Shown here piece by piece: positions 1 through 64,000 of a stretch of DNA of 64,000 nucleotides. The translations under genes and the position numbers were made by a program. The DNA lies in NCBI GenBank assembly GCA_041650635.1, contig JBAZKV010000008.1, forward strand, positions 2,253 through 66,252, in the 5' to 3' direction. A model generated the notes under the pieces. It did no database searches. It saw only the letters and a program-made list of their open reading frames with translations, and was not told where the DNA came from. Numbering within the stretch: position 1 is the stretch's first letter; each line of letters starts with the position of its first letter. The stretch is from Candidatus Margulisiibacteriota bacterium. Its GTDB lineage: Bacteria > Margulisbacteria > WOR-1 > JAKLHX01 > JBAZKV01.

Positions 1-2
1 TA

Positions 3-941
3 GATGACCACTGTTTTAACTTGCTATACGAGCGCTGGAACAATATTCAGGACTATTCACCGGTTAGACAAGCCTATATTGCCAATTCGTATCTTGGTTT
101 TTTGGGCGAACCTATGGATTATTACCGTGTCCCCAACTGGCACGGGGTAGAGATGGTGCGCAGTTTTCGGGACGGGTTTGGCCGCCCCGTTTATCAGGCT
201 TTGCTTGACACCGGCGAGATGAGAGGGGTCGATCCAGAACATATGTCATGGAGTCTTTCTGGCGACATATACCTCAAAGAAAAATGGAAGATTGACACAG
301 GCAATAAGCTGCCGCGAATCGGATGGAACGACATCCTGACCAGGATGCTTTTTAAACACCTTATAGAACAATACGAAGAAGCTCCCAATACGAACATGAT
401 ATTCAGGTCAACCCCTCTCTATTATTTAGATTCTCTTCTCAGCCAAGAACCGTCAAACGGTTACTTCTGGTTCTCATTTTGCAGACAATATTCTGCCACT
501 TTCAACAATAAAAAGAGCTCTCCAGAAGGAGCCGTTAAACAAATAAGACATTTCCTGAAGGATGGAATTGATCTTTCTGCCATCGTCCATCTTGCAGACG
601 GCGGCTTGTCCTGGAAGATAAGCGGTCCGGACCAGATACTACCTCCAGAACAAATCCTACCAGACGGCATTGTTGCAGGCTTAAGGGAAGCCTGGGAAAT
701 CACCCATCCGGAAGTGCGCCAGCTGGTAGAATTCGAGTTGGATACACCATCTATGTCAACGCTCATATGGACATTCATGGAAAGGATAAGGAACGGATGG
801 ATAGAGGGGCTCTCAGAAATTCCGTCAGAAACGGGAGATTTTGTCGCAAAGTTTGACCGCGGGTGTTATCCGACCTTCAAATTGCCGGGAGTTTGTTGGA
901 ATCGTGCCTCTTTCTCGTATTATAACCTGTCCGATCTCTAA
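3..941 (+). CDS. Hypothetical protein, probably 5'-truncated by the window edge
   Basis: Frame is open from position 3 to the stop at 941 (track starts at TTG 21). No family motif recognised. Confidence 0.65.
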   Translation, partial: DDHCFNLLYERWNNIQDYSPVRQAYIANSYLGFLGEPMDYYRVPNWHGVEMVRSFRDGFGRPVYQALLDTGEMRGVDPEHMSWSLSGDIYLKEKWKIDTGNKLPRIGWNDILTRMLFKHLIEQYEEAPNTNMIFRSTPLYYLDSLLSQEPSNGYFWFSFCRQYSATFNNKKSSPEGAVKQIRHFLKDGIDLSAIVHLADGGLSWKISGPDQILPPEQILPDGIVAGLREAWEITHPEVRQLVEFELDTPSMSTLIWTFMERIRNGWIEGLSEIPSETGDFVAKFDRGCYPTFKLPGVCWNRASFSYYNLSDL

Positions 942-952
942 TGCCATCACCC

Positions 953-1993
953 CTAGCGTATCAGCCCTTCCAGCCAATTCTTTGCAGCAGGCGTTTCCGA
1001 AACACAATATTGATGCATCTCCAGTTTTTTGAGCAGTCCCAAAGGAGTAGGATAAGCAAATTCGAACGGAGGGACAACTGAAGCCATGTCGCGCACCTGG
1101 TCCGAAATATCGGTTAGCGCCACGATCCCTCTTTCGTAGTCTCCCAGAAATTGGGGGGCTATCCCCAGCATCAGAGAGCGTCTGAACATCCTTGAGCCGT
1201 CAAGGTCCTTATCAGGGTCCCATTGAACATAATTGGGGTTTAATTCCGCATCATTGTAGAACCCGTCCTCGGAATAATAGTGAACCCCCATGATTGGGTC
1301 AAGCAGATGGGACCTTTCAAGGAGTTTCTCAAAAGTGCTTCTCATAAGGTCAACCGGGATCACTCTATCTCTGCCGGGCGCAGTTGCCCACTCGCTTCTT
1401 TTCATGGTCCACAGGAACGACGGTTTTATCCAGACCCGGCTTCTTTTTAAAAAGGTTCCCGAAAGAACATGATTGGCCAGGAAAAAGTCAGCCCCTTCGT
1501 CGTTCATGTTCTGATAGACCCTTATCGTCTCGTCCCCGTAGTTTGCCCTTATCATTCTTCTGAAAGGAAAATGCCAGCCAAGGGTATTTACGGAATACGC
1601 TCTGCCAAGATCTTCCGGCCAGTCCGCTTGTCCCGACAAAGTCAACCGTACTTCCTTACCGCGCCGGGATATTTTATCAATGCTCAATGGCTCCGTAAAT
1701 GCCGCGTCCTGCCTGTCCAGGACATTAATATGCCCTCTGTCTGATAAAACCTGCTCTCCTACACACGGCTTCACAGCAAGTTCAATAGAGGCGCCGTTCC
1801 GCTTAATATCCCTGACCAACCCAAAGAATTCATCCCCTCTCGGGAACATGTCAAGCACCTGATAATGGGCCCCAAGCCTTTCATAGGCTTCGATGAATTG
1901 AGGCCTCAAGCGGTCATGCTTTCTCCCCTCGGGCCTGAATACGGCCTCTGCTCTGGTGTAAGGCATTAAGCTGATCCTGGCTGGCATGCGCAT
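953..1993 (-). CDS. Hypothetical protein; C-terminal half may have a degenerate PlsC/LPLAT acyltransferase-like fold
   Basis: 346 aa with an AAAGGA RBS. Ordered motifs FFLANH, IPVD, YYSEDG, FRRS, FAYPTPL loosely follow PlsC blocks, but HX4D is not intact. Confidence 0.6.
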   Translation of the reverse strand: MRMPARISLMPYTRAEAVFRPEGRKHDRLRPQFIEAYERLGAHYQVLDMFPRGDEFFGLVRDIKRNGASIELAVKPCVGEQVLSDRGHINVLDRQDAAFTEPLSIDKISRRGKEVRLTLSGQADWPEDLGRAYSVNTLGWHFPFRRMIRANYGDETIRVYQNMNDEGADFFLANHVLSGTFLKRSRVWIKPSFLWTMKRSEWATAPGRDRVIPVDLMRSTFEKLLERSHLLDPIMGVHYYSEDGFYNDAELNPNYVQWDPDKDLDGSRMFRRSLMLGIAPQFLGDYERGIVALTDISDQVRDMASVVPPFEFAYPTPLGLLKKLEMHQYCVSETPAAKNWLEGLIR

Positions 1994-2067
1994 TTGTCCT
2001 TTCTTTGACTAAAAGACCATCTGTAGGTATATCGGCTGTCTTGGAGGCGGATTTCAATTTTGCAGGA

Positions 2068-3303
2068 CTATATCGCAGGTTTGCCGAACAGATCATGCCT
2101 GCCTGATGAGGATATGACCGCTCTGATAAATTCTCCGAGGCTAACTTTCTTTGCATTTTTCACATGCACTCTTCCGTCTATCTCGGGAGCATCCCTAAAA
2201 GACCTCCCGACGAGGTCCTTGCCTTTCCTCCCTTCGATGAGGACCTCCAGAGTTCGGCCCGCAAGTTTTGCGTTGATCTTTCTTGAGATACCGGCCTGCA
2301 GCTTCATCAGTTCGCACGCCCTTCTGCGCTTTACTTTTTCCGGGACCTGTCCTTTCATCATAAAAGCCTTGGTCCCCTTTTCCCTGCTGTAGGGAAAAAC
2401 CCCGAGCCGGTCAAACTTTGCCTGTTTTATGAACTCTTTGAGGTTTTCAAAATCCCTCTCCGTCTCTCCCGGAAAACCGACTATGACCGAAGTCCTTATC
2501 GCAATTCCGGGCATCATTTCCCTCAGTAATTTCAATTGTATTTCAATTGTATTTCTACCGTATTTCCTGCGCATCGATCTTAATATCCTATCCTCCGAGT
2601 GTTGTATCGGCAGATCTATATACTTAACTATCTTCTTTTCTTCTGCCATTACTTTGATAGTGCTTTGCGACAGATGCCCGGGATGCGCGTACATCAGCCT
2701 GATCCAGCGTATCCCTTTGATCTTTGCGGTCAACTTTAAAAGTCGCGCAAGATAAGGATAAGCGGTCGTATCCTGCGCGATATAGATTATTTCCTTGACT
2801 CCCCTCTTTGCCAGCCCTTTGACCTCAGCCAGGATGTCCCGGACCTTGCGGTGCCTTAATCTTCCTCTTATCTTTGGGATAAGACAATATGTGCAATTGT
2901 TATTGCAGCCCTCGGATATCTTTACATACGCAAACCACGGCTGCGTTGCCTTGATCCTAGGCACTCCGCACTCATAAAGATTTATGCTATCTATAATTCC
3001 ATCGATTCTCCGTACGGGCGATTCATGAATCGCCCCTCCAATTTTTCTTAAATACTCCGGCAAACATCCAGCGACCAATAACTGCCTGCACCTGCCCTTT
3101 TCCTTCCACTTGGCCATCTCTCTAATAACTGCCGCCGCCTCATCTCTGGCAGCTTTCAAAAATGCGCAGGTGTTCACGACTATAGTATCGGCTTCTTTGG
3201 GATTTAAGGTGATCTGGTGACCGCTTGAAGTAAACTTCCCCATCAGGACTTCGCTGTCTGTGAGGTTCTTGGGGCAGCCGAGGCTGACAAAAAAGACCTT
3301 CAT
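2068..3303 (-). CDS. rimO: Ribosomal protein S12 methylthiotransferase RimO
   Basis: [25 protein letters not shown] radical SAM motif, C-terminal TRAM with DAPEIDG. ATGA overlap with trpB. Confidence 0.93.
3012..3039. repeat. 28-nt REP-like palindrome inside rimO (encodes GAIHESPV)
   Basis: GGGCGATTCATGAATCGCCC is a perfect 20-nt palindrome at 3016-3035, starting with GTAC. Confidence 0.8.
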
Positions 3304-4481
3304 TTTCTGAAGATAATATCGAGATCTTTGTCGCCGCGGCCGGAGAGGCAGACAACAACTACGGACTTTTTGCCGATCTTTCCTTTAAGCTTTGGAAGGT
3401 AGGCAAGAGCGTGGGAGGATTCAAGAGCCGGGATGATGCCTTCTTCGCGGGAAAGCAAGCGAAAAGCCTCGAGAGCTTCTTTATCGCTTACGGACACATA
3501 TCTTACCCTGCCGGTATCCTTTAAATAGGAATGCTCCGGCCCCACCCCGGGATAGTCAAGCCCCGCAGAAACAGAATGAGTGTCGCTTACCTGTCCGTCC
3601 TTTGTCTGCAATAGATAACTTTTGGCCCCGTGCAAGATACCGGGTTTGCCGTAGGCAAGCGGGGCTGAATTCTGGCAAGTGCCTTTGCCCCTGCCGCCTG
3701 CTTCAACGCCTATCAATTTGACTTTTTTATCATCAATAAAAGGATGGAACATCCCCATTGAGTTGCTGCCGCCGCCTACGCAGGCAATAAGATGCAAGAG
3801 GCCTCGTGTACTACATATTTTATTTAACTGAACCTTTGTTTCCATGCCGATCACGCTTTGAAAATCCCTGACCATCATCGGATAAGGATGAGGTCCGATG
3901 CAGGAGCCGATGCAGTAAAAAGTTTTTTCCGGATCGCTCATCCAGTCTCTCAGGGCCTCGTTAACGGCCTCCTTGAGAGTTGCCGTGCCGGACCGCACCG
4001 GGATCACCTCTGCCCCCAGCAGTTCCATCCTCAGCACATTAGGGGCCTGCCTTTTGATATCCTGCTCCCCCATATAGACCACGCATTTTATCCCAAAAAG
4101 CGCAGCCACCGTAGCCGTTGCCACCCCGTGCTGCCCGGCGCCTGTTTCAGCGATCATTCTTTTCTTGCCCATCTTTTTGGCAAGCAGACCCTGGCCGATG
4201 CAATTATTTATCTTGTGAGCGCCTGTATGGCACAGGTCTTCTCTTTTTAGATAGACCTTAAATCCGTATTTGCGGCTTAGATTGCTGCAATAATAAAGCG
4301 GTGTGGGCCTGCCGGCGTAATGAGACAAATAATCGTTGAGTTCTTTTAGAAAGTTCCTGTCTTTCCTATATCTTGAGTAAGCGGCTTTAAGCTCTTCCAG
4401 GCAGGGCATCAGGGTTTCCGGCACAAAGGAACCGCCGTAATTGCTAAAATAACCCCTTTTGTCCGGCAGATCATATCTCAT
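3300..4481 (-). CDS. trpB: Tryptophan synthase beta chain
   Basis: [48 protein letters not shown]. Start moved to MRYDLP at 4481. Confidence 0.96.
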
Positions 4482-4488
4482 TTTCCCA

Positions 4489-4508
4489 ATTATAGCATGT
4501 GCTATAAT
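4489..4508. promoter_or_regulatory. Back-to-back extended -10 promoters for trpB (-) and leuS (+)
   Basis: ATTATAGCA-TG-TGCTATAAT gives TGCTATAAT on both strands, 7 nt and 11 nt from the two ATGs. Confidence 0.75.
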
Positions 4509-4519
4509 CTTAGAGATAA

Positions 4520-7033
4520 ATGTCAAATTACACCCCTAAAGAGATAGAGCCTCTCAGGCAAAGAGCCTGGCAGGAAAAAAAGCTTTTTGAAGCCGACAAT
4601 TCATCGAACAAGCCAAAATACTACGACCTCGTCATGTTCCCCTACCCTTCCGGCAAGATACACATGGGACATGTGCGAAATTATGCCATAGGAGATGTGC
4701 TCGCTAGGTACAAGAGGATGAAGGGTTTTAATGTCCTCCATCCGATCGGCTGGGACGCCTTTGGCATGCCGGCAGAAAATGCTGCCATCAAGAACAGCTC
4801 TCATCCCAGGGACTGGACCACAAAATGCATAGCGGACATGACCGTCCAGTTGAAAAGACTGGGACTTTCGTACGACTGGTCAAGGGAAGTGACCACCTGC
4901 AGAGAGGATTACTACAAGTGGACACAGTGGATCTTTCTGAAATTCTTTGAAAAAGGCCTGGCATACAGGAAAAAGGCAAAAGTGAACTGGTGCCCTAAAT
5001 GCGAAACTGTCCTGGCCAACGAGCAGGCAAAGGACGGAAAATGCTGGAGATGCGACAGCGCTGTTCGATCAAAGGACATAGAACAATGGTTCTTTAAAAT
5101 AACGCAGTACGCGCAAAGGCTCCTTGATGACATAGAAAAACTGGAAGGCTGGCCCGAGAGCGTTAGGATAATGCAGAGAAACTGGATAGGACGCTCCGAA
5201 GGAACAAGCATAGAGTTCGCTATAAAGGGTTTGGATAAGAAGCTTAAGATATTTACCACCAGGCCGGACACTCTTTTCGGGGTAACCTATATGACCCTTG
5301 CCCCAGAAAACCCGCTAACCGTAGAGTTGTCGCAAGGAACAAGACAGGAGAAAGAGGTCCTTTCCTATATAGAGAGCGTAAAAAGAAAGGACCCTTCGCT
5401 GCGCCAGGTGTCGGAAGAAAAGACCGGAGTGTTCACGGGGGCTTATGCGATAAACCCGGCCAACAACGAGACAATACCGATCTGGACTTCCGATTATGTC
5501 CTAATGGAGTACGGCACCGGCGCTGTCATGGCAGTTCCGGCCCACGACCAGAGAGATTTTGAATTCGCAAAAAAATTTGATCTTCCGATAAAAGAGGTAA
5601 TCGTTCCTAATGGTCCCTCACCCCGGCCTTTGGCCACCCCTCTCCCAACCCCTCGACTACGCTCGGGGCAAGAGGGAGAGGGGCCGGAGATCAGGGCGGC
5701 CTACACTCCCCCCGGCACCATGGTCAATTCCGCACAATTCAACGGCATGGACAGCAATAAGGCCATCGATGCAATAACCCTCTGGCTTGAAGAAAAAGGC
5801 ATCGGCAAAAAAGAGGTTAATTTTAAGCTGAGGGATTGGCTAATATCCCGCCAGAGGTATTGGGGTGCGCCTATTCCCATCGTATATTGCAATAAATGCG
5901 GGGCAGTTCCGGTACCGGATAAAGACCTTCCGGTAAAATTGCCCTATGATGTCAAATTCACGGGGGAAGGCGGTTCTCCCCTGCTGAAGGCTAAAGATTT
6001 TATCAGCACTGCCTGCCCCAAATGCGGCGGAAAGGCAAGCAGGGAAACCGACACGCTTGACACCTTTAACTGCTCCTCCTGGTATTTCTTAAGGTACACG
6101 AACACAGAAAAGGATTCTGACACGCCTTTTGAGCCAAAGGACCTCAAATACTGGCTTCCCGTAGACCAGTATATAGGCGGCATAGAACATGCGATATTGC
6201 ATCTTCTTTACTCAAGGTTCTTCTGCAAAGTTCTGAGCGACATGGGATTTATCCCTGTGGACGAGCCCTTTAAGAACCTTTTGACGCAGGGAATGGTGGT
6301 AAAAGACGGTGCAAAAATGAGCAAGTCCAAAGGCAATGTTGTTGATCCAGACTATATTATTGAAAAATACGGGGCGGACACAGCCAGGGTCTTTATCCTT
6401 TTTGCCTCTCCTCCGGAAAGGGAGCTTGAGTGGAGTGATGCGGGAGTTGAGGGGAGTTATAGATTTTTGAGCAGGATCTGGAGATTGATCAGCGACAATA
6501 AGCCCTCACCCCCTTCCCCTCTCCCAACCCCTCGACTACGCTCGGGGCAAGAGGTAGAGGGGCGCAGGACTGATGGGACCACCCGTATTCTTCACAAAAC
6601 CATAAAAGGTGTTTCAGAAGATATCGAGAGATTCTCCTTTAACACGGCGATCGCAAAGATAATGGAACTGCTTAACGCGCTTCAGGGTTCGCCTCTCGAT
6701 AAAAAGACCGCCGAGACGCTGCTTCTGCTGCTTTCCCCATTTGCTCCGCATGCAGCAGATGAGCTTTGGGAAAAAATAGGCAATACCGGAAGTACGCTGG
6801 AGCAGGACTGGCCGGGCTTTGATCCTGCTCTTGTTAAAGAAACCGAGATCGAGATACCAATACAGGTCAATGGAAAACTAAAGGACAGGATCATGATAGC
6901 AGCGGACCTGCCGGAGGAGCAGGTCAGGGAAAAAGCTCTTCAGTCAGAGAAGATAAAACAGTTGCTGCAGGGTAAAGAAATAGTAAAAGTTATATTTGCC
7001 AACAGAAAACTGGTAAATATAGTTGTCAGGTGA
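4520..7033 (+). CDS. leuS: Leucine--tRNA ligase
   Basis: [13 protein letters not shown] (HIGH), KMSKS, CP1 editing domain, YIGGIEHA. Confidence 0.98.
5615..5687 (+). repeat. Composite palindromic element in frame in leuS, copy 1
   Basis: CCCTCACCCC lead-in, outer CCCCTCTCCC/GGGAGAGGGG stem, inner 24-nt module at 5649-5672. Confidence 0.9.
6503..6562 (+). repeat. Composite palindromic element in frame in leuS, copy 2
   Basis: 6516-6562 matches 5637-5683 at 46 of 47 nt. Confidence 0.9.
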
Positions 7034-7040
7034 GTCCTGT

Positions 7041-8546
7041 CTAATCGTTAACCGTAAAATTCTCCAGCCTTAAATTCCCGCTAAGCGCTGGGTGAATGCA
7101 CATTTTGGTTGTACCTTCGGGTATCTTGAGGGAAACAGGCCCGTCCCGCCGCACCCTTTCGTCCGCCAGCACCGTATCAGTCCCAGAAGCATCATTTATG
7201 AATAATATCATTATTTCGCCTTTGATCTTAGATGCATCAAAGGCCAGTGTGCCCATAACAGCCCTGTCAAGGATAAAATAACCGCCGGCATCGTAATTGC
7301 CTTTTGGAGCGCTTATCTCGATCGCACCGTCTTCCAGCCTGAGCCTTGCACCTCCAAAAGCCCCCTGGGACAAGAAAAGGTCCTTAATATCGGCCCCGGA
7401 CTGCATATCCGGGACAATGGCAGCCGCCGGCTCCGATGCACCGGAATTCGGCTCCATGGGACTGGAAGAAAAGCTTCCGCTGTATTTTTCGAACTGTTCT
7501 CTCAGGCATCCGGTACCTCCATCTGTAATGGACCATATCCTTCTGCATCCCGTTTCTGTTTTTGTGGTATTAAAGTAGAACACCCCTGCCAGATCATCCT
7601 GAACTGCCAGTTCGAAAAGGCTTTTAAGGAACTGTGCCTCGCCCGCGGCTGAGCCCCCGTTGCCTTTGTCATATCCGGTCTCAAGTATCCAGAGCGGCTT
7701 TCCCGGATACAATTGCCTCATCAGTCCAATGGCCGGGCCAAACAGCGCCCTTGCATCCGCGGGGTTTCCTGTCCAGTCGGTACTGTAACCGTCCAGGCCT
7801 ATTCCGTCAACATATCTGTCCCCGGGATAATACGCCGAAGGATCTGTCCCAACATTTGGGTTCCAAAGCCAGGTCGCATATTTATTGGCCCCCGCTCTTT
7901 CAAATGTTTCCCACACATGGATGTAGGCTTCTTTGTATAATTCAGGATGCCCCGCCCAAGGATACCAATCGCCGTTCATTTCGTGGCCAAAGGTCAAAAG
8001 CATTGGGGTATTTTGTGCGGCAAGCCCGGCAGCAAATTTTGCCAGCCCGGTATCAAATTTGCCCGCGATAAGGTTCTCAAGACTGAAGGAATTATCCGAC
8101 TTGCCCTTCCAGCTCCACGGCTCCAGTTTTATAAGCGAAGCGATACCTTTTTGGCGCAAGACACTGACCGTTTCTGAAGGGAAATCAAATCCCTTGCCGA
8201 AGGCGTGAAACTGCAGTACCATGTCAAGATTCCCGCCTATCAGGCTGTTGAACCGGGAAACGCCGGCCGGGGAAAGAGCATCATCCAAAAAGGCCCCAAA
8301 ATAGATACCGTTAGGAGTTATCAGGTTCCTGGCTGGAGTCGCCTCCATCTGGGGCATTCCTCTCTGGATCTCACTGGCAGGAACAGGAACTTGGGGACGG
8401 GGCCTTTCACAGGAGGTAAGGCTCCCGGCTAAAAAAGCAGCCGGAAGTATTAAACGTCCGGATCTATACAAAGACGCCAAAACTGAATTGGATGTTCTCA
8501 TAACAGAGGTTTCATCTCCCTGTTTATTTGTCGGCATTTCCCTCAT
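7041..8546 (-). CDS. Glycoside hydrolase family 26 protein, probable lipoprotein, with C-terminal beta-rich extension
   Basis: FGHEMNGDWYPW, GLDGY, WILETG catalytic motifs; LTSC lipobox-like segment. Start uncertain (8546, 8537 or later). Confidence 0.8.
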   Translation of the reverse strand: MREMPTNKQGDETSVMRTSNSVLASLYRSGRLILPAAFLAGSLTSCERPRPQVPVPASEIQRGMPQMEATPARNLITPNGIYFGAFLDDALSPAGVSRFNSLIGGNLDMVLQFHAFGKGFDFPSETVSVLRQKGIASLIKLEPWSWKGKSDNSFSLENLIAGKFDTGLAKFAAGLAAQNTPMLLTFGHEMNGDWYPWAGHPELYKEAYIHVWETFERAGANKYATWLWNPNVGTDPSAYYPGDRYVDGIGLDGYSTDWTGNPADARALFGPAIGLMRQLYPGKPLWILETGYDKGNGGSAAGEAQFLKSLFELAVQDDLAGVFYFNTTKTETGCRRIWSITDGGTGCLREQFEKYSGSFSSSPMEPNSGASEPAAAIVPDMQSGADIKDLFLSQGAFGGARLRLEDGAIEISAPKGNYDAGGYFILDRAVMGTLAFDASKIKGEIMILFINDASGTDTVLADERVRRDGPVSLKIPEGTTKMCIHPALSGNLRLENFTVND

Positions 8547-8578
8547 ATGATTTCAGCTTTTTATAGTATAATTCAAAC

Positions 8579-9310
8579 ATGAATGTTGCAAAAAAACGCT
8601 CCTCAAAAAGGAGGTCTCGCCGCACAGATACCGTAAAAGCGCTTTCCGAAATAAGCCGCACTATCACTTCGGATCTTTTGATAGAGGACATTCTTGCTTC
8701 GATAGTGGAAGTAACCGCGAAATTGATGGGCTCCAATATCTGCTCCATTTTTCTTCTGGACAGCGAAAAAAACCTGCTGGTGAACAAAGCGTCCCAAAGC
8801 GTAAGCGCACTCTATAACAATAAGCCCCCGCTAAAGGCTGGCGAGGGTATCGCGGGAAAGGTGCTTTTGCTCAACAAGCCCGCCGCCGTTAAGGATGTCA
8901 AAAAAGAGCCGGAGTACAAATACAGGGACATCGCCAAAAAAGAGGGGCTATGCTCTCTATTGTGCGTGCCCCTGGCGGTAAAAGGAAAGGCTATCGGCGT
9001 TATCAACTCCTATACTTCCAAACCTCATGCTTTTACAGGGACAGAGATCGAGGTCCTTAGCGCGATAGCATCGCTTGCGGCAATGGCCATAGAGAACACA
9101 GGCCTGCTGATGAAGGCAAAAAGCGTTGAGGAAGAGCTGCAATCGCGCAAATCTATCGAAAGGGCCAAAGGGATCCTTATGAGGGACGAGGGGCTTTCCG
9201 AAGAGGACGCTTATCTGAGGATACAAAGATTCTCTATGGACTCGCGCAAGACCATGAGAGAGATTGCAGACTCCCTTATCCTGAGTTATAATCTTAGAAG
9301 GCTCAGGTGA
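8579..9310 (+). CDS. GAF + ANTAR domain RNA-binding regulator
   Basis: GAF (LLCVPLAVKGKAIGVIN) followed by ANTAR (IERAKGILM..LSEEDAY..IQRFSMDSRKTMREIA). Confidence 0.92.
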   Translation: MNVAKKRSSKRRSRRTDTVKALSEISRTITSDLLIEDILASIVEVTAKLMGSNICSIFLLDSEKNLLVNKASQSVSALYNNKPPLKAGEGIAGKVLLLNKPAAVKDVKKEPEYKYRDIAKKEGLCSLLCVPLAVKGKAIGVINSYTSKPHAFTGTEIEVLSAIASLAAMAIENTGLLMKAKSVEEELQSRKSIERAKGILMRDEGLSEEDAYLRIQRFSMDSRKTMREIADSLILSYNLRRLR

Positions 9311-9313
9311 ACC

Positions 9314-10714
<1,401 letters not shown>

Positions 10715-10739
10715 CTCTTTCTAAAGGTCCTGGCTCCAA

Positions 10740-10766
10740 GGGGCGGGTTTTCCCGCCCCTTTTTTT
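10740..10766 (+). terminator. Rho-independent terminator after gdhA
   Basis: GGGGCGGG-TTTT-CCCGCCCC followed by T7. Confidence 0.88.
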
Positions 10767-10849
10767 GCTTTCGATACCCAATTCCTGAAATTCCAAAAAA
10801 TATCCTTCGACAACTTCTTGTGAACAGCATAATCACAAAGGAGAAATAG

Positions 10850-12844
10850 ATGCCGACAACGCCGCTTATAAGGACTATAGCAGGAATGCCGGAATTTTCG
10901 GGCAGGCTGGGAACAGAAGTTCTTAGAAGTATGGTGATCAGGGATAACAATTCAGGGTTCTATCACTCCAGAGGACAGGCCCCCTTGTCCGTAATGATAA
11001 ACGGTCCCCAGCTGGCACCTTTTCTTGGTGTGAGTCAGCCGCCGCTTTATTACACAATGACCGCTTCCGGACAGGTCCATACAGGCAATGTCAGCTGTAT
11101 CAGGCTGGCAACCGATCTTGCCAAAGACATGGGTTTTAAGAACCCTCTGGCCGAGGTCTGTCTTGACGGGGGAAAGTCAGTCTTATATCTTTCCAAAGGG
11201 GGTTATTTTGCGGTCACCTGCGTGTACGGGGATCCCGATCTATTTAAGAGAGGGGATGTTATCGCTAAAGGCGGGGTCAGGATAATGGCGGAAGCCGGTC
11301 TTGCCGAAACAGCCATCCTAAACATGATCGAGCCTACTGTCTCACAATACCTGCGAGCTTTTGTAGATCTTGGCACCTTGGGCTTCAGCCGCTCCGAAGG
11401 CCCCGATATGAAACCGGCCTGCCTGGACGAAGGAGCATTAATGGGGCTGATGGACCGCATAGGAAGGCAGGCAGAAGACGATCTTGGCGTGCAGTTGGTC
11501 CCTTTTACGACAAGCGGACCCGGAGAACTGGGGTTCTTTAACCACGACGAATGGAGAGGGACTTCTTACGGACATCTTGAATGTCTTTGCGCATTGTTGT
11601 CCAATGCCTCCGTACTTTCACATTTTGGCATAGACCGCTCAAACCCGATCACTATGAACATTCAGGGCTACGGAGAAGTCGGTTCCAATATCGTCAGGCT
11701 TCTAAGGGAAGTGGAAAGATATTCAAGGTACGGATTTGCGGTTTCCGGAATATCTGATGAATCGGGGGCTTTTTATAATCCCTCGGGGTTTTCTTTGGAT
11801 CTTCTTTACGAGCTTGCCCAAGAAAGAGAGCGCGGCTGGGGCATTAATGCAAGCACTCCTTTCACCTTGGCCGCCAGTTCCCACTATAGGACTATTGCCC
11901 CGCATCAAATAGAAAGGGACGCTCTGATCTTTATGCCGGCAGTCATTTCTATAGCAGCCGGACCGCCTTATGTTATAAGAGATACCAATGATGTTTCAAG
12001 ACTTCAAACCAGGATCTGGGCTCCTGTTGCTAACGCTCCTCTCGGGACAAAGACTTCGTCCGGAGAAGAGATCAGGCAGATAGAAACGGCGATGCAAGAC
12101 AAAAGGATCATTAACCTGCCTGCATGGATGCTCAATTTTGGAGGGATAGCACTTTCAAAAGAAGAGATACTCCACAGGCTTATGGCCGGAGGCATACATA
12201 ATATGACGGATCCCCTAACAAGAGCCTGGCTAAAGGAACATGTTAACGAAGGCGATGTTAGCGACACAGCCTGGACAAATATGGGGTGGGCTTTGCACGA
12301 ATGGGCAAAAGTCGGCTACGGATCCCCGATAAGCGATATTTTGGGAAACCGCATAGCCCATATTCAAGAAAGAAGAAGGCAGATACTCATGGGATGGGAC
12401 AGAAGCGATAGCCTGCCTGGAAATTTAATGAGGATGGACAGCGCCACCATGAGAGCAAAAATGGAAGTAATGGCAAATGACTTCTCAAGCGAAGAACTGG
12501 AGAACATGAGGCGTCTTTTGACCGACTGGGACGCTCCGGAAGAGGAAAGAAGGGTTGCCGCCGATGTTTTAGGAAAGCTCTGTTCAAAGGGCTGCCAAAA
12601 CGATTTCTTGGAAATAATTGAAAGGGGCTTAACAGCAGATCTTCAAACGCTCGCACAGAGCACTGTCATGTTCAGGAACGCAGCCACCGGCCTCGGGTAC
12701 ATCCTCGAAGGCAGGGCTGCCACGCACGGGGACATCTTGAACAGATTAAAGGAAGTTCTCATAGTGCTGAAGTCCCAAAACACCGAAGAGGCTTTCGGCA
12801 AGATCGTGGCGCTCGAATGGCTCTTGGACAAACTTGGTTCCTGA
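10850..12844 (+). CDS. Highly divergent Glu/Leu/Phe/Val dehydrogenase-like protein with HEAT-like C-terminal extension
   Basis: LAKDMGFKN..DGGKSV, GPDM, IQGYGEVG, ISDESGAFYNPSG, ANAP and LNFGG occur in ELFV-dehydrogenase order; AAAGGAG RBS. Confidence 0.65.
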   Translation: MPTTPLIRTIAGMPEFSGRLGTEVLRSMVIRDNNSGFYHSRGQAPLSVMINGPQLAPFLGVSQPPLYYTMTASGQVHTGNVSCIRLATDLAKDMGFKNPLAEVCLDGGKSVLYLSKGGYFAVTCVYGDPDLFKRGDVIAKGGVRIMAEAGLAETAILNMIEPTVSQYLRAFVDLGTLGFSRSEGPDMKPACLDEGALMGLMDRIGRQAEDDLGVQLVPFTTSGPGELGFFNHDEWRGTSYGHLECLCALLSNASVLSHFGIDRSNPITMNIQGYGEVGSNIVRLLREVERYSRYGFAVSGISDESGAFYNPSGFSLDLLYELAQERERGWGINASTPFTLAASSHYRTIAPHQIERDALIFMPAVISIAAGPPYVIRDTNDVSRLQTRIWAPVANAPLGTKTSSGEEIRQIETAMQDKRIINLPAWMLNFGGIALSKEEILHRLMAGGIHNMTDPLTRAWLKEHVNEGDVSDTAWTNMGWALHEWAKVGYGSPISDILGNRIAHIQERRRQILMGWDRSDSLPGNLMRMDSATMRAKMEVMANDFSSEELENMRRLLTDWDAPEEERRVAADVLGKLCSKGCQNDFLEIIERGLTADLQTLAQSTVMFRNAATGLGYILEGRAATHGDILNRLKEVLIVLKSQNTEEAFGKIVALEWLLDKLGS

Positions 12845-12893
12845 CCGATACCTGTAAGGGCAGGACATCGTTCATTTGTTATAATGATGACAG

Positions 12894-14492
12894 ATGCATG
12901 ACCTTATTCGCGATAAAATCCTGCCGGCCGTATCAAAGCCCGCGCGCTATATCGGAAACGAGCTGAATTCCATTCACAAAGGCCACAAAGGCATGGTAAA
13001 GGTGGCGCTGTGCTATCCGGACACCTATGAGATAGGCATGTCCAACCTGGGGCTGTCCATTCTTTATCACCTGATCATCAAAAGAGAGGATGCCATTTGC
13101 GAAAGAGTTTTTTCCCCATGGCCCGACATGGAAGCGGCCATGAAAGAGCACGGAGTACCGCTTTTTTCGCTTGAATCCTGGAAACCGATAAAGGATTTTG
13201 ATATCCTCGGGTTTTCTCTGCAGCATGAGCTTACTTACACGAACATGCTCAACATCCTTAAATTGTCGGACATCCCGCTTAAGCGGAAAGAAAGGACCGG
13301 AGGCCATCCCCTGATAATTGCCGGAGGGGCCTGCACCAATAATCCGGAGCCGTTATCCGATTTTATCGATGCCTTTGTTCTAGGCGACGGCGAAGAGGTG
13401 ATACGGGAGATAATAGATGCATATAAATCCTGTAGGGATCGGCCACAACCGACCCCTACGCACACGCCTTTATTGGATAATTTGTCCAAAATCGACGGGG
13501 TATATGTACCCGATCATAATGAATTGAAAAATGTCAAACGCCGGACGGTTAAGGACCTGAACTCTATCGATTATCCCGCCAAACCGATAGTCCCTTTCAT
13601 AGAGGTAGTCCACGACAGGGCCACCATAGAGATAATGCGGGGCTGTCCCAGAAGATGCAGTTTTTGCCAGGCCGGAACAGTAAATAAGCCCGTCCGGCTG
13701 GTTGACCCGGAAAAGGTAGTTGCTCTTGCTAAAGAAACAATAAAGAACACCGGGTTTGAAGAGGTCTCTCTTGTTTCGCTCTCCAGCTGCGATTATCCCA
13801 GGATCTGGGAGGTCGCAAACGAGCTGGGAAAGGCCTTTGGGCCAAAAAGGATCTCTGTCTCTCTGCCCTCGATGAGGCCCGACAGCTTTAGGGCTGATAT
13901 AGCAAAAGAACTGCAGAATGTCAGAAAGTCAGGAATTACTCTGGCTCCCGAGGCAGGAACACAGAGGCTGCGCGATCATATACACAAGGACCTGACGGAA
14001 GAAAACATCCTGTCCTCCATAGGTAACGCTTTTGCATCCGGCGCCAACAGCGTAAAACTCTATTTTATGATAGGGCTCCCGACAGAAACAGAAGAAGACC
14101 TGGCAGGAATTGTTGCTTTATCCAACAGAATAATCAAAGAAGGCAAGACCGTTAATCCCCGGGCAAAGATAACCGTTAATGTTTCGACATTCATACCAAA
14201 GAAAAACACTCCTTTTGAGAATGAAAAGATGATCTCACTGGATAAGATACAGAAAAAACAGAACTATCTTAAACAGAACCTTAGGCATAAAAGCATAGAA
14301 CTGCGCTGGCATAAAGCGGAGATGTCCGTCATAGAAGGCTTGTTTTCATCCCTCGAAGCCGGACGAGGGCTTCCTATGGCCAAAATATTGCTTGATGCTT
14401 TTGAAGCCGGCTGCAGATTTGACAACTGGACCGAACATTTTGACTATTGCAAATGGGAGGTGGCAATTGCAGCGCATAAGGATCAAATATAA
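12894..14492 (+). CDS. B12-binding radical SAM protein (TIGR03960-like)
   Basis: KPARYIGNELN, YPDTYEIGMSNLG, EIMRGCPRRCSFCQAG, TLAPEAGTQRLR. Confidence 0.9.
   Translation: MHDLIRDKILPAVSKPARYIGNELNSIHKGHKGMVKVALCYPDTYEIGMSNLGLSILYHLIIKREDAICERVFSPWPDMEAAMKEHGVPLFSLESWKPIKDFDILGFSLQHELTYTNMLNILKLSDIPLKRKERTGGHPLIIAGGACTNNPEPLSDFIDAFVLGDGEEVIREIIDAYKSCRDRPQPTPTHTPLLDNLSKIDGVYVPDHNELKNVKRRTVKDLNSIDYPAKPIVPFIEVVHDRATIEIMRGCPRRCSFCQAGTVNKPVRLVDPEKVVALAKETIKNTGFEEVSLVSLSSCDYPRIWEVANELGKAFGPKRISVSLPSMRPDSFRADIAKELQNVRKSGITLAPEAGTQRLRDHIHKDLTEENILSSIGNAFASGANSVKLYFMIGLPTETEEDLAGIVALSNRIIKEGKTVNPRAKITVNVSTFIPKKNTPFENEKMISLDKIQKKQNYLKQNLRHKSIELRWHKAEMSVIEGLFSSLEAGRGLPMAKILLDAFEAGCRFDNWTEHFDYCKWEVAIAAHKDQI
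13432..13459. repeat. 28-nt GTAG-type REP-like palindrome inside the radical SAM gene
   Basis: GTAGGGATCGG-CCACAA-CCGACCCCTAC, encoding CRDRPQPTPT. Confidence 0.75.
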
Positions 14493-15057
14493 AAAAGGCG
14501 GCGGGCTCGTGTTTATCGGCCACCTTGACATGATCCGGCTGTGGGAGCGCGCGGTAAGGAGAGGCGAGCTGCCGGTCGCATATTCTCAGGGTTATAATCC
14601 GAGGCAAAAATTGGCGTTCGGCCCTCCCCTGCCCCTTGGCATGGCCTCAGACTGCGAATACCTGGACATCTTTCTGGAAAAATGGGCCTCGGCTGAAAAA
14701 GTGAAAGCGGACCTGGAGCTTACGCTTATGCCAGGCATAGAGATACTGGGAGTTACTTCCGTGTTTTCCGGCATGCCTTCTATCTCTTCCTCAATAAAGA
14801 CCGCTGTTTACGAAATAAAGACCGTAAAGGACCCGTCAAAGAAAGCGCAGGAAATACTGTCAACCAATTCAATTATTGTTGTCAGGAAAGAAAATCAGAT
14901 GGATATACGGCCCATGATAAAAAAGATAGGGTTTTCCGGAAATACAGTCAACATTGAGGTCAGATGCGACAACAGCGGCTCTATCAAAGGCAGCGAACTT
15001 AAAGGCCTTTTCAAAGAAACCGGCATCGCTTCAATTAAGAGGACAAACCTTTTCTGA
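14467..15057 (+). CDS. Radical SAM-linked protein (TIGR03936/DUF2344-like)
   Basis: FIGHLDMIRLWERAVRR, YSQGYNP, FGPPLPLG. TTG start at 14467 with GGGAGG RBS is preferred to 14392. Confidence 0.88.
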   Translation: MQRIRIKYKKGGGLVFIGHLDMIRLWERAVRRGELPVAYSQGYNPRQKLAFGPPLPLGMASDCEYLDIFLEKWASAEKVKADLELTLMPGIEILGVTSVFSGMPSISSSIKTAVYEIKTVKDPSKKAQEILSTNSIIVVRKENQMDIRPMIKKIGFSGNTVNIEVRCDNSGSIKGSELKGLFKETGIASIKRTNLF

Positions 15058-16233
15058 TCACAGATATTTCTTGGCCACGGCAAAGAGTTTTTTGTTCAAA
15101 ACAAAATTGTCTGTAGAAAGGAGCGTGAAAAGGTCTTTCTTTCTGCTTCCATAGATGCCGTAAAAGTTGTCCATTCCTGTCTTTGTTGCCGCATTGCCTA
15201 TGATGCCGCTGGCATCGGACAACTGAAAAACCCCGTCCGGCAAAGGGACCCCTTTTACCGATTTATAGGTCCAGTAGGTCCAGTGTATCCCGTATTTTTT
15301 GAACAGGGACAGCACATCGTCCACCCATCTGTACTCTGCTCCGCAGAGGTCGCACCTGGAAGCCACTCCGAACTCCCCGCAAAAAAGCGGCTTCTTCAAT
15401 TTATTTGCAAATCTGACGCTGTCTTTTATCAGCTTTTCCATCTCTTTTTTGTTCCATAGCTTTCCCAGCACCCTGCCGGGATATTTTAGTCCTGGGAGCC
15501 AGTTAAAAGTGTATTCTACGGGACGGTAATAATGTATGCTGACCGCCAAATTATCATCTTTAAGGCTTTCAATATAGTCAGTGTCCATACCCCAATTGTT
15601 GCCCTCAACAAAGATGATATGCCTGTCCCCCTGTCCTCTTACCGCCGAGATCACCTTCTGGAAGGTCTTTGTAAGCAAAGGGATGTTGTCCGTCACCGGC
15701 TCGTTCATAACATCATAGCCGGCTATCATCTTTTCGCTCTTAAAGGCGGATGAAAGCTTTTTCCAGAGCTTTATGTACTGGTTTCTATACCCCGGCCTCT
15801 GCCAGAAAAGAGCCCTGCCGTCGCTGTCGGAGTGCCAGTCTATGTTCTGGGAACCCGGGACCGCATGCATGTCCAGGATCACATAGAGCCCCTGCTGCGC
15901 AAAAAGCCTGACCGTTTTTTTTAGATATGAGAGTCCGTTCTTTTCCTCAAGTAGCCTGTGATTGAAAGGCAGCCGAACGCAGTTGAACCCCAGATTCTTT
16001 ATCCTTTTGACATCCTCCTTAGAAAAATAGGAATCCCTGAAAAGCTTTGTAAACTCAAGGGGGGCATTCTTTCCATGGAGCCTTGCCAGTTCCTTTTTGA
16101 ACAAATGTTCGGGTATATTGCGGCCGCCAAGCATATACCCTTCCATCATCAGCCAGCCGCCGATATTGATGCCTTTGAGCGTTATTCTTTTGCCATGCTC
16201 ATCAACGATATGTGTGCCGGAGGTTTTAAGCAT
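15058..16233 (-). CDS. Glycoside hydrolase family 5 protein
   Basis: GINIGGWLMMEG, VRLPF, LDMHAVPGSQN, NEP and GEFG catalytic glutamates. Confidence 0.88.
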   Translation of the reverse strand: MLKTSGTHIVDEHGKRITLKGINIGGWLMMEGYMLGGRNIPEHLFKKELARLHGKNAPLEFTKLFRDSYFSKEDVKRIKNLGFNCVRLPFNHRLLEEKNGLSYLKKTVRLFAQQGLYVILDMHAVPGSQNIDWHSDSDGRALFWQRPGYRNQYIKLWKKLSSAFKSEKMIAGYDVMNEPVTDNIPLLTKTFQKVISAVRGQGDRHIIFVEGNNWGMDTDYIESLKDDNLAVSIHYYRPVEYTFNWLPGLKYPGRVLGKLWNKKEMEKLIKDSVRFANKLKKPLFCGEFGVASRCDLCGAEYRWVDDVLSLFKKYGIHWTYWTYKSVKGVPLPDGVFQLSDASGIIGNAATKTGMDNFYGIYGSRKKDLFTLLSTDNFVLNKKLFAVAKKYL

Positions 16234-17926
16234 GAGTAATACTTGAGATTAATTGCTCGATAGACTGAGGGCCCAGATCGCCTTTTTCCCTTGACCGCAC
16301 CGCTACTTGCTTTGCTTCAACTTCTTTGTCCCCGATAACCAGCATATAGGGCACCTTTTGCAGCTGGGCTTCGCGTATCTTAAAGCCGACTTTTTCGTTG
16401 CGGCTGTCCACTTCCACCCTGAGCCCTGTCTCCTCCAGTTTTCCTGCGATCTCTTTTGCATAAGCTGCGTGCCTGTCGGCAATAGGCAGCACTATGACCT
16501 GCACCGGAGCAAGCCACAGGGGGAAAGCCCCGGCATAATGCTCCGTCAGAACACCGATGAACCTTTCCATGCTGCCGAGGACCACCCTGTGTATCATTAC
16601 CGGCCTGTGCTTTTGGCCGTCCTCGCCGGCATAAGTAAGGTCAAACCTCTCCGGCAGGTTAAAGTCGGCCTGGATGGTAGGCCCCTGCCACAGCCGCCCG
16701 ATCGCATCCTTTATTTTTACATCTATTTTTGGCCCGTAGAACACTCCTGCCCCGGGATCTATCTTGTACTCTATCCCCTTTGCTTTGAGCGCGGCCTCCA
16801 GGGCTTCGGTTGCGTTCTTCCAGTTTTCCTGGCTCCCTACCGCTTTGTCCGGACGGGTAGAAAGATATACTTCATAATTTTCAAAGCCGAATTTTTTTAG
16901 CATGTCAAAGGCAAAATCGATGGTCTTTTTTATCTCTTCGTTCAATTGGTCAGGCCTGCAAAAAATATGCGCGTCATCCTGGGTAAAACCTCTAACCCGC
17001 AAAAGCCCGTGCAGTACCCCCGAGCGCTCGTGCCTGTAAACCGTCCCAAGTTCAAAATACCTGATCGGAAGGTCCTTATAACTGTTGATCTTTCTTTTAT
17101 AAATGAGCAGATGGTAAGGGCAGTTCATCGGCTTAAGCACATAATCCTGCTCGTCCACACTTAAAAAATACATGTTCTCTTTATAATATCCGGTGTGTCC
17201 CGAAGTTTTCCAGAGATTTTCCCTTGCGATGTGGGGAGTAATGACATGGCTGTAGCCCCTTTTTGCGTGCTCTTTTTTGAGATAGTCCTCGATCAACTGC
17301 CGCAAAATTGCTCCTTTGGGATGATAGAACACAAGCCCTGCACCGGCTTCTTCATGATAGATGTTAAACAGGTCGAGATCTTTCCCGAGTTTTCTATGAT
17401 CCCTTTTTGCCGCCTCCTCAAGCCTCTTCAGGTATTCATCAAGCTCTTTTTGCGTTTCAAAAGCTGTGCCGTAGATCCTCTGGAGCATTGCGTTCTTTTC
17501 GTCCCCTCTCCAGTAGGCTCCCGCTGTCTTTAGCAGCTTAAACGCCTTGATCTTGCCGGTAGAAGCGATATGCGGCCCGCGGCACATATCAATGAACTCC
17601 CCGCTCTTATAAAAGGAGATCTTTTCATCGGGGATGCCGCTGATCAACTCGATCTTGTAGGTCTGGCCCTGCTTCTGCATCATTTGCAAAGCTTCTGCCC
17701 TGGGATATTCCACGCGCTCAAATTTTTCGTTCTTCTTTATGATCTCGCGCATCTTTTCTTCTATCACAGGCAGGTCTTCTTCCTTTAGGGCGCGGGGGAG
17801 TTCAAGATCATAATAAAAGCCGTCCTCGATGGCAGGGCCTATGGCCAGCTTTGCCTGCGGGAAGAGCTCTTTAACGGCCGCCGCCATTACATGCGATGCC
17901 GAGTGTCTTAATACTGTTATATCCAT
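16226..17926 (-). CDS. thrS: Threonine--tRNA ligase lacking the N-terminal TGS domain
   Basis: RHSASHVMA, DMCRGPH, RDHRKLG, KPMNCP, RVRGFTQDDAH. Start MDITVL at 17926. Confidence 0.97.
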   Translation of the reverse strand: MDITVLRHSASHVMAAAVKELFPQAKLAIGPAIEDGFYYDLELPRALKEEDLPVIEEKMREIIKKNEKFERVEYPRAEALQMMQKQGQTYKIELISGIPDEKISFYKSGEFIDMCRGPHIASTGKIKAFKLLKTAGAYWRGDEKNAMLQRIYGTAFETQKELDEYLKRLEEAAKRDHRKLGKDLDLFNIYHEEAGAGLVFYHPKGAILRQLIEDYLKKEHAKRGYSHVITPHIARENLWKTSGHTGYYKENMYFLSVDEQDYVLKPMNCPYHLLIYKRKINSYKDLPIRYFELGTVYRHERSGVLHGLLRVRGFTQDDAHIFCRPDQLNEEIKKTIDFAFDMLKKFGFENYEVYLSTRPDKAVGSQENWKNATEALEAALKAKGIEYKIDPGAGVFYGPKIDVKIKDAIGRLWQGPTIQADFNLPERFDLTYAGEDGQKHRPVMIHRVVLGSMERFIGVLTEHYAGAFPLWLAPVQVIVLPIADRHAAYAKEIAGKLEETGLRVEVDSRNEKVGFKIREAQLQKVPYMLVIGDKEVEAKQVAVRSREKGDLGPQSIEQLISSITHA

Positions 17927-17935
17927 TTTTCTACG

Positions 17936-17996
17936 CCCGAACATAAATGTTCGGCTCCGTTTTTCTTCAACATGGAGCCGACGCTTTAGCGTCGGG
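17936..17996. repeat. Inverted pair of 23-nt hairpin repeats (BIME-like) in the thrS leader
   Basis: CCCGAACATAAATGTTCGGCTCC (17936-17958) and GGAGCCGACGCTTTAGCGTCGGG (17974-17996). Same pair recurs at 22355-22444. Confidence 0.8.
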
Positions 17997-18005
17997 ATGT
18001 TCCCA

Positions 18006-19079
18006 TTATACTATTTTTTCTGCTTCCAGCCTTGCCCACTTTTCCGCTTCAAGTATCTGACCGAGTTTGGGACTCTTGATAAACCTGTGTTTTTTCATAA
18101 CGGAAGAAACTATCCCGGGAATGTCATAAAACCCTATCTTTGCATTTAAGAACAGCTCCACCGCGGTATCGTTGGCTGCAGACAGGACAGCAGGAAGGGT
18201 CCCTCCAGTTTTCCCCGCCTTGTATGCAAGTTTAAGGCACGGGAATCTGTCAGTGTCCGGCTTTTGAAATGTGAGCTCGCCCGTTTTTGCAAGATCAACG
18301 CTGCCGTACGATCTGGGCTGCCTGTTCGGGTATGTCAGAGCATATTGTATCGCCGTTCTCATATCCGGAACCCCTATCTGGGCAAGAACGGAGCCGTCCA
18401 CAAATTCGACCATTGAATGTATCACGCTTTGGGGATGAACAACAACCTCGATCTTTTCATAAGGTATGCCAAAAAGATGGTGAGCTTCTATTACTTCTAA
18501 TCCCTTATTCATGAGCGTGGCACAGTCTATAGTTATCTTTGGCCCCATTTTCCAGGTCGGGTGCTTCAGCGCCTGTTTTGCCGTTACTTTGGAAAGCTGC
18601 TTTTTAGAATATTTGCGGAAGGGACCTCCGGATGCGGTAAGTATGATCCTCTTTATTTTTTTATTTGGACATTGGGAATTGGACATTGGGAATTGGACAT
18701 TATTCTGGGCTTCTCCCTGAATACACTGAAACACCGCGCTATGCTCGCTATCCAGCGGCAATATCTGCGCCCCATATCTTTTTGCCTCCGCCATAACAAC
18801 ATCTCCCGCAGCAACCAGTATCTCTTTGCTGGCAAGGGCAATGGTCTTTCTCTTTTTTATGGCAGCAATAACGGCAGCAAGCCCGGCGGTCCCGACAATG
18901 GCCATTACAACAATATCGGTTTTGGGGTCGGAGGCTATTTTTACAAGGCCTTCTCCGTCATTGTGGCCTAGATAGGCAAGCCCTGACACGCGGAATAAAG
19001 AAGGAAAGGCAGACACCACATCAAGCGCCTGCCTCCCTATAGATCCCGTTGAACCAAGTACCGCGATCCCCTTTTTCAT
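18006..19079 (-). CDS. dxr: 1-deoxy-D-xylulose 5-phosphate reductoisomerase
   Basis: LGSTGSIG, LASKE, PLDSEHSA, LTASGGPF, HPTWKMGPKIT, NKGLEVIEAH. Confidence 0.95.
   Translation of the reverse strand: MKKGIAVLGSTGSIGRQALDVVSAFPSLFRVSGLAYLGHNDGEGLVKIASDPKTDIVVMAIVGTAGLAAVIAAIKKRKTIALASKEILVAAGDVVMAEAKRYGAQILPLDSEHSAVFQCIQGEAQNNVQFPMSNSQCPNKKIKRIILTASGGPFRKYSKKQLSKVTAKQALKHPTWKMGPKITIDCATLMNKGLEVIEAHHLFGIPYEKIEVVVHPQSVIHSMVEFVDGSVLAQIGVPDMRTAIQYALTYPNRQPRSYGSVDLAKTGELTFQKPDTDRFPCLKLAYKAGKTGGTLPAVLSAANDTAVELFLNAKIGFYDIPGIVSSVMKKHRFIKSPKLGQILEAEKWARLEAEKIV
18665..18699. repeat. Heptamer tandem tract inside dxr
   Basis: TTGGACA/TTGGGAA alternating, 5 units; encodes VQFPMSNSQCP. Confidence 0.88.
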
Positions 19080-19115
19080 CTATCGGTCTTCTTTTCTCCT
19101 TCAGCTCTTAAGCGC

Positions 19116-20114
19116 TTAAGCCTTTTTCTTCAGCCAGCTCATCATCTGGCGCAGTTCTTTGCCTACTTTTTCTATAAGGTGCTCGGCGCCCCTTTTTCTC
19201 TGGGCCAAAAACACCGGCCTTCCGGCCTGGTTCTCAAGTATCCATTCTTTGGCAAAGGTCCCGTTCTGGATCCTTCCGAGGATGAATTTCATTCTTTCGC
19301 GGGTGCCTTCGTCAATTATGTGCGGCCCCACGGTAAGGTCGCCGTACTCTGCTGTATTGCTGATGGCGGCCCTCATTCCTGAGATGCCTTTTTCGTACAT
19401 AAGGTCAACGATCAGTTTGAGTTCGTGCATGCATTCAAAGTAAGCTATCTCCGGCTGATATCCGGCGTTCACCAGAGTTTCGAACCCCGCCATTACAAGG
19501 GCCGTGCAACCTCCGCAAAGGACCGCCTGCTCTCCAAACAGGTCTGTCTCTGTTTCTTCTTTGAAGGTGGTCTCAAGCACTCCGGCTTTTGTGGCGCCAA
19601 TGCCCTTGGCCATTGCAAGAGCGGTCTTTCTGGCTTTGCCCGAAGCGTCCTGATACACGGCGATCAGCGCCGGGACTCCTCCGCCTTCGGTATAGACCTT
19701 TCTTACCAGAGGCCCGGGCCCCTTTGGAGCGATCATTATGACATCAACATCAGCAGGCGGTATTATTTGATGATAATGGATGTTGAAGCCGTGGGAAAAC
19801 ACGAGCGTTTTGCCTTTTGAAAGGTTTTTTTCTATCGATTCCTTATATACCCTGGCTTGAAGTTCGTCCGGAACAAGTATCTGGATTATGTCCGCTTTTT
19901 TTGCGGCTTCATCGGCGGACATTACCTCCATGCCGTCGGCCTTTGCTTTTTTATACTGGGCGGTGCCTTCCAGCTCTGCCACTATCACACTAACCCCGCT
20001 GTCCTTGTGGTTCATTCCCTGAGCGCTTCCCTGGCTGCCGTAGCCGATTATCGCTATCGTTTTTCCTTTCAGCAGCTTAAGGTCCGCGTCTTTATCGTAG
20101 TACATCTTTGCCAT
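19116..20114 (-). CDS. ilvC: Ketol-acid reductoisomerase
   Basis: [39 protein letters not shown]. Confidence 0.97.
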
Positions 20115-20129
20115 CTGACTTCTCCTTTT

Positions 20130-20618
20130 TTATTTTATTTCTTCCGACCTTGAAAGCGAGATCTTCCCTGTCCTTACCATCTCCTTTACCCCGTATTTGG
20201 TCAGCATATTCTCCAGGGCATCGATCTTTTCGGAATCACCCGTGGCCTCGATAATAAGCGCATCCGCTCCAAGGTCCACTATCCTGGCCCTAAAAATATC
20301 CACTATTTTGGTTATCTCCGGCCTTGTTTTTTCGTTTGCCGCCACCTTTATCAGGACAAGCTCCCTGTCAACTGCCGGGACCCCTGAGAGTTCTATGACC
20401 TTTACAACATCGATCAGCTTATACAGCTGTTTTATTATCTGCTCAAGGACCACATCGTCGCCTTCGACAACTATCGTCATTCTCGAGACATTGGGCTCTT
20501 CGGTTGTCCCGACCGCAAGACTGTGTATGTTATAGCCTCTGCGGCTAAAAAGCCCGGAGACCCTGGAAAGGACACCTGCCCTGTTCTCTACGATGACCGC
20601 CAAAGTGTGTTTTTTCAT
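20130..20618 (-). CDS. ilvN: Acetolactate synthase small subunit
   Basis: VENRAGVLSRVSGLFSRRGYNI ACT domain, EMVRTG. Confidence 0.96.
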   Translation of the reverse strand: MKKHTLAVIVENRAGVLSRVSGLFSRRGYNIHSLAVGTTEEPNVSRMTIVVEGDDVVLEQIIKQLYKLIDVVKVIELSGVPAVDRELVLIKVAANEKTRPEITKIVDIFRARIVDLGADALIIEATGDSEKIDALENMLTKYGVKEMVRTGKISLSRSEEIK

Positions 20619-20619
20619 A

Positions 20620-22293
20620 TTAATCCACTATCATTTCGTTTATGGGCTGCCCAGCCGGAACGAACGGAAAGACATTCTCTTCTCTTGCAATGACAAAATC
20701 TATGACTGTCGGCCTTTCCCTGTTGGCGATCGCCCTTTTCATGGCCGGGACAACCTCTTCCAGCTTGTGGACCCTTATGCCAAGCGCTCCGTACGCCTCC
20801 GCGATCTTTAAAAAATCCGGGTTATTGTTTAGGTCCGTATGGGAATACCTTCTGCCGTGCAAAAGTTCCTGCCACTGGCGCACCATTCCCAGATAGCCGT
20901 TGTTGAGTATCGCTATTATGACCGGGAGTTTATTGTTGACCGCGGTATTAAGTTCCTGGATGTTCATCTGGATGCTGCCGTCGCCGGCTATATCAATAAC
21001 AACCTTGTCGGGACAGCCGACCTGGGCGCCTATGGCCGCAGGAAATCCAAACCCCATGGTCCCAAGCCCTCCAGAAGTGATAAATGTTCTGGGCTTTGTA
21101 TAGCGATAGAATTGCGCCGCCCACATCTGGTTCTGGCCGACTTCCGTGGTTATTATCGCCTCTCCGGATGTTGCTTCGTAGATCTTTTCTATGACCTGCT
21201 GCGGCTTTAGGCTGCCGTCATTCTTAAAACAGAGAGGATGCTTATCCTTCCAGCCAAGGACCTGTTCCAGCCACGGGGTCTGCTGCTCCTTTTTTGACAG
21301 CTGCTTTATCAGAGCTTTCAGCACATTCTTAACATCCCCGACTATCGGAACATCGACCCCCACATTCTTGCCGATCTCCGCGGGATCTATGTCAATGTGT
21401 ATCACCTTGGCCTTGGGCGCAAAGTGGTCTATATGTCCTGTGACCCTGTCGTCAAAACGCGCGCCCACCGCTATCAGGAGGTCGCATTCCGTGACGGAAT
21501 AGTTGGCATAAACCGTACCGTGCATACCTAACATGCCCAGGGACAGATGGTGCGTTTCCGGGAACGCGCCCTTGCCAAGAAGGGTGGTAGTGGCAGGCGC
21601 CGATATCATTTCGGCAAGTTCAAGAAGTTCTTTGTCGGCTCCCGACATGATCACCCCTCCGCCGGCATATATCATCGGTTTTTCCGAAGAGCCGATAAGT
21701 TTTGCAGCGGCCGCTATCTGCTTGGGATGTCCGTGATAGGTCGGTTTATAGGCCGGCATGCTTATCTTTTCGGGATAAACGAACTCGGCTTTCTTGATCT
21801 GGATATCCTTTGGTATATCCACAAGGACCGGGCCTTTTCTGCCTGTGGAAGCAACATGGAACGCCTCTTTTATGACAGCGGGGATCTCTGCCGTGCTCTT
21901 GACAAGATAATTGTGCTTGGTTATTGGAAGAGTGATCCCGGTAATATCCGCTTCCTGGAATGAGTCCTTTCCCAGGAAAGCGGTCCCAACCTGACCGGTG
22001 ATGGCAACCATAGGGATGGAATCCATATGGGCATTGGCGATCGCGGTGACAAGGTTTGTTGCGCCCGGACCGGATGTTGCCAGACAAACGCCAGTCTTTC
22101 CGGTTGCCCTTGCATAACCGTCTGCCGCGTGCCCCGCCGCCTGCTCATGCCGGACCAGGATATGCTTTATTTCCTTGAAATTGTAAAGGGAATCATAAAT
22201 TGGCAGAACGGAGCCTCCTGGAAGACCAAATATAACTTCAACGCCTTCCTTTTTTAGAGATTCCAACAATGCGTCCGAGCCGGAAAGTTCCAT
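20620..22293 (-). CDS. ilvB: Acetolactate synthase large subunit
   Basis: [41 protein letters not shown]. Confidence 0.97.
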
Positions 22294-22354
22294 AAAGGGG
22301 CCTTTCTGTATTTGATATATTTTACCAAATTATGGAGAGGGGCGCAACCAAGCA

Positions 22355-22444
22355 CCCGAACCTAAAGGTTCGGCTCCAGGAGCCGACCTGCCCGCCATCC
22401 CGCCGAGCCGGGAAGGCTTGGCAGGCGGGTGCTTTAGCGTCGGG
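22355..22444. repeat. BIME-like hairpin pair with a nested 43-nt CCTGCCCGCC..GGCAGGCGGG hairpin
   Basis: CCCGAACCTAAAGGTTCGGCTCC, then GGAGCCGAC[43 nt]GCTTTAGCGTCGGG; compare the intact copy at 17974-17996. Confidence 0.8.
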
Positions 22445-24097
22445 CTAAGTTTTTAATACTGCTCCTGTGCTTGCGCTTGTTACAAAATGCGCATATCTGG
22501 CAAGATAACCTGTCAGTTTTTTCTTTAACGGTTTGAAATTTTTGAGCCTCTTTGAGATCTCTTCTTGGCTGACCTTAAGCTCAAGCTTTCTGTCAGGTAT
22601 GTTTATTTCTATCTCATCTCCGTCCTTTATGACTCCAATAGGGCCGCCTTCCGCCGCTTCGGGAGAAACATGCCCGACAGCCGGACCTCTGGTGCCTCCG
22701 GAAAACCTTCCGTCCGTTATGAGGCCGACTTTATCGCCAAGGCCCATCCCCACAATTGCAGCCGTAGGAGAAAGCATTTCCCTCATTCCTGGGCCGCCTT
22801 TGGGCCCTTCATAGCGGATAACCACAACATCCCCGGCCTTTATCTTTCCTTCCATTATGGCCTCCATTCCCGCCTCTTCCCCGTCAAAGCACTTTGCTTT
22901 TCCTATTATGACCCTCGCGCTCTCATTAACCGCGCTCTGCTTGACAACGGAGCCGTCCGGGGCAAGATTTCCTTTTAGGACCGCGATCCCTCCTTCTTTA
23001 TGATAAGCGCTGGCAAGGTCCCTTATGACGGAACTGTCGTAGACTTCGGCTTCTTTTGCGAGCTGCTTGACGGATTTGCCGCTTACGGTAGGGTTGTCCG
23101 CTATCATGTTTACAAGGACCTTCATCGCGGCCTGAACCCCTCCGGCATATTCAAAATCCTCCATAAAATGCTCGCCTCCTGGCCGGAGATTGGTTATATG
23201 AGGCGTAACTTTGCTGATTTCTTCTATGGTATCAAGGCCGACTTCAACTCCGACCTCATGCGCTATTGCCGGGATGTGAAGACAGGAGTTTGTCGAGCCT
23301 CCAAGCGCCATATCAATTCTTATCCCGTTCATCACTGCTTCTTTTGTCATTATTTTGCGAGAGGTGATATTGTTTTTGACCAGTTCCACTATCTTTTCCC
23401 CGCTCTTATAAGCTATCATCCTCTTTTTTGATGAAACAGCCAGCGCGGTCCCGCAGCCCGGAAGGGACATCCCCATTGCCTCGGTAACGCAGGCCATTGT
23501 GTTAGCCGTATAAAGTCCGGCACAGGAACCAACCCCGGGACAGGCGCACATCTCAAGTTCTTCAAGCTCCTTATGAGATATCTTGCCCTGCTGGCAGGCA
23601 GCCAGCGCTTCAAAAGTATCTCTCACCAGGTCCGTTCTCCTGCCTTTGTGCCTTCCTGCAAGCATGGGGCCGACATTGACAATTATGCAGGGAATATCCA
23701 GCCTTCCTGCAGCCATAAGCATGCCCGGAGTGATCTTATCGCAGGCGGTCAAAAGGACCAGGCCGTCAAGCGCATGGGCTTTTGCAACGGTCTCGACCTC
23801 ATCAGCTATCAATTCCCTCGAAGGAAGAGAAAAATGCATCCCGTCATGCCCCATTGCAATACCGTCGCAGATAGCCGGCAGGCCGAACTCAAAAGCAACC
23901 CCTCCCCCGCTGTGCACGCCCTTTGCGATGATCTGTGAAAGGTCTCTCATGCTAATGTGCCCGGGTACCAGGTCCGTGAAACTGTTTGCGACCCCTATGA
24001 AAGGTTTTTCAAGGCTTCCTTTTGTCACGCCTGTAGCATGCAGCAGTGACCTGTGGGGCGCTCTTTCTATGCCTTTTTTTACGCTGTCGCTTTTCAT
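22445..24097 (-). CDS. ilvD: Dihydroxy-acid dehydratase
   Basis: [32 protein letters not shown]. Start MKSD at 24097 with GGAGG RBS. Confidence 0.97.
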
Positions 24098-24201
24098 GAG
24101 GACACCTCCAGGATATGTTAATGGAATTATATCATCTGCAGGCGGTGTTTTTTGCATACAGATGTCCAGCCCGGCATCAGCAGAAGAATACAGGTCTTAG
24201 T

Positions 24202-24230
24202 TTGACACCTTTTTTCTACACTGCTAACAT
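24202..24230 (+). promoter_or_regulatory. Sigma70-type promoter for the NSS transporter
   Basis: TTGACA-17 nt-TAACAT with a TG extension. Confidence 0.7.
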
Positions 24231-24243
24231 ATGTCTATCCAAA

Positions 24244-25821
24244 ATGGCCGAAGCAAAAAAAGACCGCTGGAGTTCAAAATTAGGAGTTATCCTTGCAGTT
24301 GCGGGCTCTGCCGTCGGGCTGGGGAACTTTCTGCGGTTCCCTTCGCAGGCGGCAAACAACGGCGGCGGCGCTTTCATGATCCCATACTTTATCTCCCTTC
24401 TTCTGATCGGTATTCCTCTTATGTGGATCGAGTGGTCTATTGGAAGGTACGGCGGAGTGCACGGGCATTCTACCGCTCCGGGAATGCTGCACCGACTTTG
24501 GAAGCACAGACTGTCTAAATATTTTGGGGTTATCGGCATCTTCGGTCCTCTGGTTATTTTTATCTATTATGTCTACATCGAATCCTGGCTCTTGGGTTAC
24601 TGCTACTACTCTCTGACAGGACTTTTGACCAGCCTTCCGGACAAGACCTCTATGGCACAGTTCCTAGCAGGCTATCAGGGTCTTGCTTCAAACCAATATT
24701 TTAACGGCATTTCTTCGGCATATATCTTTTTTGCCATAACCTTTGCGCTAAACATGTGGATAATCTTCAGGGGCGTTTCAAAAGGGATAGAGCTGCTATG
24801 CAAGGTGGCCATGCCGGCGCTTTTTATAGCCGCTGTTATCATCCTGCTTAGAGTGGTAACGCTGGGCGCCCCCGACCTTGCCAGGCCGGACTGGAACATA
24901 TTTAACGGTTTCGGGTTCTTATGGAACCCTGACTTTTCCGCACTTCTTAGCGCCAGGACCTGGCTTGCGGCCGCAGGACAGATGTTCTTTACGCTTAGCG
25001 TGGGGATAGGCGTTATCCTGACTTATGCAAGCTATCTTAAAAGGGGCGATGACATAGCTCTTTCGGGGTTGTCGGCGGCTTCGACAAATGAACTGGCAGA
25101 GGTGATCCTGGGAGGGAGCATAATAATTCCTCTTGCCTTTGCTTTTTTCGGGCCGGACGGCATAAAGGAGATCGCCTCAAGCGGCACATTCAATCTCGGC
25201 TTTATTACAATGCCTCTCATCTTTTCCAAGATATCATTCGGGGCTGTTTTCGCCTTCTTGTGGTTCTTTCTTCTTTTCTTGGCGGGACTGACCTCTTCTG
25301 TTTCGCTTATTGAGCCGACAGTAGCTTTTGTCCGGGACGATTTTAAGCTTTCCAGAAAAAAAGCTGCCTCGTTCGTTGCCGCAGCAACTTTCATCCTGTG
25401 CCAGCCGGTCATATTCTTTTTTGGCAGAGGTGTTTTGGATGAGATGGACTTCTGGGGAGGGACCTTCTGCCTGGTCCTGTTCGGCACGGTAGAGGCTCTG
25501 CTGTTAGTCTGGGCTTTCGGCATCGACAGGGCCTGGGAAGAGATCCATCACGGAGCTCAGCTCAGGATCCCTGGGTTCTACAAATGGATCATTAAATATG
25601 TCACGCCTTCGCTTCTACTGGCTATCCTGATCTCCTGGTTCGTTCAGCAGGGCTGGTCGACCATCCTAATGAAAGGCGTTGACCCCGCAAATGCGCCTTA
25701 CATCCTTTGGACTAGGATCGGCTTGCTGTCGGTCTTTTTTGCTCTGGCGCTGCTGGTAAGGATATCCTGGAAAAGGGCTTCGACCCCCTCCGCTGGCTCA
25801 GCCCAAGGAGAAGAAAAATGA
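24244..25821 (+). CDS. Sodium-dependent transporter, NSS/SNF family
   Basis: GSAVGLGNFLRFP, GGGAFMIPY, W..AAGQMFFTLS; many TM segments. Start MAEAKK at 24244. Confidence 0.93.
   Translation: MAEAKKDRWSSKLGVILAVAGSAVGLGNFLRFPSQAANNGGGAFMIPYFISLLLIGIPLMWIEWSIGRYGGVHGHSTAPGMLHRLWKHRLSKYFGVIGIFGPLVIFIYYVYIESWLLGYCYYSLTGLLTSLPDKTSMAQFLAGYQGLASNQYFNGISSAYIFFAITFALNMWIIFRGVSKGIELLCKVAMPALFIAAVIILLRVVTLGAPDLARPDWNIFNGFGFLWNPDFSALLSARTWLAAAGQMFFTLSVGIGVILTYASYLKRGDDIALSGLSAASTNELAEVILGGSIIIPLAFAFFGPDGIKEIASSGTFNLGFITMPLIFSKISFGAVFAFLWFFLLFLAGLTSSVSLIEPTVAFVRDDFKLSRKKAASFVAAATFILCQPVIFFFGRGVLDEMDFWGGTFCLVLFGTVEALLLVWAFGIDRAWEEIHHGAQLRIPGFYKWIIKYVTPSLLLAILISWFVQQGWSTILMKGVDPANAPYILWTRIGLLSVFFALALLVRISWKRASTPSAGSAQGEEK
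25776..25807 (+). repeat. Variant TCGAC..GCTC module encoding the NSS C-terminal tail
   Basis: GGCT-TCGAC-11 nt-GCTC-AGCC-CAAG; stem differs from the leuS copies but still pairs. Confidence 0.6.
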
Positions 25822-25925
25822 ACTTGTTCGGCTGGCTCTTCCTCATCTTCTCCTGGGCTCTGATACTGGGGCTGTGCGCATTTTGTTTTTACAGGGTATT
25901 GGTCGAAAAAGAAGAGGAGCTGTAG
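25818..25925 (+). CDS. 35-aa single-TM protein, probable NSS transporter small subunit (not in ORF track)
   Basis: MNLFGWLFLIFSWALILGLCAFCFYRVLVEKEEEL; ATGA overlap with the NSS stop and AGGAG RBS. Confidence 0.75.
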   Translation: MNLFGWLFLIFSWALILGLCAFCFYRVLVEKEEEL

Positions 25926-25958
25926 TCCCTCGCGTTGTTTTTTTGCTATCATTGTTGC

Positions 25959-27473
25959 ATGAAGAAGATACTATCCGCAGCATTGATCTTGTTTTTTCTT
26001 TCCGCATCGCTTGGAGCAGCTGTGCTTAACGGCCTCCGCCACAGCAGCGACAGCGAAAAGATCAGGCTTGTTCTTGACCTTGATTCCACGGCAGTTTTCC
26101 GCCACAGCTTATCAGACACCGGGATAACGCTTGAAATAGATGATTCTGTGGCGGCAGAAGGTCTTTCGGAGTACAGGATCCTTGATGCATTGCTCGGCCC
26201 AATTTCTATGACAGGCTCAAATAGGACCCTCAAAATAACGATCCCGACCCATTACAGGGTCGAAGGCCGGGTCTTTGCTCTGTCGCAGCCGGACAGGATA
26301 GTTGTTGACATAAACCGCACGGAAATATCCCAAGCCCCCGCCTCAGAACAATCCCCCAAAGCCAGAAAAACTCCGTTTGAGCTTCCCTCATGGTTCGGTA
26401 AAGCTCAGGAAATATCAGAAGGCCTCTATTATCTTCCGATCGATCAGGACATAAAAGGTAAAGCCGTCAGGTCGCACGCGGTCCTGGCATCACTAACAAA
26501 ATTAGATCTGACCCCGGCAATAGTCGTGCCGCAGATCAAGGGAAAGGATACCGTTCCGGTATTCAGCCCGTTGTTCGATTTTTTTGGCAGGCTTTTTGGA
26601 GAAGAAAAAGAGGAACGCTATGTTCACTTTACCAGAAGAACGGTCAATACCTTTGTCAAATCGCTCGGAGGCCTTGCCGGGGTGAACGGGACCTTTTTTG
26701 GGGCGGGGGGAACTCCGCTGGGGGTATTGATAATCGACGGACAGCTGGTATCTTCTCCCTTGTTCAACAGGACAGCGCTTATAGTGAGTAAGGACGGCAG
26801 TGCAAGGATAGCACCGGTAAAAATGGAAGGGTATCTAAAACTTGAGAACGGCCAGACACTGGGGTTTTCCGCCCTTAATCAGCCGGTGGGACAGAATCAG
26901 ATCGTTGTCCAGACCCCTTATTACCAGATGACCGACCCGTCCGGAGCCACTACCAACATTGTTGTTGAAGATGACAGAGTGGTCGATATCACATACGGCG
27001 AAACAAAAGTTCCCGGAAGAGGGTTCGTGGTCTGTGCCAACGGCGCTGCCGGCGAGGCGATAAGGCCCCTGTTCAAAAAAGGCGATACCGTGAAGTGGTT
27101 CTTTATCACGTCTCCGCCGTTTGACAATATAAAACATGTTATCGGAGGAGGCCCCAGGCTCGTGCAAAAAGGATATGTTAATGTCACTTCAATTGAGGAG
27201 AATTTTAGGAGGGATGTTGCCTCCGGCAGAGCGGCCCGTACTGCGGTCGGCATAACAAAAAGCGGAGATATCATACTTGCGATGGTGGAAAAGAACCAGG
27301 CCAGCATAGGCGCCACGCTTGAAGAACTGGCATCTCTTATGGTAAAACTCGGGGCCTATGAAGCTATGAACTTTGACGGGGGAGGCTCTTCTGCTCTTTC
27401 GATAAGCGGAAAATCGATGAACAGCGGCTCGCCCAGAGCGGTCAGCAACGCCATCGTGGTCATTCCCAAATAA
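25959..27473 (+). CDS. Phosphodiester glycosidase (NAGPA/DUF2233) family protein with N-terminal AMIN-like domain
   Basis: Signal peptide, IRLVLDL and PDRIVVD, VNGTFF, ARTAVG, AMNFDGGGSS. Confidence 0.85.
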   Translation: MKKILSAALILFFLSASLGAAVLNGLRHSSDSEKIRLVLDLDSTAVFRHSLSDTGITLEIDDSVAAEGLSEYRILDALLGPISMTGSNRTLKITIPTHYRVEGRVFALSQPDRIVVDINRTEISQAPASEQSPKARKTPFELPSWFGKAQEISEGLYYLPIDQDIKGKAVRSHAVLASLTKLDLTPAIVVPQIKGKDTVPVFSPLFDFFGRLFGEEKEERYVHFTRRTVNTFVKSLGGLAGVNGTFFGAGGTPLGVLIIDGQLVSSPLFNRTALIVSKDGSARIAPVKMEGYLKLENGQTLGFSALNQPVGQNQIVVQTPYYQMTDPSGATTNIVVEDDRVVDITYGETKVPGRGFVVCANGAAGEAIRPLFKKGDTVKWFFITSPPFDNIKHVIGGGPRLVQKGYVNVTSIEENFRRDVASGRAARTAVGITKSGDIILAMVEKNQASIGATLEELASLMVKLGAYEAMNFDGGGSSALSISGKSMNSGSPRAVSNAIVVIPK

Positions 27474-28428
27474 AGCTGTCCCCTGCCTCTATCCTGTAGC
27501 CCCGTGCGAACTCCAGAGAGGACATCGCTTTGGAATTTTCCGGCTGGACCCGCGTTATCAATAGGCCGCCTTCACCCGTGGAGATCACAATTCCCTGATC
27601 TTTTATGACATCCATGACCCGGCCGGGGGGTGCATCAGAAGATCCGGTAAAGACGCCCCGGCGGGGCGTCTTTACAAAGAGTTTTCCATCCAACAGTTTT
27701 ATTACCGTCCCCTTATATCTGCATACCGCCCCCGGCCAAGGAGTAAAGGCCCTTATCTTGTTCCTGATCTCTTCCGCAGGTCTGGAAAAATCTATGATGC
27801 CATCCGTTTTCTTGATCGTCGCGCAATATGAGGCAAGGGATTCCTCTTGCCGCCTTGACCCTATGCCCTTGACCCTATCATTATCGCTTAAAACTCTCAA
27901 CAATAATCCCGCTCCCGCCTTGAACAATTTATCCGTCAATGTCCCTGAATTGTCTTCGTCATTTATAACGATCTTTTCCTGGGCTATTATGTCCCCTGCG
28001 TCAAGGCGTTCAATTATCTTCATGATAGTAACACCGGTCTCTTTGTCGCCGTTCAATAGTGCCGCCTGAACTGGCGAGGCTCCGCGGTATTTCGGAAGAA
28101 ATGACGCATGAACATTGATACAGCCATATTTTGGAATATCCAGGAATTCTTTTGTCAGTATCTTTCCGTAAGCAACAACAACAATAAGATCAGGTTTTAT
28201 CCGGGAGATCTCTTTAACGAATGCGGCATCCCCGACGTTTTCCGGTTTATAAACCGGCAGGTTATGTTCTTTTGCCAGGGCTGAGACCTTTGAGCTTAGG
28301 ACCCTTAACCCTCTGCCGGTGGGCTTGTCGGGCCGGGATATCACCGCGGCCACATCCTTTTTGGCGGAAAGCAGGCAGGAAAGGATATCCGCAGCGCCTT
28401 GGGGGGTCCCCATGAAAACGAGCCTCAT
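27460..28428 (-). CDS. fmt: Methionyl-tRNA formyltransferase
   Basis: RLVFMGTP, INVHASFLPKYRGASP, LDAGDI, FTPWPGA. Confidence 0.96.
   Translation of the reverse strand: MRLVFMGTPQGAADILSCLLSAKKDVAAVISRPDKPTGRGLRVLSSKVSALAKEHNLPVYKPENVGDAAFVKEISRIKPDLIVVVAYGKILTKEFLDIPKYGCINVHASFLPKYRGASPVQAALLNGDKETGVTIMKIIERLDAGDIIAQEKIVINDEDNSGTLTDKLFKAGAGLLLRVLSDNDRVKGIGSRRQEESLASYCATIKKTDGIIDFSRPAEEIRNKIRAFTPWPGAVCRYKGTVIKLLDGKLFVKTPRRGVFTGSSDAPPGRVMDVIKDQGIVISTGEGGLLITRVQPENSKAMSSLEFARGYRIEAGDSFIWE
27647..27675. repeat. 29-nt REP-like palindrome inside fmt (VKTPRRGVFT)
   Basis: GTAAAGACGCCCC-GGC-GGGGCGTCTTTAC, a perfect 13-bp inverted repeat. Confidence 0.88.
27853..27880. repeat. Heptamer tract inside fmt
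   Basis: CCTTGAC CCTATGC CCTTGAC CCTATCA. Confidence 0.55.
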
Positions 28429-28910
28429 ATCGTTTCGTCTTTTCCCGGTTTTGTATGCCTTATTCTGGAAGGGTCTTTTATCCTGTCAACAAAAAGCACG
28501 CCGTCCAGATGATCGATCTCATGCTGAAGAACTATAGCAAGATAGCCTTCAGCATCGATGCAAAGAGGTTCTCCGTTTTTATCCAAACCTTTTACAAGGA
28601 CCTTTTCGCTCCTTTCGACCTGGCCCTCTATACCGGGGACCGAAAGACAGCCTTCGTAGAACATGCACTTGCCGCTTTTCTTCTGTATCTTTGGATTGAT
28701 AAGCGCCACAAGCCCCTGCCCCACATCGGCAATTATAATTCTCTGTGAGACGCCCACCTGAGGAGCGGCAAGCCCCACACCCGGGGCAAGGCGCATAGTC
28801 TCTTCCATGTCCTCGATCAGTTTTTTGGTTTCGGGCAGGACTTTCGCGACAGACCTTGACTTTTTCCTTAGGATCGGGTTGCCGTCGGTAAGTATCTTTA
28901 AAGCCGCCAT
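28425..28910 (-). CDS. def: Peptide deformylase
   Basis: GVGLAAPQVG, EGCLSVP, QHEIDHLDG. Confidence 0.97.
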   Translation of the reverse strand: MAALKILTDGNPILRKKSRSVAKVLPETKKLIEDMEETMRLAPGVGLAAPQVGVSQRIIIADVGQGLVALINPKIQKKSGKCMFYEGCLSVPGIEGQVERSEKVLVKGLDKNGEPLCIDAEGYLAIVLQHEIDHLDGVLFVDRIKDPSRIRHTKPGKDETI

Positions 28911-28921
28911 ATAGTGCCTTT

Positions 28922-30916
28922 CTATCCCAGGTTAACGGGATCAACATCAACGCTCAGTCTTATCTGCCTGTTCTTTGACAGGACAGCAACCATCTCTTTG
29001 AGCTTTGATTTAATGATAGCCAAATCCTGTCCCTTAATCAACATCTGATATCTGACCATACCGCGAAGTTTTTCCAGAGGGGCTTTTACCGGCCCCAGTA
29101 TCTCTATTGTCCGATCAAAGGCTTTGAGCTGCGAACAAATCTGCAGCGCCTCTTGCCTTACCGCCTCCCGGTCTTTTCCGGAGAGTATCACATTGATCAG
29201 GAAAGAGAACGGAGGATATCCGAAATCCTTTCTGGACATTATCTCCGTGGCATAGAACTTTTTGTAGTCCCCTTCCACCGCGCTTGTGACGGCATAATGC
29301 TGAGGATTAAGGGTTTGGATCACAACCCTGTCCGGAGGTATAGCGTTGTTATCTCCTGCGGTTATACGAAAAAGGAAGTCGAACGCGGACTCGGCCGCCC
29401 GAAAGTCGGGAGAGTTCAGTGCTGCGTCCGCCGAGATCACCGCGACAAGCCCGAACTTCTTTTTTGGCAGGGCCTTTAGCACCATCTGCGTCCCTATAAG
29501 CACCTGCGCTTCGTCCTTTACAAAGGCCTCAAGAGCTATCGAAGCGTTCTTTTTGGAACTGAGGTTGTCCCTGTCTATCCTTATGGTCCTGACCTTCGGG
29601 AACAGTTTTCCTATCTCGGATTCTATCTTCTGGGTCCCCGCACCGAAATAATTGATCGAATGGCTGAAGCATTTAGGACACACGATCTTTTTTTCCGAAA
29701 GAAAACCGCATCTGTGGCACCTGATAGTGCCATCCGGAGAATGATATGTAAGGGAAAGCGAACAGTTGGGACATTCTATCGCATTACCGCAGGCGCCGCA
29801 GACCAAAAATGGTGCGTATCCCCTCCTGTTCTGGATCAACATTACCGGCTTTTGTTCATCAAGCGATCGCGCTATCTCTTCCTTTAGAACTGAGCTTAAC
29901 TGCCTTGACCTTTCTTCCTTTGTGTCAACAACAAGGATCTCCGGCTTGCTGTCATTGACGATTTGATCTTTCTCGCTAAAAAAATACTTTCCGTTCTGAG
30001 CCCTAAAAAAAGACTCTACGCTTGGGCTTGAAGAGCTCAGGATCAACCGGGCGGACAGTTTTTCTGCCATGAACAAAGCGGTATCCCTAACATGGTATTT
30101 GGGGGTCTGCTCGGATTTATAGGTGAACTCGTTTTCATCCTCAACAATAATAAGTCCGGGATAGTGCACGGGCGCAAATATCGCGCTTCTTGTCCCTATG
30201 GCTATTTTTGCTTTCCCCAGGTACAGCCTTTCCCATTCACAAAACCTTTCTTTTTCGGTCATATTGCTATGGATAACGGCAACAATATCTCCGAAGTTCT
30301 TTTTGAATTCTTCCACGAACCGGTTGTCATGGCCTATCTCGGGCAGAAGCAGTATGACCCCCCTGTTTTCTGAAAGGGTTTTCTGGGCCTCTTTAATGTA
30401 TGTACCCGTCCTTTCTGACAAACCCGCATTAAAAAGCAGGACAGGCTTCCCAGCATCTTTCTTAGTTTGTTCTTTGGGAATTGGAAATTGTTTGCCCCGA
30501 TCCCTGTCGAGGGGGAAATTGCTTGCCCCGAGCCCTGTCGAGGGGGAAATTGGAAATTCTATCCTTCTCTTCCCCGCCGTCTTCTCATAAGCCTCTATCC
30601 CCGGAGGAAGGAACAGCCTTAGGGCGCTGCCGAACAGGCAGCAGTAGTAAAAAGAGATCCACTTTGCTGTCTCAACTGAGCGTCGGGAAAACAGAGGAAC
30701 TCTGGTCCTTATCTCAAGTATTTCTTTAAGGCGCTCTACCCCGGCTGGGGCTTCTTTTGAAATAGCCGTGATATAGCCGACCGCTTTTGCCCTGCCAAAA
30801 GGGATAAGCACCTGAATCCCGACAGCAGCTCTTGAGGTTGATTCCGCAGGGATCTTATATGTATATTCTTTGTCGGTCTGGGGAGAAACCTTGGAAAGGA
30901 CTACCTGGACATACAT
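28922..30916 (-). CDS. priA: Primosomal protein N' (PriA)
   Basis: LLPEI, GTRSAIFAP, NRRGYAP, Cys-rich zinc motifs, GTQKIE, VDVDP terminus. Walker A region looks degenerate. Confidence 0.9.
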   Translation of the reverse strand: MYVQVVLSKVSPQTDKEYTYKIPAESTSRAAVGIQVLIPFGRAKAVGYITAISKEAPAGVERLKEILEIRTRVPLFSRRSVETAKWISFYYCCLFGSALRLFLPPGIEAYEKTAGKRRIEFPISPSTGLGASNFPLDRDRGKQFPIPKEQTKKDAGKPVLLFNAGLSERTGTYIKEAQKTLSENRGVILLLPEIGHDNRFVEEFKKNFGDIVAVIHSNMTEKERFCEWERLYLGKAKIAIGTRSAIFAPVHYPGLIIVEDENEFTYKSEQTPKYHVRDTALFMAEKLSARLILSSSSPSVESFFRAQNGKYFFSEKDQIVNDSKPEILVVDTKEERSRQLSSVLKEEIARSLDEQKPVMLIQNRRGYAPFLVCGACGNAIECPNCSLSLTYHSPDGTIRCHRCGFLSEKKIVCPKCFSHSINYFGAGTQKIESEIGKLFPKVRTIRIDRDNLSSKKNASIALEAFVKDEAQVLIGTQMVLKALPKKKFGLVAVISADAALNSPDFRAAESAFDFLFRITAGDNNAIPPDRVVIQTLNPQHYAVTSAVEGDYKKFYATEIMSRKDFGYPPFSFLINVILSGKDREAVRQEALQICSQLKAFDRTIEILGPVKAPLEKLRGMVRYQMLIKGQDLAIIKSKLKEMVAVLSKNRQIRLSVDVDPVNLG
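30474..30558. repeat. Heptamer tract interrupted by two 24-nt hairpin modules inside priA
   Basis: TTGGAAA units; two are split TTG|24 nt|GAAA, with inserts at 30491-30514 and 30522-30545. Confidence 0.85.
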
Positions 30917-30925
30917 GACAGATAT

Positions 30926-32131
30926 CTAAAGGACCGAGTCCAGAATGGCTGCGGCCAGTTTTGCTTTGTCCATCTTCTTTAGTTTAACGGACTTTCCGCC
31001 GGAAATCATAAGCACAGCCTCGGATTCATCGCTTTCAAAAGCCGAAACAGGATTGGCCACGATAAGGTCCAGGTTCTTTTCCTTCAGTTTCAGTTCTGAA
31101 TTCTTGATCAGATCCTTTGATTCGACCGAAAATCCTACCAGGACCTTATTCCCCTTCTTTTTCCCGAGTTCCTGCAGAATGTCATCTGTTCTCTCAAGTT
31201 TAATTGCTGCTTCGGTATCCGGTATGCGGTCCCCGGTCCCCTTTTTTATCTTGTCCTGCGACACAACAGCCGGCTTAAAATCGGAGACCGCGGCAGCCAT
31301 GATGACAATATCCGCCCAATCAAAATATTTGAGCGCGGCTTTCTTCATTTCCAAAGCCGTAGAGACCTTTTCTACCGCGGCTTCTTTTGGAAAGTCGATC
31401 CTGGCATCTGCCAGAACAACCCTGACCTCTGCTCCCCTGTCCAAGGCCTGGCGGGCCAGAGCAAAACCCATCTTACCCGATGAACGGTTGCCGATAAACC
31501 TGACCGGATCTATCGCTTCCCTGGTGCCCCCCGCCGTGATAAGGACTTTTTTACCGTCAAGGTCCTGCTTAATGCCAATTTTGCTTTGTACAGCGGCAAT
31601 AATGTCCTCAAGACGGGCAAGCCGTCCGTCACCTTCAATCCCGCAGGCAAGTTCTCCGGAATCCGGACCTACAAAGCAGTATCCAAGGCTTTTGAGTTTT
31701 TTGACATTCTCCTGCACTAAAGGGTTATCCCACATCCTTGTGTTCATCGCCGGAGCAAAAACCTTTGGGGAGCGGCAGGCCATTATTGTGGTAGAGAGCA
31801 TATCATCAGCTATCCCGCCCGCAGTTTTGCCTATGATATTTGCGGTCGCAGGAGCCACCAGCAGCAGGTCCGCTGAATCAGAAATGGAAACATGCGGCAC
31901 GGGCGTCATTACTGCGGAACTGTCATACAGTTCCGTTATGCAAGGATTTCCGGAAAGGGTGCGAAAGGTTAAAGGAGCAACAAATTCCCGGGCAGACCTG
32001 GTCATTATGACCCAAACATCCGCACCAAGTTTTTTAAGGGCCCTTAGAAGTTCTGCCGATTTGTAGGCTGCAATGCAGCCGGTGACCCCAAGGATGATCT
32101 TTTTATCTCTGAGAGGCTTAGCAGTTTGCAT
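30926..32131 (-). CDS. coaBC: Bifunctional PPC decarboxylase/synthetase
   Basis: GVTGCIAAYK, APATAN, APAMN, ITAGGTRE, NRSSGKMG. Confidence 0.96.
   Translation of the reverse strand: MQTAKPLRDKKIILGVTGCIAAYKSAELLRALKKLGADVWVIMTRSAREFVAPLTFRTLSGNPCITELYDSSAVMTPVPHVSISDSADLLLVAPATANIIGKTAGGIADDMLSTTIMACRSPKVFAPAMNTRMWDNPLVQENVKKLKSLGYCFVGPDSGELACGIEGDGRLARLEDIIAAVQSKIGIKQDLDGKKVLITAGGTREAIDPVRFIGNRSSGKMGFALARQALDRGAEVRVVLADARIDFPKEAAVEKVSTALEMKKAALKYFDWADIVIMAAAVSDFKPAVVSQDKIKKGTGDRIPDTEAAIKLERTDDILQELGKKKGNKVLVGFSVESKDLIKNSELKLKEKNLDLIVANPVSAFESDESEAVLMISGGKSVKLKKMDKAKLAAAILDSVL
31211..31238. repeat. Heptamer tract inside coaBC
   Basis: TTCGGTA TCCGGTA TGCGGTC CCCGGTC; encodes GTGDRIPDTE. Confidence 0.7.
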
Positions 32132-32160
32132 TTTGTTCCCGGGGCAATGGCGCTGGCGGG

Positions 32161-32475
32161 CTATTTTTTCTTCTTGCTTGTTTTTTTTGCCTTTTTCAGC
32201 TCTTTTTTCTCAAGCGTATCAATGGACCAGAAATCCTTAGCCTTCTGTTCTATCTCTTTGACGGGTTTTTCAACCGGCCCCTTAAGAACCTTTACACTGA
32301 ACTTGTTCTCTACAAATTCGCGCATTGAGGTGTCGATGGGGTCCAGCGGATTGAATTCCTCTATATAAGGGAGGGAGCCTTCGCTTATTTCCTTTGCCCT
32401 CTGAGCCAGGGCGTTGGACAGAAGGAACTTGTTGCTGACCTTTTTGAGGAGCATATCTATATTAGGGCTTTTCAA
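32161..32475 (-). CDS. rpoZ: RNA polymerase omega subunit with Lys-rich tail
   Basis: IDMLLKKVSNKFLLSNALAQRAKEI; sits between gmk and coaBC. Confidence 0.88.
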   Translation of the reverse strand: MKSPNIDMLLKKVSNKFLLSNALAQRAKEISEGSLPYIEEFNPLDPIDTSMREFVENKFSVKVLKGPVEKPVKEIEQKAKDFWSIDTLEKKELKKAKKTSKKKK

Positions 32476-33083
32476 TTTAATAAGGTCCTTTCTTTTTCCA
32501 CCTTTATTATAGCATTAATTTTGTCGGCCGCGGTCTCTACCCTGTCGTTGACCACTATGTAGTCGTATTTTTCCATGACCTGGAGTTCGGCAACCGCGGC
32601 CCTCAAGCGGTAATTAAGCTCCTCTACTTTTTCGGTTTTCCTGCGCCGGAGGCGGAAAGCAAGGATATCCACCGAAGGGGGAATAAGGAAGATGAAGACC
32701 GAACCAGCACTTTTTAGGATATTTTTGCCGGCAGTTTCTTTGACTTTGGCGGCTCCCTGTACATCAACCTCAAGCACAGCGGTCCCGCCTTTTTCAAGGA
32801 CTTCCTGGACATAGCTCTTAGGAGTGCCGTAATATGCCCCGTGGACCTTTGCCCACTCCAAAAATTCTCCCTTTTCCGCGCCTTCAAAGAACTGCTGTTC
32901 GGTCATAAAAAAATAATCCCTTCCGTGTTTTTCCATGACCCTGGGAGCGCGCGTTGTTGCGGAGATCGAAAGCATAAGACCCGGGTTGGACTTTAGCAGG
33001 CGGTTGACCACGGTGCTTTTGCCCACGCCGGAAGGCCCGGAAATGATAACAAGCAGGCCTTTTTTACTCTTGCTCTTTTTCAA
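32472..33083 (-). CDS. gmk: Guanylate kinase
   Basis: ISGPSGVGKST, SATTRAPR, YYGTP, LEVDVQGA. Confidence 0.96.
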   Translation of the reverse strand: MKKSKSKKGLLVIISGPSGVGKSTVVNRLLKSNPGLMLSISATTRAPRVMEKHGRDYFFMTEQQFFEGAEKGEFLEWAKVHGAYYGTPKSYVQEVLEKGGTAVLEVDVQGAAKVKETAGKNILKSAGSVFIFLIPPSVDILAFRLRRRKTEKVEELNYRLRAAVAELQVMEKYDYIVVNDRVETAADKINAIIKVEKERTLLN

Positions 33084-33140
33084 AGAAGCTCCAAAAACCT
33101 TGACTACTCGTAATATATATTATAGCATAATAGAGATTTT

Positions 33141-33650
33141 ATGCTCAGAAACAGAATGAATATCCTCATCCTTGCAATTATTGCCGTAACGGCGCTGGCA
33201 GGGTGCAGCGGCAACACTATCAACACCCCGGGTTATTATTCCGGCCCGGGAGGAAGTTCCTTTGCCACCGCCATCGCTCCCAATTATGGGACCGGAGCTT
33301 TCGACAAATATTCTTATTCCGTCAACTACTGCGACATCTACTGTTCTATCAGCGCTCCGACCGATGAACAATGGTTCTTGATCCCTTCTGTTTCAGGAGG
33401 CTACGGGATCACCGTTACAATAACAAAACAGAGCGGGGAGTTGCCCATCACGATATACGGGGAGCTTTACGACCAGTCCGGAAGCCATATATCGGGAGGA
33501 GGAGAGATAGTTTCTCCTTCTTCAGGTCTGTCCGAGACCTATTATCTTTCCCCTTCAGCACAGAACTACGCTCTAAGGGTCCGCGGCAACGGAAGCCAGT
33601 CGTTCGGATTCAAGGCTACCGTGATCTATGGCAGCGGAGTGTCATACTAA
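33141..33650 (+). CDS. Lipoprotein with a PPC-like beta-sandwich domain
   Basis: LAGC lipobox; DEQWF..VTITK..LYDQSG..YALRV pattern. Start 33141 or 33156. Confidence 0.65.
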   Translation: MLRNRMNILILAIIAVTALAGCSGNTINTPGYYSGPGGSSFATAIAPNYGTGAFDKYSYSVNYCDIYCSISAPTDEQWFLIPSVSGGYGITVTITKQSGELPITIYGELYDQSGSHISGGGEIVSPSSGLSETYYLSPSAQNYALRVRGNGSQSFGFKATVIYGSGVSY

Positions 33651-33701
33651 GCCGTGATCGCAGCTTGATCTGATCCGATATTATGGAAAGGAGTATTAAG
33701 C

Positions 33702-33926
33702 ATGAGTGGCGGAGTATCCCCCATCTACAAAGGGCTTGGCGGATTAAAGACCAGAAGGCCGGAAGGGGCAAAGGTCCCGGCTAACGCAGAGCCCCTTGTC
33801 AAAAGCATGGAAAATGCCTGCACCTACACACTGGGTTCAAGGGGCTTAGCCAATAATGACTTTTGGGCAGAGGTGAAGAACTTGTACAACAGGACCTGGC
33901 TCGGGAAAAGGCTCCCAATAAAATAG
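33702..33926 (+). CDS. Small hypothetical protein (74 aa)
   Basis: AAGGAG RBS; fills the gap between two genes without overlap. Confidence 0.55.
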   Translation: MSGGVSPIYKGLGGLKTRRPEGAKVPANAEPLVKSMENACTYTLGSRGLANNDFWAEVKNLYNRTWLGKRLPIK

Positions 33927-33932
33927 AGGGCT

Positions 33933-34436
33933 TTAAGCAAGCCTTTTGCTTATCTCCTCGGTGAGTTTTTTTACGCCCTCATAAAGGCCTTCGCCGTACT
34001 TGCTCTGTTTAAAGAACGGGACTATGGTCTCATCCAGAAGCTTCTCCGTGAATTCCTCGCTTATCCTGCTCTCAAGGCCGAACCCGATCTCAGTCTCTAT
34101 CCTGCGCTCGAACATAGAAACGAGTATAAGTATGGCCTCATGTTTTTTCTTGCCAAGTCCCCATCTGTTAAAGAGATAAAATGCATAGTTTTCGGGTGGC
34201 ATCGGTTTGGTGGTGCCGATCACGGTCACTACTATCTCTATGCCGCTCCTTCTTTCAAGATCGGTAGAGAGCTTTATCAGTTTGCCCATGTATTCCCCGC
34301 CTATAACGGCTTCATAATCGTTAACAAGTCCGATCTGCTTTGGGGGCAGCGGATACTTTTTAAAATCGAACTTAAACCCGCAGGCACAGCCCTTTTTCCA
34401 TTCCGGAATTGACGCTTTGCATTTGGGACACTTCAT
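33933..34436 (-). CDS. TPM-domain protein with N-terminal zinc ribbon
   Basis: CPKC..CACG; LVNDY, LFNRWGLG, RRIETEIGFGLE. Confidence 0.85.
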   Translation of the reverse strand: MKCPKCKASIPEWKKGCACGFKFDFKKYPLPPKQIGLVNDYEAVIGGEYMGKLIKLSTDLERRSGIEIVVTVIGTTKPMPPENYAFYLFNRWGLGKKKHEAILILVSMFERRIETEIGFGLESRISEEFTEKLLDETIVPFFKQSKYGEGLYEGVKKLTEEISKRLA

Positions 34437-34452
34437 TAACTGGTTCCTCCTT

Positions 34453-35181
34453 TTAGCCGCCTGTGGCCAGCAGCCGCGCCAAGTCTTCGGACAGCCCGGC
34501 CTTTTTCATCTTTTGCTGAACAGCGGCAATATCATATTCGGCTCTTTTGATCTCAATAGTCTTTTTAGCAGCATCATATAGCCCGAACGACGCTCTGGGG
34601 TCCCCGTCCCTGGGCTGACCGACGCTCCCCGCATTGATTATAGCCTTATAGATCCTTGACACATCTATCATCTGCCCATCCTTCAAAACAGCCGCATCGT
34701 ATGAACCGCCGATGTCTTTTTGTATAATGAAAGGCTTGTGGGAGTGTCCCACAAAACAGAGGGTCTTTTCTAGCACGCTGAAAGTGGGGAGGCTTTCCCT
34801 TACGCTGGTTATATATTCATGCAGCTGGTTCTTTAGGCTGCCGTGGACCCCGACAAAATCATCTTCCGAGATCTCAAGGGGGAGACCTTCTAGGTAATCC
34901 AGGTTCTCTTTCTTCATGTTGGAAAGTGCCCACATCACCGCTTCCTGGCCGTCCTGAGGAAAATAGCTCATATCTATCTGCCCCAGCACCGCTTTATCGT
35001 GATTCCCGGCAACACAAAGGGCTTTTTTTTCTCTGATTATCTCAACGCACCTGTCCGGGTCGGGCCCGTAACCCACTATATCACCGAGACAAATCAGTCT
35101 GTCAACATCTCCCATTTTTGACAGGACCGTTTGCAAGGCTTCGAGGTTGCCGTGGATATCCGAAATGACGCCGTATCGCAT
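34453..35181 (-). CDS. Calcineurin-like metallophosphoesterase
   Basis: SDIHGN, CLGDIVGYG, GNHD, VGHSH, INAGSVGQPRDGDP. Start MRYG at 35181. Confidence 0.92.
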   Translation of the reverse strand: MRYGVISDIHGNLEALQTVLSKMGDVDRLICLGDIVGYGPDPDRCVEIIREKKALCVAGNHDKAVLGQIDMSYFPQDGQEAVMWALSNMKKENLDYLEGLPLEISEDDFVGVHGSLKNQLHEYITSVRESLPTFSVLEKTLCFVGHSHKPFIIQKDIGGSYDAAVLKDGQMIDVSRIYKAIINAGSVGQPRDGDPRASFGLYDAAKKTIEIKRAEYDIAAVQQKMKKAGLSEDLARLLATGG

Positions 35182-35203
35182 GGATAAGGGAATTATAATT
35201 CTA

Positions 35204-36247
35204 TCAGGGCGCAATGACAACAGGGGTGATAAGAAATACCACATCTGTTTTTGTCTTTTCCTTGGTCCTCTTAAGAAAAAGCTCCTTTATGACGGGCAGG
35301 TCCCCCGCCAAAGGCACTTTTGAGATGTTTTCCCTGTCCGTTTCGTTGATAAGCCCTGCCACAACTATGGTCTGGCCGCTTTCAACCCTTACCGAAGTGC
35401 TGGCATTTCTGGTAGAAATAACGGGAAAATCCCCCGCCGCGGTCGTTCTCCATTCAGAGATAGAACTTACTTCGGGCTTGATCTCTGCCGTTATCATGCC
35501 GTCCCCGCCGATGCGCGGCAGTATTTTTAGGCTGACCCCCGCATCAATATACTGTACCGCCCACTGGGTCACCCCTGCAGACCCGGAAACAGGGACCGCG
35601 TACGGGATCCTGTCCCCTATATTTATTGACGCCTCCAGGTTATCAAGCGTCGAGATCCTCGGGGATGCGATAAGTTTTGCTTCTCCTTTTGACACAAGTG
35701 CGCTTAAAACCGCCGGGATGTCACCCACCCTGACCTTGCCTTCCTCTGGGACGATGGTGACCTTGACCCCGCTGCCCCAGGCAAAGCCTATGGACCTAAG
35801 CCCGCTTTCGCTTATCTCCATTATCCTGCTCTCTATCGTGATCTGCGGGACCGGCCTGTCCGCGGAGGTAAGTATTTTTTTCATCTTCCACATATCGGCG
35901 GGCTTACCCTTTAAGATGACGGAACTTCCTTTTTCCCCCTCCATGGCCAGGGCCTCGGGAATAAGCCTCGAAACTATTTCCGATGCCTTTTTGCCGGACA
36001 GGTATTTCAATTCCATTACCTCAAAGACCGGAATTAGTTCTTCGGGCGAAGCCGCCGGCTCTTTAAAGACAAGGCCGTCTTCGGTCGGGGCCTTTTCCTG
36101 CCCAACTCCTTCGGGTGTGGGGATTTTCAACACTTCGGCGGGTGGACTCTCCTCTTCGGAAGACTTAACGATCTCTATACCCGGATCGTTTGAACACGCG
36201 GATACGGTCAGCAGCAAAAGGAACAGAAGGCCAAGGGCTTGTTTCAT
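35204..36247 (-). CDS. Minimal secretin (single N domain plus secretin domain), lipoprotein
   Basis: VSAC lipobox, QITIESRIMEI, ASPRISTLDN, GQTIVVAGLI, VPLAGDLP, VFLITP. Confidence 0.88.
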   Translation of the reverse strand: MKQALGLLFLLLLTVSACSNDPGIEIVKSSEEESPPAEVLKIPTPEGVGQEKAPTEDGLVFKEPAASPEELIPVFEVMELKYLSGKKASEIVSRLIPEALAMEGEKGSSVILKGKPADMWKMKKILTSADRPVPQITIESRIMEISESGLRSIGFAWGSGVKVTIVPEEGKVRVGDIPAVLSALVSKGEAKLIASPRISTLDNLEASINIGDRIPYAVPVSGSAGVTQWAVQYIDAGVSLKILPRIGGDGMITAEIKPEVSSISEWRTTAAGDFPVISTRNASTSVRVESGQTIVVAGLINETDRENISKVPLAGDLPVIKELFLKRTKEKTKTDVVFLITPVVIAP

Positions 36248-36292
36248 GCCTGCATCTCCTTACGGAGGCTACAAGCAATTTACGCGCCACGG

Positions 36293-37585
36293 TTACTTTA
36301 CCAGGGCCCCGTCCTTTAGGACCAACTGTCCTTTAACGATGGTATGCAGCACCCGGCCTTTAAGTTTCCAGCCGTTAAACGGAGAATTGGAGCTTTTTGA
36401 AGCGAATTTTGAGGTATCGACCGTAAATTCCCTGCCAAGGTCAGCGATCGTGATATCCGCATCAACCCCGGAAGAAAGCGTGCCTTTTTTTATCCCGAGT
36501 ATCCTTGCCGGATTAAGGGACATTTTTTCGACCAACTGGCCAAGCGTCAGGATCTTGCTGTGCAGCAGTTCCGAGACCGCAAGCCCAAAGGATGTTTCGA
36601 GCCCGTCTATTCCCGAAGCCGCAAGGGCAAACTCGGTGTTCTTTTCATCGATCGTATGGGGGGCATGGTCGCACGCTATCGCGTCTATTGTGCCATCCTT
36701 TAATCCCTGTATGACAGCCTCCACATCCTTTTCGCCGCGCAGCGGAGGGTTGACCTTTGCGTTGGTATTATAGCCCTCGACCTCGGTCTCTGTAAGGCAA
36801 AAATAATGAGGGGCTGTTTCGCAGGTTATGCGGATGCCTTCCTCCTTTGCCCTTCTTATCCTTGCCACAGAACCCGCGGTAGAAACATGGGCTATATGCA
36901 CCCTGCCAAACTCCCTTGCAAGACCTATCTCCCGCTCTACCATTATCTCTTCGGCAACGCAGGGATATCCCTTAAGGCCCATTATCGTGGAAAGAGAGCC
37001 CTCGTTCATCTGCGCCGCCTGCGTTAGAGAGTGGTCTTCACAGTGGGAAATTATGACTTTGTTGAATTGCACGGCATATTCGAGGGCCCTTCGCATCACA
37101 TCGGAGCGCATCACGCATCTGCCGTCATCCGAAAACGCGACCGCTCCCGCCTTTGACATAAAACCCATTTCGGAAAGTTCCTGCCCTGCCTGCCCTTTGG
37201 TGATAGAGCCGACCACGAAAACATTGACACAGCCCTCAGACCTGGCCCTTGACAGAACATATTCGACAACAGAGCTGTTGTCTATCACCGGCTCGGTGTT
37301 GGGCATGCAGGCAATAGAAGTGAAACCTCCCGCAGCGGCAGCCCTGGACCCCGAATAAATGGTCTCTTTGTCCGGTCTGCCGGGGTCGCGGAGGTGAACA
37401 TGCATATCCACAAGTCCCGGCATCACAACCTTGCCTTTTGCGTCAATTACCTCGGTATTCTGTGAGGACTGTATGTTTTTTGCAACATCCTTTATCTTTC
37501 CGTCCTCGACAAGAACATCCCTTTCTTCGTCCAGCGACGAAAAGGGATCGCAGACCCTGCCGTTCTTTATCAAAAGCCTCGTCAA
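36293..37585 (-). CDS. pyrC: Dihydroorotase
   Basis: PGLVDMHVHLRDPG, AFSDDG, KVNPPLR, ACDHAPH. Confidence 0.95.
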   Translation of the reverse strand: MTRLLIKNGRVCDPFSSLDEERDVLVEDGKIKDVAKNIQSSQNTEVIDAKGKVVMPGLVDMHVHLRDPGRPDKETIYSGSRAAAAGGFTSIACMPNTEPVIDNSSVVEYVLSRARSEGCVNVFVVGSITKGQAGQELSEMGFMSKAGAVAFSDDGRCVMRSDVMRRALEYAVQFNKVIISHCEDHSLTQAAQMNEGSLSTIMGLKGYPCVAEEIMVEREIGLAREFGRVHIAHVSTAGSVARIRRAKEEGIRITCETAPHYFCLTETEVEGYNTNAKVNPPLRGEKDVEAVIQGLKDGTIDAIACDHAPHTIDEKNTEFALAASGIDGLETSFGLAVSELLHSKILTLGQLVEKMSLNPARILGIKKGTLSSGVDADITIADLGREFTVDTSKFASKSSNSPFNGWKLKGRVLHTIVKGQLVLKDGALVK

Positions 37586-38316
37586 GCTTTTTCCTCCCCC
37601 GCCTCTTCTTTTTCATTTAACTTCTGGAGCGCTTCTTTTGCCGCGTGCTGCTCGGCCTCTTTTTTTGTCCTGCCCCGTCCCGAACCGCACTTTTTCCCTT
37701 TGACCTTGACCGCTATCCAGAAGATCTTCTTGTGTTTGGGCCCGAGTTCCCTGGTAACCTGGTAGAAAGGCAGCCCCCACTTATTCTTCTGGCATAGCTC
37801 CTGCAGGGCTGATTTGTAATCTATGATAAAGTCCTTGGCGCTGGCCTTTGCTATCTGTTCCTTGAGCAGCCTTATGACGACCTCCGCCGCGCTTTCGAGC
37901 CCCCTGTCAAGATAAAGAGCGGCGATCGATGATTCAAGGGCATTGGCCAGGTTGGATTTTTTGAGCTCTCCTCCCGAGGCCCTTTCGTTCTTGCCCAGCA
38001 GAAGGTATTTGCCTATGCCCAGTTTTTTAGAGATCTCCGACAGCGCCAGATCGGACACAACGGCCGCCCTGATCTTGGTAAGGTCCCCTTCTGCCAGATC
38101 CGGAAAATTCCTGAAAATATGGTCGGAGATCACAAGTTTAAGCACAGCATCGCCTAGGAATTCCAGTCTTTCGTTGTTCTTGATATCCTGGCGGAGCAGT
38201 TCGTTGCCAAAACTGCTGTGGGTCAGAGCCTGGTCAAGTATTCCCGTATCTAAAAATGAGGCGCCGAGCTTTTCCTGCAGTTCGTCCAAAGCCTGCTTTC
38301 TTGCGGGGATGGTCAT
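37582..38316 (-). CDS. rnc: Ribonuclease III
   Basis: ALTHSS, NERLEFLGDAVL, dsRBD DYKSALQE. Start MTIP at 38316. Confidence 0.96.
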   Translation of the reverse strand: MTIPARKQALDELQEKLGASFLDTGILDQALTHSSFGNELLRQDIKNNERLEFLGDAVLKLVISDHIFRNFPDLAEGDLTKIRAAVVSDLALSEISKKLGIGKYLLLGKNERASGGELKKSNLANALESSIAALYLDRGLESAAEVVIRLLKEQIAKASAKDFIIDYKSALQELCQKNKWGLPFYQVTRELGPKHKKIFWIAVKVKGKKCGSGRGRTKKEAEQHAAKEALQKLNEKEEAGEEKA

Positions 38317-38392
38317 TTGACATACAATTTTACAGTATGTAGAATAAATTATCAAGAATGCCGCGCGATCCCATATATAGAACGGAGGCTTT

Positions 38393-39304
38393 ATGAGAGG
38401 AACTCTTTCGCCTATTTTAAGCCATCTGGTCCAGACCACCATAGCAGCCGTCGGCGCAAAGGAAAAACTGAACCGCCTGATAAATAAGTACCGCAAGATG
38501 CTGAGGTATGTTACAGGCGGGATGAATGTTTCCGAGATCAGGTTCGGCCTGGCCGACCTTTTGATAACCCGCGACGATCCGGGCGACTGGAAAGAGGCAA
38601 AAACGCATTACGATTATGTCCTGGAAAAGGCCGCTTACGGCTATCTGAGATCGGCCGCCATGGTAGGGAAAGCCGAACTTGCGATCAGGTCCGACAACAA
38701 AAAAGAGGTAGATGAGGCTATCGAGTATACGGAGCGCGCGTTCAATGCTCTTGTTTCTCTTGTGGGCAAAAGCGATTTTTACAGCATAAAAGCCCTGGTC
38801 GTTGGGGCCGAACTCCGCCTCAAGCGCGCAGCAGCGGGGGACGAAAAAGAAGCGCTCAAGCTTTTTGAAAAGGCTCTCAAAGATGAAATGGCCGATCCGT
38901 ATTTCAGGGCAAGGGCAATAGTTGAAAAAGAGGAGCGCATACTCTACAGCGGCAAATTTGACATAAATAAAGAGATACAGCTGTGCCACAGCGCCATAGA
39001 ACTGCTAAAAGAAAGACCGTATGACTATTTTGCGGTAAAAGCAAAACTTCTCCAGGGAGAGTTCATAGCCCGCAGGATGGCACGCTACGACAAATCGAGA
39101 GCGACCGGCATATTTATGGGAGTGATAGGAACAAAAGAAGCCGACGCGGACCTTCAGGCCAGGGCAAGGCTGGACCTGGCCGAGATATCCGAGCCAAAAA
39201 AGGCAAATATCCTGATAAAAGAAGTGCTTTCCGCCAAGAGTATTGACGGCTACCTCGTTGAAAAGGCAAAACGGCTGAGAAAGGAACTGAAGGCAAAGAA
39301 ATAA
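38393..39304 (+). CDS. Alpha-helical TPR-like repeat protein of unknown function
   Basis: About six ~45-aa helical repeats; TAATG coupling to leuC. Confidence 0.7.
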   Translation: MRGTLSPILSHLVQTTIAAVGAKEKLNRLINKYRKMLRYVTGGMNVSEIRFGLADLLITRDDPGDWKEAKTHYDYVLEKAAYGYLRSAAMVGKAELAIRSDNKKEVDEAIEYTERAFNALVSLVGKSDFYSIKALVVGAELRLKRAAAGDEKEALKLFEKALKDEMADPYFRARAIVEKEERILYSGKFDINKEIQLCHSAIELLKERPYDYFAVKAKLLQGEFIARRMARYDKSRATGIFMGVIGTKEADADLQARARLDLAEISEPKKANILIKEVLSAKSIDGYLVEKAKRLRKELKAKK

Positions 39305-40557
39305 TGGGCAGGACCATAGCAGAAAAGATACTTTCAAATCACAGCGGAAAAGACGCAAAAGCCGGAGATATCGTAATTGCCGATCTTGATTTTATGATCG
39401 GCCAGGACGGCACGTCCGGGGTGGCTATCGATGTTTTCAACAAGATGGGGGGCAAAGGGGTATCTGACCCCAAAAAGATCGCCATCATAATAGACCACAG
39501 CAGTCCGTCGCCGAACGAAGGCGTTTCTGCCATACATAAAAAGATCCGGGAATTCACTTCAAAATACGGCATCAAGCTTTATGACATCGGCTGCGGGGTC
39601 TGCCATCAAATAACCCCGGAAATGGGACATGTTGTTCCAGGAGACCTGGTGATAGGCGCCGATTCACACACCTGCACTTATGGAGCTATAAATGTTTTTT
39701 CTACCGGCATAGGTTCAACGGACCTTGCCGCCGGAATGATATCCGGAAAACTCTGGTTCAAAGTGCCGCAGACCATTCAGTTTCTGGTTAACGGCAAATG
39801 GCCGAAAGGAGTCTATTCAAAAGATCTGATACTAAAGATCATCGGAGATGTCAGGGCTGACGGAGCAACGTATTTGGCTTCTGAATTTGTAGGAAGCGCT
39901 ATTGACGATCTCTCCGTTGAGGCAAGATTTACTATCTCTAACATGGCAATAGAAATGGGAGCAAAAGCCGGCTTGATGAAAGCCGATAAAAAAGCGCTTG
40001 AATGGGTCAAAAAACATTCGGCAAGGACTCCGCAACCGGTTGAATCTGATAAAGACGCTGTTTTTTCTGCCGTAAAAGAATATGATGTTTCAAAACTGAC
40101 CCCGATGGTCGCCAAACCGCACACCGTTGATAATTTTGCTCCCATTGAAGAAGTTGAGGGCACAGAGATACAGCAGGGGTTCATCGGGACCTGCACAAAC
40201 GGCAGGCTTGAAGACCTTGAGATCGCGGCAAGCGTTCTTAAAGGTAAAAAAGTTAATAAAAACTCGAGACTCATTGTTGCCCCGGCTTCAAAACAGATAT
40301 TTTTGGATGCAATGAAGAAGGGGATTGTAGAAACGATAATCGAAGCCGGAGGAGTTTTTGTAACACCAGGCTGCGGTCCGTGCGTTGGTACTCATAACGG
40401 AGTTCCTTCTGACGGGGAAAAGGCAATTTCTACAGCCAACAGGAACTTTAAAGGCAGGATGGGAAACCCCAAGGCGGAGATATTCCTTGCCTCCCCTGCT
40501 ACGGTAGCGGCTTCCGTTATAGAAGGAAAGATAGCGGACCCGAGGAGATATCTGTAA
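39304..40557 (+). CDS. leuC: 3-isopropylmalate dehydratase/homoaconitase large subunit (short type)
   Basis: [37 protein letters not shown]. Confidence 0.9.
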
Positions 40558-40558
40558 T

Positions 40559-41062
40559 ATGAAACTACTTGGATTTTCACGCAAACTAAAACAGGAAAAT
40601 GATATCAACACCGATTACATAATTTCCGGCAGGTACAAATTCAAGATCCAGGACCCATATGAACTAGCAAAGCATGTGATGGAAGACCTGGACCCGGAAT
40701 TCTATTCAAAAGTAAAAAAAGGTGACTTTCTTGTGGCCGGCACCAATTTCGGCTGCGGCTCTTCACGCGAGCAGGCTCCCATGGCAATAAAGTATGCCGG
40801 CATATCTGCTGTGTTGGCAAAGTCTTTTGCCCGCATCTTTTACAGGAACTGCTTTAATCTGGGACTTCCTCTCATCGAATGCGATACAGATCAAATCTCC
40901 GACGGTGATGAGCTGGAGATAGACCTTGATAACGGAGTGTTGAAGAATAAAACCAAGAACAAGGATATTAGAATAAAGCCTTTCCCTCCAACAATGCAAA
41001 CTCTGCTGTCAGATGGGGGTCTGGTGGAACATTTTAAGAAACACGGGGGGTTTGAACTGTGA
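40559..41062 (+). CDS. leuD: 3-isopropylmalate dehydratase/homoaconitase small subunit
   Basis: [28 protein letters not shown]. Confidence 0.9.
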
Positions 41063-41502
41063 CAGGGGAACTTGCCATAACGCTTCAGTTGATACTGTCA
41101 GCGGTCCTCGGGGGTGTTATCGGGTTTTTCAGGGAAAGGGACAAAAAAGCCGCGGGATTGCGAACTCACATACTTGTCTGCATGGGCTCTACCCTGCTGA
41201 TGCTGATAGCGGTCCATCTTGCCTCCATATATCCGGGTTCCGATGTAGGCAGGATCGCAGGACAGGTTATAGTGGGCATAGGATTTCTCGGAGCGGGTAC
41301 GATACTGGTGGACAGGGAAAAAGCTTCGGTCATGGGACTGACCACAGCGGCTTCCATATGGGTATCCGCGGCCATCGGCCTTGCGGTCGGCTGCGGCTTC
41401 TACTACGCGGCCCTCATCTCGACACTGATAGTTCTTCTTGTAATCGAGGTCCTGCGCAAGATGGAGAAGAGGTTTATTAGGACGGATAAAGAAGAGTCCT
41501 GA
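41059..41502 (+). CDS. MgtC/SapB family membrane protein
   Basis: [35 protein letters not shown]. Confidence 0.92.
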
Positions 41503-41626
41503 TCCCTTTTCCCGCGCATCATAAGACGGCTTCTTCAACTTAGAATCCTTTTTTCTTTCACTGGCGCCGAAATTGCTGTATACCCCTTTGTGAGGCAAAA
41601 ATGGCTGGATAAAGGAGGTAATAGGC

Positions 41627-42211
41627 GTGGAACATGTTGAGGAATCCCACAGCAAGGCCTTAGTCCCAACGGAAGTCATTGAAAACAAGATCTTCGTGAT
41701 CAGAGGTCTAAAAGTAATGATAGACAAGGATCTGGCTGTCCTATACGGCGTAACCACTAAACGGCTAAATGAGCAGGTAAAAAGAAATATCAAAAGGTTT
41801 CCTCCGGATTTTATGTTAAAACTATCAAAAATCGAAGCTGAGATCGTTCTTGGCATACAAAATCCTTCAAGGTCGCAATTTGCGACCTTAAAGAATGGAG
41901 GTAGAACTCCTCTTAAGAGAGGTCAACATATAAAACATCTTCCCTATGTCTTCACAGAACAGGGGATTGCTATGTTATCCGGGATCCTCAACAGCGACCG
42001 GGCCATTATTGTAAACATCGCCATTATGAGGGCTTTTGTCAAACTGAACTGGATGATCTCAAGAAACAAAGAGCTTGAGCGCAAATTTAACGAACTTGAA
42101 CACAAGGTCGAGCGCCATGATGTCGACATCATGAACATATTCAACGCCATCCGGCAGCTCATGAAAGAAGAGGAAAAACCTAAAGGAAAGATCGGATTTG
42201 CCAGGGATTGA
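41627..42211 (+). CDS. ORF6N-domain protein
   Basis: IRGLKVMIDKDLAVLYGV, EQVKRNIKRFP, RSQFATL, PYVFTEQGIAMLS, IMRAFV. Confidence 0.9.
   Translation: MEHVEESHSKALVPTEVIENKIFVIRGLKVMIDKDLAVLYGVTTKRLNEQVKRNIKRFPPDFMLKLSKIEAEIVLGIQNPSRSQFATLKNGGRTPLKRGQHIKHLPYVFTEQGIAMLSGILNSDRAIIVNIAIMRAFVKLNWMISRNKELERKFNELEHKVERHDVDIMNIFNAIRQLMKEEEKPKGKIGFARD
41866..41916. repeat. Internal palindrome and adjacent 24-nt hairpin in the ORF6N gene
   Basis: AAGGTCGCAA-T-TTGCGACCTT (41869-41889), then AAGA-AT-GGAG-GTAGAA-CTCC-TCTT. Confidence 0.65.
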
Positions 42212-42222
42212 AGGGCCGAGAA

Positions 42223-42270
42223 AGAGCAGGAGAGCACAGAGAGCAGGAGAGCGCGGAGAGCAAGAGTAGG
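42223..42270 (+). repeat. AGAGCAGG-like tandem repeats upstream of the four-helix-bundle gene
   Basis: About 6 imperfect 6-9-nt units running into the AGGAGG RBS. Confidence 0.85.
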
Positions 42271-42279
42271 AGGTGAGAA

Positions 42280-42624
42280 ATGTCTAATTATAGAAAGCTT
42301 ATTGTTTGGCAAAAAGCGGACAAGCTCGCTACCCTTATATATGAGGCTACAAAATGTTTTCCAAAACATGAACTATTTGGGATAACTTCTCAACTTAGAA
42401 GATCTGCTTTGTCGGTTCCAACTAATATAGTAGAGGGCTATAGCAGAAAGAGCAGAAAGGAATTTAAACGCTTTATTGATATAGCACTTGCCTCACTTTG
42501 CGAATCCGAATATTTGCTGTATTTTTGCAAAAATATTGGTTATTTACATCAAGACACATCAAACATTGATAATCTGCTCACAGAAACGGACCGACTGTTA
42601 TGGAGTTTCTATTTAAACCTGTAA
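42280..42624 (+). CDS. Four helix bundle protein (23S rRNA IVS-protein/Avd-like family)
   Basis: YRKLIVWQKA, FPKHELFGITSQLRRSALSVPTNIVEG, EFKRFIDIA. Confidence 0.93.
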   Translation: MSNYRKLIVWQKADKLATLIYEATKCFPKHELFGITSQLRRSALSVPTNIVEGYSRKSRKEFKRFIDIALASLCESEYLLYFCKNIGYLHQDTSNIDNLLTETDRLLWSFYLNL

Positions 42625-42627
42625 GAA

Positions 42628-42730
42628 AGAGCGAGAGAGCAAGAGAGCAGAAGAGCAAGAGGGAAAATCCAATGTATAAAGGATTCTCATCCCGCTCCTG
42701 CTCTCCCATACTCCTGCCCTCCTGCTCTCC
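42628..42730. repeat. Direct AGAGCNAG octamers followed by complementary CTCCTGCTCTC tracts
   Basis: Purine tract 42628-42662; pyrimidine tract 42694-42730. Confidence 0.85.
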
Positions 42731-42749
42731 TATGTTATAATTACTTATC

Positions 42750-43427
42750 ATGTTCCACGATTGGACATTGCTGTTCCTGCTGCCGGCCATGATACTGGCG
42801 TTCTACGCCCAGTATAAGGTCAGCTCCACCTTTGCAAAGTATTCCAAGATCATGTCGGGCTCGGGTCTTTCCGGACAGCAATTTGCAAAGAACCTGCTTG
42901 ACAGAAACAGCCTGGGAAATGTCCTGGTAAAACAAACGCAGGGACATCTTTCTGATAACTATGACCCCAGGGACAAGACCCTTAACCTGTCAACCTCGGT
43001 TTACGGAGGCTCTTCCGTTGCCGCCCTGGGAGTGGTAGCCCACGAAGTAGGCCATGCAGTCCAGGATTCAAAAGCCTATTTCCCGTTAAAGCTGCGCTCG
43101 GCCCTGGTCCCTGTATCAAGCCTCGGCTCGCAACTTTCTATACCGCTGTTCTTTGTCGGCCTGATCTTTGCCATCGGCCCTCTGATGGATGCAGGCATAA
43201 TTTTTTTCTCGCTGGCGGTCGCTTTTACCGTTATTACCCTGCCGGTCGAGTTCAATGCCAGCAAAAGGGCGTATGCCATGATGACGGAAAGCGGCTATCT
43301 GTCCATGGAAGAAGCAGGCCAGGCAAAAAAGGTGCTTAATGCGGCCGCTCTCACCTATGTTGCCGCAACAGCAATGTCCGTGGCTCAGCTTTTGAGGCTG
43401 CTTATCCTGCGCGATTCAAGGAGATGA
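42750..43427 (+). CDS. Putative neutral zinc metallopeptidase (YugP-like)
   Basis: LSDNYDP, VAHEVGHAVQ, TLPVEFNAS, AAALTYVAA. Confidence 0.92.
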   Translation: MFHDWTLLFLLPAMILAFYAQYKVSSTFAKYSKIMSGSGLSGQQFAKNLLDRNSLGNVLVKQTQGHLSDNYDPRDKTLNLSTSVYGGSSVAALGVVAHEVGHAVQDSKAYFPLKLRSALVPVSSLGSQLSIPLFFVGLIFAIGPLMDAGIIFFSLAVAFTVITLPVEFNASKRAYAMMTESGYLSMEEAGQAKKVLNAAALTYVAATAMSVAQLLRLLILRDSRR

Positions 43428-44380
43428 ACGACACGATCCTGCTCTTTGGCCCCACCGCCTCCGGCAAAACAGACCTTTCGATAGAACTTGCACAGCAGAT
43501 CAACGGCGAAATAATCTCGGCCGATTCCATGCAGGTCTACCGTTATATGGACATCGGCACCGCCAAACCAACAAAAGAACAAAGAAAAAAGATCCCTCAT
43601 CATCTTATAGATATTGTTGATCCGGATGAAGAATGGACAGTATCTGATTTTATTCAGAGGTCTAACCGTTTTATCCGGGAGATCAGAGAAAAAGGAAAAA
43701 CTCCTATGATCGTTGGCGGTACAGGACTTTATCTGAATGCCTTTATAAACGGTTATTCCTTCCCTATCGCGGCAAAGAATGAAAAGATAAGAGAAAGATT
43801 ATCAAAAATGGGAACGGCGGACCTGTATAAAAAACTGCAGGATGTAGACGCCGACGCGGCAAAAAAGATCGATAAGAACGATAAAAAACGCATCATCCGG
43901 GCCCTTGAGGTGTATGAACAGACTGGGATGCCGATATCCAGGTTACAGCGCAATAATGTAGGGGCCGGTCGCGACAGGCCCTTACGGTTGATATGCCTCG
44001 ACCTTGATCGCACAATATTATACGACCGCATCAACCTCCGTGTGGACAAGATGATAACGGACGGATTGATCGATGAGGTCAAATCTTTATTATCTAAATA
44101 CGGCAAAGTAAGGGCGAATGATAATTCGCCCCTGCCTTCCCTGCAGGCACTGGGGTATAAAGAGACCATCGGATACCTTGAAGGAAAATACGGACTTGAT
44201 GAAATGACCGGGCTCATCAAACAAAAAACACGCAATTTTGCAAAAAGACAGCTGACCTGGTTCAAAAGGTTCGAGAATGTTACCTGGATAGATGCGCCAC
44301 ACACTCAATATGAGCAGTGTGCGGGAACATATCCACCGGCTGGATCTTTACTGTCTTGTATTTTCCGGAAAACAGCTTAA
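43424..44380 (+). CDS. miaA: tRNA dimethylallyltransferase
   Basis: GPTASGKT, SADSMQVY, DIGTAKP, VGGTGLY, NFAKRQLTWF. Confidence 0.96.
   Translation: MNDTILLFGPTASGKTDLSIELAQQINGEIISADSMQVYRYMDIGTAKPTKEQRKKIPHHLIDIVDPDEEWTVSDFIQRSNRFIREIREKGKTPMIVGGTGLYLNAFINGYSFPIAAKNEKIRERLSKMGTADLYKKLQDVDADAAKKIDKNDKKRIIRALEVYEQTGMPISRLQRNNVGAGRDRPLRLICLDLDRTILYDRINLRVDKMITDGLIDEVKSLLSKYGKVRANDNSPLPSLQALGYKETIGYLEGKYGLDEMTGLIKQKTRNFAKRQLTWFKRFENVTWIDAPHTQYEQCAGTYPPAGSLLSCIFRKTA
43958..43985. repeat. 28-nt GTAG-type REP inside miaA (VGAGRDRPL)
   Basis: GTAGGGGCCGGTCGCGACAGGCCCTTAC hairpin. Confidence 0.85.
44108..44135. repeat. Second 28-nt REP inside miaA (VRANDNSPL)
   Basis: GTAA-GGGCGAAT-GATA-ATTCGCCC-CTGC. 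Confidence 0.85.
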
Positions 44381-45695
44381 GGTCCCTTGCCAGGGTGGCA
44401 GGATCGCACGAAACATAAATAATCCTTGAGGGTTTAAGTTTAATTACAGATCCTATGACCCCCTGTGAGCACCCCGATCTTGGCGGATCCAGCACAACGA
44501 CATCAAATTTGGCATCGGTGTCCAAGAACTGCCTGATAATAACCTCTGAAGTCCCGCATTTAAAGAATGCGTTCTTTATGCCGTTTACCCCGGCATTTTC
44601 TTTTGCATCATCAATGGCATAATTATTTTCTTCAACGCCCCAGACCTCCTTGGCTTTTTTGGCCAGCCAAAGAGATATTGAACCGGTACCGCAATAGAGG
44701 TCAAGAACTGCTTCTTTACCCGAAAGAGAGGCAAAGTCTTCAACAACAGAATACAATTTGAGCGTTTGAACGGGATTGATCTGAAAAAATGACTTGGCAG
44801 AGATCTTGAACTCTAAAGGCCCGAGTTTTTCCTTTATCTTTTCCTGCCCCCACAATGGCTTTGTCTTTTCGCCAAGGATGACATTGGTGGACCGGCGGTT
44901 TTCATTCACCACAACACCTTTAAGGCCAAACTCCTTTTCCTCCTGCTCAATACTTTTTGTTAATGCGCTTACCAGATTTCTTGACCCTGGGATATTTATT
45001 TCTTTAGCCACAAGGCACAGGATGGCTTCTTTGGATGTAAACCCCACCCTTGCCAGGACATGCCTTATCAAACCACTGCCCCTGTCTTCGTCATAAACAG
45101 GAATATTGAAGTCGCTTATCAGCTTTTTAACAGCATTGGAAATCTTATTCAAAAAAGGATGCAGAACAAGACAATTATCAATATCAACTATCTCATGCGT
45201 TCCTTTCTTAAAATACCCCATTGCCACCATCAGCTGTTTGGAATTTGTAATTTGTGATTTGTTTAGGATTTTGGATTTAGGATTTAGGATTTTCCTGACA
45301 GGGTACTGCACTTTATTCCTGTACCCCCAGGGATCTTCCATGCCTACGACGGGCCTCACCACTTCCGGAGAGATCCCTCCGATCTTTTTCATTGTGTCTT
45401 TAACTATCTGTTCCTTTAATTTTAACTGTGCGCTGTATTCTATGTGCTGCATGTCGCAAGCCCCGCACTTTTCAAAATACTTGCACGGCGGCTGCACGCG
45501 GGACGGTGAAGCGGTAAGGATCTTATGTATCTTTGCGCGGCAATAATGTGATTTTGCTTCAGCTATCCTTATCTCGAGTTCGTCTCCGGGAACACCGTTA
45601 TCGACAAATACCGTCATCCCGTCTATGCGGGCTATCCCCTGACCTCCTGCGGCCAGAGTCTCTATTTTTGCTTTAACTATCTGTCCCTGTTGCAT
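44280..45695 (-). CDS. rlmD: 23S rRNA (uracil-5)-methyltransferase RlmD
   Basis: TRAM domain, C..FEKCGAC, SFFQIN, DLYCGTG, DPPRSG, YVSCDPATLARD, DMFPHT. Confidence 0.94.
   Translation of the reverse strand: MQQGQIVKAKIETLAAGGQGIARIDGMTVFVDNGVPGDELEIRIAEAKSHYCRAKIHKILTASPSRVQPPCKYFEKCGACDMQHIEYSAQLKLKEQIVKDTMKKIGGISPEVVRPVVGMEDPWGYRNKVQYPVRKILNPKSKILNKSQITNSKQLMVAMGYFKKGTHEIVDIDNCLVLHPFLNKISNAVKKLISDFNIPVYDEDRGSGLIRHVLARVGFTSKEAILCLVAKEINIPGSRNLVSALTKSIEQEEKEFGLKGVVVNENRRSTNVILGEKTKPLWGQEKIKEKLGPLEFKISAKSFFQINPVQTLKLYSVVEDFASLSGKEAVLDLYCGTGSISLWLAKKAKEVWGVEENNYAIDDAKENAGVNGIKNAFFKCGTSEVIIRQFLDTDAKFDVVVLDPPRSGCSQGVIGSVIKLKPSRIIYVSCDPATLARDLKLFSGKYKTVKIQPVDMFPHTAHIECVAHLSR
45237..45289. repeat. 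Heptamer tract inside rlmD
   Basis: TTTGGAA TTTGTAA TTTGTGA TTTG TTTAGGA TTTTGGA TTTAGGA TTTAGGA; encodes ILNPKSKILNKSQITNSK. Confidence 0.88.
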
Positions 45696-45750
45696 TGTAA
45701 ATCTCTACACATTGAATTCAAAACTTATTCTATGATAGCATAGCCGTATA

Positions 45751-46434
45751 ATGGATATCGGCAAGAGAATAGACCTGCATACCCACTCTCTTTTAAGCGA
45801 TGGGGCGCTTCTTCCAAGCGAGGCAATGAGGTATGCCTCAACTATGGGGTTTGCAGCAATGGCAATTACGGACCATGTGGACTATTCAAATATTGAATCC
45901 GTTATCGAAAAACTCCTCTTGTTTTCGGAAAAACAGGGCAAATACCTTGATGTTGTCTTTGTCCCGGGTGTAGAGATAACCCATGCCGACCCAAGGCAGA
46001 TACCTGAACTCGCATCCGAGGCCAGAAAAATGGGAGCAAAGATCGTTGTCTGCCACGGCGAAACAGTGGCCGAACCGGTGATAAAAGGCACCAATAATGC
46101 TGCAGTATCAACAAAAGGGCTCGTGGACATTCTTGCTCATCCCGGAAAGATAACCGAAGAGGATGCGCTCCTGGCAAAAGAGAATGGAATCTATCTAGAA
46201 ATAACCTCGAGAAAACTTCACAACGCGACAAACAGGCATGTTGTTTCAATCGCAAAAAAGACTGGGGCAAAACTGCTGGTGAATACGGATTCTCACCTGC
46301 CGGAAAACTACATAACCCAGGAACAGGCGTACAAACTTGCCAAAAGTTGCGGGCTCAGGGAAGAAGAGGCAAAGCTGGTCGTTAATGACAACCCCAGAGA
46401 ACTGCTTGAAAAGCTCGGCTTTAGAATTCCTTAA
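45751..46434 (+). CDS. PHP-family phosphoesterase (histidinol-phosphatase-like)
   Basis: DLHTHS, ITDH, GVEITH, HGET, LAHPG, NTDSH. Confidence 0.88.
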   Translation: MDIGKRIDLHTHSLLSDGALLPSEAMRYASTMGFAAMAITDHVDYSNIESVIEKLLLFSEKQGKYLDVVFVPGVEITHADPRQIPELASEARKMGAKIVVCHGETVAEPVIKGTNNAAVSTKGLVDILAHPGKITEEDALLAKENGIYLEITSRKLHNATNRHVVSIAKKTGAKLLVNTDSHLPENYITQEQAYKLAKSCGLREEEAKLVVNDNPRELLEKLGFRIP

Positions 46435-47605
46435 AGCGGATATTGACCGATTCCCCGTGAGCTTTTAATCCTTCTATAGAAGAGAACCTGATCAGGTCCT
46501 TTCTTACCCTTGAAAGAGCCGGCTTTGTATAACCTATAACGCTCTGATACTTGACAAAATCCCACACACCTAGAGGGGAAGAGAATCTTGCCGTGCCGTC
46601 CGTCGGAAGCACATGGTTGGGACCTGCCAGATAGTCCCCCACCGCCACGGGAGAGTACGGGCCCATAAATACCGCTCCCGCATTGGTTATCTTTCCCAAA
46701 AGTGCGTGCGGGACCGACACCAGAAGCTCCAAATGCTCCGGCGCGATCTCATTTGAAAGCCGCGCGGCCTCGTCCAGATCATTTGCTTTATAAAATTTGC
46801 ACTGTCCCGACTTTTTCAATTTTTTCATCTGGGCTTTTGCATCGCGCAGAATATCATCGGAGGTGCTGATAAGGACGGCTTTTGAGTTAGGATCGTGCTC
46901 CGCCTGGGCGGCCATGTCGGAAGAGATGAACCTTATGTCTGCGCTTTCGTCCGCTATTATTACAACATCGCTGGGCCCGGCCAGTTTGTCTATGCCTACT
47001 TCTCCAAAAAGCATTTTCTTGGCTAGCGTCACATAAATATTCCCCGGCCCCACTATCTTATCCACTTTTTTTATGGTCCTGGTCCCTATGGCAAGGGCGG
47101 CAACTGCCTGAGCCCCTCCCATTTTGTATATTTCCGAAATGCCGGCCTCTTTTGCAGCTGCCAGTATGTACGGGTTCACCTTCTTATTCTTCCCGCAGGG
47201 AACGGCGATGACTATCCTTTTTACCCCGGCTATCTTAGCGGGAATGGCGTTCATTAGTACAGAAGAAGGATAAACCGCTCTGCCGGAGGGCACATACAGC
47301 CCCACTGACTCTATAGGAATTATTCTGAATCCCAGCACCACATCATCCGGCAGAGTGTCAAACCATTCGCTCTGTTTTTGTTTTTCGTGATAGGCCCTGA
47401 TATTTCTGGCGGCAAGGCGTATTGTCGAGACAAATTCGCTGCCCACAAATGAGAACGCCTCTTCTATTTCCTGCGGGGCTACGCGCAGCTCCTGTGCCGA
47501 GATCTTGATATTCTCAAATTTCTCGGCATATTTGATTATCGCGGCATCACCGGTCTTGCGCACATCAGCGATTATTCTCTTTACTATTGCTTCTTCTTTA
47601 TTCAT
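46421..47605 (-). CDS. hisD: Histidinol dehydrogenase
   Basis: GLYVPSG, GGAQAVAALA, GPGNIYV, AGPSD, QAEHDP, APEHL, GDYLAGPNHVLPT. Confidence 0.95.
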   Translation of the reverse strand: MNKEEAIVKRIIADVRKTGDAAIIKYAEKFENIKISAQELRVAPQEIEEAFSFVGSEFVSTIRLAARNIRAYHEKQKQSEWFDTLPDDVVLGFRIIPIESVGLYVPSGRAVYPSSVLMNAIPAKIAGVKRIVIAVPCGKNKKVNPYILAAAKEAGISEIYKMGGAQAVAALAIGTRTIKKVDKIVGPGNIYVTLAKKMLFGEVGIDKLAGPSDVVIIADESADIRFISSDMAAQAEHDPNSKAVLISTSDDILRDAKAQMKKLKKSGQCKFYKANDLDEAARLSNEIAPEHLELLVSVPHALLGKITNAGAVFMGPYSPVAVGDYLAGPNHVLPTDGTARFSSPLGVWDFVKYQSVIGYTKPALSRVRKDLIRFSSIEGLKAHGESVNIRFKEF

Positions 47606-47639
47606 TGTACGGGCAAATTCACCAATTGCCCTTACCCTT

Positions 47640-48707
47640 CTACGCCAACTTCGACCCCTTCTTTACGATCGAATAATCCGCCAGTACCACGCCCTCTCCT
47701 ATTTCCGCAAAATCCTCGATTATGCAGTTCTCTCCGATTATGCAGTCATGCAGTTTGACATCCTTGCCAATTAAAGAATTCCTTAAAATGACCGAATCCT
47801 CTATTGTTGCCCCCTCGCTTATCCTGACAGCGTCCCCTATAGTTGAATGAGGATTTATCCTTGCATTTGCCGCTATCCTGGTGTGCGGGCCGACTATGGA
47901 CGGCCCCCTGAGTTTGGCCGAAGGACTGATATTTGCTCCTTCGCAGATCCAGACCTCGTTCTGGTTCTTTTTTCCGTCAAAGGAGACTTTGACCTCGCCT
48001 CTCAAAATATCCCTGTGGGCCTCAAGATATTTTTTAGGGCTCCCTATATCAAGCCAGTACGAGTCGAAAGAGATCCCGTAAACCGGCTTGCCCTCTTCGA
48101 GCAATCTTGGATATAAGTCTCTTTCAAATGAGTATTTTATCCCCTTTCCAAAAGAGGCAAAGATAGAAGGGTCTAGGACATATATACCGGCATTTATCAT
48201 GTTGCCGGACACGCTTACGCTGTTCCAGCCCGGTTTTTCTATGAATTTTTTTACCCTGCCTTTCTCATCGGTTATTACCAGCCCAAAAGGCGTTGGGTCC
48301 TCCACCCTGGTCAGGGCAATAGTGGCCACTGCCTTATTCTTTTTATGAAAACTGATGAGCCTCGAAATGTCCGCATCGGTAAGGACATCCCCGTTAAAAG
48401 CAACCATCGGTTCGCTGTCAAAGAATTCTTCGGCATTCTTTACCGCTCCGGCAGTGCCCAGAGGAGATCCTTCTATTGAATAGTAGATCTTTACCCCGAG
48501 CCTGCTTCCGTCCCCGAGAAATTCCTCTATGCTGTCGGACAAATAATGCAGATTGACGATTATTTCTTTGATGCCATGCTTCTTAAGAAGTTCTATCTGA
48601 TGGATGACAAAAGGCTTGTTAACCATAGGGACTATCGGCTTTGGCCTGTTGTAGGTAAGAGGCCGCAGCCTTGTGCCCAGTCCGCCCGCTATTATTATGG
48701 CCTTCAT
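47640..48707 (-). CDS. Sugar-phosphate nucleotidyltransferase (mannose-1-P guanylyltransferase-like) with hexapeptide repeats
   Basis: AGGLGTRLRPLT, PLGTAGA, NGDVL, EKP, WLDIG. Confidence 0.9.
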   Translation of the reverse strand: MKAIIIAGGLGTRLRPLTYNRPKPIVPMVNKPFVIHQIELLKKHGIKEIIVNLHYLSDSIEEFLGDGSRLGVKIYYSIEGSPLGTAGAVKNAEEFFDSEPMVAFNGDVLTDADISRLISFHKKNKAVATIALTRVEDPTPFGLVITDEKGRVKKFIEKPGWNSVSVSGNMINAGIYVLDPSIFASFGKGIKYSFERDLYPRLLEEGKPVYGISFDSYWLDIGSPKKYLEAHRDILRGEVKVSFDGKKNQNEVWICEGANISPSAKLRGPSIVGPHTRIAANARINPHSTIGDAVRISEGATIEDSVILRNSLIGKDVKLHDCIIGENCIIEDFAEIGEGVVLADYSIVKKGSKLA

Positions 48708-49765
48708 TTTTTTGCCAGCGCCTTTTTTAGGTCCTCTATGGCATCAACAGGGGTCGGATCTGTCCCGCCCAGCAGGGCAAGATAAACACTGACATAATCC
48801 CCTAAATGAATAAGAGACAGGATCTTTTCTAGTTTTGATGAGCCTTGCGCCCAGACCTCTTCAACGGGGCTTGCCCCTTTTTCCAGAAGGCCTTTTGTTA
48901 TTTCAAATCTTAATTTGACCCTTTTGTTGTCCGACGCATCCCTCAAGAAAAGCGCATGGAAACCGCATTTTTTGTTGCTCTTTAGCCCCAGGTTGACCAG
49001 TTCGTTATGGTTAAGCTCCGGGAACACGTTCTGGAGAGCCGTCATCTTGCTGTTTTCACTTAGCTGTGTCTTCCATCTGTATGCCGCCGATTCTGTTCCC
49101 ATAAAGGAACCAAAAACAAGAGGTATCCTGTCCTTAAGCAGCAGCGCAAGCTTTTTTGCCGGGTTCTTGTAAGAAGGGTTCCCCATACGGTATTTGAGCT
49201 GGGTCCTTTTTAGAAGGGTGGCAGCCCTTTGGGACTCACGCACCAGTCCTTTAAAGCCTGCTCCATCCAGAATGTGCAGCATCGGGACCAGCATGTAAGG
49301 AAGCGCGGATCTAGGAGGCAGTCCTGCCGGAATGGCTAAAGTGCTGAGCTTTTTCGACTTTGAGATACCGCTAATGCGGCCTCCGGAAGTGACAGTAACA
49401 ATGCGGCATTTTTTTGAAACGGCTTCATTAAGCACAGAAAGGGTCTCTTCCGTATTGCCCGAGTAGCTTAGGATAAAAACCAGGGTGTTCTTGCCGGCGC
49501 TTTTGGGAAGGCTGTATCCTCTAACCACCTGCACAGGGCAAGAGAACCTGTCAAAAAAGATGGTTTTAATGATGTCCCCTGCCATGGCGGAGCCGCCCAT
49601 ACCCGCTATTATTACTTCGTCAAATCCGCCTTTTAGCCTGATGCCGCTGGAATCGCTTATAAAAAGAGCGTCTTCCATCATGTATGGGAAGCTGTCCACA
49701 AGGCACATCATATCGCTCTTGTCTATCTTGAACACTTTTTCCGGATCATCGAGTATTGTTTTCAT
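48704..49765 (-). CDS. Bifunctional phosphoglucose/phosphomannose isomerase (SIS fold)
   Basis: GMGGSAMAG, SYSGNTEET, PPRSA, WKTQLSENSK, PELNHNE. Confidence 0.9.
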   Translation of the reverse strand: MKTILDDPEKVFKIDKSDMMCLVDSFPYMMEDALFISDSSGIRLKGGFDEVIIAGMGGSAMAGDIIKTIFFDRFSCPVQVVRGYSLPKSAGKNTLVFILSYSGNTEETLSVLNEAVSKKCRIVTVTSGGRISGISKSKKLSTLAIPAGLPPRSALPYMLVPMLHILDGAGFKGLVRESQRAATLLKRTQLKYRMGNPSYKNPAKKLALLLKDRIPLVFGSFMGTESAAYRWKTQLSENSKMTALQNVFPELNHNELVNLGLKSNKKCGFHALFLRDASDNKRVKLRFEITKGLLEKGASPVEEVWAQGSSKLEKILSLIHLGDYVSVYLALLGGTDPTPVDAIEDLKKALAKK

Positions 49766-49766
49766 G

Positions 49767-50768
49767 CTACTTTGTAAAGTCTATCCTCCACTGGCTGGGC
49801 GTAGCCAGGTCCCTCGTCGCGTTCCTGAGGTCCCTGAAGCCTATCAGGATCGATGCCAGGTCCCCGAAATTGGCATACCAGCTCTGCGGCACATACACAA
49901 TGTCTCCCGGCAGCATGCTTACCTCTTCGACCCCTTTTCCCCAGTCAAAGAACCTTCTCATGCCGACTTTGATAACAGTTGGACTAGAAGGGTTCCCTCT
50001 AAGCACTGCCACGCTGTCGGAAGCGGCCACTTTGGCAAAACCGCCTGCCTGGGCAATGTAATCGGCTATGCTGGCCTCTTGAACATACGGTACCGGACCT
50101 GGCTTATTGACAAGTCCCAGCACATATACCTGGTTGTAGATCTGCGGAACTATTATGGTATCGCCGTCTTTTATCATTCTGTTCTGCTCTATATCCGTTT
50201 TTGAGACCAGTTTTCTTAGGTCAACAAAGGAGGCTTCCTGACTGGAGCCATTTTTGCGGAGTATTTTGATATTGCCCATGTCCGAAAGCGCGGTAAACCC
50301 CCCCGAAGCGTTTATAAAGTTCATGACCCTTAACTCTTCTGCATTCCCGTCAGGGATCCCGTACATTCCGGGGCGGGACACTTCCCCCATTACATAGGCT
50401 TTAATGGTTTTCGGGGTTTTTATCAGGACCTTGACTTTCCCGCCCTTCAAATAAAAGCTCAGGCCCCTGTCAAGAACATCCTCCAGCTCTGCTATGGTCT
50501 TCCCTTCGACCTTGATGGCCCCCACCATAGGAACATAGATCCTTCCATCGCGGGACACCGTGACCGCATGCTGGTCGATAAGAGTGGTGGCTACAACACC
50601 CACACCTACGGGATTGACCACCAGAAGGTCCGGATTGCTGCTGTTCCAGGCCCTTATCTCCAGGACATCGCCTGGGCCTATGACATAGTTGTCTCCCATG
50701 TAGGAAAAAGCCGGAGCCAGGACGCCGGCAAAAAAGATCAAAGCCGCAGCTATTATTCTGGAAAGCAT
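49767..50768 (-). CDS. Polysaccharide export protein with SLBB domains (Wza/KpsD-like)
   Basis: YVIGPGDVL, DGRIYVPMVG, VMGEVSRPG, two SLBB repeats, PGDIVYVP. Confidence 0.88.
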   Translation of the reverse strand: MLSRIIAAALIFFAGVLAPAFSYMGDNYVIGPGDVLEIRAWNSSNPDLLVVNPVGVGVVATTLIDQHAVTVSRDGRIYVPMVGAIKVEGKTIAELEDVLDRGLSFYLKGGKVKVLIKTPKTIKAYVMGEVSRPGMYGIPDGNAEELRVMNFINASGGFTALSDMGNIKILRKNGSSQEASFVDLRKLVSKTDIEQNRMIKDGDTIIVPQIYNQVYVLGLVNKPGPVPYVQEASIADYIAQAGGFAKVAASDSVAVLRGNPSSPTVIKVGMRRFFDWGKGVEEVSMLPGDIVYVPQSWYANFGDLASILIGFRDLRNATRDLATPSQWRIDFTK

Positions 50769-50769
50769 C

Positions 50770-52038
50770 TTATTCCCCCTTCCCGGTTTTCTTGACCGTT
50801 TCGGATATCTTTCCTTTTAAGATCTCACGCGCTTTTATCAGTTGCACATCCTTTGCAGGGTCTTTGTCCATGACCGGCTCATCATCATCTTCTTCTGAAA
50901 CGGCCTCTTCCGTTCCGTTTGAAAGGTCCCTTTCCCTGCCTGTTTTGACAATTATATCCGGAATTATGCCTTTTTTCGAGATGTCAAGGCCGCTCGGCGT
51001 CTGGTATTTGGCTATCGTCACAAGTAGAGCTGATCCGTCCTGGAGCTGTCTTATATTCTGGACAGAGGCCTTGCCGAAAGAGTGATATCCGACTATGGTG
51101 CCCACATGGTTGTCCTTTATCGCCCCAGCAAGGATCTCGGAAGCGCTTGCGCTGCTCTGGTCTATCAGGACCACCAGAGGTTTTTTCCAGATGCCAGGGC
51201 CGTAGGAATATATGACATCCCTCTGCCCGTCCCTGTCAACGGTGGCAACGATCGGAAGGTCTTTGTTAAGGAACATATTGGAGATCTCCACCGCGTTGGC
51301 AAGAAGTCCTCCGCCGTTGCCTCTCAGGTCAAGGATGAGCCCTTTCATCTTTTTGCCTTCCATGAACTTGATGGCTTTTTCCATTTCTTTGTTAGCATTA
51401 AGGTTCTCAAAAGTGTTCAATTTTATATACCCGCTGTCTTTATCGAGGACCTTATACTCCACGCTCTTAATGGTGATCTTGTCCCTGATGATCCTGTATT
51501 CTTTTTGCTTTTTCTCTTTGCCTCTCAGTATCCCGATCTTCACCGCAGTGCCTTTGGGGCCCCGGATCATACTTACCGCTTCTTCAAGGCCCATATCCCT
51601 GGTTGGCTTGCCCTCTATGGTAACTATATGGTCCATTGCTTTTAGCCCGAGCCGGTCAGCCGGGGTGTCAGGAATGGGGGAAATGACTATCAGCTTTTTT
51701 TTCTTGAGTCCTATGTATATCCCTATCCCGCTGTACGAACCGTTGAGCCGGGCTTTCATCTCTTTGAAGGCAGGCGGCTCCATGAACCTCGTGTATGGAT
51801 CATCAAGCCCTTCGAGGAACCCTCTTATGGCCCCGTAAACCATCTTTTTGTCATCAAGGTCCTTTTCTACATGATCGCTTTTAACGATGTCAATTACCTG
51901 AAGAAAGACCTGTAATTTGCTGTTCAACTCATCCGCCGCCCTTACTCTCTGCGCTCCGGAAACTGCAAGAGCGATCAATAAAAGCGCCAGGGACATCGCA
52001 GCCCAGTTTATAAATCCCTTCCTCTTCCTATTTTCCAT
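50770..52038 (-). CDS. ctpA: C-terminal processing peptidase, S41 family with PDZ domain
   Basis: LDDPYT, GIGI, LDLRGNGGG, SASASEI, SFGKASVQ. Confidence 0.92.
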   Translation of the reverse strand: MENRKRKGFINWAAMSLALLLIALAVSGAQRVRAADELNSKLQVFLQVIDIVKSDHVEKDLDDKKMVYGAIRGFLEGLDDPYTRFMEPPAFKEMKARLNGSYSGIGIYIGLKKKKLIVISPIPDTPADRLGLKAMDHIVTIEGKPTRDMGLEEAVSMIRGPKGTAVKIGILRGKEKKQKEYRIIRDKITIKSVEYKVLDKDSGYIKLNTFENLNANKEMEKAIKFMEGKKMKGLILDLRGNGGGLLANAVEISNMFLNKDLPIVATVDRDGQRDVIYSYGPGIWKKPLVVLIDQSSASASEILAGAIKDNHVGTIVGYHSFGKASVQNIRQLQDGSALLVTIAKYQTPSGLDISKKGIIPDIIVKTGRERDLSNGTEEAVSEEDDDEPVMDKDPAKDVQLIKAREILKGKISETVKKTGKGE

Positions 52039-52047
52039 GCTTTCCCC

Positions 52048-53229
52048 TTACCTTGGCAGCCAGCTTACAGGATTTTTTGGAACGCCTTCTTTTCTTACTT
52101 CAAAATGCAAATGCGGGCCGGTTGACCAACCCGTGCTTCCGACCAGCCCAAGCACCTGGCCTTTTGCCACCTTCTGGTCCTTTTGCGCATAGATCCTGGA
52201 CATGTGCGCGTACAGAGTGGAAATACCCTTGCCATGGTCAAGTATGACCAGTTTTCCATATCCTCTCCACCATCCGGAGTATATCACTTCTCCCCCGTCA
52301 GCGGCTTTAATGGGGCTGCCGTGCGATGCGGCAATATCAAGACCGGTGTGGAAACTCCTTCCGCCCCAGATAGGGCTCCTCCTATATCCGAAGGTCGAAG
52401 TTATTCTGCCGTAGAGAGGCCAGATGAATGTCCCGGTACCCTGGGGGCCGGCCAGGCCTTTTGCCTTGCGTTCCGCAAGCATTTTCTTGACCATGTTCTC
52501 TATCTCTTTTGAGCTCTGTTCCAGTTCCGCAATGTTCTTTTCATACTCGCGCTTTCTCTGTTCGAGAGATTTGTAGACCTTCTGTTTTTCTTCTGCCAGA
52601 TTCTCGATATATGTTTTCTTGCTCTGTATGTTCCTTGCAAGCTTTTTTATCTCTATGGTCACGCCTTCCAGCTCTTCCTTGGTAGAACTGAGCTTTGAGT
52701 GTTCCTGCGTAAGCTGATCCACGATACCAATGTCCCTTCCGATGATCTTCTCGAAAAAGTAAGAACGGCTTATGAAGTCGGCCAATGTGTCGGCGGTCAG
52801 AAGAAGCCCGAAAAGATTTACTCCGCCCGTTCTGTATATTTCGTTGAGCCTTTTTGAAAAAAGTGCGCTCTTTGAATCCATTTTTGCCTTTGTTTCAGCA
52901 AGCGAACCTCTAAGGTATCCGATCTTGTTCTCGTTCCTCTGGATCTGGTCCTGCGCCCTTGAGAGCTGGCCTTTTGTCACTTTGAGGTCTCTGTTGATAA
53001 TGAAAAGCCTGTTTATTACGCTTTCTTCCTGCTGTTTTGTCTCTCTCAGCTTGCGCCTGCTCTGCTCCAGCTTTTTATATATTTCATCCAGCTGGTCCTG
53101 TTTTTCTTTTAGAGAATCCTTTGCATCCTTGTTCGCATATGCCTGCATTGTCCATGCGGACAAGGCAAAGACAAAAAAAATAACAAGGACAGCGACCGCT
53201 CCCGCTTTTGTTTTTGCATGATTAAACAT
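52048..53229 (-). CDS. M23 peptidase with coiled coil (EnvC-like)
   Basis: Long coiled coil followed by HTGLD, YAHMS, TGPHLHFEVR. Start uncertain. Confidence 0.9.
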   Translation of the reverse strand: MFNHAKTKAGAVAVLVIFFVFALSAWTMQAYANKDAKDSLKEKQDQLDEIYKKLEQSRRKLRETKQQEESVINRLFIINRDLKVTKGQLSRAQDQIQRNENKIGYLRGSLAETKAKMDSKSALFSKRLNEIYRTGGVNLFGLLLTADTLADFISRSYFFEKIIGRDIGIVDQLTQEHSKLSSTKEELEGVTIEIKKLARNIQSKKTYIENLAEEKQKVYKSLEQRKREYEKNIAELEQSSKEIENMVKKMLAERKAKGLAGPQGTGTFIWPLYGRITSTFGYRRSPIWGGRSFHTGLDIAASHGSPIKAADGGEVIYSGWWRGYGKLVILDHGKGISTLYAHMSRIYAQKDQKVAKGQVLGLVGSTGWSTGPHLHFEVRKEGVPKNPVSWLPR

Positions 53230-53271
53230 CAGGGATTTTTTTAGATGATAACACACCGCACAGGTCATTTC

Positions 53272-53305
53272 AAGAAAGAAAAGGCCCCCGGGTTGCGGGG
53301 GCCTT
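53272..53305 (-). terminator. Rho-independent terminator after the beta-barrel gene
   Basis: AAGGCCCCCG-5 nt-CGGGGGCCTT with a U-rich tail on the minus strand. Confidence 0.8.
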
Positions 53306-53328
53306 AGTAAAGCCGAAGTGTTGCCCGG

Positions 53329-54108
53329 TCAGAACAGATAGCTGTATCCGACCGCTGCCGACATGGCTTTCAGCGCCGGCTGAGATGAGGCGTATTTTAT
53401 CCCTCCATAACCAATTTCACCGTAGATACATCCGAAATCCTCAACAACATAGTTGCCTCCAAGGGCCGCCTCGATACCCCACGAACCGGTCCTGCCCGCA
53501 TTCACTTTCCACGGGTAAAGGAAAGAACCCGTAACATACCAGTCTATCGGCATATCCTCGGATTTCAACATATCCAGAGCATATACAAATCCAAGCCTGA
53601 GGTCGGAGATCTTATAGCTGTCATTGCCGTTGGGATTGGTTCCGGTAAGATAGTCGCCTCCCACTCTGATCTTGACCCCGGACAGCAATCCGGAGATAGG
53701 ATAATCAAGGTCCACTATCATGCCGGTGGCGCCTGCCGAAAGTCCGATCTTGGCTCCCAGCGAAATCCCGCTGCTTTTTACGGGAGCAGCCTTGGCTTTG
53801 GATGATTCCTGGGCAGGGCTTATCGGTTTTGGAGCGGGCGGCACCCATGGAGCAGCGGCCTCTGTTTCTTCAGATTCCGCCTTTGCCTTGAGGGCTTCCC
53901 ATCTTTTCAAAGTGGCCTTCTTTTCCGCCTGCATCTGTTTCATTTTCTTGGTGTTGCCCTGTTTCCTGAACTTTATGATCTTAGCGTCTACGACTTTGAG
54001 GTATTTTCTTACAGCCTGTTTTTCTTCCTCAAGAGTCCTGGCAAAAGAGGTGGACACGATCATCAGGGCAAATGAAACCATGAGCGCTACTGCCAATAAC
54101 TTTTTCAT
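53329..54108 (-). CDS. Secreted protein: basic coiled coil, Pro/Ala linker and probable outer-membrane beta-barrel
   Basis: Signal peptide ending SFA; alternating-hydrophobic strands; terminal VGYSYLF. Start MKKL at 54108. Confidence 0.7.
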   Translation of the reverse strand: MKKLLAVALMVSFALMIVSTSFARTLEEEKQAVRKYLKVVDAKIIKFRKQGNTKKMKQMQAEKKATLKRWEALKAKAESEETEAAAPWVPPAPKPISPAQESSKAKAAPVKSSGISLGAKIGLSAGATGMIVDLDYPISGLLSGVKIRVGGDYLTGTNPNGNDSYKISDLRLGFVYALDMLKSEDMPIDWYVTGSFLYPWKVNAGRTGSWGIEAALGGNYVVEDFGCIYGEIGYGGIKYASSQPALKAMSAAVGYSYLF

Positions 54109-54145
54109 TCTTTCACCACCTTTCGGGTTCGACAAAACTTGATTT

Positions 54146-54175
54146 ATGCTAACTCTAAACCCTTTATCTTGTCAA
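54146..54175 (-). promoter_or_regulatory. Possible sigma70 promoter for the beta-barrel gene
   Basis: TTGACA-18 nt-TAGCAT on the minus strand. Confidence 0.5.
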
Positions 54176-54188
54176 GGGCCGCAAACCG

Positions 54189-54911
54189 TCAGGTGCCGCA
54201 TATTTTAATTTTTCCCCAGACCCCTATTTTGTCGTCCTTAACTATAAGGACTCCGTGCAGGCCTCTGATCTTTTTTGCGGCCAGCACGCCCTTCTCAAGG
54301 TCCTTTCCGGTCTTTACGGCATTGCCGATGGCTGTTGCGGCGGCATCGGCAAGAGCGGCAGACCTTGCACAAACTGCCACAGCATCCGCGCTCCCAAAAC
54401 TGAGCGAGTGCCCTACTGTACCGGAAGAAGTGCAGATCCCTATCGGAGTATCTTCGGGACCTATCTCAAGCGCTATCCTGCCGGAAAAAGGAGAGCCGCC
54501 GGCAAGAACGGATACTCTGCGCGGGATAGAGCTCTTTATATAGATATCCCCGCCGTTCTCAACTATCACCTGCTTTGAATATTTAAGAAGCCTTTTCCCC
54601 ACATATTCGGCCACGGCGCCAGCGACCGCAGCCATGGGCCCTACACCGGTTTTTTTTGAACACCTGAGCATCTCTGCTACTATTTTAGGCGCTCCTATAT
54701 CAGAAGGCAGAGGGACAAAACTTTTCTCAAAATTGGGGTGTTTTAGTATATATTTTGTGAGGTCGATCCGGGCCTTTTTGACCAGTTCTTTTACTTTTGG
54801 GGCAAGGTCCCTGTCCGCGCAGATCAGCAGGTCGGTTTCGGCCTCAACGACCTCAAAAGAGACCAGGTCCCCGGTTTTTACCAGCGAGCGGTATGTCCTT
54901 GGCTCATACAT
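54189..54911 (-). CDS. UPF0280/ApbE-like protein
   Basis: ETDLLI, GPMAAVAGA, VENGGDI, CTSSGTVGHSLSFG, ADAAATA. Confidence 0.9.
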   Translation of the reverse strand: MYEPRTYRSLVKTGDLVSFEVVEAETDLLICADRDLAPKVKELVKKARIDLTKYILKHPNFEKSFVPLPSDIGAPKIVAEMLRCSKKTGVGPMAAVAGAVAEYVGKRLLKYSKQVIVENGGDIYIKSSIPRRVSVLAGGSPFSGRIALEIGPEDTPIGICTSSGTVGHSLSFGSADAVAVCARSAALADAAATAIGNAVKTGKDLEKGVLAAKKIRGLHGVLIVKDDKIGVWGKIKICGT

Positions 54912-56238
54912 TTTTTAGCGCGCAGCAAAGCATCTCGAGCTCTTCTTCAGTATTCATCTCCGTAACGCAAAAAAGCATGTGGTCCTTAAGGCCCGGGTAC
55001 AGGTCTTCCAGAGGAAGCCCTCCAATTATCCCTTTTTCCGAAAGAAGTTCATTTATCTTCCGTGCCGGCTTCGGCAATCTCACAGCGAACTCTCTGAAAA
55101 AGGGCCTGTCAAAAGCAAGAGAGAAACCTTTTATCGATGTTATCCTGCGTTTTAAGTCTTCTCCCTTATTATGGCAGGCTTGCGCCACATCAAGCAGGCC
55201 GCCATCCCCTTTTGAGGTCAGATAAACACACGCGGCAAGCGCGCAGAGAGCCTCGTTGCTGCAGATATTGGAGGTGGCCTTTTCTCTCCTTATATGCTGC
55301 TCTCTGGTCTGCAGTGTCAGTACATAGCCCGGCATCCCGGATGAGTCCTGGGTTTTTCCGACAACGCGGCCGGGCATATACCTTAGATACTGCTTCTTTA
55401 CGGCAAAGATACCAAGATAAGGGCCTCCGAAATTCAAAGGGTTGCCTAGCGGCTGGCCTTCTCCGACAACAATATCGGCCCCGTATTCGGACGGGCTGTT
55501 CAACACCGCAAGAGAGACCGGGTCCGCGCATGCGACAAAAAGAGCCCCTTTATCATGGGCCGCCTTTGAAAGGTCAAATACTTCTTCAAGACAGCCGAAA
55601 AAATTAGGCTGCTGTACGATCACGCAGGCGGTGTTTTCCCCGATGATCTTTTTTGCCGCGGAAAGGTCTGTGATCCCATCCTGGAACGGGACCTCTTTGA
55701 GCATTAGTCCGGAACCGGCAGCATATGCGGAAAGGACCCGGCGGTAAAAGGGGTTGACCGCTGATGAAACTACCACTTCTTTTTTCTTTGTATATGAAGA
55801 GGCAAGCAGAGCTGCTTCTGCCATAGCGGTAGAAGCGTCGTACATTGAGGCATTGGCCGCATCCATACCCGTAAGGCGGCATATCATGGTCTGGTATTCG
55901 TAGACCGCCTGAAGTATCCCCTGGCTGATCTCCGGCTGGTACGGGGTATAGGCCGTGTAGAATTCGGACCTTGAAACAATGTGCTTTACAACGGACGGGA
56001 TATAGTGGTTATAGGCCCCTGCCCCAAGAAAACTCGGTTTTTTGGAAACGGACTTGTTGCTGCCGCTCAGCAATCTCAGCTCTCTTGCAAGGTCCATCTC
56101 ACAAAGAGCCTGCGGCAGATCGATCTGAGGGTTCCTGAGCGCCTTGGGGACATCACAAAACAGCTCCTCGACAGAAGCAGCCCCGCAGACCTTGAGCATA
56201 GCCCCTCTGTCGTCGTCAGTGTTTGGGATGTAGCTCAT
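54904..56238 (-). CDS. gcvPA: Glycine cleavage system P protein subunit 1
   Basis: MSYIPNT, FLGAGAY, YTPYQPEISQG, NASMYD, LQTREQHIRREKATSNICSN. Confidence 0.95.
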   Translation of the reverse strand: MSYIPNTDDDRGAMLKVCGAASVEELFCDVPKALRNPQIDLPQALCEMDLARELRLLSGSNKSVSKKPSFLGAGAYNHYIPSVVKHIVSRSEFYTAYTPYQPEISQGILQAVYEYQTMICRLTGMDAANASMYDASTAMAEAALLASSYTKKKEVVVSSAVNPFYRRVLSAYAAGSGLMLKEVPFQDGITDLSAAKKIIGENTACVIVQQPNFFGCLEEVFDLSKAAHDKGALFVACADPVSLAVLNSPSEYGADIVVGEGQPLGNPLNFGGPYLGIFAVKKQYLRYMPGRVVGKTQDSSGMPGYVLTLQTREQHIRREKATSNICSNEALCALAACVYLTSKGDGGLLDVAQACHNKGEDLKRRITSIKGFSLAFDRPFFREFAVRLPKPARKINELLSEKGIIGGLPLEDLYPGLKDHMLFCVTEMNTEEELEMLCCALKNV

Positions 56239-56599
56239 CTAAGTACTTCTGGTAGGACGCCAGGTCCATCAGGCTTTCAAGCTGAGAGGCTTCTTTGATC
56301 TTCAGTTTTGCGATCCAACCGCTTCCGTAAGGCTCACGGTTGACGAGTTCCGGAGACGAGGACAGGGCGGCATTGACTTTGAGAACGCTTCCGGATACAG
56401 GGCTGTAAACGCTTGATACGGCCTTTACCGATTCCAGGACACAGAGCTCCTGTCCGGCCTCAAGCGTTTTGCCGGCCTCCGGCAGCTCTACAAAAACCAC
56501 ATCTCCGAGCTCTTTTTGAGCATAATCGCTCACCCCCACAGTTCCGTCTGGCGCTATCCATTCATGTTCTTTGGTATATTTTATCTCTTCCGGTTTCAA
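56216..56599 (-). CDS. gcvH: Glycine cleavage system H protein
   Basis: YTKEHEW, LGDVVFVELP, ESVKA lipoyl-Lys motif. TTG start after GGAGG. Confidence 0.95.
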   Translation of the reverse strand: MKPEEIKYTKEHEWIAPDGTVGVSDYAQKELGDVVFVELPEAGKTLEAGQELCVLESVKAVSSVYSPVSGSVLKVNAALSSSPELVNREPYGSGWIAKLKIKEASQLESLMDLASYQKYLDELHPKH

Positions 56600-56625
56600 A
56601 TCATTACCTCCCGCGATCAAGTTTG

Positions 56626-57696
56626 CTAACTAATTTTAGCATATCTTTTATAGAACGGCAGTTTTACCATTTTTGAGGGGTGCAGTTTCTCCCTGATCTG
56701 CACGGTTATTTCTCCATCCGGTAAAACAGAGCCCGGCTCGACATATCCCATAAAGACCGGCTTTTTCAGAGTCGGGGAAAATGTCCCGGATGTTACAGCT
56801 CCGATCTTTCTGCCTTTTGATATCAATACGCAGCCCTGTCTGGCTATAGCCTTGTCCAGGACTTCAAATCCGGAGAGCACTTTACTTATGCCTGAGGCTC
56901 TCTGCTCCTCCAGAGCTTTTTTCCCGGTAAATTCGCTTTTTCCAAGGTCAACGGCAAAAGAGAGGCCTGCCTCAAGAGGCGTTGTATCTTCGTCCAGTTC
57001 ATGGCCGTAGAGCGGGAGTCCCGCTTCAAGCCGCAGGCTGTCCCTGGATCCCAGGCCGCACGCTTTTGCGCCTTCAGAAATGAACCCGTCCCACAGCCGG
57101 GATGCATAAGACCTGTCAAAAAAGAACTCAAAGCCGTCCTCTCCAGTATACCCTGACCTTGAAGCAAATACCTCTACCCCCAGGACCTCCATCCATACAC
57201 AATCCCTGTGCTTTAAAGCGGAAAGGTCGGTCTTGGTCAGTTTTTGCACAATAGAAGCCGCCTGAGGCCCCTGGATGGCCACAGCGGTGCTTGAATCATA
57301 GAGTAGTTTGAACTTTTTTGAACTGCGGCAAAAATGCGAAAAAACCCTGTCCGCGTTGGAGGCATTGGCTATCACCAGAAATTCGCTCCCGGTCCTGTAA
57401 ACAAGGATGTCGTCCAGGATGCCTCCTCTTTCGTTAAGGACAAAAGAATACTGCGCGCGGTTGTCCTTTAATTTGGCCAGGTCATTGGAGGTAAGCCTCT
57501 GCAAAGCGTCAAAGTCGTCGGTCTTTATCTGGCCCATGTGCCCTATATCAAAAAGCCCGCAGCCCTGTCTGGCGTAATTGTGCTCTTCGATTATGCCTGT
57601 ATACTGTACCGGCATGACCCAGGAGGCAAAGTCCACCATTTTGGCCCCGAGCCTTAAGTGCTCTTGATAAAGCGCTGTTCTTTTTGGCTCGGACAT
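56626..57696 (-). CDS. gcvT: Glycine cleavage system T protein
   Basis: DFASWVMPVQY, FDIGHMG, SGYTGEDGFE, RDSLRLEAG. Confidence 0.95.
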   Translation of the reverse strand: MSEPKRTALYQEHLRLGAKMVDFASWVMPVQYTGIIEEHNYARQGCGLFDIGHMGQIKTDDFDALQRLTSNDLAKLKDNRAQYSFVLNERGGILDDILVYRTGSEFLVIANASNADRVFSHFCRSSKKFKLLYDSSTAVAIQGPQAASIVQKLTKTDLSALKHRDCVWMEVLGVEVFASRSGYTGEDGFEFFFDRSYASRLWDGFISEGAKACGLGSRDSLRLEAGLPLYGHELDEDTTPLEAGLSFAVDLGKSEFTGKKALEEQRASGISKVLSGFEVLDKAIARQGCVLISKGRKIGAVTSGTFSPTLKKPVFMGYVEPGSVLPDGEITVQIREKLHPSKMVKLPFYKRYAKIS

Positions 57697-57697
57697 C

Positions 57698-58783
57698 CTA
57701 AAGTATTTCCCTTAATGATCTGATGAACTCCCTGTTCTGGAAGGGTTTGCCGATCGTGACCCTTATCGCCGTGGGAAGGCCGAACGAGTTTAGAGGCCTT
57801 ATTATTATCCCCCGCTGCATCAGTTTGACAAAGACCTCTTCTGCGTTCCTTTTGAGATCTATATAAATAAAATTCGCCTGGGTCTTTAGAAAGCTGAGCC
57901 CTAGTTTCGACAGTTCTTTATACAGGTATTTTTTGCCCAGGGAATTGTTCTTAATGCTTTTTTTGACGAATTCCGCGTCGTCAAGCGCTGCCAGTGCGGC
58001 GATCTGACCGATACGGTTCACATTGAACGGCATTTTGACCAGATTAAGGCACTCTATAAGTTTTTTGCTGGCAACTCCGTACCCCACGCGCAATGCGGCA
58101 AGCCCGTATATTTTTGAAAAGGTCTTAAGAACGATCAGATTATCATATTTGCCTATCAATCCGGCAGCAGAAGTGAATTCTTCTCTCTCGCAATAGTCCC
58201 CGTAAGCCTCGTCAACGACCACTACTGTGTCTTTAGAGACTTTAGACAATAGATCTTCTATCTTTCCTGCGGCTACTATCGTTCCTGTCGGATTGTTGGG
58301 ATTGCATAGAAATACCAGCTTTGTTTTACTGTTTATCTTTTCCACAAATCCGTCAATATCGTAAGCATGGTCTTTTAAGACTACATGAAGCGGCTTGCCG
58401 TCCATAAGTTTAGTCACAAATTCGTAGACACTGAAAGTATTATCGGACAGAACGGCTTCCTGCCCTGCGCTAAGGAAAGTCTGCGCGATCAAAAGCATGA
58501 TTTCATCAGAGCCGTTGCCAACCACAAAATTATCGGGAAGAAGGCCGAACTTGTCTGCCAGCGCGTTCCTTAGAGGAACATGGTGCTGGTCGGGATATTT
58601 TGAGGACTCTTTGAGGGCCTTTTTAGCAGCACTTAAAGCCTTTGGGCTGGAGCCGAGGGGGTTTTCGTTGGAGGCAAGCTTTATAACACTGCTTAAGCCG
58701 AACTCTTCTTTGACATCCTCTTCCTGCTTGCCGGGGATATATTTCGAAAGGTTCTTCAGGCAGTCTCTTGCCAGCTGGCTCAT
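57698..58783 (-). CDS. hisC: Histidinol-phosphate aminotransferase
   Basis: KLASNENP, GNGSDE, NPNNPTG, DEAY, TFSKIYGLA. Confidence 0.93.
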   Translation of the reverse strand: MSQLARDCLKNLSKYIPGKQEEDVKEEFGLSSVIKLASNENPLGSSPKALSAAKKALKESSKYPDQHHVPLRNALADKFGLLPDNFVVGNGSDEIMLLIAQTFLSAGQEAVLSDNTFSVYEFVTKLMDGKPLHVVLKDHAYDIDGFVEKINSKTKLVFLCNPNNPTGTIVAAGKIEDLLSKVSKDTVVVVDEAYGDYCEREEFTSAAGLIGKYDNLIVLKTFSKIYGLAALRVGYGVASKKLIECLNLVKMPFNVNRIGQIAALAALDDAEFVKKSIKNNSLGKKYLYKELSKLGLSFLKTQANFIYIDLKRNAEEVFVKLMQRGIIIRPLNSFGLPTAIRVTIGKPFQNREFIRSLREIL

Positions 58784-58806
58784 GACAAAAAGATTATATC
58801 ACATCC

Positions 58807-60171
58807 TCATCTGGGCTCCCGTCTTCTTATTTTCACTTTCTTTTTATCGCCGTGAAGCTTGTAATAACTCTTGATGGTCTCCTTCTTTATTACCGCACCG
58901 TTCTTCTTGACGGTCCTTGTCACCGTGGTCCAGAACGCTCCTGTCTGCACCAGTTTTTCCTCAGGGACCTCGGAAGTCGGATCTTTTGTTGTCACTATCT
59001 CATATCTGTATCTTATTGCCGCAGGAGAAAAAGATACTGTCTTGCCCGAGGGAGCACCTATGATCCTGAAGGTCAGCCCTTTCTTGAACGGAACAGCCTG
59101 TATCACGACAGGATGCCCGGTATTGTTCCTGAGCTTTAGGTCCGTGGAAGGAGGATAGATCGTAGCGTCCCTTCCCAGAGGGTAGATGGAAAAATACATG
59201 CCGTGGTTCCTTCTGTTAACTATCTCAAGGTCCGCCATGAGGGCGCTGTTATAGAGAGTGGTGGCTATCTGGCACGCCCCTCCGCCGTATTCCGGCACCA
59301 GTTCATCCCCAATGATCACATAAGCCTCTTTAAAACCTCTTTCCCCTGTGAACTCGCCTATAAGAGGAAGGAGCGAAAAAACTTCGCCGGAGGCCAGAAA
59401 GGTATTATCGACAAATGAGGATACCAGATAGATGTTGGAGATCCTGTTTGGCGAATCATGGGTCCCATAGTAGGTGGTGTAACTGCCGATGACCTCGGCG
59501 CTGGGAATGCTCTGGAGCATCTCCCGGCTTATCCTGGGACGGGCCAGATCGAGTATTACAGCAGACTCCAAAGCTCCATTTTCCAGAGAACTTTTTAGCA
59601 GCAGCCTAGTCTCTTCTCGTTTCAACTGTCTGCCTGTAGTGTGCGGTCTTATGGACACCCTGGTCCTTCCCGACGGGTCCTTTGAGATCAAAAATCTCGC
59701 GTTCTCTTTGTCCCTGTCAATATAAGAAGCCACCTGGGCGATAAGGGCCTTCAAATGCAGTTCATTTGCCACCTTCATGACAGGAGGGACCTCTCTCCTT
59801 TTCCTGCCAAGCCCGTAAGAAATCCTGCCCAGATAGCCTTCTCTCTGGGAGATCTGTATTACCCTGTCAACTGATTCTTCCGGAAAAAGTATCAGACCGG
59901 CCTGCGAGGGCTTGAACTCGTACCTTATCTGGCGTTTGTCCTCTTCCAGGACAAGCGCGGGAAGTCTTTCTATAACACTGTCCGCTTCAAAAGTCGAAAG
60001 TCTTAAAACCGCCTCCTGCCTGGTAAGGCCGCTCACCGGCACACTGCCTATGTAAAAGCCCTGATCGATCCTTTCTTCCATATAGAACCGGTCGCCAAAA
60101 TAGGCGCCAAAAACGACCGCGGAAATGATAAGAATAAGGAGCGCTGCTTTTATGAGAGGGTGCTTCTTCAT
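58807..60171 (-). CDS. VanW family protein
   Basis: N-terminal TM, NRISNI, YGGGACQIATTLYN, GRDAT, DLKLRN. Confidence 0.9.
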   Translation of the reverse strand: MKKHPLIKAALLILIISAVVFGAYFGDRFYMEERIDQGFYIGSVPVSGLTRQEAVLRLSTFEADSVIERLPALVLEEDKRQIRYEFKPSQAGLILFPEESVDRVIQISQREGYLGRISYGLGRKRREVPPVMKVANELHLKALIAQVASYIDRDKENARFLISKDPSGRTRVSIRPHTTGRQLKREETRLLLKSSLENGALESAVILDLARPRISREMLQSIPSAEVIGSYTTYYGTHDSPNRISNIYLVSSFVDNTFLASGEVFSLLPLIGEFTGERGFKEAYVIIGDELVPEYGGGACQIATTLYNSALMADLEIVNRRNHGMYFSIYPLGRDATIYPPSTDLKLRNNTGHPVVIQAVPFKKGLTFRIIGAPSGKTVSFSPAAIRYRYEIVTTKDPTSEVPEEKLVQTGAFWTTVTRTVKKNGAVIKKETIKSYYKLHGDKKKVKIRRREPR

Positions 60172-60194
60172 GTCCTGCTATTTTCCGTATAAAT

Positions 60195-60225
60195 AAAAAA
60201 CCCCGAACTGCTTCGGGGTTTTTTT
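60195..60225. terminator. Bidirectional-type terminator after tuf
   Basis: AAAAAACCCCGAA-CTGC-TTCGGGGTTTTTTT. Confidence 0.88.
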
Positions 60226-60242
60226 ATCATCTGTTAGACAAC

Positions 60243-61442
60243 CTACTCTATTATCTTGGAAACTACGCCCGCCCCGACCGTGTGCCCGCCTTCCCTGATG
60301 GCAAAACGCAGGCCTTCTTCTATGGCTATGTCTGTTATCAGTTCCACTTTCATGACGATGTTGTCGCCCGGCATGACCATCTCCACTTTATCGGGAAGCT
60401 GGATAGCCCCGGTAACATCGGTGGTCCCCACATAGAACTGCGGTCTGTAGCCCGGGAAGAAAGGAGTGTGCCTTCCGCCTTCTTCTTTGGTTAGAACATA
60501 TATTTGGGCCTCGAACTTCTTGTGAGGCTTGATGGAACCTGGCTTTGCAAGGACCATGCCTCTCTGGATATCATCTTTTTCTATGCCCCTGAGAAGGATG
60601 CCTACGTTGTCCCCGGCCAGACCTTCGTCCAGGGTCTTCCTGAACATCTCTATACCGGTGACAATACTCTTTTTCTGGCTCCCGAGCCCGATTATTTCCA
60701 CCTCATCTCCTACCTTGACCTTGCCTCTACCTATCCTGCCTGTTCCCACAGTGCCTCTGCCGGTGATCGTAAAGACATCTTCGATCGGCATAAGGAAAGG
60801 TTTATCAAGATCTCTCTTCGGGTCGGGAATGTAGGAATCAAGAGCGTCCATCAGCTCATATATGGATTTGCACCACTGGCAGTCGGATTTTCCGCAGCCG
60901 CATTCAAGGGCCTTTAACGCGGAGCCTTTGACGAACGGTATCTTATCGCCGTCAAATTCATATTTCTTCAGGAGCTCTCTTGTCTCCACTTCCACCAATT
61001 CCACCAGTTCCTTATCGTCGACCATGTCCACCTTGTTCAGATATACGACGATGGAAGGGACATTGACCTGTTTGGCAAGAAGGATGTGTTCTCTGGTCTG
61101 GGGCATGGGGCCGTCGGCGGCGCTCACCACAAGTATGGCTCCATCCATCTGGGCGGCTCCGATGACCATGTTCTTAACATAGTCGGCGTGTCCGGGGCAG
61201 TCTATGTGAGCATAATGTCTTTTATCTGTTTCATATTCCACATGGGCGATAGCGATCGTAATACCTCTTGCTTTTTCTTCCGGTGCGCTGTCGATCTCGT
61301 CAAAGGCCTTTGCCTTGGCATAACCTTTTGACGACATCGTTTTTGTGATGGCCGCGGTCAGGGTGGTCTTTCCGTGATCGACATGCCCGATCGTCCCGAC
61401 ATTTACATGGGGCTTTTTCCTCTCAAACTTTTCTCTTGCCAT
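60243..61442 (-). CDS. tuf: Elongation factor Tu
   Basis: [28 protein letters not shown]. Confidence 0.99.
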
Positions 61443-61514
61443 TTTGTTTCCTCCTTGATTTTAATACTGAAATTATATTATACCATAATGCCAGCGTCAA
61501 TGGCCCCGCGCAAC

Positions 61515-61587
61515 AGCCCGCGATCGGGATTGAACCGATGACCTCGTCATTACCAATGACGTGCTCTACCAACTGAGCTACACGGGC
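61515..61587 (-). tRNA. tRNA-Thr (GGT), CCA not encoded
   Basis: Cloverleaf folded by hand: GCCCGTG/CGCGGGC acceptor, CGTCA-TTGGTAA-TGACG, TTCAATC T-loop. Directly upstream of tuf. Confidence 0.96.
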
Positions 61588-61658
61588 ACCTCGACTCCTC
61601 GCTTACGCTCGTCGCTCGGTACAAGCCTGCCCTGAGCGAGCGCTAGCGAGTCGAAGGG
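61587..61658. repeat. Two oppositely oriented, loop-expanded TCGAC..GCTC modules
   Basis: 61587-61625 (39 nt) and 61626-61658 (33 nt); they encode the RlmN tail and stop codon. Confidence 0.8.
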
Positions 61659-62661
61659 TCAATTGTCCGCAGGCGGCATTTATATCTCCGCCGGCGCTTT
61701 TCCTAATTGTAGCATTTGTGCCGCTCCGCACCAACATGTTTTGGAAGAACTGCAGCCTCTTTGGCGAAGAAGGTTCCAGATCGCTGCCTTCGTGCGGATT
61801 GAAGGGTATAAGGTTGACATGGCAGAGCATGTCCTTGAGCATAACAGAAAGCTCCTTGGCATCCTTTATGGAATCGTTGACCCCCATTATCATTACATAC
61901 TCAAAGGAAACCCTTCTGTTGGTCCTGCTGATATAATGACGCACCGCCTCGATAAGGCTGGAAAGGGGGTGCTTTTTGTTGACGGGCATCAGAAAAGACC
62001 TCAAAACATCGTTTGAAGCATTGAGGGATACCGAAAGGTTAAACTGGATCTTTTCGTTCGCCAGTTTCCTTATCTGCGAGGGAAGCCCGCAGGTGGAGAC
62101 CGTTATCCTTCTGGCGCCTATGTTCATGCAATCCGGCAGGTTTATCAAACGGACCGCTTTCATAAGGTTGTCGTAATTTAGCAGCGGCTCGCCCATTCCC
62201 ATAAAGACGATGTTAGGGGAGCCTTCTATCCCCTTTTTTATCTGGATGACCTGGTCGGCGATCTCGGCGGGCGAAAGGTTCCTTATATAGCCGCTGCTTC
62301 CCGTGGCGCAAAAAACACAGCCCATCGGGCAGCCCGCCTGCGTGGAAACGCAGATGGTGTCCCCTATCTTTACGCTTTCGATCTTTTGACCATCCTTCAA
62401 TCCAAAAAGGTATTTTTCTACCCGCGCAGGGACGGCCCTGCGCATACCCATTAATGATAATTTATCTGCCGCGGCAATATCCTTCAATTTCTCACGGAGG
62501 TCTTTTGACAGGTTGGTCATTTCGTCAAACGAAGGCGCGCCCTTTTTGTAGATCCAGTCGCAGAGCTGCTTTGCCCGGAATTTTTCAAGACCGTTCTCTT
62601 TGACGAATTTCTTGATCTCTTCCGCATCAAGGCCGAGGAGGTTAGTTCTGGAATGATTCAT
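61603..62661 (-). CDS. rlmN: Dual-specificity RNA methyltransferase RlmN
   Basis: CVSTQAGCPMGCVFC, FMGMGEPL, ITVSTCG, AACGQL. Start MNHS at 62661. Confidence 0.95.
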   Translation of the reverse strand: MNHSRTNLLGLDAEEIKKFVKENGLEKFRAKQLCDWIYKKGAPSFDEMTNLSKDLREKLKDIAAADKLSLMGMRRAVPARVEKYLFGLKDGQKIESVKIGDTICVSTQAGCPMGCVFCATGSSGYIRNLSPAEIADQVIQIKKGIEGSPNIVFMGMGEPLLNYDNLMKAVRLINLPDCMNIGARRITVSTCGLPSQIRKLANEKIQFNLSVSLNASNDVLRSFLMPVNKKHPLSSLIEAVRHYISRTNRRVSFEYVMIMGVNDSIKDAKELSVMLKDMLCHVNLIPFNPHEGSDLEPSSPKRLQFFQNMLVRSGTNATIRKSAGGDINAACGQLTLRLASARSGQACTERRA

Positions 62662-63082
62662 TAAAGATCTTGCGCGCCAGGCCGGCATCGACATCAGCCC
62701 TTAAAGCCACCACTTCCTTCATCAGCCTTCCTATCTCTTTTGGAGAGGTGATCCCGAGCGAGGATATGGCCTCTTTTATTAATTTACCTGTTTCCTCTTC
62801 GGACAGCATCTTTGGCAGATAGTCTTCCACTATCGCCAGCTCCTTCTTAGCCTGATCTGCTTCCGCCTGCCTTGCGTGCTGCGTCATGATATCGACGGTC
62901 TCTTTGACGCTTTTGGCATAGGTCAAAAGGATCTTGACCACTTCCTTGTCCGAAAGGTCCCCTCTTGCGTTCACCAGAAGGACCTTGGACTTCATCATGC
63001 GCAGCGTTTCAAGACGGGTCTTATCGCCGGACTTCATGGCCGCCGCTATGTCTGAGTTGATGCGGACAAAGAGCTTATCCAT
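62642..63082 (-). CDS. GatB/YqeY domain protein
   Basis: AMKSGDK..LRMMKS, YLPKMLSEEE, IGRLMK. Confidence 0.9.
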   Translation of the reverse strand: MDKLFVRINSDIAAAMKSGDKTRLETLRMMKSKVLLVNARGDLSDKEVVKILLTYAKSVKETVDIMTQHARQAEADQAKKELAIVEDYLPKMLSEEETGKLIKEAISSLGITSPKEIGRLMKEVVALRADVDAGLARKIFNESFQN

Positions 63083-63088
63083 GTTTTA

Positions 63089-63118
63089 ATTATACCACAG
63101 CCAAAAATATGGTATAAT
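63089..63118. promoter_or_regulatory. Divergent extended -10 pair for yqeY (-) and the RRM gene (+)
   Basis: ATTATACCA (63089-63097) and TGGTATAAT (63110-63118) give TGGTATAAT on both strands. Confidence 0.7.
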
Positions 63119-63193
63119 TTTTTCGAGTAAAGGTCGAGGCTTGGCGGCCGCATATGAGCCGCAAAGTCAGAGAAGTTATCAAGGGAGAGATTC

Positions 63194-63481
63194 ATGGCAA
63201 AGACGATATTTGTCGGGAATCTGCCGTGGTCCGTTACGGACGCCGATCTACAGACCAAGTTCAGCGAATTTGGCAATGTGATATCGGCCAGGGTCGTAAT
63301 GGAAAAGTTTTCGGGCCGTTCACGGGGATTCGGGTTCGTTGACATGGATGACGCTGATGCCGACAAGGCCATTTCGGCCCTCACGGGCTACAAATGGGAC
63401 GGCAGAGAGCTCACCATAAACGAGGCCAAGCCAAAGAGCGAAGGCGCTCCAAGAAGAGACAGAGATTACAACAGAATGTAA
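63194..63481 (+). CDS. RRM RNA-binding protein
   Basis: IFVGNL (RNP2), RGFGFVDM (RNP1), GRELTINEAKP. Confidence 0.95.
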   Translation: MAKTIFVGNLPWSVTDADLQTKFSEFGNVISARVVMEKFSGRSRGFGFVDMDDADADKAISALTGYKWDGRELTINEAKPKSEGAPRRDRDYNRM

Positions 63482-63498
63482 TTCTGCTTTTTAATGAA

Positions 63499-63535
63499 GG
63501 GCCCTGTATATCCAACCGGTATGCAGGGCCTTTTT
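63499..63535 (+). terminator. Rho-independent terminator after the RRM gene
   Basis: GGCCCTGTATA..TATGCAGGGCC followed by T5. Confidence 0.75.
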
Positions 63536-63562
63536 CTATCCCCAATGTTATAATGAATGTTA

Positions 63563-63590
63563 TGAGCCGTTGGCCATAAGCCATAGGCCG
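63563..63590. repeat. Heptamer tract in the tRNA-Val leader
   Basis: TGAGCCG TTGGCCA TAAGCCA TAGGCCG. Confidence 0.6.
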
Positions 63591-63594
63591 ATAC

Positions 63595-63669
63595 GGGCGC
63601 GTAGTTTAGTGGTAGAATGTCTCGTTTACACCGAGAAGGTCGCAGGTTCGATCCCTGCCGCGCCCACCA
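63595..63669 (+). tRNA. tRNA-Val (TAC), CCA encoded
   Basis: GGGCGCG/CGCGCCC acceptor, TCTCG-TTTACAC-CGAGA, GCAGG-TTCGATC-CCTGC, ACCA. Confidence 0.97.
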
Positions 63670-64000
63670 TTTTTTCTTCACAAACTATTGGTGTGCCGTT
63701 TTTATTGTCCGCAATTTTCTTCTCATCGATTATTTTTTCGGCGGCGGAATTTTGGCGGGTTTTTTTCGGGTGGGTGCAAAAAACTGTCTCCGTATTTTGT
63801 TTTGGCGCGCGCGCTTTTGTTATCGCAGAGCTATTAATCGACGCAGGCGAGCAATTTGCGCCGTAAAATAATACAACCTCTATGGCGTCTTTCGAATAAA
63901 GTATTTCCTTGATGTGCTCTTTCATGATCAGCCTTCTTTCCATTTTACCGTCAAATTTAGAAGCGTTAACAACGGTTTGGAGTATTTCCCGGGTCCGATC
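63626..64000 (-). CDS. Partial CDS: probable C-terminus of a large serine recombinase ending within tRNA-Val
   Basis: Frame is open to the right edge. ERRLIMKEHIKEILYSKDAIEVVLFY resembles a recombinase C-terminal motif; the last 14 aa are antisense tRNA. Confidence 0.5.
   Translation of the reverse strand, partial: DRTREILQTVVNASKFDGKMERRLIMKEHIKEILYSKDAIEVVLFYGANCSPASINSSAITKARAPKQNTETVFCTHPKKTRQNSAAEKIIDEKKIADNKNGTPIVCEEKMVGAAGIEPATFSV

Follow-up and report, generated by a model that had tools for sequence, protein, structure and literature searches.

A dispersed 24-nt module that behaves like a very small mobile element, found twice within a heptamer tract of priA

Introduction

How did two copies of a GC-rich 24-nt module come to stand within a run of tandem heptamers in priA, the gene for primosomal protein N', with the reading frame still open? 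The gene lies in a stretch of DNA of 64,000 nucleotides, referred to here as the window. The host belongs to the Margulisiibacteriota/Saganbacteria and comes from landfill and sludge. An earlier, sequence-only reading of the locus had placed both modules at a common TTG|GAAA insertion point and had offered two explanations, namely target-site specificity of the insertion or tandem duplication of a unit that was already filled. Here we compare the priA tract with its relatives, with the other module copies in the window and with copies from many bacterial phyla.

Results

Anatomy of the priA tract

The product of the priA ORF matches PDB PriA chains with E about 1e-77, and its homologues carry Pfam PF17764, PF18319 and PF18074. 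Two relatives, L134 and L001, share 87% and 70% nucleotide identity with the window, respectively. The features of the locus are as follows.

28922-30916, minus strand: priA (primosomal protein N'), the host gene, an ORF of 664 aa
30546-30559, minus strand: upstream heptamers GAATTTC CAATTTC; GAATTAC CAATTAC at the equivalent place in L134
30522-30545, minus strand: module copy A, coding strand CCCCTCGACAGGGCTCGGGGCAAG, peptide PSTGLGAS
30515-30521, minus strand: spacer heptamer CAATTTC separating modules A and B; same spacer in L134
30491-30514, minus strand: module copy B, CCCCTCGACAGGGATCGGGGCAAA, peptide PLDRDRGK; absent from L001
30463-30490, minus strand: downstream heptamers CAATTTC CAATTCC CAAAGAA CAAACTA, progressively decayed; L001 equivalent CAAGTTT CAGGTTT CAAGTTC

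On the plus strand, positions 30474-30558 read TTGGGAA TTGGAAA TTG[TTTGCCCCGATCCCTGTCGAGGGG]GAAA TTG[CTTGCCCCGAGCCCTGTCGAGGGG]GAAA TTGGAAA TT, and the tract with two 24-nt modules that had been described there is borne out by the sequence, by Tandem Repeats Finder (30483-30552, period 31, 2.3 copies, 94% matches, score 126) and by independent assemblies. Read on the coding strand from 30559 down to 30463, which is the full extent of the tract, the order is GAATTTC CAATTTC (module) CAATTTC (module) CAATTTC CAATTCC CAAAGAA CAAACTA, with CAATTTC as the unit. In this register whole heptamers stand on both sides of each module. The two modules thus do share a junction, as had been claimed, but TTG|GAAA is merely one notation of it, and the junction carries a 1-nt ambiguity.

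The module itself is GC-rich and has the form CCCCTCGAC-AGGG-CTCGGGGCAAG. Its two copies are spaced 31 nt apart and are read in two different frames; the priA translation confirms that they yield different peptides and that the ORF remains open through both. Copy B has two odd bases (30491 T and 30501 T), where other strains have the consensus C and G. Heptamers and modules together encode PriA residues 120-148, and inside the protein pLDDT drops below 50 in a single segment, residues 122-154. The encoded linker is hypervariable among homologues. The insert is tolerated in priA, on the evidence of the predicted structure, because the linker that it encodes is disordered.

A search of the window with up to 3 mismatches found 4 module sites, against 0 in 100 shuffles; counted by locus, the 64 kb contain 4 copies at 3 sites. 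Up to 6 mismatches, no further decayed copies were found in the window beyond chance.

The priA site in relatives and public runs

The comparison of the PriA linker in relatives, which had been proposed as a check, yielded sites with no copy (the P0002 protein), with one copy (L001/P0003) and with two copies (L134 and the window). P0002 is short by exactly 8 aa, its linker length being that of L001 minus these 8 aa. A three-way DNA alignment of the window, L134 and L001 contains a single gap of 24 columns, in L001, with equal heptamer counts on both sides. The heptamers of each lineage show concerted evolution (CAATTTC, CAATTAC and CAAGTTT), so that their unit-for-unit match in this alignment is weak evidence.

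Copy A is identical at 24/24 positions to the single copy of L001 and to both copies of L134. It is therefore fully conserved between lineages whose DNA identity is only about 70% (chance 1.7e-4), and this conservation is not at the protein level, since the encoded linker is hypervariable. Strain variants within copy A disrupt base pairs without compensation.

The two-copy structure is also present in L134, an independent JGI assembly, and in the Logan contigs of every tract-spanning public run among the 12 examined, which come from several studies; an assembly artefact is thus ruled out. The tract-spanning runs included no 1-copy or 3-copy strains, and no ongoing mobility was caught at priA. 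Treated as a VNTR with a 31-nt unit, the locus showed no steps of 31 between strains, since those of the tract-spanning runs and L134 all have 2 copies, and the one-copy relative differs by 24 nt. Moreover, related strains have a second locus, at matching depth, with the same module type in the same TTGGAAA tract at the same junction. It matches the window over 45 nt, the heptamers on both sides included.

leuS copies and module-free heptamer tracts

The remaining two module copies of the window lie in leuS, and two further heptamer tracts have no module.

5637-5684, plus strand: leuS site 1, 48-nt palindrome CCCCTCTCCCAA[CCCCTCGACTACGCTCGGGGCAAG]AGGGAGAGGGGC with the module core (5649-5672) at its tip, in frame, sense
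6516-6563, plus strand: leuS site 2, second 48-nt composite copy, core 6528-6551, in frame, sense
18665-18701, minus strand: module-free heptamer tract TTGGACA/TTGGGAA, in-frame insert in dxr, same heptamer family as priA
45235-45292, minus strand: module-free heptamer tract TTTGTAA/TTTAGGA, in-frame insert in an rlmD-like methyltransferase gene

The leuS modules sit at a palindrome tip, with no heptamer junction at either site, and the predicted RNA fold of the 48-nt composite is -29.4 kcal/mol (z -4.1). Site 1 is absent from a same-species contig, L146 (95.3% identity over 11.4 kb), and its filled and empty alleles occur together in one sample; turnover is recent. Site 2 is present in P0121/L146 and missing from more distant LeuRS proteins. 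The 14 aa encoded by the dxr tract are not in the homologue PDB 6mh4, nor are the 17 aa of the rlmD-like tract in PDB 5xj1. Modules of the window are oriented by gene and not by DNA strand (leuS plus, priA minus, each sense). That replication direction sets this orientation is unlikely in the window, where leuS and priA are on opposite strands with no skew reversal between them.

A 24-mer family across bacteria

A scan for the module matched at least 120 genome stretches. By our own arithmetic, which takes a uniform base composition, about 17 exact matches would be expected. Positions that had been left free in the search are 85-96% fixed (m13 G 96%, m14 C 96%, +1 G 85%), which together with the count rules out a chance origin of the multi-phylum matches. 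Judged from these matches, the 24-mer is a real family, apparently multi-copy, present in more than 10 phyla. Among the matches listed, carriers include Margulisiibacteriota, Saganbacteria, Patescibacteria, Acidobacteriota, Cyanobacteria and other phyla, at least 12 genomes have 2-3 loci each, and two isolate assemblies contain the module (Microcoleus, L114, and Sphingomonas solaris, L072). Of the loops, TTCG is the most frequent. AGGG is rare (1/122 in the general scan, among the matches listed); that the two priA copies share it fits a local duplication and a local copy-in equally well.

Some copies are at the tips of longer palindromes, and the Sphingomonas copy is near an inverted copy of a similar sequence. 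Two Saccharibacteria loci from one genome (L034 and L057) have about 20 nt of flank in common on each side of the module. At some intergenic sites, the 3′ end of the module contributes to an AAGGAGG-like ribosome-binding site that closely precedes an ATG. BLAST of the module against PLSDB plasmids gave weak matches only, with none on Nostoc plasmids, and a literature search for the module sequence returned only unrelated primers. Rfam contained no matching family at the gathering threshold, and a relaxed search gave only sub-threshold chance matches.

Heptamer context of the module copies

The flanks of 151 module copies from many phyla, among the matches listed, were then compared. The same heptamer (at least 6/7) precedes and follows the 24-mer in 12 of the 151 copies, a rate of 7.9%, compared with 0.27% at control positions (p = 2e-14). 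With the priA copies left out the figure is 8/147 (p = 9e-9). This signal is peculiar to period 7, with none at periods 5, 6, 8, 9 or 10, and the in-phase flanks fix the exact 24-nt ends of the module at 8 independent loci. The clearest case is a cyanobacterial MAG in which two modules stand in an (AATTACC)n tract at a spacing of 52 nt.

The idea of target-site specificity is therefore upheld in one respect, in that heptamer tracts are preferred. It fails in another, as TTG|GAAA itself is not the target: the flanking heptamers vary by genome (AATTACC, CTGTCAA, CCAAATC, GATTAAG and others). Neither does the collection of flanks yield one rule for all copies. While there is an in-phase heptamer excess, the leuS copies have no heptamer junction, and 139/151 copies have neither adjoining heptamers nor flanking direct repeats. 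A general model of 7-bp target-site duplication was dropped because these 139 copies lack a flanking direct repeat.

Coding context and folding

At low-GC loci 54 of 75 copies lie within ORFs of at least 150 codons. Counted at loci with GC below 0.56, copies in such ORFs are sense in 41 cases and antisense in 6 (p = 1.8e-7), with each of the three frames represented. Scanned against Pfam, 18 of 20 host ORFs were recognisable genes, for example those for LeuRS, MutL, TopA, UvrC, Fpg, CysRS and AddA. With the common loops the module is stop-free in all six frames. A stop-free insert of 8 codons costs an essential protein little when it is accommodated, in frame, in a surface loop or linker.

The RNA hairpin predicted for the bare 24-mer is a weak one, at -7.2 kcal/mol with z from -0.2 to -1.0, and it includes a G-U pair that would form only in sense-strand RNA. 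A strong hairpin as a conserved feature of the bare 24-mer is unsupported by these z values, and only the 48-nt leuS composite folds significantly.

Discussion

Origin of the two priA copies

We consider it probable that the priA segment is a heptamer tract in the disordered PriA linker that has been invaded twice by a dispersed, selfish, GC-rich micro-element of 24 nt resembling the small dispersed repeats (SDRs) of Nostoc. Under this reading, a 7-nt tandem tract in the linker would have been entered twice, on the sense strand, by the element 5'-CCCCTCGAC-NNNN-CTCGGGGCAAG-3', a dispersed multi-copy family with exact ends that is gained or lost as a discrete 24-nt unit. Copying of the element into the joints between heptamers may be linked to transcription or to exposed single-stranded DNA, as the two enriched contexts are slipped heptamer tracts and hairpin tips. 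The second priA copy would then derive from a 24-nt copy-in of its own, for which the neighbouring copy was probably the template, as the rare AGGG loop is common to both.

The main alternative is a single ancestral insertion, after which slippage or unequal exchange between the flanking heptamers duplicated the 31-nt unit and a 7-nt loss restored the frame, so that the second junction was never targeted. It would account for the period of 31 at 94% identity, for the 24/24 identity of the two L134 copies to each other and for the rare loop in both copies. The identical heptamers around the module are slippage substrates, and the concerted evolution of the tract implies that units are clearly gained and lost. 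Against this, a 31-nt gain shifts the priA frame and so requires a second event, whereas the difference from the one-copy relative is exactly 24 nt and leaves the heptamer counts equal on both sides; for these reasons duplication of a filled 31-nt unit, which the earlier reading had also entertained, is the less economical source of the second copy, even though a 7-nt loss would repair the frame. The tract-spanning public runs show no copy-number variation, a separate locus has the same module at the same junction, and the doubly occupied tract of the cyanobacterial MAG has a spacing of 52 nt and not 31. We regard the duplication as unlikely.

The 45-nt match of the second locus, with heptamers on both sides, could also mean that the whole block of heptamers, module and heptamers is mobile, and that the shared TTG|GAAA junction was inherited from a common source and not chosen by the module. 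The flanks common to L034 and L057 would agree with this, as would the recurrence of one heptamer family in the window, in priA and dxr. Yet the module is constant across phyla while the heptamers vary by genome, the tracts in dxr and rlmD are module-free, and what is gained or lost between relatives is the bare 24-mer, the P0002 linker having the length of L001 minus 8 aa. A mobile block is accordingly improbable. We give still less credence to the possibility that selection keeps the 24-mer as an mRNA hairpin (for stability or ribosome pausing), as a protein-binding DNA site or as a useful linker extension. Arms conserved across phyla, a strong sense-strand bias, a G-U pair available to sense-strand RNA only and a contribution to AAGGAGG-like ribosome-binding sites upstream of ATG at some intergenic sites are all what such a function would predict. 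However, the bare 24-mer folds no better than shuffled sequence, strain variants break its pairs uncompensated, the two priA copies encode unrelated peptides in a disordered and hypervariable linker, close relatives do without the module and no Rfam family matches it. We therefore hold such a function to be very improbable.

Comparison with known systems

Invasion by a micro-element invites comparison with the SDRs (SDR1-8) of Nostoc punctiforme and its relatives, which Elhai et al. reportedly described in 2008 as dispersed, multi-copy sequences of 21-27 nt. They are said to be often embedded in tandem heptamer repeats, and to have been put forward as the smallest of mobile elements, with movement possibly by way of RNA. 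At 24 nt the module is within the SDR size class, its likeness to SDR1-8 being one of description. Its copies stand in phase in heptamer tracts more often than control positions do (7.9% vs 0.27%), a nesting that is reportedly an SDR trait as well, and it is precisely present or absent at matching sites (8 aa or 24 nt; P0002, L001 and the window/L134). As to dispersal within a genome, the 64 kb of the window hold 4 copies, distributed over 3 sites, related strains have a further locus, and at least 12 other genomes have 2-3 loci each. On the N. punctiforme plasmid pNPUN01 a heptamer tract is split by an insert of about 29 nt whose sequence is unlike the module. SDR5 is described as inserting precisely into the HIP1 octamer (PMC4390886, PMC5861425), and SDRs are reported to be confined to Nostocaceae (PMC5861425). 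In contrast, the module occurs in Margulisiibacteriota/Saganbacteria and many other phyla, and its sites include essential genes, in which it is in frame and shows a sense bias.

Rickettsia palindromic elements (RPEs) are selfish, in-frame inserts in unrelated housekeeping genes, tolerated in permissive parts of the protein; they are unmistakable palindromes of about 100-150 bp, specify a conserved peptide in a single frame and occur in Rickettsia only (PMC10969869). The module resembles them in being in frame in PriA, LeuRS, MutL, TopA, UvrC and other such genes, and differs in its 24-nt length, its weak fold, its use of three frames and its spread over many phyla. REP/REPIN sequences are short, GC-rich, imperfect palindromes, multi-copy, dispersed, extragenic and mobilised by RAYT (PMC3116915). 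The module is likewise short, GC-rich, multi-copy and dispersed, with some copies at palindrome tips, but it is mostly genic (54/75 low-GC-locus copies in ORFs of at least 150 codons). REPs are not known to be linked to heptamer tracts. MITEs have terminal inverted repeats, a target-site duplication and a length above about 50 bp, whereas the module has 24 nt and 139/151 of its copies are without flanking direct repeats. The host tract in turn recalls the STRR 7-bp repeats of filamentous cyanobacteria, for which no function is known, and the heptamer excess of many bacteria, which possibly reflects polymerase slippage (PMC2670836, PMC4692102). Like an STRR, the priA tract is a tandem 7-nt array with a preferred unit sequence typical of the genome. 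It differs in that the tracts of the window are in-frame coding inserts in a non-cyanobacterial sister lineage, and one of them carries the 24-nt module.

Taken together, we read the module as selfish DNA that may be at work in the manner of Nostoc SDRs and Rickettsia palindromic elements, and in its behaviour it ranks with the smallest mobile DNA elements known. A broader proposal, which we make tentatively and hold to be rather doubtful, is that the 24-mer CCCCTCGAC-N4-CTCGGGGCAAG is a pan-bacterial mobile element, exact at both ends and below every established transposable unit in size, which spreads within and between phyla and is copied sense into coding DNA by a transcription-tied or RNA-templated mechanism, with heptamer tracts and hairpin tips preferred. 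If so, a widely shared host or mobile enzyme would be required, and many short 'junk peptide' inserts in housekeeping proteins of uncultured bacteria would be accounted for.

If the reading of the priA tract is correct, SDR-like micro-elements in heptamers, so far reported from Nostoc-type cyanobacteria only, would extend to a non-photosynthetic sister lineage, and the same 24-mer would reach across many phyla. The exact ends, sense bias and heptamer preference would constrain the insertion mechanism and make a search for the enzyme feasible. That essential genes such as priA and leuS stay intact on the entry of an 8-codon, stop-free element would be a general rule for gene invasion. Such elements would also explain one class of oddities in MAG proteins, namely inserts that look spurious and 'hypothetical' peptides. 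Thus, short GC-rich in-frame inserts in alignments from uncultured bacteria may be mobile DNA and not lineage-specific protein features.

Two modules in the heptamer tract of priA

On the + strand, positions 30474-30558 of the window read TTGGGAA TTGGAAA TTG-TTTGCCCCGATCCCTGTCGAGGGG-GAAA TTG-CTTGCCCCGAGCCCTGTCGAGGGG-GAAA TTGGAAA. This bears out the sequence-only reading of a heptamer tract in which two heptamers are each split by a 24-nt module with a period of 31 nt (Tandem Repeats Finder: period 31, 2.3 copies, 94% matches). The upstream half on the coding strand is GAATTTC CAATTTC CCCCTCGACAGGGCTCGGGGCAAG CAATTTC, and after this last spacer the tract continues as CCCCTCGACAGGGATCGGGGCAAA CAATTTC CAATTCC CAAAGAA CAAACTA. 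A 23-nt module core, with up to 3 mismatches allowed, occurs at 4 sites in the window versus 0 in 100 shuffles.

Modules, host genes and bare heptamer tracts in the window
28922..30916, minus strand: priA, 664-aa ORF enclosing the tract
5649-5672, + strand: leuS module core, site 1, loop TACG (composite 5637-5684)
6528-6551, + strand: leuS module core, site 2, loop TACG (composite 6516-6563)
18665-18701: dxr heptamer tract, no module, units TTGGACA/TTGGGAA
45235-45292: heptamer tract, no module, in an rlmD-like methyltransferase gene

The 664-aa ORF is PriA, as identified by the Pfam domains of its homologues and by solved PriA structures matched at E ~1e-77. Tract and modules translate as EFPIS-PSTGLGAS-NF-PLDRDRGK-QFPIPKEQ; as had been proposed, the two copies give different peptides (PSTGLGAS and PLDRDRGK) within a frame that stays open through both. 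The AlphaFold model of PriA (alignment A1, mean pLDDT 79.5) has a single internal low-confidence segment, residues 122-154, and residues 120-148 are encoded by tract and modules. This region has low pLDDT, is highly variable in length and sequence among relatives in the protein alignment and has no aligned counterpart in solved PriA structures; the insert is thus predicted to occupy a flexible linker that joins the N-terminal 3′-DNA-binding domain to the helicase core.

Separately, canonical helicase motifs are missing from the window PriA and its closest relatives P0002, P0003 and P0005 (residues ~160-170, 259-263, 295-297 and 520-527). In the window protein Walker A GxGKT is replaced by AGLSERT, DEEH by DENE, SAT by SSS and motif VI GRAGR by AGDNN; P0004 and more distant homologues retain the motifs. 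Judged from these residues, PriA of the window clade may lack ATPase or helicase activity.

The priA site in relatives and strains

Comparison of the PriA linker among relatives, the check to which the sequence-only reading had pointed, recovered states of zero, one and two modules. In the nearest-PriA alignment P0002 (66% identity) has no module at the linker point, P0003 (67% identity) has one, read PSTGLGAS, and the window PriA has two, with linker lengths differing by exactly 8 and 16 residues across the three states. L001, the DNA encoding P0003, is ~70% identical to the window over the whole contig; its single module is 24/24 identical to copy A (30522..30545), and the tract 3′ of it carries different heptamer-like units (CAAGTTT CAGGTTT CAAGTTC). 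The metagenome scan recovered L134, an independent contig with 87% identity to the window across 10 kb. It has the two-copy structure, both modules matching copy A exactly, with heptamers CAATTAC/CAATTTC. Alignment of the three leaves one 24-column gap in L001, with flanking heptamers corresponding unit by unit. From these states we infer that copy A predates the L001 split and copy B (30491..30514) the L134 split. The unit gained or lost at priA appears, on this alignment, to be the bare 24-mer. Heptamer units resemble each other more within a lineage than between lineages, a sign of concerted evolution of the tract that makes the unit-by-unit correspondence weak evidence. The priA of L001 is split into two called ORFs, 119-415 and 424-2088 (region 395-430). 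By eye, its frame seems to shift ~70 nt upstream of the module, which points to a pseudogene or to an assembly error at low coverage.

The window species was found in landfill, sludge and wastewater metagenomes. Across 12 public sequencing runs, every Logan contig spanning the priA tract keeps two copies, and none of these contigs shows a deletion, insertion or joint there. In other strains the two odd bases of copy B (30491 T, 30501 T) are replaced by the consensus C and G. Copy A varies among strains at 30529 (C>T) and 30543 (G>T), mapped to stem positions 17 and 3; these variants disrupt pairs with no compensating change, and thus the hairpin is not preserved at this locus.

Logan contigs of related strains hold a second locus with the module type, heptamer family and junction of priA, ...GACA TTGGAAA TTGGAAA TTG-module-GAAA TTGGAAA TTTGAAA TTCGTAG... 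(in letters ...GACATTGGAAATTGGAAATTG-CTTGCCCCGAGCCCTGTCGAGGGG-GAAATTGGAAATTTGAAATTCGTAGCAAATGTCCCC...). It is present in seven runs (X3-X6, X10, X11, X18) at a depth matching that of priA. It is not in the window, nor among the contigs of runs X1, X2, X12, X14 and X16; across the priA tract X1, X2 and X14 match the window-type strain. This may be a strain presence/absence difference.

Elements in leuS and bare tracts

The leuS modules are the tips of 48-nt palindromes, CCCCTCTCCCAA-core-AGGGAGAGGGG, which lie in sense orientation and keep the reading frame; folding of this composite gives -29.4 kcal/mol (z -4.1). Both composites are preceded by CCCTCACCCC. L146 is a contig of the same species with 95.3% identity to the window across 11.4 kb; it shares the site-2 element, and its site 1 (region 8746-8920) holds a different small palindrome, GTAGCGAC...GTCGCTAC. 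Site 1 is the sole region with indels of at least 6 nt across the 11.4 kb, and both of its alleles occur together in run X2 (landfill sample). The differing site 1 and the coexistence of its alleles point to within-species turnover of leuS elements. In other Saganbacteria the two LeuRS loops concerned hold short low-complexity inserts of other kinds, and these loops therefore look like insertion hotspots for small elements.

Both bare tracts are in frame. That of dxr, which resembles the priA tract (same heptamer family), encodes 14 aa missing from the homologue PDB 6mh4, and the rlmD-like tract 17 aa missing from PDB 5xj1. Dxr itself (18006-19079) apparently lacks, at residues ~35-42, ~35 residues of the N-terminal NADPH-binding domain relative to solved Dxr structures; the alignment skips from query residue 34 to 43 and from PDB residue 33 to 77.

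The module across phyla

By its LeuRS homologues the window belongs to Margulisiibacteriota/Saganbacteria (WOR-1), the sister lineage of Cyanobacteria. Scanning one genome per species for exact matches to CCCCTCGACNNNNNTCGGGGCAA gave at least 120 stretches versus ~17 expected by chance at uniform base composition (hand arithmetic). The genome and metagenome scans required exact arms and so favour young module copies. The matches listed come from Acidobacteriota, many Patescibacteria, Saccharibacteria (including a complete chromosome), Margulisiibacteriota, Saganbacteria, Cyanobacteria (including a Microcoleus isolate), Sphingomonas (including an isolate), Zixibacteria, Nitrospiraceae and others. 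Nine viral contigs, all high-GC, contain the module too. Among the genome matches listed, positions left free by the search are fixed (m13 G 96%, m14 C 96%, the base after CAA G 85%) in low-GC and high-GC genomes alike, the commonest loop is TTCG, and at least 12 genomes have 2-3 loci each. Some high-GC genomes (L018, L052, L055, L064, L066, L133) contain head-to-tail tandem arrays of 24-nt period that include close variants such as CCCTTCGACTCCGCTCAGGGTAAG. In the intergenic modules of L058, L081, L119, L127 and L019 the 3′ end CAAG continues into GGAG or GAGG, forming an AAGGAGG-like ribosome-binding site a few bases upstream of ATG.

We excised the 24-mer from 151 copies among the matches listed and compared the preceding with the following 7 nt. 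Flanking 7-mers were alike at 6/7 or better in 12/151 (7.9%) versus 0.27% of 4,380 control positions (p = 2e-14), and in 8/147 (p = 9e-9) once the priA copies in the window and in L134, four in all, were removed; periods 5, 6, 8, 9 and 10 gave no flank signal for the same copies. The target-site preference suggested earlier thus survives as an excess of heptamer tracts, and not as a fixed sequence, the heptamer differing between genomes: a cyanobacterial MAG has two modules at a 52-nt spacing in (AATTACC)n, Microcoleus has (CTGTCAA)n, Acidobacteria have (CCAAATC)n and (CGAATCC)n, a Saganbacterium has (GATTAAG)n, and in a WOR-1 genome TTGCCAG/TTGCCAA lies within mutL. The flank match requires a unit of exactly CCCC...CAAG, and therefore the module has defined ends. 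In a smaller subset the module is the tip of a longer palindrome: among the matches listed, 4% of copies have flanking stems of 7 bp or more, versus 0.6% of controls. In L023 and L048 (Zixibacteria), L036 and L042 the module tips longer perfect inverted repeats, e.g. GGGCAGGCA...CCTGCCCC.

Orientation within genes

At loci of GC <0.56 with ORFs of at least 150 codons (ORF-based gene calls), modules among the matches listed are 41 sense versus 6 antisense (p = 1.8e-7), with all three frames used. Recognisable genes account for 18 of the 20 host ORFs scanned against Pfam. Sense hosts include LeuRS, AddA-like helicase-nuclease, MutL, topoisomerase I, UvrC, Fpg, RarA, CysRS, a class II aminoacyl-tRNA synthetase, CarA, a ComM-like ATPase and a P-type ATPase; antisense hosts include Sua5/YrdC, a hydrolase and a C39 peptidase. 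With its commonest loops the 24-mer is stop-free in all six frames. Within the window, orientation goes with the gene whichever DNA strand that gene is on (leuS +, priA -), with no skew reversal between the two, so a purely replication-linked orientation is unlikely there. As a milder alternative, part of the sense bias could arise because an antisense module would place a Shine-Dalgarno-like GAGG in the mRNA; such motifs inside genes are thought to be selected against. In L070 two neighbouring pilin-like ORFs (5593-6063 and 6363-6815) each have an antisense module, which encodes a leader (…LPRAKSRG) immediately before the prepilin motif FTL(V/I)EL.

Origin of the modules

For the second priA copy we favour a separate 24-nt copy-in, since a single in-frame event suffices, the length difference from the one-copy relative is exactly 24 nt and the second locus shows the same junction. 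The alternative, slippage that duplicated a 31-nt unit with one heptamer lost afterwards, would account for the rare AGGG loop common to both priA copies, for the identical copies of L134 and for the concerted evolution of the tract; we consider it the less likely of the two, but still a serious contender. That the 24-mer is retained for a selected function is unlikely given its weak fold, the uncompensated strain variants, the unrelated priA peptides, the close relatives without the element and the absence of any Rfam family match. The simplest account is that of a selfish 24-nt micro-element copied into permissive DNA. Such an element would favour heptamer tracts and hairpin tips, both able to expose single strands, and its polarity would be linked to transcription.

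Among known systems, the small dispersed repeats (SDRs) of Nostoc punctiforme come closest; they were reportedly described by Elhai et al. in 2008 as 21-27 nt long and often in tandem heptamer repeats, and said to have been proposed as the smallest mobile elements, possibly via RNA. In citing papers, precise insertion of SDR5 into HIP1 is confirmed (PMC4390886, PMC5861425) and SDRs are stated not to have been found outside Nostocaceae (PMC5861425). On the N. punctiforme plasmid pNPUN01 we observed a heptamer tract split by a ~29-nt insert; the sequence of this insert differs from that of the module, and PLSDB holds no module on Nostoc plasmids. Rickettsia palindromic elements share in-frame invasion of housekeeping genes, but are ~150 bp and confined to Rickettsia (PMC10969869), and REP/REPIN sequences are extragenic and depend on a RAYT transposase (PMC3116915). 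An excess of bacterial heptamer repeats and cyanobacterial STRRs are on record with function unknown (PMC2670836, PMC4692102). From these comparisons, the module represents a known behaviour with an apparently different sequence and a new host, context and range: SDR-like behaviour in a different host lineage, sense-biased inside essential genes and spread over many phyla.

Follow-up and report, generated by a model that had tools for sequence, protein, structure and literature searches.

A gene for a small four-helix-bundle protein, framed by short repeats that are complementary to each other across the whole length of the gene, raises the question of whether gene and repeats form a single unit, and whether that unit is related to the intervening sequences (IVSs) of 23S rRNA. 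Few uncharacterised small proteins are annotated in bacteria as often as those of the Pfam family PF05635, the "four helix bundle protein". Intervening sequences in rRNA have been known since about 1990, with ORF-bearing examples in Leptospira and Coxiella burnetii. The protein family, the rRNA IVSs, the Coxiella heptamers, the association of such genes with cas genes and the paired arrays of Geobacter are each already published separately. No paper was found in our literature search in which PF05635 genes outside rRNA are treated as cassettes of the IVS type that have exact empty sites and inverted tandem-repeat arms specific to each locus; subscription journals lay mostly outside this search, and the novelty of the finding is provisional.

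The locus lies in a 64,000-nt stretch of contig JBAZKV010000008.1 from Candidatus Margulisiibacteriota bacterium (GCA_041650635.1), referred to here as the window; all positions are window positions and all features described are on the forward strand. An earlier note on this DNA had pointed to repeats upstream of the four-helix-bundle gene, a second purine tract behind it and two downstream copies of CTCCTGCTCTC, all of which are present.

Cassette anatomy and insertion site

The cassette comprises 514 bp (42219..42732), its ends being defined by alignment to a related metagenome-assembled contig, L083, whose homology to the window extends up to 42218 on the left and resumes at 42733 on the right. 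In 5' to 3' order, it consists of a sense array (S1), a Shine-Dalgarno sequence, the PF05635 gene (IVP), a second sense array (S2) and an antisense array (A). S1 forms the 5' terminus (42219..42266) with about five AGAGCAGG-like units of 8-9 nt, for which TRF reports positions 42223-42266, a period of 8 (also 17) and the consensus AGAGCAAG, and continues directly into the ribosome-binding site, where a Shine-Dalgarno AGGAGG read from the sequence (42268..42273) is placed 6 nt 5' of the ATG. The IVP ORF (42280..42624) encodes 114 aa and was assigned by Pfam to the PF05635 four-helix-bundle family (23S_rRNA_IVP / S23p). Immediately after its stop codon begins S2 (42625..42661; TRF span 42628-42661, period 8), an internal array of four 8-nt units and a weaker alternative partner of A. 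Array A (42683..42732), made of CTCCTGCY units, is both the 3' terminus of the cassette and the 3' arm of the predicted closing stem, and carries CTCCTGCTCTC at 42695-42705 and again at 42719-42729, both exact reverse complements of GAGAGCAGGAG at 42239-42249. The termini of the cassette are inverted arrays, AGAAAGAGCAGGAG... and ...CTCCTGCTCTCCTA. Allowing up to two mismatches, GAGAGCAGGAGAGC has eight matches in the window, six of them at the cassette locus, against 0.46 expected for the window, and none of 100 shuffles reached eight; no further PF05635 gene or similar array was found elsewhere in the 64-kb window. Two mechanically called ORFs on the opposite strand (41944-42369 and 42578-42790) were without support.

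L083 shares ~89% nucleotide identity with the window over 4.7 kb of synteny (93% amino acid identity in the Zn-peptidase) and represents an exact empty site, ...GGCCG/TGTTATAAT..., in which the two halves are contiguous with 0 bases gained or missing (junction sequence ...GGATTTGCCAGGGATTAAGGCCG/TGTTATAATTATCTATCATG). The junctions of the filled site, GGCCG/AGAAAG and CTCCTA/TGTTAT, show no target-site duplication, and no transposase is encoded inside the cassette. By this alignment, the 514-bp unit is shown to be a discrete insertion relative to L083, the direction of the indel being read from the modularity of the cassette. The joined site in L083 constitutes a near-consensus promoter, TTGCCA-16 nt-TGtTATAAT, with 11/12 matches plus the TG extension. 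In the window, the cassette pulls these two elements apart, so that 514 bp separate the -35 half of the split host promoter (TTGCCA, 42198..42203, identified by comparison with L083) from the extended -10 of the Zn-peptidase gene (TGTTATAAT, 42733..42741, identified from the sequence and L083), which follows immediately 3' of the cassette.

The cassette is directly flanked on its 5' side by an ORF6N-domain gene (41627..42211; Pfam E 5e-29) and on its 3' side by a Zn_peptidase_2 gene (42750..43427; Pfam E 5e-87). The ORF6N gene is duplicated in L083. An obligate pairing of ORF6N with IVP was considered and rejected: the ORF6N of L083 has no IVP, and both genes occur together in only three further loci. 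The genes within ~5 kb are pyrC-like, rnc, leuCD, mgtC, ORF6N, Zn-peptidase, miaA, methyltransferase, PHP and hisD, among which there is no reverse transcriptase, template repeat or variable repeat. The presence of rnc ~4 kb upstream, which the earlier note had called possibly coincidental, is most likely just that, because homologous cassettes occupy more than 150 unrelated gene contexts; the idea that rnc and the cassette are linked was rejected. A consensus scan found no sigma-70 promoter between the ORF6N and IVP genes or within the cassette; lacking a recognisable promoter inside the cassette, the IVP gene is likely transcribed by read-through from the ORF6N gene.

Among contigs that harbor the same cassette at the same site (IVP protein 99% identical), the differences involve entire repeat units: L084, L086, L087 and L088 are missing 40 nt of S1, reading AGAAAGAGCAGG/AGGTGAGAA, while L085 and L089 keep the full S1, and one 8-nt unit of S2 is missing in several strain contigs. 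The aligned DNA contigs consisted of such strain variants only, with no excised or empty form from the same population among them.

The encoded protein matches PF05635 with 119.8 bits (cutoff 33.8; E 7.7e-35) over profile positions 1-104 of 106 and has a pI of 9.0. It contains the R-x3-S-x3-N-x2-E(G) motif at residues RRSALSVPTNIVEG, a motif given as conserved in the IVP family by Zhang & Ye (2014, PMC3936711). It resembles, by sequence similarity, the structure of Xanthomonas XCC0516 (PDB 2gsc, E 5e-18) and also 2rld. Compared with a 70%-identical copy in another gene context (L090), pN is 0.20 versus a pS of 0.90; the ORF is intact and, by these substitution rates, shown to be under purifying selection.

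Architecture and habitats of PF05635 loci

The architecture of the window cassette recurs in ~155 homologous loci, belonging to two protein subfamilies and many phyla, in which tandem arrays with a 7-8-nt period lie upstream of the gene and their reverse complement lies downstream. Subfamily 1 was defined as the 80 closest loci in GTDB genomes, with 52-66% amino acid identity, and is hosted by Nitrospirota, Omnitrophota, Planctomycetota, Elusimicrobiota, CPR and other groups. Its upstream units vary (GCGGAAG, GCACAAG, GCACCAG, GCTGAAG and others), with the reverse complement downstream in nearly all cases, and share the fixed positions nAGnGCnn and a strict 7-8-nt period. A sense array upstream combined with an antisense array downstream was present in 64/79 subfamily 1 loci, and a downstream sense array like S2 in 25/79; the complete S1-ORF-S2-A layout was also seen in L090, L062, L080 and L030. 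No subfamily 1 locus contained conserved 16S or 23S motifs. Subfamily 2 was represented by a further 80 loci (protein identity 70-98%), retrieved with a Trichormus variabilis protein as the query, from Cyanobacteria, Verrucomicrobiota, Bacillota, Acidobacteriota, Bacteroidota and other phyla. In these loci, TCAGGAG/TCAGAAT heptamers adjoin the ATG and CTCCTGA/ATTCTGA follow the stop codon, and variants of the two arms shift together, as in AGAATCCAG/CTGGATTCT and GTAAGGAG/CTCCTTAC.

The complementarity between flanks was compared with background in two tests. The median number of long-range base pairs between flanks in minimum free energy (MFE) folds was 35 for 74 IVP loci versus 10.5 for 146 random segments of the same loci (p = 4e-14). 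Perfect complementary runs of at least 10 nt were found in 37/76 loci, representing 35 distinct sequences, versus control rates of 5.6% for flanks paired across loci and 1.8% for shuffled flanks. These two statistics were used in place of raw duplex energies, since the latter (background about -55 versus self -69 kcal/mol) were not discriminating; a control set selected by exact 8-mers was contaminated with genes adjoining IVP cassettes. The unit sequence changes between cassettes even on one contig (L006, L017 and L059), with both arms matching within each cassette. As the unit varies from cassette to cassette and each cassette's own arms are still complementary, the arms co-vary. The earlier note had named a lack of complementary flanks in relatives among the findings that would speak against its proposal; the relatives clearly do carry them, with sequences specific to each locus.

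Cassettes of the same type were found in several other habitats. In Picosynechococcus PCC 7003 one lies between cmr2 and cmr3, and it is missing from PCC 7002 (95.6% nucleotide identity), relative to which ~441 bp are added and 24 bp are replaced; cmr2 now ends in array sequence, and the leader of cmr3 is likewise made of it. Gaps in intra-operon cassettes such as this one are ~36 nt. In Pseudanabaena a cassette separates cas6 from cas4. Genuine CRISPR arrays in Thermodesulfovibrionia MAGs contain cassettes in place of spacers; the repeat spacing there is normally 76-81 nt and extends to 510-534 nt across the cassette. Taken together, these comparisons show that the cassette is a discrete, recurrent and horizontally spread unit, with co-varying inverted arrays as its termini and an anatomy equal to that of ORF-bearing rRNA IVSs. 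Filled and empty sites in cultured cyanobacteria would provide systems for studying both the tolerance of inserts in transcripts and their movement.

Relation to rRNA intervening sequences and other known systems

A link to rRNA is provided by a plasmid of Azospirillum lipoferum 4B (L096), in which tblastn placed an IVP match inside helix 45 of a 23S rRNA gene, the helix being assigned from its flanks, ...CCGAAGCTGCGGAT and GGTAGCGGAGCGTTCCGTAAGCCTGCGAAGG. The ends of this IVS are inverted arrays of GACRGAN heptamers with a predicted closing stem of ~35 bp. The suggestion of an IVS-like cassette made in the earlier note is supported in two respects, by the discrete insertion with its exact empty site in L083 and by a true rRNA IVS with the same build. 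The Coxiella IVS has a 28-bp terminal stem that is cut by RNase III in the middle and two to three GACAGAT heptamers before the ATG, the number of which is strain-variable, while the origin and mobility of rRNA IVSs are described as unexplained (PMC4990558). Like the 23S rRNA IVSs, the window cassette encodes a protein of the same family from an ORF that its terminal inverted repeats are predicted to enclose by a stem, its Shine-Dalgarno sequence lies in or beside the stem and, as in Coxiella and Azospirillum, its arms consist of tandem 7-8-nt units beside the start codon with a unit number that varies among strains. Nevertheless, it differs from them in being located outside rRNA (not in helix 9, 25 or 45), flanked by protein genes and splitting a promoter, and in possessing the extra internal array S2. 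It also differs from the Coxiella IVS, whose ORF is decaying, in combining a strong Shine-Dalgarno sequence with an ORF under purifying selection.

Paired inverted hepta- and octanucleotide arrays within operons are described in Geobacter metallireducens as classes 1-3 of "global regulator binding sites", which the accessible sections of that report read as DNA sites for a global regulator or IHF/HU and do not tie to IVP or IVS (Aklujkar et al. 2009, PMC2700814). Class 3 has the consensus MTYCTGA, identical with the subfamily 2 unit, but the class 3 pairs described there are ~100 bp apart and contain no ORF, unlike the cassette. Judged by their repeat units, the class 3 pairs look like ORF-less cassette derivatives.

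Three further comparisons delimit the cassette. Its IVP has a basic four-helix-bundle fold related to that of the Avd protein of diversity-generating retroelements (DGRs), which acts with a reverse transcriptase on structured RNA (PMC10053308). However, the match to bAvd (PF22296) reaches only 24.1 bits, under the Pfam cutoff of 40, and the reverse transcriptase and the template and variable repeats of a DGR are not among the nearby genes. The presence of IVP genes inside CRISPR-cas loci has been reported by Zhang & Ye (2014, PMC3936711) and Altae-Tran (2023, PMC10910872); in the accessible parts of both papers this is an association of genes only, with flanking arrays unmentioned, and the window copy, unlike those genes, has no CRISPR context. 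With MITE and REP elements the cassette shares its small size, terminal inverted repeats, many copies and intergenic position, and in being built of tandem short repeats it resembles the STRR heptamer repeats of cyanobacteria and the TAACTGA repeats of Beggiatoaceae (PMC4679880), a likeness from which any link would be speculative. Unlike IS elements and MITEs, it has no target-site duplication, its ends are not conserved in sequence between copies, and its conserved ORF does not encode a transposase.

Predicted closing stem and competing explanations

In the MFE fold of 42200-42750, positions 42225-42279 pair with 42683-42736 and enclose the whole ORF (z = -3.4), in agreement with the suggestion of the earlier note that the upstream array could pair around the gene with the far-downstream one. 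The 5' arm of this predicted closing stem (42225..42279; MFE and cofold) includes the ribosome-binding site: the Shine-Dalgarno sequence falls inside the predicted S1:A helix, pairing with 42685-42693 (UCUCAUCC), and the ribosome-binding site as a whole is paired as GGAGGUGAGAA with UUCUCAUCC. As an isolated duplex, S1:A is predicted to form ~45 bp at -67 kcal/mol versus -38 kcal/mol for S2:A, and the ensemble contains 42.7 expected base pairs between S1 and A versus 0.2 between S2 and A. Folded by itself, S2:A is a predicted long hairpin of -39 kcal/mol. For the strain variant with shortened S1, an outer S1':A helix is retained in the predicted fold, and an inner S2:A helix forms in addition. 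At the Rfam gathering score the cassette has no match, the matches in the window being two tRNAs, and at E values up to 10 only sub-threshold miRNA-precursor look-alikes appear, at the S2:A hairpin; the cassette contains no conserved element resembling a ligand pocket.

Taking fold and family comparisons together, the locus is probably an IVS-type selfish gene cassette that landed outside rRNA and whose arms form a double-stranded RNA stem in the transcript. In a read-through transcript, S1 and A would zip into an imperfect duplex of ~45 bp that loops out the ORF and buries the Shine-Dalgarno sequence. RNase III would then cut this duplex, a step that is proven for the excision of rRNA IVSs and is carried over to the window cassette by analogy; the cut would release an ORF-bearing RNA of ~0.45 kb and split the upstream from the downstream host RNAs. 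After cleavage, or where S1 is shortened, S2 could pair with A, which would free the ribosome-binding site. A stem that is self-contained in this way may be the reason why rRNA helices, CRISPR arrays, cas operons and a promoter region can accommodate the cassette. Arms whose sequences are specific to each locus argue for recognition of the cassette ends by structure rather than by sequence. The relatives also contain evidence that counts against an RNA stem: in 16/76, a TGnTATAAT box, 5-10 nt from the start codon, separates the latter from the sense array, and a Shine-Dalgarno sequence is absent, which suggests a leaderless mRNA, that is, a transcript of their own without the upstream array, so that in such loci this array would pair only in read-through transcripts.

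The arrays may instead act on DNA, as oriented multi-site binding platforms or recombination ends, with RNA pairing as a by-product; this explanation, the main rival of the preceding one but compatible with it, is possible though less likely. The candidate binders would be an IVP pentamer, a nucleoid protein (IHF/HU) or a recombinase, with a role in mobilisation or transcription control. It would account for the arrays being the exact ends of the inserted unit, for the fixed positions and strict period of the subfamily 1 units and for the location of the sense array upstream of the -10 box in the leaderless-type relatives, and it is in line with the basic pI of the protein and with the regulator or IHF/HU role given to the paired Geobacter arrays by Aklujkar et al. 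(2009, PMC2700814). However, units that differ strongly, even within one contig, misfit a single sequence-specific binder; the feature that is conserved is the complementarity between arms, and the stems of rRNA IVSs are proven RNA substrates (PMC4990558).

An unlikely alternative, which developed from the two mutually exclusive structures proposed in the earlier note, is a two-state RNA switch toggled by translation, temperature or a factor, in which S1:A would hide the ribosome-binding site (OFF) and S2:A would expose it (ON). The placement of the Shine-Dalgarno sequence within the predicted S1:A helix, the hairpin that S2:A forms alone, with its miRNA-precursor look-alikes, and the conservation of S2 in the lineage (window and L090) as well as its presence in about a third of the subfamily 1 loci are consistent with such a switch. 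Nevertheless, the difference between the two duplex energies leaves an ensemble that is nearly pure S1:A, and the strains with truncated S1 fold with both helices together, which weakens the claim that the structures exclude each other. Moreover, S2 is missing from most loci, burial of the Shine-Dalgarno sequence by the antisense arm is absent, by eye, in several loci that have one (L047 and L064), and neither an Rfam match nor an element like a ligand pocket was found in the cassette.

It is very improbable that the S2:A hairpin serves as a terminator or insulator of an ORF6N-IVP unit with S1 as its antiterminator. The hairpin is strong and directly follows the stop codon, but no U-tract follows A (sequence ATGTTATAATT), a terminator scan of 42200-42750 was negative, and cassettes reside inside operons such as cmr2-cmr3 with their narrow gaps. 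In metatranscriptome assemblies of a Brocadia homologue, RNA contigs are continuous from the cassette into the downstream gene and break only at the multi-copy array; assembled contigs of this kind cannot reveal cleavage. The window cassette itself matched no RNA run. Chance low-complexity purine/pyrimidine tracts, functionless and generated by slippage, would fit the shifts in unit number between strains, but are scarcely credible given a motif count far above the shuffled expectation, the same architecture with matching arms in ~155 loci and the lack of such arrays anywhere else in the 64-kb window.

Returning to the IVS-type cassette, the exact empty sites and co-varying arms indicate that the rRNA IVS is one landing place of a general cassette, and if this is so, rRNA IVSs, IVP genes in cas and CRISPR loci and paired regulator-type arrays would be united. 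A joint reading, which we put forward tentatively, is that PF05635 genes and their inverted tandem-repeat arms make up a distinct and very widespread class of mobile cassettes, of which rRNA IVSs are the habitat that was seen first. On this view it is the shape of the ends, rather than their sequence, that would be read, perhaps by the Avd-like IVP acting with a reverse transcriptase, RNase III or Cas1-Cas2, so that cassettes could enter rRNA helices, operons, promoters and, as 0.5-kb "spacers", CRISPR arrays; ORF-less derivatives would explain the paired arrays of Geobacter and perhaps those of cyanobacteria. For annotation, short-period arrays of this type would then be read as cassette ends and not as promoters, terminators or regulator sites.

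Probable horizontal spread of the TCAGGAG/CTCCTGA cassettes

The second subfamily of IVP (PF05635) loci (L098–L177) shows 70–78% protein identity over at least eight phyla, and its members invariably have TCAGGAG/CTCCTGA heptamer arms; together, these features are a strong sign that the whole cassette has recently spread horizontally. In three MAGs (L141, L155, and L157), of which one is labeled Limisphaerales (Verrucomicrobiota) and one Acidobacteriota, an aspartokinase gene (MALIVQKYGGTSVG...) follows the cassette immediately. In RNA assemblies from anammox reactors, the Brocadia cassette (L128) has a heptamer array (1436–1468) that connects to at least three other sequence contexts and is therefore multi-copy in either the community or the genome. 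Paired heptamer arrays have also been published for Geobacter metallireducens as 'class 3 global regulator binding sites' (PMC2700814, supplementary file 7). As described in that source, these are MTYCTGA arrays in inverted pairs within operons, separated by approximately 100 bp (for example, Gmet_I301A/B at 338111/338212). Since their heptamer unit is the same as that of subfamily 2, the class 3 pairs listed there may represent IVP cassettes that lack the ORF.

Cassettes in CRISPR arrays and between cmr2 and cmr3

Genuine CRISPR arrays harbor IVP cassettes of approximately 0.5 kb at spacer positions in two loci (L006, 88–1630; L024, 1–900). The CRISPR repeat of these arrays (...GACTTGATGAATAAAGGATTGCGAC) has a usual spacing of 76–81 nt, and the repeat that follows each IVP cassette lacks about 12 nt at its start. 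A small conserved hairpin, GGCACGCC-N4-GGCGTG, marks the start of a second cassette type in the same arrays. An IVP cassette is likewise located between cmr2 and cmr3 in Picosynechococcus PCC 7003 (L094, 637–1077) and is absent from the corresponding site on pAQ6 of PCC 7002 (L097, 626–649). In PCC 7003, the cassette arrays supply new C-terminal codons and a stop codon to cmr2, as well as the leader of cmr3.

Expression and neighboring sequences

An extended -10 box (TGnTATAAT) lies 5–10 nt upstream of the ATG, with no Shine-Dalgarno sequence, in 16 out of 76 subfamily 1 cassettes (including L006, L007, L011, L013, L018, L022, and L024), which suggests that the IVP mRNAs of these 16 are leaderless and transcribed from their own promoter.

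In L030, as in the window, an ORF6N gene immediately precedes an IVP cassette; in L015, an ORF6N gene is located on the downstream side of the IVP gene, approximately 1.1 kb away. The window contains a single ORF6N gene (41627–42211), whereas the related contig with the empty site (L083) carries two in tandem (2804–3978). Between the latter and the mgtC-side genes, L083 contains an N-masked run (2600–2795) bordered by a 40-nt direct repeat, AGCTTACCTACCCGCGGCAGGCTGGCGCCGGAATTGCTGT.

Two other repeats were observed in the window. In-frame tandem repeats of 7–8 nt (AAATCCTA...; 45235–45292) encode KILNPKSKILNKSQITNSKQ within a TRAM/tRNA-U5-methyltransferase-like gene (44280–45695, minus strand); the L083 orthologue carries a version of this segment with substitutions. 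The second, at 30483–30552, comprises 2.3 copies of a 31-nt unit (GGAAATTGCTTGCCCCGAGCCCTGTCGAGGG; 94% matching), each unit containing the small inverted repeat CCCTGTCGAGGG.

Follow-up and report, generated by a model that had tools for sequence, protein, structure and literature searches.

Serine integrases are standard tools of genome engineering, and their directionality is thought to require a separate protein factor. Coding sequences that contain attP, and whose C-terminus is altered by integration, are known from myxophage Mx8 (IntP/IntX) and from the integration-dependent immunity of mycobacteriophages; both involve tyrosine integrases and are isolated cases rather than a family spread over many phyla. 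In the suicidal tyrosine integrases of the SSV type, attP lies within the open reading frame (ORF), tRNA genes are the targets and integration places the two parts of the integrase gene at either end of the element (Badel et al. 2020, PMC7253208). Disruption of the gene has been proposed as a means of directionality control, and the type was termed 'so far restricted to archaea' (PMC7253208). The ssrA islands of Dehalococcoides carry DsiB, a CcrB-like large serine recombinase (LSR) that is encoded on the reverse strand at attL and runs ∼70 bp into the tmRNA gene (McMurdie et al. 2011, PMC3146451). Their target is the T-loop of ssrA, with a 20-bp direct repeat, and they possess a six-gene module (the small serine recombinase DsiA, RecF-like, ParB, Mom and others); the authors speculated that dsiB is perhaps fully functional on the circular element only (PMC3146451). 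A self-splitting design is known mainly from archaeal tyrosine integrases, and the nearest parallels to the locus described here are the DsiB islands and the SSV-type integrases. Our search for literature joining suicidal integrases with serine recombinases returned nothing but one review of archaeal tyrosine recombinases.

The locus lies at the end of a 64,000-nt stretch of a Candidatus Margulisiibacteriota genome (the window; G000, contig C8, positions 2253–66252), beyond which C8 runs 1,931 bases further. Coordinates without a contig name are those of the window. The evidence taken together is best explained by this end being attL of an LSR island inserted in the CCA end of tRNA-Val(TAC), with the integrase gene split by integration, and we regard this as very probable. 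The LSR has the domain order (Resolvase, Recombinase, Zn ribbon with coiled coil) of the A118/LI, TP901-1, Bxb1, phiC31 and SPbeta SprA integrases and of the SCC recombinase CcrB, and shares with these enzymes the invariant catalytic Ser10, Arg8, a short core and the absence of long direct repeats. Unlike theirs, its target is the extreme 3′ end of a tRNA and its gene spans attP, and the protein has an extra disordered linker and a conserved C-terminal peptide; complete relatives also differ in having a second, inverted attP inside the element.

As in the DsiB islands, the LSR sits at attL and reads antisense into its target RNA gene, and its top curated (NCBIfam) match is CcrB, albeit below the cutoff of the model, a comparison that was also drawn for DsiB (PMC3146451). 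Unlike the ssrA islands, the Val island uses the CCA end of a tRNA with a 7-nt core (3–10 nt at the tRNA end across the family), and instead of the six-gene module it has a DprA-like gene and a small Cys-rich ORF, which by description set it apart from DsiB. The conserved exon at the far end and the internal inverted attP found here are unreported for the ssrA islands (PMC3146451). With the SSV type, the present LSR shares tRNA genes as targets, an attP within the ORF and gene parts at the two ends of the island. It is a serine recombinase without the tyrosine fold, however, and thus works alike without being a member of that type; moreover, whereas the SSV-type split leaves two inactive stumps, here the split takes away only ∼28 C-terminal codons and leaves all known domains together on one side.

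A defence island at the 3′ end of tRNA-Val(TAC)

The gene for tRNA-Val(TAC) lies at 63595–63669 on the + strand, as found by both ARAGORN and Rfam (RF00005, 71.7 bits). It is intact, encodes its own CCA and represents the B arm of attL. An Rfam scan of 2.7 kb around the junction found this tRNA alone, so the conserved arm next to it is without a known RNA family. Comparison with a sister genome of the same genus (G001) reveals the empty site, at which tRNA-Val(TAC) and tRNA-Val(CAC) are 4 nt apart, separated by TCTC; the 3′ end of tRNA-Val(TAC) is identical in the two genomes. The flanks of the empty site are 89–93% identical to C8 on one side and to C11, in reverse orientation, on the other. 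Since the match switches from C8 to C11, the island is located between C8:65921 and approximately C11:31283. The preliminary description had proposed an island that starts at this tRNA and reaches rightward, and the uninterrupted site in G001 bears this out. The insertion has parted tRNA-Val(CAC) from tRNA-Val(TAC) and from any promoter serving both.

The sequence CCACCAT (63664–63670) is all that attL (C8), attR (C11, reverse complement) and the empty attB of G001 have in common, and crossover takes place within this core. The duplicated tRNA-Val 3′ end that had been anticipated at the far boundary is absent; these 7 nt are the only repeat, as expected for a serine recombinase, and a search for a longer tRNA-Val 3′ repeat in the loci examined returned only chance words of 8–9 nt. 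In a DNA search of the same genome, the end of the element next to the core, the P′ arm (63670–63940), matched the tRNA-Ala and tRNA-Arg island ends at 86–88% identity.

The island leaves C8 and resumes on C11 with its middle unassembled; the two parts together give a minimum length of 25.3 kb. The C11 part (C11:31283–54341, to the contig end) has a GC content of 35–42%, compared with ∼50% elsewhere on this contig. Its cargo comprises a two-component system (a response regulator and a 7TM histidine kinase), a Dsr1 sirtuin defence gene in two ORFs, a type I restriction-modification system, a patatin-like protein and PDC candidate defence genes (PADLOC). The two Dsr1 ORFs overlap (L106:6565–10657 on C11): the 287-aa SIR2 part covers profile positions 18–262, and the second ORF, of 1082 aa, matches positions 532–1225, which suggests either a frameshift or a naturally split form. 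The end of the window contains the left boundary of a mobile island with defence cargo, which the LSR inserted at the end of tRNA-Val(TAC).

At this left edge, the LSR gene is accompanied only by a 74-aa Cys-rich ORF and a 176-aa DprA-like protein (PF02481), both upstream of it. The DprA-like gene (C8:67565–68092, minus strand, to the right of the window; L007:2063–2593) is of unusual composition, with 5.5% adenine in its coding strand versus 33% in the LSR gene, and the protein contains no Lys and a single Glu. The Cys-rich ORF (C8:67374–67598, minus strand; L007:1875–2099) overlaps the start of the LSR gene, has no match in Pfam or NCBIfam and is recognisable only in the copies on C8, C5 and C1; it is possibly a small regulator or a directionality factor.

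The recombinase gene and its C-terminal exon

The whole ORF, P0001, occupies C8:65881–67377 on the minus strand (window 63626–65125, running beyond the window end) and encodes 499 aa. A search of its upstream part for resolvase, recombinase and Zn-ribbon domains, as the preliminary description had advised, finds all three beyond the window on C8 (Pfam: Resolvase, PF00239, residues 3–153, 6e-38; Recombinase, PF07508, 1e-14; Zn_ribbon_recom, PF13408, 1e-9). Judged by all three domains the ORF is a large serine recombinase, and this domain content predicts that it recombines attP with attB. Residues Y6, T7, R8 and S10 are invariant in 52 relatives. Among PDB matches, P0001 aligns to the catalytic domain of the TP901-1 integrase and to the C-terminal domain of the A118 integrase (4kis).

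A close full-length homologue, P0007, was modelled with AlphaFold2 from a 52-row alignment (mean pLDDT 79.8). The model has long helices (325–355 and 375–404) followed by a β-hairpin at 405–420, with strands 405–410 and 414–420. The segment KEHIKEILYSKDAIEVVLFY (63863–63922, minus strand), which had been read by eye as the motif that follows the coiled coil in LSRs, corresponds in the model to this terminal hairpin. It belongs to the last folded part of the LSR in the window (63863–64000, minus strand), as judged by Pfam, PDB matches and the model. Between the hairpin and the tRNA lies a linker of 64 codons (63670–63862, minus strand), which is open, poorly conserved and predicted to be disordered (pLDDT ∼35 for the equivalent stretch of P0007).

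The minus-strand frame has indeed no stop from 64000 down to a TAA at 63626–63628, which is located within the anticodon loop of the tRNA and covers the first two anticodon bases (anticodon 63627–63629). Its final 14 residues (MVGAAGIEPATFSV) are encoded by the antisense of the 3′ 44 nt of tRNA-Val, as had also been described. The openness of the frame is beyond chance: the frame forms the last part of a gene of 499 aa, and the linker of the window stays open in just 3.4% of composition-preserving shuffles. The 14 codons and stop at 63626–63669 (minus strand) are an ORF end specific to the integrated state; they replace the conserved C-terminal exon, which is now at C11:31283–31368. We considered a functional peptide from the tRNA antisense (G-x-E-P) as a general feature and rejected it, since the frame relative to the T-loop is distributed 27:10:4 across loci.

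To rebuild attP, the P arm (C11) was joined to the P′ arm (C8) at the core and the LSR frame was read across. In the rebuilt Val attP, the frame runs through 28 more codons (C11:31283–31368) and ends in …SLIIPNTIHGCKKRDIGRL; the rebuilt attP sites of the tRNA-Lys and tRNA-Asn islands give the same terminal motif. Five attR exons from this genome vary chiefly through synonymous (such as AGG/CGA, CAC/CAT, GGC/GGA/GGT) or conservative substitutions, and the spacers between exon and core, at 38, 44 and 59 nt, differ by multiples of 3. The LSR gene therefore spans attP, and integration splits it and leaves the exon at the far end, since the frame crosses the rebuilt attP into a conserved peptide whose codons vary mainly synonymously between paralogues. 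It was thus correct that the ORF reads into the tRNA at an integrase attachment site, but this is not a side effect of abutting the site: the gene itself spans attP, with its last 28 codons on C11.

Uninterrupted ORFs bearing the motif occur naturally in the metagenome proteins P0007 and P0008 and, with a variant motif, in the CPR loci L061 and L078. A search of a 5.8-billion-protein collection with the last 44 residues of P0007 returned P0007 and P0008 only, and a metagenome scan with P0007 as the query did not return the contig that encodes it. In the model of P0007, the motif TISLIIP forms a strand within a 10-residue block of mean pLDDT 74. A zinc site formed by the tail and the exon (C/H pattern) was also considered; this candidate is weakened by the CPR variants, which have Ser for Cys. 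Internal spare copies of the exon in the same genome are decayed. The integrated LSR genes are all intact across ∼1.5 kb, and activity may therefore persist in the truncated protein.

Paralogous islands, inverted repeats and target motifs

The 1.67-Mb genome contains seven paralogous LSRs (56–68% identical to the window copy), which read into seven tRNAs, those for Val, Ala, Arg, Leu, Lys, Asn and Glu. The number of copies per genome ranges from 0 to 7 in 31 relatives, and a search of G001 found none. We collected 80 related loci from Margulisbacteria, Omnitrophota, CPR, Elusimicrobiota, Planctomycetota and other lineages (the LSR tree is a quick tree with SH-aLRT support). Where an antisense tRNA or tmRNA gene is close by, the ORF terminates inside it in 45 of 48 loci; one relative, L023, sits at a tmRNA gene. 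The LSR modules of the Leu (C1) and Lys (C2) islands are 92–93% identical in DNA, and their LSRs are nearly identical; the internal attP copies have the same core, GGCGCAG, and the targets are tRNA-Leu(TAA) and tRNA-Lys(CTT), respectively. In the Lys copy, a 1.6-kb insertion that adds two ORFs separates the LSR from the DprA-like gene.

We observed an 84-aa GIY-YIG-like ORF (L008:3108–3362) on C5, immediately upstream of tRNA-Ala(TGC), the site of another of the LSR islands. It is flanked by exact tRNA-Ala fragments (bases 1–26, 39–57 and 1–15) and by the intact tRNA-Ala.

In the four fully assembled paralogous islands, the LSR module is bracketed by an inverted repeat of 210–260 bp, the left arm of which corresponds to 63670–63940 (copy-against-copy and self-inverted BLAST). 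A second, shorter repeat brackets the cargo in the two islands for which both cargo ends were read. The two repeats together amount to an internal, inverted copy of attP. The first repeat occurs in at least 50 related loci. Numerous contigs end inside it, and the end of C8, ∼90 nt upstream of the DprA-like start, probably has the same cause. No contig continues C8, and for the Val island the assembly lacks both the right arm of the repeat and the internal attP. Two loci, L061 and L027, are flipped isomers, in which the LSR points away from the tRNA and reads via the internal attP into the motif. A 1.65-kb stretch of cargo that is 79% identical between the Leu and Val islands has opposite orientations in the two.

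The T-loop box of the tRNA, GTTCGA (63646–63651, + strand), is the proposed recognition motif of the recombinase in the B half-site, and the P′ half-site contains a T-loop-like motif, ACAAAC (63680–63685, + strand). Of 49 related loci, 37 have a P′ arm motif of the form NC[GA]AAC at a distance of 10–17 nt from the tRNA end, and in 35 of 37 the combined offset of T-loop box and NC[GA]AAC around the tRNA end is 30–32 nt (30 in the window copy). This near-constant offset gives attL a quasi-palindromic form, with its centre close to the tRNA 3′ end. A T-loop-like TTCGAACC is also present in the Val P arm, ∼4 nt further out, which fits the known offset between attP and attB half-sites of serine integrases. 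From these motifs, we infer that the LSR may recognise the universal T-loop box of tRNAs, mimicked in the arms of each element. Such recognition would explain how the paralogues come to occupy seven different tRNAs.

The flanks outside attR of the Lys (C2, ∼83300) and Asn (C22, ∼24130) islands contain TTCGACTC-type repeats, with two copies at the Lys flank. The repeats resemble an inverted T-loop box and may represent a B′ half-site or a genome-wide short repeat.

Proposed mechanism and alternative explanations

With the boundaries, the gene split and the conservation of the exon established by these comparisons, the following mechanism can be proposed. The LSR would insert the island between tRNA-Val(TAC) and the adjacent tRNA-Val(CAC). 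After the hairpin, a linker of ∼64 codons, predicted to be disordered and doubling as the P′ arm, runs into the crossover core. In the excised form, the frame would proceed into the P arm and end with the conserved peptide of ∼28 residues (…SLIIPNTIHGCKKRDIGRL); in the integrated form, the exon remains behind at the opposite island end, and the frame stops 14 codons into the antisense of the tRNA. Loss of the C-terminal peptide could alter or lower integrase activity. If the peptide modulates activity in this way, integration itself would set directionality, and the integration state would serve as a lock without a separate directionality factor. We rate the chances that exon loss acts as such a lock as about even. 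That it has no effect is a doubtful but serious possibility, and that it switches the enzyme to an excision-competent form is unlikely.

The observed architecture might also arise at an ordinary boundary of an LSR island or prophage, where the protein ends functionally at the hairpin and reading through into the tRNA is merely the accident of a missing stop. All known LSR domains do lie upstream of the linker, which is predicted to be disordered and in which substitutions are near neutral (7 synonymous to 10 non-synonymous between the Ala and Arg copies, 3 to 10 between Leu and Lys). Yet in 44 of 47 related loci no stop interrupts the linker before the tRNA, where shuffling predicts 5.1. It is likewise open in all seven copies of this genome, whereas each of the four inverted pseudo-copies of the LSR tail in the same genome, a natural control, has premature stops. 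Together with a conserved exon that is in frame across attP and with unsplit ORFs that occur naturally, this leaves very little credence for an accidental read-through. We find it improbable, if less so, that the far-end exon is kept as DNA, either as a binding site in the P arm or as an outward tRNA promoter, with the frame a by-product and the integrase unaffected. The antisense of the exon (C11:31283–31368) reads TTG-N17-TATAAT, directed out of the island at tRNA-Val(CAC), a gene deprived of its upstream partner and promoter region, and part of the exon conservation could therefore be at the DNA level; the T-loop-like TTCGAACC of the Val P arm points the same way. However, a promoter consensus scan at attR did not call this site, and amino acids are kept despite synonymous and multi-base codon changes, also in the would-be spacer and upstream of the would-be −35 element. 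The frame is maintained while the distance to the core varies by multiples of 3, the motif is 38–59 nt from the core and thus outside the usual LSR half-site, and it is predicted as a β-strand of moderate confidence between segments of low confidence.

An LSR that belongs to a resident switch, flipping segments bounded by inverted repeats to vary gene expression without any mobile island, would account for the 210–260-bp repeats in the four complete islands and at least 50 related loci, for the flipped isomers L061 and L027 and for the reversed 1.65-kb cargo stretch of the Leu and Val islands. It is difficult to reconcile with the empty site in G001, with an LSR copy number of 0–7 among the 31 relatives and no copy found in G001, with the foreign composition of the cargo and with insertions at many different tRNAs, and we give such a switch hardly any credence. 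Inversion may well occur as a property of the mobile element.

Returning to the self-splitting integrase, we tentatively extend the proposal to a multi-phylum family of bacterial serine integrases, in which the enzyme would recognise the T-loop, the gene would span attP, exon loss would set directionality and the spare inverted attP would give rise to split and intact forms, as in L061 and L027; we hold this wider reading to be possible, at somewhat less than even odds.

The seven islands hold much of the defence repertoire of an uncultivated Margulisbacteria-like lineage and explain several breaks in its assembly. If the proposal is true, an integration state that rewrites the C-terminus of the enzyme itself would be a new form of directionality control, and the reading of a sequence found in every tRNA gene would be a new principle of retargeting. 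The 'suicidal integrase' design (PMC7253208) would then extend to bacteria and to the other recombinase superfamily, and these enzymes would be the equivalent, among serine recombinases, of the suicidal integrases of archaea, with a rescue route built into the element.
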